The position numbers were made by a program, and so were the translations under genes. A stretch of 49,590 bases of DNA from Sluysia triapertura. Taxonomy: Eukaryota. Under the pieces are notes generated by a model. That model saw only the letters and a program-made list of their open reading frames with translations. It ran no database searches and had not been told where the DNA came from. This document shows, piece by piece, positions 1-49,590 of this stretch (its first letter is position 1; the number at the start of each line of letters is the position of its first letter). The stretch spans positions 1 to 49,590 of the forward strand of contig JBJNIA010000006.1 of the NCBI GenBank assembly GCA_046118255.1, written 5' to 3'.

Positions 1-227
1 AATTTCGAAAGATTTTAATGTAAGTTAGAATTTTCATTTATTCTGTAAATATATTGAAATTTAGAGGATTTAAATACACAAGAAATACAAATACCGATGT
101 TTGTTTTTAAGACAACACAATTCTATCCGAAAAACTTTGTTTGAACGTGTTTTGGTTCGAGTTGATTCGGGTCAGCTAAGTAAGAAGGAATATAACTTTC
201 GTATTGTGGTAGACTGCAATAAATCCT

Positions 228-1013
228 GTGTTTTTAAAATTAATGATTTATGTAGTTCGAAGTTTTAGTAAACCACCTGGTGAGAGTATGCATAACGATT
301 TTGAAACAATTTATCAAAGTGAAAGTTTGAGATTAATAATACATAATGTACCAAATAATGGTGTCCCTTCCCTAAAAAGGGACTCAGACTATAAAATTTG
401 TGAAATTGATCAATCGTATAAAAATGTTTATTTAAGTTTTGTGATTAACTTACTAAAAAGTAGCCGAATCAAACAGGGACGATTTTTATTCGTTACTGAT
501 GATGAGTTAGTTGTTGTTCAGGCTTGTAATGACATTTTTGAATTAAATTTTTATACTTTTATTTTTACAGTTCATATTATCAATACGATGCATCGTTATT
601 ATAATATTCTTACTTGGATAACATGTTGTCACAATTTAACTAACAAGCTTAGCATTTTAAATAATTTTAAAAATAAGAAGACGAATGAAGTCGACACTCA
701 TATTCTAGGTGAATACCTCCACAAAGAGCTAAATATTTCTAAGATTTATCGCAACCACGCGATTGCTCATTCTCAATATAATAGTCCTTTTGTATTTATG
801 TTTTATTCTGTTGATGTGATCGCCAATTCCGAACTTAACTTCTTAAATGATTTTAAAATTCTCTACAATTCTATCTCTGTTTGTTTCGTGTATAATATTT
901 TTATTGCTTCTAAATTTTATTGCAGAGCTTACACCATTCGAAGGGTCGAGACGAGTGTGATTATCCGAATCTTGGTAGAGCCATTCCTAGTAATAAATGT
1001 AAGTATTATATAA
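228..1013 (+). mobile_element. 261-codon open frame, possibly a degenerate Mutator/MULE-like transposase
   Basis: Long stop-free frame in very AT-rich DNA; FLFVTDDELVVVQACNDIF...FTVHIINTMHR resembles the MULE 'ivtD.E.a...A...vF...C..Hi' segment, with the Cys missing. No TIRs seen. Confidence 0.35.
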
Positions 1014-1415
1014 TTGGACTGATTGGTTTTATACATGCGTCATCTATTATTGTTAAAATTGTCCTATTTATGTTAAATAAAAAACTTTCATGTTGTTTCT
1101 ACTTTGAAGTTTTCCTTCATAAAGAGATTTTCGAGTGCCTTAATGACTTTTGTTTACGTATAAATAAAAATTATTATAAATCAAATCAGAAAAGAAATAA
1201 CATTAATATTAATTTTCTAATAAATAAAATAAAATCTAAAATTAAATTAATTTTAATTTAACTAATGAGATCTATTCAGCTTTTAATCCCAAGTAAAATA
1301 TTTAATTGAATTACTAAAAATTAATAGTAAAAATGAGTTTTATGTTTAACATGTAAAATTCTTTTACAAAATAATTACAACTACACTATTATTATTCTTA
1401 AAAAGAAATCAAAAA

Positions 1416-1440
1416 ATTCTAGAACATTCTGGAATTTTCG
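1416..1440. promoter_or_regulatory. Heat-shock element (five alternating nGAAn units)
   Basis: TTCtaGAAcaTTCtgGAAttTTC at 1417-1439 with perfect spacing; Inr-like TCAGTT at 1469-1474. Confidence 0.5.
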
Positions 1441-1857
1441 AAAATTCTATTGATATACTGGCACCAGTTCAGTTTCAAAAACGCATTATTTCAAAAATTT
1501 TAATGGTTTATTAAATTTTGCGAAGATCACGTTACAATTAATCATTGTTAGGAGTCAAATTTTAGGAGATTAAATTACTTTTAATGATTTTAGTAAAAGA
1601 TTTTAACGAATTGGTTTTAGTTTCTCAATTTCATTCAATTCGAACAATTAAAGTTGAGCATAGTACATAATTAAAATTTATTAACTCCAAAACTTATTAA
1701 AAGCAAAAAATTACGAAGGTCTAGTTCTGCGTATAAAATTGTTTTATTTATGATCTTAACATTTCAATCATAGTTAGATAATAGTTTATTGTTTTAGGAA
1801 AACTAGAAAGGGAATTTATATTTAAAGATTATATTTAAGATTAACTTAGAAGACAAA

Positions 1858-1893
1858 GTGACGCACTTCCATTGCTTTCATCACAACTTCCGG
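1858..1893. promoter_or_regulatory. CRE/ETS-type promoter motifs
   Basis: GTGACGCACTTCC (1858-1870) and ACTTCCGG (1886-1893), GC-rich motifs within AT-rich DNA. Confidence 0.3.
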
Positions 1894-2155
1894 TCAAAAT
1901 GAAAAATACCTCCATACCAAAATTTAAGGGAAATATTTATTACACTAATAAAATAGTGTCAATGTTATCAATCGGATTGATGCTATTAAAAGTAGAACTA
2001 CATGATAAAAAAGACGTTATTCAGTAGTTTAATACAGTTATTTGACAAACTATTACTATGTAATTTCGTAAAAATAACTAATTTAACAATTTTTATTGAC
2101 AACGTCTCTACAATACATGAAACAACACAAAATGCTAAAAGTTCATCGAATGAAT

Positions 2156-3547
<1,392 letters not shown>

Positions 3548-6500
3548 GTTTAGTTAAATTGCTACCGCAGCAAATTTGTAAAAATTATTATAGTTATAAG
3601 ATTTTATCGAATTAATAATTCAAATTTAAAATTAATTGTTTATAGACTGTTTATGGATTTTTTAAATAGATTTTTAATTTATAGTTTAAAATTTAATTAT
3701 ATATAATCAAAACTACTAAATTACAATAAATTTAATAATGGGTAATTTTTGTAAATCGAACATATTTAAAAAATTTTTGCAATTAATTCAGTTAATTTAA
3801 TCAGTTCATAAAAATGATCAAATAATTTAAAAGCTGAATGTAATTATCGAAAAGTAAATTTTAACATTTTAAAATAAAACATTTCATGAATAAATTTGTT
3901 ATTCATGCTGGTTAAAATGATGCTTATATTGATCATATACTCTATTGATATGTTTGTACGTGGTACCTTAAATAACAATTAATAACAGTTAATAAAAGTA
4001 AATAAGTAACTTTAAAAAAATATTCTGATAATGTTATCAACAATATGAGACAAGTTTTTATTTCGAATCCAAGGAGTAATATTTTAAGCAACTATTAAAT
4101 TGCAATTTACTGAAATTATTACCGACCTACAAAGACTATTTTTAAAAAATTATAACATGTGTATTAGTAGTTATGAAATATTTAAATATTTCAAGATTTC
4201 CATATAAAACATTTATTTTATTATCGTTGCGCAATGATAATGTAATTAATGATAATGATAATTGTGAATCAACGAAACAAAATATCAAATGGCTAAACTA
4301 ACGATATTAGGAAGAAAACCAAAAAAATATAATAACGATAATAAATTTAAAAATTAGTATAATGAATAATATCAAAAACCTAGAAATAAAAAATTTATTG
4401 TGGTAACAATAAAATTTATGATAACTAAAATGATATAAATATATGGAAATACTTACGACAATTAAACGAAAATATAGGATATCATTAATGAATAATTCAA
4501 ATTAATAAAGATTGCAAGGGACTACAAATTCAAATAGATCATTACGTTCAGCGGATCACTTTTCTCTATTCAACTACTAATTGAAACAAAATATTTAATA
4601 CTAAACATACAAGAATCAATTCTGAATTACTATTCAAAAGTAATTTAGTTAAAATAATGTTTGTTTATTCATATTAGGTTTTTCACCATTTAAAGGTGAA
4701 TATAATCTACTCAACATAATTAACTTTTTTGACTCCAATTTAAAAAGGAGAAAAAATCTCTAAAATCTATATCATTATACTTAAATACTTGAAAGAATAA
4801 AAAATATTTAAGAAGAAGAATAATAATAATAATAATAATAATAATGTTGGGATTAGTAAAGAATAAGGGTTGATAGAAGGGTCAAAACTTAGGACNNNNN
4901 NNNNNNNNNNNNNNNNNNNNNNNNNNNNNNNNNNNNNNNNNNNNNNNNNNNNNNNNNNNNNNNNNNNNNNNNNNNNNNNNNNNNNNNNNNNNNNNCTATT
5001 TGTGCTGCGACCCCTAGGAACTAAAATAAAAAGAATAAAGTAATTTTTTTAACACCAAAAAATTAAAATATATTTATAATAACATATTAGAACTTACTCT
5101 TGTTGAAACTGTTTTTTGTCGTCCAATAAAATAAAAGAATAATTGTATTAAAAATTATTTAAAATTAGAATTCTCATATTTAAAGAATATTTGCTTATGA
5201 ATCTTCTATAACTTTGAAATTTCTCGCGATCCCAAAAAAATTTTTCAACATTATTTACTTTATAATTTTGATTATCTAACAAATGTTGCGTAGATTCTTA
5301 CATAATTTGCATGATTCACTGAAATAGAGTTTATTAAAATATAGAAATTGCGAAATGATTTGCTGACACTTAATCGGTTCACAGTTAATCGTATTTAATA
5401 ATTTTTTTATTTAATCATTTTTTAAATATAAATTTATTTGTTAGTTATTTTTTACGCTTAGTTTAAAAGGCAAACATACAATGTTACATTACAATTTTAA
5501 ATACATTAAAGAAAAACCTGACTTCATGGAGATGCAAAGTCAATTTAATTGCCGTTAGTTAGAGAGACTCAAGTTGACCGAAATATGATCGAAAATTTAG
5601 TACCCCGAGCAGTCGATCAAATGAAATTTTCTATATATGATGTTACTATAAATCCGATTAATATAATGGTACAAAATAGTTGATGCCCGTATAATACATC
5701 CCTCAATTAAACTATTGAACTATTTTTATTGTTTTGTGTTTGTATGTATTCAGTTACAATTCTTATAACGCGATAGTTATGTACTGCGTTGTACAGGGAA
5801 TCCACCACATTTGATAATGAATATTCGATTTTGAATATAATGTTTTGAAAAGCACCATTTTATAGATTTTTTATGACTAATTAAGAATTAATAAAAATTT
5901 AAGATTAAAACAAGTCTACTTGCTATTGAAAGATAATTTTTTAAAATATTCTAATTAATGCATATTAAGAAGAATTTTACTTTTTATGGAAATAATATAT
6001 AAAGTGACAAAAAAAAGATGTCTAAAATATAATTTACTTTAATACCATAATATTGTGATACAATTATTTATTGATTTTGTAAACATTCCAATCACACAGA
6101 ACTTTTGAATTAATTTGAATAACTTTTGAATAAATAATGTTAATCAATACTTCAAAAAATGTAATTCTAAGTATTTAAAGATGAATAGAAAATGCGCAAT
6201 AGTAAGCAGACAATATTTGTTAATATTTTTTGAAACATGTCATTAGAAACAGAAACAAAAACAAATTTTAATCTCTTATGTTAAACATCTAATAACACTG
6301 TTTTTGTCTGACAATATCAAATGACTTAAGAGAAGTTTATCTTCTATCCGGAATGAAATATTTTCTTATTTGTTGTTTAATATTGTTTATGAATATGCAA
6401 AAATCATTAAAAATTATAAAAAAAGTGCTTCCATAAACTTATCTAAATATTAAATACTACGATCTGATTGGATAACTAACGAATTTATCACTTTTTATTA

Positions 6501-6791
6501 TCTACTAGAATAACAATGACCCCGGTAGGGGTTTCCCTTAATGCACAGAGATTCTTTTAGTATCATTAATACTAAAGATCTAAAATTTAAGTGCATCTAT
6601 TATTAATTTTAATATTAATTTATTTTTGAATCAAATTTTTCGGTAATTTAATTAAAGAAAAATATTTTTTCGCTTCTCTATTTAAATCTATTTTTATTTA
6701 TTTAAGCAGACTACATTCTTGTTAAAATTGCTTGACTTACTACATCTTTCTTTGGAGTTGATATTTGTCTCGTGTTTGCATCTTGAAACGG

Positions 6792-6838
<47 letters not shown>

Positions 6839-8644
6839 GATTATTATTTTATTAAAATTCAATAATATTTAAAGAACTTTATAGTAAGTCTTAATAATCG
6901 AAAACGTAAAGAAGCATCTTAACAATAAATATCTTTAAAAAGCACTTACTATGAAAGATAAATTAAAACAAAATTTAACAAGGATGGTAATTAGATGATT
7001 AAAGATTAAATTGAAACACAGTTGAAACTAAAAATAAACAATTTTATTAAAATAGAAATGAAAAAAGAATGCAGTAAGTACAAACAAGTAGAAATTGTCA
7101 CTTAATCACTAAATAAATTATATTACACCAAATCAATATTTTAGGAAAACATTAACATAAAAGAAATTGCCCGTATGAAAACAAATACATTAAATTCATT
7201 TATATGCTTTTAACCACAGAAAGAAATGGATCATTTATATCTGAATGACACCATTTATTGTGTTTATGTAACGGTTATTAATGTTTATACATTTTATTGA
7301 TCAAACATTCGTAATTTCGAATTTTCGTTTTATGTATTTGAATTAATCGACTGTGACACAAAAATGATTCATACTTTTAACGACTTTTGTTTTTTATATT
7401 TAACAATATCTTGCTAACAATAGGGGATTTAATCATGAATTTCACATAATAAGTTTATTTAGAAAAACAGTATCAAATTCATTACTTATTTCGATAATAT
7501 AATATTATAATACGAGTATTCATGCATTAGTATAGCATTTGTATATTTTATTCAGTAATTAACAACTGTTAATAAAGTATTACAAAAAAATTAATCCAAA
7601 TTGTAACAGTATTAATTAATTAATTAATTAATTAACTGAGTAAAATTTTATTTATGCAAATGTTATACTACTAGTTTTTGTTATACAATTAACATTTAGT
7701 GTCTTAATAAGTTAATTTATTTTCAAAGATTGTAATTGTGAGAATAATTTTTTTAATGAATTTAGAATAATTTTAAATCATTAATTATTAAAAATGAAAC
7801 CGAAATACAAACAAAAGGTCTTAAAAGTTTACTTAACTTCTAAGGCAAAATATCTTAAAACAATTTAAAAATACAAAGAAAACAAAAGAAAACATAAATG
7901 GAACAAGAACAGAATGCTATATATGATTTTAGTAAAGTAGAACTGAATACCAGCAGACAAAAAATATATGCTAACACAACTGATAAATAAAAAATTAATT
8001 AATTAATATATAAAAGAAATTTCTCATATTATTATGAAAATAATTATATTATAATAATCATTTATACATTTTTAACTATAGAAAGAAAATGGCCATATAA
8101 TTGAAATTAACTATAGATTAAACTTAACTGCATAAAAGTTACTGTAGAATGAAATTCAACAAATTATTGGTCCTTAACATAGTGTCAGTGACAATTACTA
8201 TATAAATGGTTATTTTCTGTTGAAATAAAAACATTCACTTTTTGTAATGATATAATTAATTTCAGAAATTGGTGTAATAATGTAAATGTTGGTAATGAAG
8301 TATGGATTTTATTTCTAATATGATTGTGACTTATAAAGAAAAGGATATATTTTTAAAATATAGTTGTGGGAATTCTCTTGGTATGACTTAAAATAACTTT
8401 TCCTAGTTTCATTACATTGTATTTCGTTAATACCTAAATGTGTATCGTTCATTTCTTTATTGATTTTATTTAATCAAAATTTTATAACTTTTACTATATT
8501 TGGTCTTAAATTCAATAAGAACTTCTTAAACTTATTACCTATTGGATCGTCATATAAATAATTACTGGGTAATTTTATTATAGTATAAATATAGTTATAT
8601 ATAATTATAGTTTTATTTAAATATAAATATATGCATAACTACAC

Positions 8645-8824
8645 TTCTATCTCTAATATTCGAGAAAAGTCCTGAATTAACCACGATGTAAAGACTACTT
8701 ATAAACATATTGAATTGTCAATATTCGATATTCTATCAAATGTCAATATTCTATCTCTAATATTCGAGAAAAGTTCTGAATTAACCACGATGTAAAGACT
8801 ACTTATAAACATATTGAATTGTCA
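8645..8824. repeat. 76-bp direct duplication with 28-bp spacer
   Basis: 8645-8720 and 8749-8824 differ by one base. Confidence 0.9.
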
Positions 8825-9051
8825 GTAAAAGTAAAATTAAACTCATGCAATAATTTGAGATAAATGCGAAACATAATGTACACAAAAACTTTACGAAAAA
8901 AGGAATTAGATGAGAAACAACCATCACGAGATTAATTATAAACTAGTTTGATTGATTATTCGCAAAACTAAAGCATTACAAAAACTTTCATGTTAAACAT
9001 CTTCAATAAAGAATTATCTACTAAAATAAAATAAATATTTTCGGTGAAACT

Positions 9052-9296
9052 TTAAACCCTTAACGCGCAGAAACGTATTAACACAGGCGTGCAAAACCGG
9101 TCAAAATGTGCAGACCCGTATATATACGGTCGGCGTCGCAACTTATGTCGCTAAAATGTTCAGATTCGAATATATCCGGGTATTAAAAATAACTTAATAT
9201 TTATTGAAATTAAGGTCCAAATGTGTATTTTCTTAAATAAAAAAAATTGATTTTTTTAGTCGGTTTTTTTTTAAAAATTGTGCATTAAGGAGTTAA
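9052..9296. mobile_element. piggyBac-type non-autonomous element (MITE, about 237 bp)
   Basis: TTAA at 9052-9055 and 9293-9296 flank imperfect TIRs ACCCTTAACGCGCAG / CTCCTTAATGCACAA (reverse complement); internal palindrome CCGTATATATACGG and a related second subterminal copy. Confidence 0.6.
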
Positions 9297-9769
9297 ATTA
9301 ATTTTAATTTATATATCGTCAATGAAACAGAACAATGTAAAAATAAGTCAATTTATTTTGAATTTAGTATTATGAGAAATTTATTTTGACAAAGTACTCA
9401 CACAGAACTAAATATCACACAAATATTTGGAGTTTAGATGATACTAATTAGCATGATAAGATAAGTACATTTAATATTGAGATTTTGTCCACAAATGAAA
9501 TAATTATATAAAACAATCCTAAGTGGACTATATTATATCAAAATTATATTAAAATATGATTCGTATAGATTAATACGAAAAAAATCTATTTTAGATTTTT
9601 TTGTATGACGAAATTATGAAAATAATCTTGAATTGCATATTAGTATCATCGGAAAATATCTTTTGTCATTATTTATTCAAAAGAAACAAAAATATTCTTA
9701 TTTAGAAGAATTTTTTTGACTTATAGGATATTTTTGAATTTCGACATCATCTATACATTTTGTATGTTT

Positions 9770-11055
9770 TTAATGCATTTCATGTTCGATTTCTCCATCA
9801 CCACCTTCTTCTTCGTCATATTCTTCGTTTGTTTCAAGTGCTGCATCTTCAATTTCATTTTCTTGTTCTTCAACTTCATCAATTTCTTCTTCAACTTCTT
9901 CTGCCTCTTCATTTTCTGGTGACCGTGTTCCTGTTGTGTATCCTTCTGCATCTTCCTCATCTTTGGCTGATGCCCCTACTTCGATATAATCATTTATCAA
10001 ACTAGTCATTGAATCTCGAGCTTCATTAAATTCTCCTTCTTCCATACCTTCACCAACATACCAATGGACAAAGGTACGTTTTGAAAATAGTATATCAAAT
10101 TTCTTCAAAAGTCCTGTCCAACAACAACCAATAGCTGTTGTATTTGTTAACATCAAAACGGATCTTAATGTTTGAGCGATTTCACTACCTGGTACAGCTG
10201 TTGGTGGTTGACAATTTATACCTATTTTAAATCCTGTTGGACACCAATCAACAAATTTAATATCTGTTCGTCTTTTTATCTCAAAAACAGCAGAATTGAC
10301 TTGTTTTGGTGTTACATCTCCGCGATATTGCAAACAACACGCCATATATTTGCCACTAGCTAATTTTATAGTCACTAAGGAACTTTTATCATCAAATATA
10401 GCCCTGGTTAATTCATTAATACCTAAATATTCATGATCAGCTCGTCTAGATGAAAGCACAGGTGTGTATGCTGTTATTGGATAATGTATGCGTGGATATG
10501 GTACTAAATTTGTTGTAACTTGATCAAGATCGGCATTAAGAAAGCTTTCGAAACGTAATGATACAGTTAATGAACTAAACACCTGTGCTAATATTCTGTT
10601 TAGATTATTATAAGTTGGTCGACCGATATCTAATGTATTCACACACATATTATTAACAGCATTATTATCTGTCATGCTAGATATTTCTGCATTATCAATA
10701 GATGTTGTAATACTTAATAATGAATTGTATGGTTCTACTACAGCAGTTGCCAAATTAGCACATGGTATTATAGCATATTGAAATTTGGATCGTTTTGTGT
10801 ATTCTACTCCAGTTCTTTCAATTAAAAGCGAAGCAAAACCAGAACCAGTACCGCCACCATAACTATTTATAATAAAAAAACCTTGTAACATATCACAATT
10901 ATCAACTGCTTTTCGTAGACATTCTATCGTTGTTTCAATTAAAGTTTTACCTAAAGTGAAATGACCTCTTGCATAATTGTTTGCTGCATCTTCAGCTCCC
11001 GATATAAGCTGATCTGGGTGCCATAAATTACGGTATGCACCAGTTCTGACTTCAT
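9770..11055 (-). CDS. TUBA: Divergent alpha-tubulin, 3' exon (residues 76-503 in canonical numbering); 5' exon(s) not found
   Basis: Colinear with alpha-tubulin from DEVRTG to DYIEVG with no indels or stops; [16 protein letters not shown] and [13 protein letters not shown] retained. Acceptor ...ATAACAG|ATGAAGTC at 11056/11055 is phase 1 in codon 76; the ORF-track start MYVYIT is intronic. Confidence 0.93.
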
Positions 11056-12396
11056 CTGTTATGTAAACATACAATAAAATAAAAAGAAATAATTAAAATA
11101 CTTCATTTATAAAATAAATTCTAAACTTTTATTTAATGACTAATTTAAATACCATTAATATAATTTGAAATATAGCTGAAATATAATATTGGATTATATT
11201 TGTGACTAGATTTGGTTGGAGCCTATTTATGATTTATTTTAGTGATCTCACAATTGATCTCATAGATTGAAATGACATTCAAGAGCGTCAAATTATTTAT
11301 TTATTTATTATTTTTGTTGTTACATCAAAGTATAATTTTTATTTTATACCACAAAAAACGTATATAAACGCAACTAAATGCCACCACATTTCAATAAACA
11401 TTAAATCAACTCAATTATTTAGTAACATTCAGTATCAGTACTAGAAATTTTGGATTATTTTTGATTAATAAATTTATTAAGTTATTTCTTGTAAGTTCGC
11501 TTCGACTCTTGCAGTCAAAATATTAAAATCACACTTAAATTCTTTCTTTGGTATATTTTACCATCCCGATTTAATGAGGGGAAAATTTTGTATTTAAAAT
11601 TTAAAAATTAATAATTAAATTCCTGAAAGGGTCTGAATTATAAAATATCTATTCTATTCTTACTCCTACTCAAATTGAACAGTGTCTTATAATAAACCTT
11701 ATATTTTTGTTATTATTTTGATGTTAATTTGTTGTTAATTTCCGATATTTTAAAAAATTCATTTAGAACAAGTTGGAATAAGATTACCTCAAAATGAAAT
11801 CACAAGTACGAGACCCTCTAACTAGTATAGAATAAGAATTAAAATTTAAGTAATATGCGTTAATTCAAATTTTGATAGCAAAAACGATTGTTTTAGTTAA
11901 AGGAACTCCCAATCTACGTCATAAGTCTTTTACTGTAACCGGACCTTCCTCAATTTTATTTTGCCTTAGGTTTAGAGTTAAGAAAACCACAACGCATAAA
12001 TTTATTATTCACACATCACACAAACATACAGTAATTCACAAAATACATAAGAAAATCTCTAATTTTAATTATGTTAAATCACAATCTGATCATCTAATTC
12101 ACGTCGTAATCATACATTCGTAAATCATCAAATATTTTTTGTTTCTTTAGCAAACTATTCAATTATAATGTTCCAAACAAACAATTTCAATAAGGTTCAT
12201 TTTCAAGTCCAAACACAATGTTTCACACGATCTTTTACTTTACACTATTCAAAATCATTCTATTACTCTTATAGCTTCAAAATCTTTAAATTTGTTAGTA
12301 TTTCAAACAATTAATTTAACACATTTAATAATAATAAATTAAATTAATAATACTAATAACAATAATTACATTAGTTATACAATAATAACCTTAATC

Positions 12397-12467
<71 letters not shown>

Positions 12468-12819
12468 NNNNNNNNNNNNNNNNNNNNNNNNNNNNNNNNN
12501 NNNNNNNNNNNNNNNNNNNNNNNNNNNNNNNNNNNNNNNNNNNNNNNNNNNNNNNNNNNNNNNNNNNAATAAGCACCATCATTGGTATGCAACATATAGT
12601 AAAATAGTTGGTTGTCAGATTAAGTGATAGTAGATCACTACATATGTTTTGATTAATTGACCTTTAAAATCGACTTTGATCACTTAATCTTTGATTCCAT
12701 ACAAATACCCTAAACTCCATACGCGAAGCACTTAAACTCTAAATCCATATAAACCAAAAACTAAAAACACTATCCTTAATTTGCAACGCTAAATCCAAAT
12801 TTAATACTCTAACTAAAAG

Positions 12820-12911
12820 CCAATACAAAATATTCAACCAATGAGATCGTTCAAAACTGTTACACAACAATCATGAGTAAATCACATTTTCGAGGGGATG
12901 GTTTGGCGCGG
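12820..12911. promoter_or_regulatory. CCAAT boxes plus E2F-like site
   Basis: CCAAT at about 12820 and 12838; TTTGGCGCGG at 12902-12911. Confidence 0.25.
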
Positions 12912-13435
12912 ATATATCCACGTACTTCTAAAATGAAATTGATTTTCGTATGCTTAAATATTACATGATCTATTATTTGCCAATAAACTTCGTAAAATAT
13001 GTTAAAGAACTCTATACATAGTACAAATTTAACATAGCTAATAATAGAAACACTTAAGTTGAATTAATTAAATTATGATTTTTCGTTGTTTAACATTAAT
13101 TTTTTATTTGAATTTTGTAAATTTATTATGATCCATGACATCGTTAAATTAAGCCAAGTTATGTATAAATGTTGCATCACATTTATATTTAGTTCTTAAA
13201 GTTATCTTAAGATAATTTAGAATGTGTTGAATAATAAAAATGTGTATAATAATTAGGAAATTTGTATCAAGAAATTTAATAATTTGAATTTTACAAAACT
13301 TTGATGTTTATTATTTTCTCATTTCTCGGAATACGTGATTTAAATTGTTGAATTTCCTTTTAATTACTTGATAAAATTAAATTAAATAAAAACTAATTGA
13401 ATGTATATAATTATTATTACATTTTGCAAATTCAG

Positions 13436-13530
13436 AAAATTTAAATGTTGAATCAGATAAAAATGAAACATATCAATTTAAAGATTATACAAATGAAGCT
13501 AAAAGAATGATACGAATAGCATTACCAATG
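13436..13530 (+). CDS. MATE/SLC47-family transporter exon (N-terminal, into TM1)
   Basis: ttcag| ...KDYTNEAKRMIRIALPM |gtatga; corresponds to the SLC47A1 E.R.LL.LAGPA exon end and splices in frame (phase 0) to 15150. Confidence 0.75.
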
Positions 13531-13588
13531 GTATGATTTAATTTATCAATAAATAATAAAACACTGTTTTATTACATAAAAAGCATTT

Positions 13589-40165: not shown

Positions 40166-43100
40166 ATAAGATTAAAAAGTGCATTTTATTGTAGAGAAAA
40201 ATTAGCCACATGATGAAATTGTGGTGGTCAACTTATTACCTTAACAAATTTTATTTTAAATACAATATACATTTTCATAAATTCATTAAAAACATTTTTT
40301 ACACAATCCCATGTCAATATAACTTTCAGCCCCAAGATCTACAACTCACATTTCTAAATTCACAATTTAATTCAATATAACTAAAATCATATCCTTTTCA
40401 ACACCACGCAACCTTGTAAAATTCGTCACAACCTTTTTTATATCTTATTTCTTTTTAAATCCACCAAAATCAACTTCCAATTTTCAAAACATTTCAAATA
40501 TACAACCTTATAACATATATAACACAATGACATTCAAAACCATCAAATTACATTAAAAATTCATCAAAAATATTTTATTCGACATTTCACAACAATCCAA
40601 CTACAACCACATTCGAAATTAACTACGAGACACTTTCAAATTAATTCGAATATTCTAAATGCATGATTCCTTATCATTTAAATCCTAACAGCTAAACATT
40701 ACTTTCTTTTAAAACTCCAATGTACATTTATCATTCATTCTAAACACTCACGTTATTTCACAATAACTTTCAATACCCAAGCTTATCTTCAGCTAAAAAC
40801 ATTATTTCATTTCAAAACACCAAGGTGTATTTTTATACCCGCATAAAACAATTATATTATTCCAACATACTTAACATTTAAAAGATTATTTTCACTTAAA
40901 GCTAGGAGACAGCACTTAAAATTACATTAAAATGTTGCAAGTATCTTCTGATAACATTAGTGTCACTAATACACCTTAAAATTTTATCATAAATACGTAA
41001 CATTAAATCAAAAGGAAGCTCATGTAATGTTTAGAATAAGGAATTTTTGCGTTTTTTAACATTGGTAATAATAATAATATTGTTATTATTATTATTATCA
41101 TTTTATTTATTCATTATTTTAAATGTTAATTTTTGTTTTACAATCAAATCAATAATTATTACCATCAATGTTGACATTGCTGATCACTATGTAAATTCTC
41201 ATCAACATTGATGGTGGCCCATCAATCATTCATTTTCTTTTAGTGTCACTACTGGTTGTCCAACCAGAATGATTTTGCTAATTACTTTTATATTTTTGGT
41301 TGGACACCAATCCACACAATTTTAACCATATGTGACAGAATAAAAAATTATAACATGATTAACAATAAAAGTTCAAAAAATTTATAATTCAATTGGAACC
41401 ACAAACCAAGAAAAAAAGTTAAAGCATCAACCAATTGAAGCATATAAGTCTATAAAAATTGTTAATTATATCAACGATTTTAACCATATAAAATAAAGTA
41501 TTTTGTACAATCATTTATCGTCGTATTACAATGAGATAAAATTTTCAAACTATCCTGTCTTTGAATCATTACATTATCAATCTTCTCTTATGATATACAT
41601 GTTCTCTAGGCAATGTTCTGCTCTTAATATATGTGGATTTTCAACTCAAATCGAACTTAATGTAATAAATTCATTCCTCAGTTTTTTAGAGCTAACTTCA
41701 ATTTCGGATATGTATAACAAGCAATACTTATCATCAAGAATTCAAAATTCAAGAGATTTTTCTTCACCATCAAAGTTGCTAAGAATTAATATTATAAAAA
41801 TTAATGAAATAATACCGAACATAAACATGAAATTTATTAAGTCACTGACATATCATATTTTTTAAGATGTTATATAAATTCCTAAATAACGTTGATGTAT
41901 TTTCGACTTCAAATGTTATTCAATGTACACAATCCTTAAATCAGTTTACAAAAGAAAGTGACATTTACATTAAAATGCTTAAGACGCATCGCATTTTTGC
42001 GGTTGAATTACGTTTAATGTCTAAAGAAGTCGATAAAATAGAATGGATTTGAATTAATAATTAGAGGATAATTCATACTTTATCCAGCAAATGTTCCTAT
42101 TTGTCTAAATGAAGGTGGTGTGTGCAAGGATTATGCTCAAGATGACAGATACAAAACCCTTAGCACAATTCCATTAGACCCTGATTCATCTGTTTTCAAA
42201 GGATCTCTTAGTGAATTTTCAATGGATTAATTTATTCAATAACTTCGTCTACGATCTGCGTTCTTTCAAGTCAGCAAAATCATGAATTATTCCAAACTGG
42301 ACAATGTCCATATGAATCAGATAGTCTCAGTCACTGCAGCAAACACCGATTATCCTGCAGATACTTCCATAATATTACTCAAATACGTTATACTGGAGCT
42401 TCAGCTAACATTTTTTACAAGCATGCAGAACGACTAAATGAGTTAATGTTGGACATTCGAAATATCAGTTATGTACACGATTCATCAATTAATAAAGCTA
42501 TGACACTTCAAATCAATATATTCAGTTCAATAATCTTAAAGACAATTTTGTGTTAAAATATTGAATATATTTTATATTCAATATTCATTTGATTGTTATA
42601 TTTTCAATTACAGAATCACACAGCCAGAGAAGATCAAATATATCCGAAATGTAGTAGTTCAATTCAACAACTTTCATAATTTTTCAAACTTTAGTATTAA
42701 CAATATTTTAGAGTTTAATGTTTTAAAAAATAAATTTTCATTCATTGATTCAGTTTGTTTTGCATATATAAACAATTGTAATCAGGATAATTTTAATTCT
42801 TTAAAAGTAATAAATTATGTCAAATTTCATAGCATAATCCATTTCAAAGGACGTAAACAAGCCCTAAAATACCTTAAGGCCACTAACGATTATAATAAGC
42901 AATGCAATTTAACTCTAAAGAAGTTATTATAGAATATAATCAAATAGATTTTTGGATATTTAAGGTATTTTTCACTGTAACAATAAAAATTTTGATTTAC
43001 AATCTACAAGATTTGGATTTATGCTATCAACTATTGGAGAATTGGAAGATGACTACTATTACTTATTGACAAATATTATTAACAAAAATTACTAAAATAT

Positions 43101-43520
43101 TGATCAAATACAATATCAGAATAGTTCTTTTTAAAGTTAATAAAATTTGATAAGTTTTTGGGAATATATTTTAATCAATCTAGTTCTTTTTCGTAATTCT
43201 TTGTTACTTAATTGGAACTGTGAAAAAAAGCTATAATGAAAAAGGAAAATTAGTTCTTATTTGTTTATCTCACATTACTTTAGTTATAACAATAAAATAT
43301 TGAATATTTTCAAAGTAATTCTTGTTGTTTTCTTTGTTTTTTATAATGAAAATAAAAACAATACCTTTTATTGTTATATACTTTTTATCATTACAATTGA
43401 TAAAGAAGTTCTAGTGTAAACAACCTTCATATTTCAATAAATAAATTTAATACTAAACAGCATTTCAAACATAATTTTAGTTTGTATTATTTAGCAGTTC
43501 AAAAAATTATTAAATAATGA

Positions 43521-43579
<59 letters not shown>

Positions 43580-44068
43580 CAATCATTTTAACGAATAAAA
43601 TATACTTTGACATTAAGTATGTTATTATGGATTTAAAAAAGGATATAAAATCACATTTTTAATAATTTTGAAGTACCACTTCAACATGATAATATGACAA
43701 CTTTGTCAAATGTAGTATAAGAATAACAAACAATTTTTTAATAACTACCACGAAGAGCTTTCAATATAACGGAAAAAATGAAAGAATTATTAATAGCACA
43801 ATAATAAAATTTCGCTTATTGCTTTATTTTATTGTATAACTTGTACAAAATTTGCGCATGTGCATTTTTGTGATTAATTTTATTCTATAATGTAGCTTTA
43901 GCTTCATAATTTATTTATTTTTGTATGTTTACGATCAATTTCTTAGTTGCTTTTCACCGCAGTTTGATCTGTAAATGTGACGAGTTCCCTCTACATTTAC
44001 TACATTTTTAATATTTATTTAGATTTCAATTTATTGCTTAGTATAGGTCTCACAATAAACAAATTAAT

Positions 44069-44128
<60 letters not shown>

Positions 44129-44654
44129 TGTGTATTATAGTATCATTAAGTACGAAAACAAAATACACATATGTATTCATGAAGACATAGTTCTATTCGG
44201 CACTAATAGAATAAATTTGTTTTTAGAAGTATCGTTATCTCTTTTTCTTCTTGAAAAGTTTGCAAAATATAGATCATTTAAATTCATTCTTAAACAATTT
44301 TCCACGCAGAAGTGGAAAAACAATTAGAAAGTTAAATGTAAAGGTTAATATACAAATGGTAATAAATTTTATAAATGTATTTGAACTTTATATTACATTA
44401 TAAAATGACTAACAATTAATGGACAACTGAGACGAGATGGTGATAAATGCTAAACAAATATTAATATTAAAAATATTAGTTATAGTACTAAAAGAAATAT
44501 AAACATAACGTAGTAAGACGAAAATAATAAATATAACTTAACAAATGTATTCAATTAATTTTTTTATTGAAATATTGAATTAAAATTAGAATTTACTAAA
44601 ATACTCTTAAAAAGCAAAATTAATAAAGTTAAAATTATAAACTTCATAATTAAT

Positions 44655-44899
44655 CAGTGGATCTCCGCATGACGTGGTGATATGTCACTATTGCGTTATA
44701 AGAATTGTAACTGAATACAAAGCGAACATAAACATACAAACATAGAACAATAATAATAATTTAATTATCAACGATGGATATCGAACTGACCGTGGATAAT
44801 AATAAAATTAAAAGTTTCTTTAATGCATTGTATGGGGTCAATTTGGCGTTATACGAGGTTTGTCGCAATTTTATCATCGCGTTATACGGGGATCCACTA
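44655..44899. mobile_element. Tigger/pogo-type MITE (245 bp)
   Basis: 28-bp imperfect TIRs CAGTGGATCTCCGCATGACGTGGTGATA / TAGTGGATCCCCGTATAACGCGATGATA (reverse complement), TA-rich right flank. Confidence 0.75.
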
Positions 44900-45998
44900 T
44901 ATATATATAGTAGTTAAACAAAGTTATTTGATATTGTCTCAGATTATTGATTAATTTAAAATCGACAGAAGATAATTAATTTCCTTGAGACTGTATTTTA
45001 TTATGTATTATACTTTTTGTGTTTAATGTATATTTTAAACCTTTCATTTACTTTTTAAATAAGTACTTGAATAATAGGGTTTTAAATAGTTAATTGATAA
45101 AAAACCTATGTTTAAATATAAATGAAAAACGACTAAAACTAATATAAACGCATAATATATTCTAATGTATAAATGAATTATAGCACGGCCAAACCTACAT
45201 TACAGAAGAAAATTAAATAATATATAGATGAAATTTTCAATATTATCATGATATTCGAATAATTCTGATATTGACTCTGGAAAGAAATTTGTCATATAAA
45301 TACATGGAGGAATCAACAGTATGAAAGTTAAATAATCGATTGATATTGGTAGAAAATACTGCGTAAAGCAGTTTCCTATATCAAGACACAGTTTACAAGA
45401 ATTATAAAGATAACGCTCTATGTAGAATAACGCAAAGTCATGCAATTAAATTGCACACTACGTTTTAACATATCTTGTTAATTTGTAATATTACAGTTAT
45501 ATATAATAAACCGTTCTTGATGATGATTATGANNNNNNNNNNNNNNNNNNNNNNNNNNNNNNNNNNNNNNNNNNNNNNNNNNNNNNNNNNNNNNNNNNNN
45601 NNNNNNNNNNNNNNNNNNNNNNNNNNNNNNNNNNNNNNNNNNNNNNNNNNNNNNNNNNNNNNNNNNNNNNNNNNNNNNNNNNNNNNNNNNNNTAAATTCT
45701 AATTAAAAAAATCGTAGCAAATACCCACAATCTCTTTAGTTATATTGTATATATATGCTAACATTTGCTTTGTTTTTTAATATCTTTGTATATTAAGCGT
45801 TTAATTTATCTTTTAGTATAAGAACTTATTTTAAATCTGTCTATATCATCAAAGACAAGTTCAGTACTAAGTATATACCGATTACATTAGCAGAATTTAT
45901 ACGAAATAAAAATAACCCATTAAATTTTTAAGTTAAACGTTCATAAAATTTACGATAATTCCGATAATCACAATGTAACTATAAAATAATGTAATAGT

Positions 45999-46051
<53 letters not shown>

Positions 46052-46075
46052 TAATAATAATAATAATAAATTTAC

Positions 46076-46284
46076 ATTTGAAAAATTTAAAGTAAATGTT
46101 GAATTTCCAACATGTGATTCAACCTTATCCATTGAATTTGATTCATCATCACTTTCTTCAGTATCATATTCATCATTTTCTACAATATTCAATTTATAAA
46201 TTGAACGCTCTAAAAAAGGTAAAATCATATCGGAATTGTTTTTCTGCAAATGCTTTGCAATTCGATCTTTGTAATGCGAATTCT
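46076..46284 (-). CDS. Probable orphan internal exon, product unknown
   Basis: Pyrimidine tract + AG at 46286-46285, open frame NSHYKDRIAKHLQK...ENDEYDTEESDDESNS...LNFSN, GT donor at 46075. Confidence 0.4.
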
Positions 46285-48399
46285 CTAAAAATGAAAAACT
46301 AATGAACAATTAAACAATTAAATATAACAAAATTAAAATTAAATTTATCTTTGATAATATTTTTAATAATTTCATAAGTGTGAGAATTAAACTGAAGTTA
46401 AAATAATACTAAAAGACCTTCGTAATTTCGGTAGATTCAAAAAATAACGTAAAATCTGAAAAATGTACATAATTTAAGAAAACAAAATAAAATTAAATGT
46501 AGAGAGCATGAAGTGAAATTCACCAACCTTCATTAGAAAATAAAGAAAATTACGGATTAAACGGAAGAACCATAAGAACGAAAAAATATGGTTTCACTAA
46601 AAAGAACAAGCGCAAACCAATACAAAACAACACAAAACTAATGAATAAATAACTAAATTATATTATAGGAAAAAATTAATTAATACAAAAAAATAGGGTT
46701 CATTATCACAAAATACTATAAAACGAAATTGTCTACAAGATTGAAATTAGCTATAGGAATGGTTGGTAATCAATGTCAAGGCTAAAGTTTGTGTAAAATG
46801 TTAAAGGCTACAAAAAAATTAACGAATAATAATAAATTTAAAAGTATTAAAAGTATTTTATAAATCTGAATAAAGATCATTTAGGGTTTTTGTTTTAAAA
46901 GTACACTAATTCACTACTAATAAAATTAGTTTTAAACACAGTCACGATTTGGCAGACAATATTTTAATAATAATTTTGAGACAAGAATTCCCATAATAGA
47001 ATTCAAAACGCTAGAGTTAGATAGAATAACTCGACAATAATTTAGACATGAAATTTTTGGTAGACAGCGAATAACCTTGACCTTAATCGGATATATTTTA
47101 CGCAACAGAATTCTAGGAAAATTATTTAAAATCAAAATTACTTTTGGTAACCGTTAGTTTTTTGTTAATAAGTTGTGGACGCACTTTACACAGCGTCATA
47201 AACTATAAATCAAAACTTGTCATAAACTTTTTAAAAAGCCATTTTAAACAAGTGGATAAAATATTTGTTTAAAGGAAACAACTTTTAAATCGCAAATTAT
47301 TACTTATTACAAATTCTTTTTAAATCTATAAATTGTATACCATTATTTGAAAATATTATTTTTCATTATTTTGTATACTATTAAACTGTATACTATTTAG
47401 TTTTTCATTATTGAAAAATTATCACGCATTTAAATACAATGACTTTGCAATTCTCATTTTAAATAGAGAGGTAACTTTTAGGGTATCATAAAACACTAAT
47501 TCAAATGTTATAAATTTTGAAGAAATTTAAACATTTAAATAATACAATATCACTGAAAAATATAATATAGAAATTTTTTCAGCAGAAAAAGAAAAATTTA
47601 GATATCGATAAGACATATACTTATGGATTTTACCCATTTTAAATCTGCTGGAAACAATTCATTAAAAATTAAAATTTGATTACTTGTTAACAATAAACGA
47701 TAAACTGTAAGTACAATAGCTAAAATTTGTTTAAAATTAATCCCTCTTATTATACACAATATTTAGAATGTATTTAATTTTATTCTACAAAATATACTCT
47801 GGAAGTTTTAACTTAATTTAATTTAAGATTTCCATTTTCAATACGTCAAAAATTAGAAAATTTACAACCAAACTACTGATTCGTACATTTATAACTAATA
47901 ATGTAGATTTTAATAACGGTATATTGAATTTATTTACAAAAATTTTTCAAATATGAAAAGTCTTAGAACAGTAGCAATAATAGCAATAGCAAATTCAAAA
48001 TCACTCTAATGTATAAATGCTTCTACGATGGAGATCCTGAATACATAACAATTTATATAACAAAATATAAGAATTTATACAGAATCCTAAACAATAAATT
48101 AAACAATATCCATACATTGTTCATGCTTCAGAAAATATACAATCAACAATTAATAAATGTTAAATCGTTGGAAAAATTAAAGATATAAAAATTAAAGACT
48201 ATTTCATATCCATCTCAAAAATACTAAATAACTTTAAGTAATTGAAAACCATTTCTTTGAAACATTGAACACAAATGACACATCCAAACTTTTAGAATTA
48301 TTAAGAATTATAAAAGAATTATAATTATTAGAATTATAAAAGAAAAATCCAATACACCGGAAATAGCTGACTACGTAATTCGATTTCTTCCTCATCTAT

Positions 48400-48640
48400 C
48401 ATTGAATAGTAACGCGTGGTCGACAATTTGAAAATGTAACATCCTGATAAAATTCTACATCCACAATTTCAGTTATATTTAATGATCAAATTCACTCTAT
48501 CAATGTTTCAAAGAATTCCACTATTAGTGCTTTGTAATGGGACTTAAAATTAATATATCAATCTAGATATAGTTTTATCCTTTTGTGGCAGACAACTTGC
48601 TGCAGCTCTTCAACATGTATTCAACATTCAAATGAAATAA
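48400..48640 (-). mobile_element. Possible pogo/Tigger DDE domain remnant
   Basis: INFKSHYKALIVEFF...LNIT...DVTFSNC resembles DDE_1 'II.NFK.hYr...TI.NCF'. Confidence 0.35.
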
Positions 48641-48769
48641 TCAGTTGACGATTAATCTTATTGTTATTTTTAATGTCGTCTATTATATGTTTGTTATGTA
48701 GCTTTATTTTTTATTATTTTAAGGTTATAATAATATTTAAGTTCAAATTTAGTTCTTAGAAATAAAAAT

Positions 48770-49122
48770 ATTTTTCTAATATTTTGAGCGTCTGATATTT
48801 GTTGTTTCATGAATGCTTATATCAATAAATGTTTAACAACTGTTTTTAAAGAAATTTTGTAACAGGTTCTTGGCATATTTTAAATAAAAATTTTTTATCT
48901 ACACAATTCTTTTTTTATTTGTAAAACTTTAAAATTATTCTTTAAACCATGACCAATAATTATTTTTTTTCTTGTATTATTTTATTAACAAAACTTATCA
49001 TTGATTTTTCATCGTACTGATTTAAATCTTTTTAGACATGTAATCCATGTACAATAATCAGTTACATATTCTCTAGGTGCAACTTTAACATTTATAATTA
49101 TTTGTCCATTTAAATCGATCAT
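48770..49122 (-). pseudogene. Decayed intronless DEDDh exonuclease (REX4/ISG20-like)
   Basis: IDLNGQIIINVKVAPREYVTDYCTWIT, then IIIGHGLKNNFKVLQI and SLKTVVKHLL in the expected order, broken by frameshifts and stops. Confidence 0.55.
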
Positions 49123-49518
49123 TTATTCACAATTAATTATGTCAATAATTAATTAAAATAAATATTATTCATAATTAATTGACATACAGATAAATTATCA
49201 TTACGCAAAGTACTTTGTTAGTTGAGAGTTTGACATCGAAAAAATAAATTAGGGAATAATAGAGATCAAGAATAGTACTGCACAATACTAACTAGAAATT
49301 TTTATAGTAAATAACTGATAGAAAATAACTAATATTTGACAAGAGTATACACATTAAAATATTAGACTTATATTAACGCGCATCTTAAAGAACTCAACAA
49401 AATAATTGGATTTGTTTTAGAGAAGCAACTCTAAACTAAGACATCAGTCAGCAGAATAAATACTGTATCAGTAAAGCTATACATTACAGACAATATTTAG
49501 TATACAATTTTACATTAA

Positions 49519-49519
<1 letters not shown>

Positions 49520-49590
<71 letters not shown>
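49520..49590. repeat. (ATT)n microsatellite; similar tracts at about 4818, 6793, 12398, 17287, 20893, 34983, 37530, 43523, 44070 and 46000
   Basis: Read directly from the sequence; several tracts abut N-gaps. Confidence 0.97.

Follow-up and report, generated by a model that had tools for sequence, protein, structure and literature searches.

An alpha-tubulin exon with glutamine at position 254, the position of a catalytic glutamate, was found in the genome of Sluysia triapertura. It is read here as the large 3′ exon of a conserved flatworm alpha-tubulin paralogue (gene B) that lost Glu254 early and whose product would form a GTP-locked lattice; for this reading as a whole we give a probability of roughly 0.58. 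Alpha-tubulin Glu254 is the trans-acting catalytic residue for the E-site GTP and, as the switch linking polymerisation with GTP hydrolysis, it underlies dynamic instability. Its mutation is dominant-lethal in yeast, and to our knowledge the residue has been treated as universal. Gene B lies in a window of 49,590 nt, the whole stretch of DNA that was analysed, which is one entire contig (C6) of a 619-Mb assembly comprising 263,945 contigs.

Gene B in a tandem array of alpha-tubulin genes

The window is very AT-rich (21–32% G+C) and holds three alpha-tubulin genes (A, B and C) in tandem on the minus strand, all with the Pfam domains Tubulin and Tubulin_C. Gene A (2156–3505), used as the comparison gene, is a canonical alpha-tubulin that reads TEFQ at residues 253–256 and ends in EEY; its T1 loop (3478–3505) reads GQSG where GQAG is usual. 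Gene C (13589–14923), with 77% identity to gene A, is an alpha-tubulin of intermediate type that reads SEFQ and keeps Glu254; it ends in ...DCDNEKFI, with no acidic EEY tail. Gene B shares only about 55% of its residues with genes A and C. That gene B might be a recent degenerate duplicate of one of them was considered and rejected, because of this low identity and because it is closer to genes of other species.

The open reading frame of gene B spans 9770–11074 on the minus strand, and its coding part corresponds to alpha-tubulin residues 76–503. By ORF, Pfam, alignment and the roughly 55% identity to its canonical neighbours, the segment 9773–11055 is the last and main coding exon, followed by a TAA stop codon (9770–9772). 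A splice acceptor AG (...acataacag/AT GAA GTC) lies at 11056–11057, in phase 1 within codon 76, and its position and phase recur in two orthologue loci (L043 and L044). Residue numbering was anchored on Asp76 (11056–11054), and the upstream exon should supply the first base of that codon. About 95 nt past the stop, AATAAA (9672–9677) is a candidate polyadenylation signal, picked from the sequence only.

Both domains were recognized well above their cut-offs, Tubulin (PF00091) with 114 bits (cut-off 33; 1.2e-32) and Tubulin_C (PF03953) with 131 bits (cut-off 26.6; 4.1e-38), and the best protein matches of gene B were all alpha-tubulins. The first-pass annotation had described a frame of 428 codons with the GGGTGSG loop and the H11–H12 surface intact, and all of these were seen in the ORF and the alignment: the frame runs open to the TAA at 9772–9770, the T4 loop GGGTGSG lies at 10838–10858, and VEPYN (T5), Asn249, Asn258, Lys352 and the H11–H12 block are retained. 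What that description did not convey is that the frame starts at residue 76, so that this exon lacks the first 75 residues and with them the GQAG T1 loop. The alpha-specific eight-residue S9–S10 insert is also present, TAVPGSEI aligning gap-free to TVVPGGDL, and near the N-site otherwise conserved residues are altered, with DNNAVN in place of DNEAVY. The protein closes with an acidic C-terminal tail of 67 residues (9773–9973) that ends in ...GEIEHEMH, and the tyrosination motif EEY is absent. Judged by descent and predicted fold, gene B is an alpha-tubulin, but it departs from the canonical pattern at Glu254 and EEY.

Glutamine at position 254

Codon 254 of gene B (10520–10522) reads CAA and encodes Gln in place of the catalytic Glu; this rests on the sequence, on contigs of the sequencing run X1 and on invariance of the residue in the clade of gene B. 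The initial observation, that Glu254 is replaced by Gln (CAA, 10522–10520) and Gly246 by Ser with no indel, is borne out by a gap-free alignment against gene A (2156–3505), in which the T7–H8 region of gene B, SLRFESFLNADLDQVTTNLVPYP, presents the segment LNADLDQV versus LNVDLTEF in gene A. LNADL had been recognized as the beta-tubulin wording of this loop, and beta-tubulin representatives indeed read RFPGQLNADLRKL. Further changes relative to canonical alpha-tubulin are T253D, G246S, F255V and Ala250. Codon 253 (10523–10525) is GAT, giving Asp for the canonical Thr, a state that the alignment shows in the B subclade only, and the second acid of the GAP loop, Asp251 (10529–10531), is kept.

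The only public run found to contain the locus, X1, was available as contigs at about 15x; it is not recorded as RNA and is probably the source DNA of the assembly. Its contigs tile positions 9500–11937 and, although not independent of the assembly, show no other letter at 10520–10522. Nearby they differ only at 10514, where a T>C is synonymous. In the tubulins that our searches brought up, motif residue 254 was E in 199 instances, Q in 12, all of them from the clade of gene B, and D in one, a pattern beyond chance.

Several features of the surrounding DNA were observed alongside. A unitig at 10352–10585 (234 bp, covering T7–H8) has about ten times the local depth (170 versus 15) and carries the synonymous T>C at 10514. 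Additional pieces of gene B, about 230–300 bp, occur elsewhere in the assembly (G000:C246790:328-625, locus L046, and G000:C198408:1-116, locus L047); they are 90–94% identical to gene B, one of them is frameshifted, and both still read DLDQV. These extra T7–H8 copies may represent a gene fragment captured by a repeat. Further upstream, at 11850–12037, X1 contig depth sums to 7,000–20,000 with many loose ends, the mark of a very high-copy repeat; the DNA here is presumably intronic or intergenic. Joints in X1 were considered as splice junctions and rejected, being short-sided joints in repeats.

A conserved flatworm clade with Gln254

A search of 5.8 billion proteins with gene B returned mostly canonical alpha-tubulins at 55–57% identity. 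Three orthologues, P0012 (UniParc UPI00060D14C4), P0014 and P0021 (the latter two from Logan run SRR33002330), are 66–71% identical to gene B, and all have D-Q at residues 253–254 and long acidic tails. P0012 covers the full length, and its N-terminus is normal (...EIICINTGQAGVQ...). A region-restricted search added Q7Z1L8 of Schmidtea polychroa, A7M6D9 of Dugesia ryukyuensis and several unnamed sequences, all with Gln254. Gln254 and Ser246 do not vary among nine aligned clade members, in which the clade motifs CCLQYRG and FEIKRR are likewise fixed; long non-canonical tails are found in all clade members.

The planarian sequences Q7Z1L8 and A7M6D9 resemble gene B in belonging to the same divergent clade and in sharing Gln254, Ser246, CCLQYRG, FEIKRRTD and a long non-EEY tail, with about 62% identity over residues 240–410. 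They differ in forming sister subfamilies rather than orthologues of gene B, and in having Ser, Leu or Asn at residue 253. Both entries are named alpha-tubulin in UniProt. The Schmidtea polychroa gene was reportedly described in 2003 as a divergent alpha-tubulin, and that study is said to have found it expressed in the testis. Part of this clade has been in the databases since 2003, and gene B is a further member of it. No paper on an animal alpha-tubulin without Glu254 turned up in our literature search.

In a quick maximum-likelihood tree of 47 rows, gene B grouped with P0012 and P0014 (SH-aLRT 95) and with P0021 (94), and the sister of this group was a pair made up of a paralogue from the same genome and P0125 (99). 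An 18-row divergent clade that includes the planarian sequences excluded the canonical alpha-tubulins with SH-aLRT values of 72–89, a moderate support for the deep nodes. This placement beside planarian sequences agrees with a flatworm origin of the genome. Only three changes between E and non-E at residue 254 were counted over the 47 tips. Gene B had first been treated as a singular natural mutant, a description that has to be given up: it is one member of an old and large flatworm family, and a precedent exists in the alpha3-tubulin of Toxoplasma.

Searches beyond named sequences gave a broader view of residue 254. When a profile was run against 1.84 billion cluster representatives, a library without taxonomy, 146 representatives were compared at this position, of which 99 have E, 16 D, 9 Q and 6 K (beta-tubulins), with 11 carrying other residues and 5 a gap; non-Glu254 alpha-like tubulins are not rare among these divergent clusters. 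A search of the 5.8-billion-protein set with a profile of the clade alignment was dominated by fused tandem canonical tubulin models and added no named members, and the ESM Atlas returned only generic tubulin clusters.

The gene structure is also conserved. In L043, the genomic contig of P0014, an ATG is followed directly by gtgagt, the next exon reads PEIISIHVGQAGVQ...EPTVL plus one base (G), and a 48-nt phase-1 intron leads into AT GAA GTT, matching the gene B acceptor in both site and phase. The acceptor of L044 has the same phase, so a phase-1 intron between codons 75 and 76 is common to gene B, L043 and L044. Gene A shares with gene B the fold, the domains, the T4 loop, the S9–S10 insert and the H11–H12 surface, but differs in having Glu254, Gly246 and an EEY tail and in having no intron at codon 75/76. 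At its N-terminus L043 (bases 1–382) reads MPEI and not MREC, and other clade members have MKEI (Q7Z1L8) or MREV, which suggests that the tubulin autoregulation signal is altered in part of the clade.

A comparison with orthologues, including dN/dS, had been proposed in the first-pass annotation. The alignment showed Gln254 to be invariant, and codon comparison of gene B with two orthologue genes gave dN of 0.22–0.26 but no ratio, because synonymous sites are saturated and dS was not computable by NG86 or YN00. The 66–71% identity, the saturated dS and the invariant Gln254 support, with no omega value, long-term purifying selection on gene B.

The missing 5′ part of gene B

The exon for residues 1–75 of gene B was not found anywhere in the 49.6-kb window by tblastn with two paralogues and the P0012 N-terminus, the only N-terminal matches in the window being the exons of genes A and C, and reading all three minus-strand frames of 11040–13600 likewise revealed no gene B N-terminal exon. 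The T1 loop GQAG (residues 10–13, N-site GTP) accordingly has no counterpart for gene B in the window; it is present in P0012 and in exon 2 of L043. Between genes B and C, 1.4 kb upstream of the gene B acceptor, lies a scaffold gap of exactly 100 N (12468–12567), a count that does not give its true size, and exons 1–2 of gene B could lie inside it. Orphan N-terminal exons of the alpha-tubulin family are many on the small contigs of this fragmented assembly (e.g. L001).

The absence of this exon from the assembled sequence is one of the points that would fit a truncated or dying copy, a pseudogene in the making, in a family that is functional in other species. So would the terminal branch of gene B, which at 0.39 is about twice as long as those of its orthologues (0.15–0.19); the only run with the locus is not recorded as RNA, and fragmentary and frameshifted copies of gene B exist on other contigs. 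Nevertheless, we consider such decay quite improbable. The frame stays open for 428 codons at about 29% G+C, where some 8% of random codons would be stops, and the acceptor is conserved in place and phase. The gap 1.4 kb upstream and the many orphan N-terminal exons speak against decay as well. As for the branch, every divergent-clade gene of this genome has a terminal branch 2–4 times longer than those of its orthologues, that of gene B being the shortest, which points to a lineage-wide, AT-driven acceleration rather than to decay of gene B.

Predicted effect on GTP hydrolysis

For the conserved paralogue, we infer that a GTPase-dead isotype is the best reading. In the sequence of events that we propose, Glu254 would have changed to Gln early in the lineage of this flatworm paralogue and would then have been fixed together with Ser246, the long tail without EEY and the intron at 75/76. 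Since the T4 loop, VEPYN, Asn249, Asp251, Asn258, Lys352, the S9–S10 insert and the H11–H12 surface are kept, the gene B protein is expected to pair with beta-tubulin and to enter the lattice. Once there, its T7/H8 loop would fail to trigger GTP hydrolysis in the beta subunit beneath it.

The expected consequence is taken from engineered human tubulin. Microtubules of recombinant human alpha-E254Q kept their GTP, underwent no catastrophes and bound EB3 along their whole length (PMC11893814), in agreement with the earlier statement that engineered E254 substitutions give hydrolysis-deficient, hyperstable microtubules; human alpha-E254A was likewise hydrolysis-dead and alpha-E254D hydrolysed more slowly (PMC7018511). 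E254N is a further engineered change at this residue. By analogy with human alpha-E254Q, the gene B isotype alone would give GTP-locked, catastrophe-resistant microtubules, and mixed with canonical alpha-tubulin it would give GTP islands. Gene B and the engineered human protein have the identical substitution at the identical position, but the latter is a single change in a canonical protein, whereas gene B carries about 45% further substitutions and a 67-residue tail. Of the functional GAP-dead isotype suggested at the outset, the substitution is real, purifying selection is supported and the human E254Q counterpart is dead; the loss of GTPase activity in gene B itself is predicted from these.

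Asp251 and the new Asp253 stay near the site, and some residual hydrolysis is possible. It is conceivable, though we rate it unlikely, that the isotype still hydrolyses GTP, perhaps more slowly, through these two acids or through its remodelled T7 loop (Ser246, Ala250), and would be slow rather than dead. In its favour, Asp251 persists, the B subclade and several paralogues have conserved Asp253, and human E254D still hydrolyses GTP, though slowly (PMC7018511); in Toxoplasma alpha3-tubulin the acid has likewise shifted to 253 (PMC10056924). On the other hand, human E254Q alone abolishes hydrolysis despite Asp251 (PMC11893814). Across the Gln254 clade, moreover, residue 253 outside the B subclade and those paralogues is Ser, Leu, Asn, Thr, Met or Ile, and residue 251 is Asn in Q7Z1L8 and P0126, so that neither acid is a requirement for the clade in general. 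Asp253 is therefore unlikely to be a general substitute, and the earlier suggestion that it could partly stand in for Glu254 finds little backing, with Asp at this position in the B subclade and Ser, Leu or Asn in planarians.

The gene B protein has only 55% identity to canonical alpha-tubulin, its tail is unusual and its T7 loop remodelled, and dozens of alpha-like genes in the genome are still more divergent; it might instead cap, nucleate or sequester beta-tubulin as something other than an ordinary lattice subunit, in which case the loss of Glu254 would reflect a lost polymer-dependent GAP role. We regard this as very improbable, since the blocks of the longitudinal and lateral interfaces, the S9–S10 insert, Lys352, Asn249, Asn258 and the H11–H12 surface are conserved, and engineered E254Q tubulin polymerises well (PMC11893814).

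A natural parallel to the proposed GTPase-dead isotype is found in apicomplexans. The alpha3-tubulin of Toxoplasma gondii and its coccidian homologues have Q or H at residue 254, an unusually long tail at the C-terminus and a changed MREI signal at the N-terminus (PMC10056924), and for alpha3-tubulin, in which the acid is shifted to 253, reduced GAP activity and stable polymers were proposed from its sequence (PMC10056924). The gene B clade resembles it also in its altered N-termini (MPEI in L043, MKEI in Q7Z1L8). The two differ in that alpha3-tubulin is apicomplexan, presumably of independent origin, and has lost Asp251, which gene B keeps.

As to where such microtubules would be used, stable arrays of male germ cells or sperm seem the likeliest, if speculative, place, and a male germ-cell role for the gene B clade is plausible. 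In sexual D. ryukyuensis, several tubulin homologues and a CCT3 paralogue, not matched to the gene B clade, are among the top testis-expressed, sexual-specific transcripts (PMC6467871).

A large family of alpha-tubulin-like genes in the genome

Gene B is one of many relatives in this genome. The N-terminal exon of alpha-tubulin has more than 90 matches there, and the main exon has 93; most of the divergent N-terminal exons stop exactly at residue 75, whereas the canonical genes read through. Among the intact main exons, of which the genome has at least 30, Glu254 is present in 11 of 30 and absent in 19 of 30, the latter carrying Gln (7), Val (4), His (2), Ile (2), and Leu, Asp or Ser (1 each). 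Dozens of the alpha-like genes in the genome are still more divergent than gene B.

A wider reading, which we hold tentatively and at somewhat less than even odds, starts from the 19 of 30 intact main exons without Glu254 (Q, H, V, I, L, D or S instead), many of which have very long tails, and from the testis-specific chaperonin paralogues of planarians. Flatworms would possess an old and diversified tool-kit of natural GAP-dead alpha-tubulins that hard-wires non-dynamic, GTP-state lattices into particular structures, with gene B as one conserved member; sperm cortical microtubules or the 9+'1' axoneme would be examples of such structures.

If this holds, the flatworm family would supply GTP-lattice tubulin from nature and represent a case of animal convergence with apicomplexan alpha3-tubulin. 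Gln254 genes kept under purifying selection and multiplied in an animal lineage would demonstrate a deliberate use of hydrolysis-dead tubulin by cells, and their products would serve as natural proteins for studies of the GTP lattice. The flatworm structures that contain non-dynamic microtubules would be pinpointed, which could matter for tubulin-targeting anthelmintics. A feature that is conserved, multiplied in a lineage and directly testable with recombinant-tubulin and planarian methods should be of interest to microtubule biology.

Some further observations concern the relatives of gene B. Loci L014–L042 of this genome (G000) form a very large radiation of alpha-tubulin-like genes, which includes a well-supported group in which residue 254 is hydrophobic or Ser (L025, L027, L028, L031, L032, L035 and L038) and ORFs of up to about 680 residues. 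An SHRY insertion ahead of the T7 loop was seen in L029, L030 and L039. Outside the flatworms, P0155 of the fish Trachinotus anak, a tubulin alpha-1C-like protein model, reads DLTDFQ, that is E254D in an otherwise canonical sequence; either the sequencing or annotation is at fault or this may be a genuine variant with slow GTPase activity.

What the first reader, a model, noticed from the sequence alone, without database searches (positions are those of the whole stretch)
9770..9973. 67-residue hyper-acidic tubulin tail: a possible genetically encoded polyglutamylation mimic
Seen: after G436 the tail is 67 aa with 32 Asp/Glu (canonical neighbour: 15 aa, 8 acidic). It starts with a normal-looking end (DEEDAEGY), continues through a TTGTRSP linker and a Glu-rich run with an internal EEY, and ends in HEMH. 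Established: tail charge tunes motors, severing enzymes and MAPs, and the terminal Tyr is the substrate of the detyrosination cycle. Inference: the tail arose by stop loss or duplication, hard-wires high charge, and escapes tyrosination unless it is cleaved back to EGY or EEY.
Basis: partly seen in the sequence, partly recalled or inferred. Interest (0 to 1): 0.7.

Follow-up and report, generated by a model that had tools for sequence, protein, structure and literature searches.

The report
Flatworm alpha-tubulin with long acidic tail
The last exon of a divergent flatworm alpha-tubulin gene really does encode a 67-residue tail of about -30 charge, and three related genes keep the same total charge, so the feature looks selected, though nothing shows that this copy is complete or expressed.

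Summary
On the minus strand, 9973-9773 encode 67 residues after the canonical Gly436, 32 of them Asp/Glu, with a TAA stop at 9772-9770. An independent DNA read set matches this stretch without differences.

The tail is not a local stop-loss accident. Three related genes (P0012, P0014, P0021; 70-74% core identity) carry 67-80-residue tails with 33 acidic residues each and net charge -29 to -31. The tail sequences barely align, so total charge appears to be what is conserved.

These four form a 100/99-supported subclade. It sits inside a 100/100 clade that includes the deposited Schmidtea polychroa and Dugesia ryukyuensis alpha-tubulins. All six have Gln at catalytic Glu254 and long C-terminal extensions.

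The tail has three parts: a short canonical-like acidic patch, a Ser/Pro linker and a 48-residue polyacidic block. It ends HEMH, so it offers no terminal Tyr for the tyrosination cycle.

Two caveats remain. The exon starts at a conserved splice acceptor (residue 76), and no exon for residues 1-75 exists anywhere in the window. No RNA run was available. "Polyglutamylation mimic" is a reasonable analogy but untested.

Earlier notes of this scan report the same clade elsewhere in this genome (s1-477639, s1-474814, s1-463398).

The parts
9770..9772 (-). TAA stop codon of the extended tail
   Evidence: The X1 contig agrees.
9773..9916 (-). Distal polyacidic block, 48 codons, starting ENEE and ending HEMH. 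It contains an internal EEY and a 21-nt imperfect tandem duplication at 9866-9910.
9917..9937 (-). Neutral Thr/Ser/Pro linker TTGTRSP with an S-P site. An S-P in the same relative place is seen in P0014, P0021 and P0101.
9938..9973 (-). Proximal acidic patch ASAKDEEDAEGY. It resembles a complete canonical alpha-tubulin tail.
9974..11059 (-). Body of the last exon, covering alpha-tubulin residues about 76-436. It has the GGGTGSG motif, Gln at position 254 and the H11-H12 motif [14 protein letters not shown].
   Evidence: Pfam PF00091 and PF03953; alignment; 55% identity to gene A
11060..11095 (-). 3' splice site: a T-rich tract followed by AG. The intron is phase 1 and lies at the same position as in the related loci L001 and L002.
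9672..9677 (-). AATAAA, a candidate polyadenylation signal about 95 nt after the stop
11096..13588 (-). Upstream region with no recognisable exon for residues 1-75. It is repeat-rich (about 1500x depth at 11900-12100 in X1) and contains an (ATT)n run and a masked N run at 12467-12577.
2156..3508 (-). Gene A, a canonical alpha-tubulin with a 15-residue tail ending EEY. Used as the comparator.
13589..14926 (-). Gene C, an alpha-tubulin with a short, weakly acidic tail ending EKFI. It lies 2.5 kb upstream of the B exon on the same strand.

Best explanation
Window 9770-11059 (minus strand) is the last exon of a divergent alpha-tubulin. It belongs to a flatworm lineage of alpha-tubulins that have Gln in place of catalytic Glu254 and long C-terminal extensions. 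In this subclade the extension is a gene-encoded polyanion. It has three parts: a short canonical-like acidic patch, a Ser/Pro linker, and a polyacidic block of about 50 residues. Selection seems to act on total charge (about -30) rather than on sequence. Inferred mechanism: once the tubulin is in the lattice, the tail projects from helix H12 as a permanent, enzyme-independent, highly charged brush. This is roughly the charge that about 22 added glutamates would give. It would change how motors, MAPs and severing enzymes read the microtubule surface, and it takes the protein out of the Tyr/detyrosination cycle. Combined with Gln254, which should block GTP hydrolysis at the next dimer, the isotype probably builds or seeds stable, specialised microtubules. 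Shown here: the tail is coding, conserved in charge, and clade-specific. Inferred, not shown: lattice incorporation, effects on readers, tissue of use, and whether this particular copy is intact.
For: - The tail is in frame and coding-like: P(open by chance) = 0.0026, GC 39% against 24% in the flank, and body-like Glu codon use.
- DNA contigs from X1 agree with the assembly.
- Relatives P0012, P0014 and P0021 have tails of 80, 80 and 67 residues with 33 acidic residues each. B has 32 in 67. Net charge is -29 to -31, and such equal counts have P = 0.002 under a common acidic density.
- The ML tree gives a long-tail/Gln254 clade at 100/100 and an acid-tail subclade at 100/99.
- All six clade members have Gln254.
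- The splice acceptor position and phase are conserved in B, L001 and L002.
- B shows no excess of unique changes at clade-invariant sites: 6, against 3-5 in its relatives.
- Among 271 alpha-tubulins fetched, the only long tails that are not gene fusions or read-through-like ends belong to this clade, and only this subclade is hyper-acidic.
- Background on tails, polyglutamylation and severing or motor read-out: PMC4137062.
- E254 mutants give hydrolysis-dead, stable lattices: PMC7018511, PMC8764682.
- Non-hydrolysing tubulin raises alpha-tail accessibility: PMC12885479.
Against: - No exon for residues 1-75 (T1 loop GQAG and so on) exists anywhere in the 49.6-kb window apart from those of genes A and C.
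- The upstream DNA is repeat-rich, and gene C sits only 2.5 kb upstream.
- B's terminal branch is about 2.6 times longer than those of P0012 and P0014.
- Glu207 of the universal DNEA motif is Asn in B.
- No RNA run holds the locus, so transcription, the 3' end and splicing are unverified.
- No protein or functional data exist for any clade member within reach of these tools.
- A linear 67-residue peptide is not geometrically equivalent to branched glutamate chains.
Confidence: 0.6

Rival explanations
1. This copy is a 5'-truncated relic. A tandem or partial duplicate kept only the last exon, or lost exons 1-2 to transposon insertions. It makes no functional tubulin here, and intact paralogues elsewhere in the genome carry the function.
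For: No N-terminal exon is present in the window. There are high-copy repeats directly upstream, and a 234-nt piece of the exon is itself multi-copy in X1. The terminal branch is longer. Earlier notes report other acid-tail and Gln254 alpha-tubulin genes in this genome. No RNA evidence is available.
Against: A 430-codon open frame persists in DNA that is about 25% GC. The acceptor is intact and conserved. B has only 6 unique changes at clade-invariant sites, like its relatives. Tail charge is kept at the clade value. Exon 2 is also absent from the 286 nt upstream in the related locus L002, so a long intron at this site is plausible.
Confidence: 0.27
2. The tail is real and expressed but does not work as a glutamylation-like code. 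It could be a docking or regulatory module, for example binding basic partners or being switched by phosphorylation at the linker S-P. It could act as a spacer that sets inter-microtubule distance. Or it could be an assembly brake that keeps this GTPase-dead tubulin soluble or limits it to seeds and caps.
For: The three-part layout has an S-P site conserved in 4 of 6 clade members. Sister lineages have long tails that are not acidic (net -12 and +4), so length or projection itself may be the ancestral function. There is co-occurrence with Gln254.
Against: Nothing discriminates this from the charge-code reading. The near-constant acidic count argues that charge matters.
Confidence: 0.1
3. Artefact: an assembly or sequencing error, or a missed intron or polyadenylation site, creates a false extension and the true protein ends near EGY.
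For: The proximal 12 residues look like a complete canonical tail ending in Tyr.
Against: The X1 contig is identical over 9300-10064. There are no donor-like sites in the tail. Three related genes on independent contigs have the same kind of uninterrupted acidic extension.
Confidence: 0.03

Closest known systems
Deposited planarian alpha-tubulins: Schmidtea polychroa Q7Z1L8 (489 aa, P0088) and Dugesia ryukyuensis A7M6D9 (534 aa, P0101)
   Same: Same clade (100/100). Both have Gln254, the FNEA/CCLQYRG/EIKRRTD signatures, and a short acidic patch followed by a long extension.
   Different: Only 59% core identity to B. Their extensions are not polyacidic: 54 residues at net -12, and 99 residues at net +4. 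From my memory only, the S. polychroa protein was published in 2003 as a 'divergent alpha-tubulin'. The paper is not in the searchable library.
Unnamed relatives P0012 (UniParc UPI00060D14C4), P0014 and P0021 (Logan contigs of SRR33002330)
   Same: 70-74% core identity. Tails of 67-80 residues with 33 acidic residues. Same patch-linker-acidic block layout. Same phase-1 intron before DEVRTG.
   Different: The tail sequences hardly align. The ends differ: ELY, EDL and DDN against HEMH. P0012 and locus L001 have the N-terminal exon, which this window lacks.
Canonical alpha-tubulin tail plus TTLL polyglutamylation and the Tyr/detyrosination cycle
   Same: Negative charge projecting from H12. The added charge of about 22 units lies in the range of long glutamate chains (background: PMC4137062).
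   Different: The tail is gene-encoded, linear, constant and not reversible. It has no terminal Tyr or Phe. It is about four times longer than a canonical tail.
Engineered hydrolysis-deficient alpha-tubulin E254 mutants
   Same: Loss of the catalytic Glu254 (PMC7018511, PMC8764682, PMC11893814). Non-hydrolysing tubulin increases alpha-tail accessibility (PMC12885479).
   Different: Here the change is natural, fixed in a clade and paired with an extended tail. Its biochemical effect has not been measured.

Membership tests
alpha-tubulin (Pfam PF00091 Tubulin + PF03953 Tubulin_C) | Both tubulin domains above Pfam cut-offs | tested here: met
   PF03953 scores 130.8 bits and PF00091 scores 114.3 bits, but only profile positions 64-189 of 190 are matched.
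alpha-tubulin (Pfam PF00091 Tubulin + PF03953 Tubulin_C) | N-terminal 75 residues with the T1 loop GQAG | tested here: inconclusive
   No such exon was found in the window by tblastn or by six-frame reading. It may lie outside the window or be lost.
alpha-tubulin (Pfam PF00091 Tubulin + PF03953 Tubulin_C) | T4 signature GGGTGSG and the alpha-type H11-H12 motif [14 protein letters not shown] | tested here: met
   Both are invariant columns in the alignment.
alpha-tubulin (Pfam PF00091 Tubulin + PF03953 Tubulin_C) | Catalytic Glu254 in the T7/H8 region | tested here: not met
   B has NADLDQ where the canonical protein has NVDLTE, so position 254 is Gln.
Flatworm long-tail / Gln254 alpha-tubulin clade | Monophyly with Q7Z1L8 and A7M6D9, apart from canonical alpha-tubulins | tested here: met
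   The clade has 100/100 support and is separated from canonical alpha-tubulins by a stem of 0.51.
Flatworm long-tail / Gln254 alpha-tubulin clade | Gln254 plus an extension of 50 or more residues beyond helix H12 | tested here: met
Flatworm long-tail / Gln254 alpha-tubulin clade | Phase-1 intron immediately before DEVRTG | tested here: met
   Seen in B, L001 and L002. It could not be tested for the two cDNA-derived planarian entries.
Acid-tail subclade (B, P0012, P0014, P0021) | Tail with about 33 acidic residues and net charge about -30 | tested here: met
   Acidic counts are 32, 33, 33 and 33. Net charge is -29 to -31. Subclade support is 100/99.
Substrates of the tubulin tyrosination/detyrosination cycle | C-terminus ending in acidic residues followed by Tyr or Phe | tested here: not met
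   B ends HEMH. Of the relatives, only P0012 ends in Tyr.
Polyglutamylated tubulin | Branched glutamate chains added by TTLL enzymes to tail Glu residues | not testable with these tools
   This needs mass spectrometry or modification-specific antibodies.

The most novel reading that the evidence does not exclude
Flatworms carry a conserved alpha-tubulin subfamily that encodes, in the gene itself, two states that other animals reach only transiently or enzymatically. One is a hydrolysis-dead interface (Gln254). The other is a tail with the charge of heavy polyglutamylation, held at about -30. Together they would yield permanently 'GTP-like, hyper-glutamylated-like' microtubules for a specialised structure such as sperm cortical arrays or axonemes.
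Probability: 0.3. Interest if true: 0.8.

Novelty: new variant of a known kind. Interest (0 to 1): 0.55.

Why it matters
Tubulin tails are normally 10-20 residues long, and their charge is tuned after translation. A natural isotype with a tail four to five times longer, and with total charge held constant across species, would offer two things. It would be a ready-made reagent for separating charge from branch geometry in the tubulin code. Paired with Gln254, it would also be a natural experiment on stable, non-hydrolysing lattices. If this particular copy is only a truncated relic, the point still stands for the intact relatives.

Tried and rejected
- **Upstream exon search.** I ran tblastn with the N-termini of gene A, gene C, P0012, P0088, P0101 and L001 exon 2, and also read all six frames. 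I found only chance-level hits. One, EEGPVTV at 11969-11931, lies in a roughly 1500x repeat and has the wrong splice phase.
- **Shared exon with gene C.** C has no phase-1 donor at the equivalent site, so I rejected this.
- **SL trans-splicing to the acceptor.** The exon's first ATG is out of frame, so this would not yield tubulin. I rejected it by inspection.
- **RNA evidence.** The single run search returned one DNA-like run and no RNA. Laying it showed colinear genomic contigs only.
- **AlphaFold.** The model of the exon product with an 8-row alignment had mean pLDDT 35. It is uninformative, and I draw nothing from it.
- **Profile word search of the clade.** Fused tandem tubulins dominated the results, and the search added no new close orthologues. 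P0168 from Fasciola is a fusion with Glu254 and is not relevant.
- **Literature.** I found no paper on long acidic tubulin tails in flatworms.
- I did not run the large representative search. At 50% clustering this clade would collapse with canonical tubulins, and the operators had asked for restraint. I did not build or search any joined (spliced) protein model; all exons were searched by reference.

Full report
**Locus.** The window is AT-rich (about 24% GC). It carries three alpha-tubulin genes in tandem on the minus strand.
- Gene A (2156-3508) is canonical. Its tail is 15 residues long and ends EEY.
- Gene B (9770-11059) is the subject of this finding.
- Gene C (13589-14926) has a short, weakly acidic tail ending EKFI.
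- A and C each have a first exon that is only the ATG, followed by a 40-45-nt intron.

**Observation.** The B reading frame runs 430 codons. After the IEVG that aligns with canonical EEVG436 there are 67 residues: 26 Glu, 6 Asp, 2 Lys/Arg and 2 His. A TAA stop follows at 9772-9770. The tail has three parts:
- a 12-residue patch that looks like a complete canonical tail and ends in Tyr (9973-9938);
- a 7-residue Thr/Ser/Pro linker (9937-9917);
- a 48-residue polyacidic block that ends HEMH (9916-9773).

Several points argue that the extension is coding and not chance.
- With the flank's base composition, an open run of 67 codons has P = 0.0026.
- The tail is 39% GC against 24% in the flank, and it uses GAA over GAG as the gene body does.
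- It has no donor-like splice sites.
- An AATAAA lies about 95 nt after the stop.
- Contigs of a public DNA run (X1) cover 9300-10064 and 10556-11490 with no differences. That run may be the sample the assembly came from.

**What the gene is.** Pfam finds both tubulin domains. B is 55% identical to gene A, but it is much closer to three unnamed proteins:
- P0012, UniParc UPI00060D14C4, 561 aa, 74% core identity;
- P0014, 73% core identity;
- P0021, 70% core identity.

P0014 and P0021 both come from Logan contigs of run SRR33002330. The next closest relatives are the deposited planarian alpha-tubulins of Schmidtea polychroa (Q7Z1L8, 489 aa) and Dugesia ryukyuensis (A7M6D9, 534 aa), each at 59%.

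A maximum-likelihood tree of the common core puts these six in one clade (100/100). A long stem separates it from animal, fungal and plant alpha-tubulins. B, P0012, P0014 and P0021 form a subclade within it (100/99). All six have Gln where Glu254 should be. The nearest named relatives are planarians, which agrees with the earlier scan note that this genome is a flatworm. I did not identify the species.

**The tail in relatives.**

| Protein | Tail length (residues) | Acidic residues | Net charge |
|---|---|---|---|
| B | 67 | 32 | -30 |
| P0012 | 80 | 33 | -31 |
| P0014 | 80 | 33 | -31 |
| P0021 | 67 | 33 | -29 |

The tail sequences barely align, and the ends differ (HEMH, ELY, EDL, DDN). If acidic residues were scattered at one common density, counts this equal would occur with P = 0.002. 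That figure is post hoc and rests on four sequences.

The layout is shared: acidic patch, then a Lys/Ser/Pro linker, then an acidic block. An S-P site recurs in the linker of B, P0014, P0021 and the Dugesia protein. The two published planarian proteins have long tails that are not polyacidic (net -12 and +4).

So a long extension is ancestral to the clade, and the polyanion is specific to the subclade. A 21-nt imperfect tandem duplication inside the acidic block shows that slippage contributed to its growth.

I screened 271 alpha-tubulins fetched by three word searches, one of which drew its words from the tail region. Apart from gene fusions and a read-through-like protist entry, every tail longer than about 45 residues after the GEGMEEGEF motif belonged to this clade. 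Only the subclade was hyper-acidic.

**Is this copy intact?** The exon begins at a good acceptor: a T-rich tract, then AG, then AT GAA GTC. The intron is phase 1 and lies just before DEVRTG. The related loci have the same position and phase.
- In L001, exon 2 (residues 2-75) lies only 55 nt upstream, after an ATG-only first exon.
- In L002, no exon 2 is seen in the 286 nt available.

In this window I could find no exon for residues 1-75 on either strand apart from those of genes A and C. The 2.5 kb between B and C is repeat-rich, with about 1500x depth at 11900-12100 in X1. It also contains an (ATT)n run and a 111-base masked stretch, which I did not try to fill.

| For an active gene | For a truncated or relaxed copy |
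|---|---|
| Long open frame in AT-rich DNA | Missing 5' exons |
| Intact, conserved acceptor | Gene C close upstream on the same strand |
| Only 6 unique changes at clade-invariant sites, against 3-5 in relatives | Terminal branch about 2.6 times longer |
| Tail charge kept at the clade value | Glu207 of the DNEA motif replaced by Asn |

No RNA run holds the locus, so expression, the 5' exons and the 3' end remain open. I put about 60-65% on an intact gene with distant or unassembled 5' exons, and about 27% on a truncated relic.

**Mechanism.** The tail being coding and conserved in charge is shown here. The rest is inference from established tubulin biology.
- Tails project from H12 and are the sites of polyglutamylation and detyrosination. 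Their charge is read by motors and severing enzymes (PMC4137062).
- A tail of -30 adds about 22 charges over the canonical -8, which is in the range of long glutamate chains. However, it is linear, constant and irreversible.
- Ending in HEMH, it cannot enter the tyrosination cycle as it stands.
- Gln254 should prevent hydrolysis of GTP in the neighbouring dimer, as engineered E254 mutants do (PMC7018511, PMC8764682).
- Non-hydrolysing tubulin makes the alpha tail more accessible (PMC12885479).

The most likely role is therefore a specialised, stable microtubule population with a permanently charged surface. Alternative roles for the tail cannot be separated here. These include partner docking, a phospho-switch at the S-P site, a spacer between microtubules, or an assembly brake.

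**Novelty.** Long-tailed planarian alpha-tubulins have been in databases since the 2000s. From memory, the S. polychroa protein was published in 2003 as a divergent alpha-tubulin, but I could not retrieve that paper. I found no description of a polyacidic subclade with conserved charge. Other agents of this scan have reported the same clade on other pieces of this genome. I therefore rate this as a new variant of a known kind and as moderately interesting. The missing 5' exons and the lack of expression data hold the score down.

**Method notes.** I built no joined spliced model and searched none; exons were used by reference. The AlphaFold model was of too low confidence to use.

Noticed in passing
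window 10352-10585: In the X1 contigs, a 234-nt piece of the B exon that spans the Gln254 codon sits on a unitig of about 170x depth, against about 15x for the rest of the exon. It has one mismatch, and other contigs diverge after 10619. A fragment of this gene family seems to be multi-copy in the genome, either as captured or dispersed fragments or through gene conversion among paralogues.
   Followed up: partly
window 11900-12107 and 11484-11587: High-copy repeats (about 1500x and about 95x in X1) lie in the presumed intron upstream of the B exon. X1 also shows a contig joining 11096 to 11586 with 30 other letters in between, which may be a structural variant or a second haplotype.
   Followed up: no
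window 13589-14926 (gene C): This alpha-tubulin is 81% identical to gene A in the core. It has a shortened, altered loop where Lys40 normally sits, so no K40 acetylation motif. Its 12-residue tail has only 4 acidic residues and ends EKFI, with no terminal Tyr.
   Followed up: partly
window 3509-3560 and 14927-14980: In genes A and C the first exon is just the ATG, followed by introns of only 40-45 nt. Introns in this genome can therefore be tiny, which makes the missing exon 2 of gene B stand out.
   Followed up: yes
L002:1-300 against L001:1-400: In the relative sampled by SRR33002330, one acid-tail paralogue (L001) has exon 2 only 55 nt upstream of the last exon. The other (L002) has none in the 286 nt available. 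Intron length at this site varies between paralogues.
   Followed up: partly
window 9866-9910: An imperfect 21-nt (7-codon) tandem duplication of 2.1 copies at 79% match lies inside the acidic block. This is a sign of slippage-driven growth.
   Followed up: yes
proteins P0224 and P0197: These two unnamed alpha-tubulin fragments carry the clade's FNEA-type H12 signature and have 50-55-residue tails after H12 (74 and 69 residues after the GEGMEEGEF motif) of mixed composition. They are probably further members of the long-tail clade.
   Followed up: no
window 12467-12577 and other N runs (about 20800-21990, 25400-25500, 27040-27340, 31580-31840, 35900-36450): The masked or gap stretches all abut simple-sequence repeats, such as (ATT)n and runs that translate as poly-Thr, poly-Val or poly-Tyr. 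I left them untouched.
   Followed up: no
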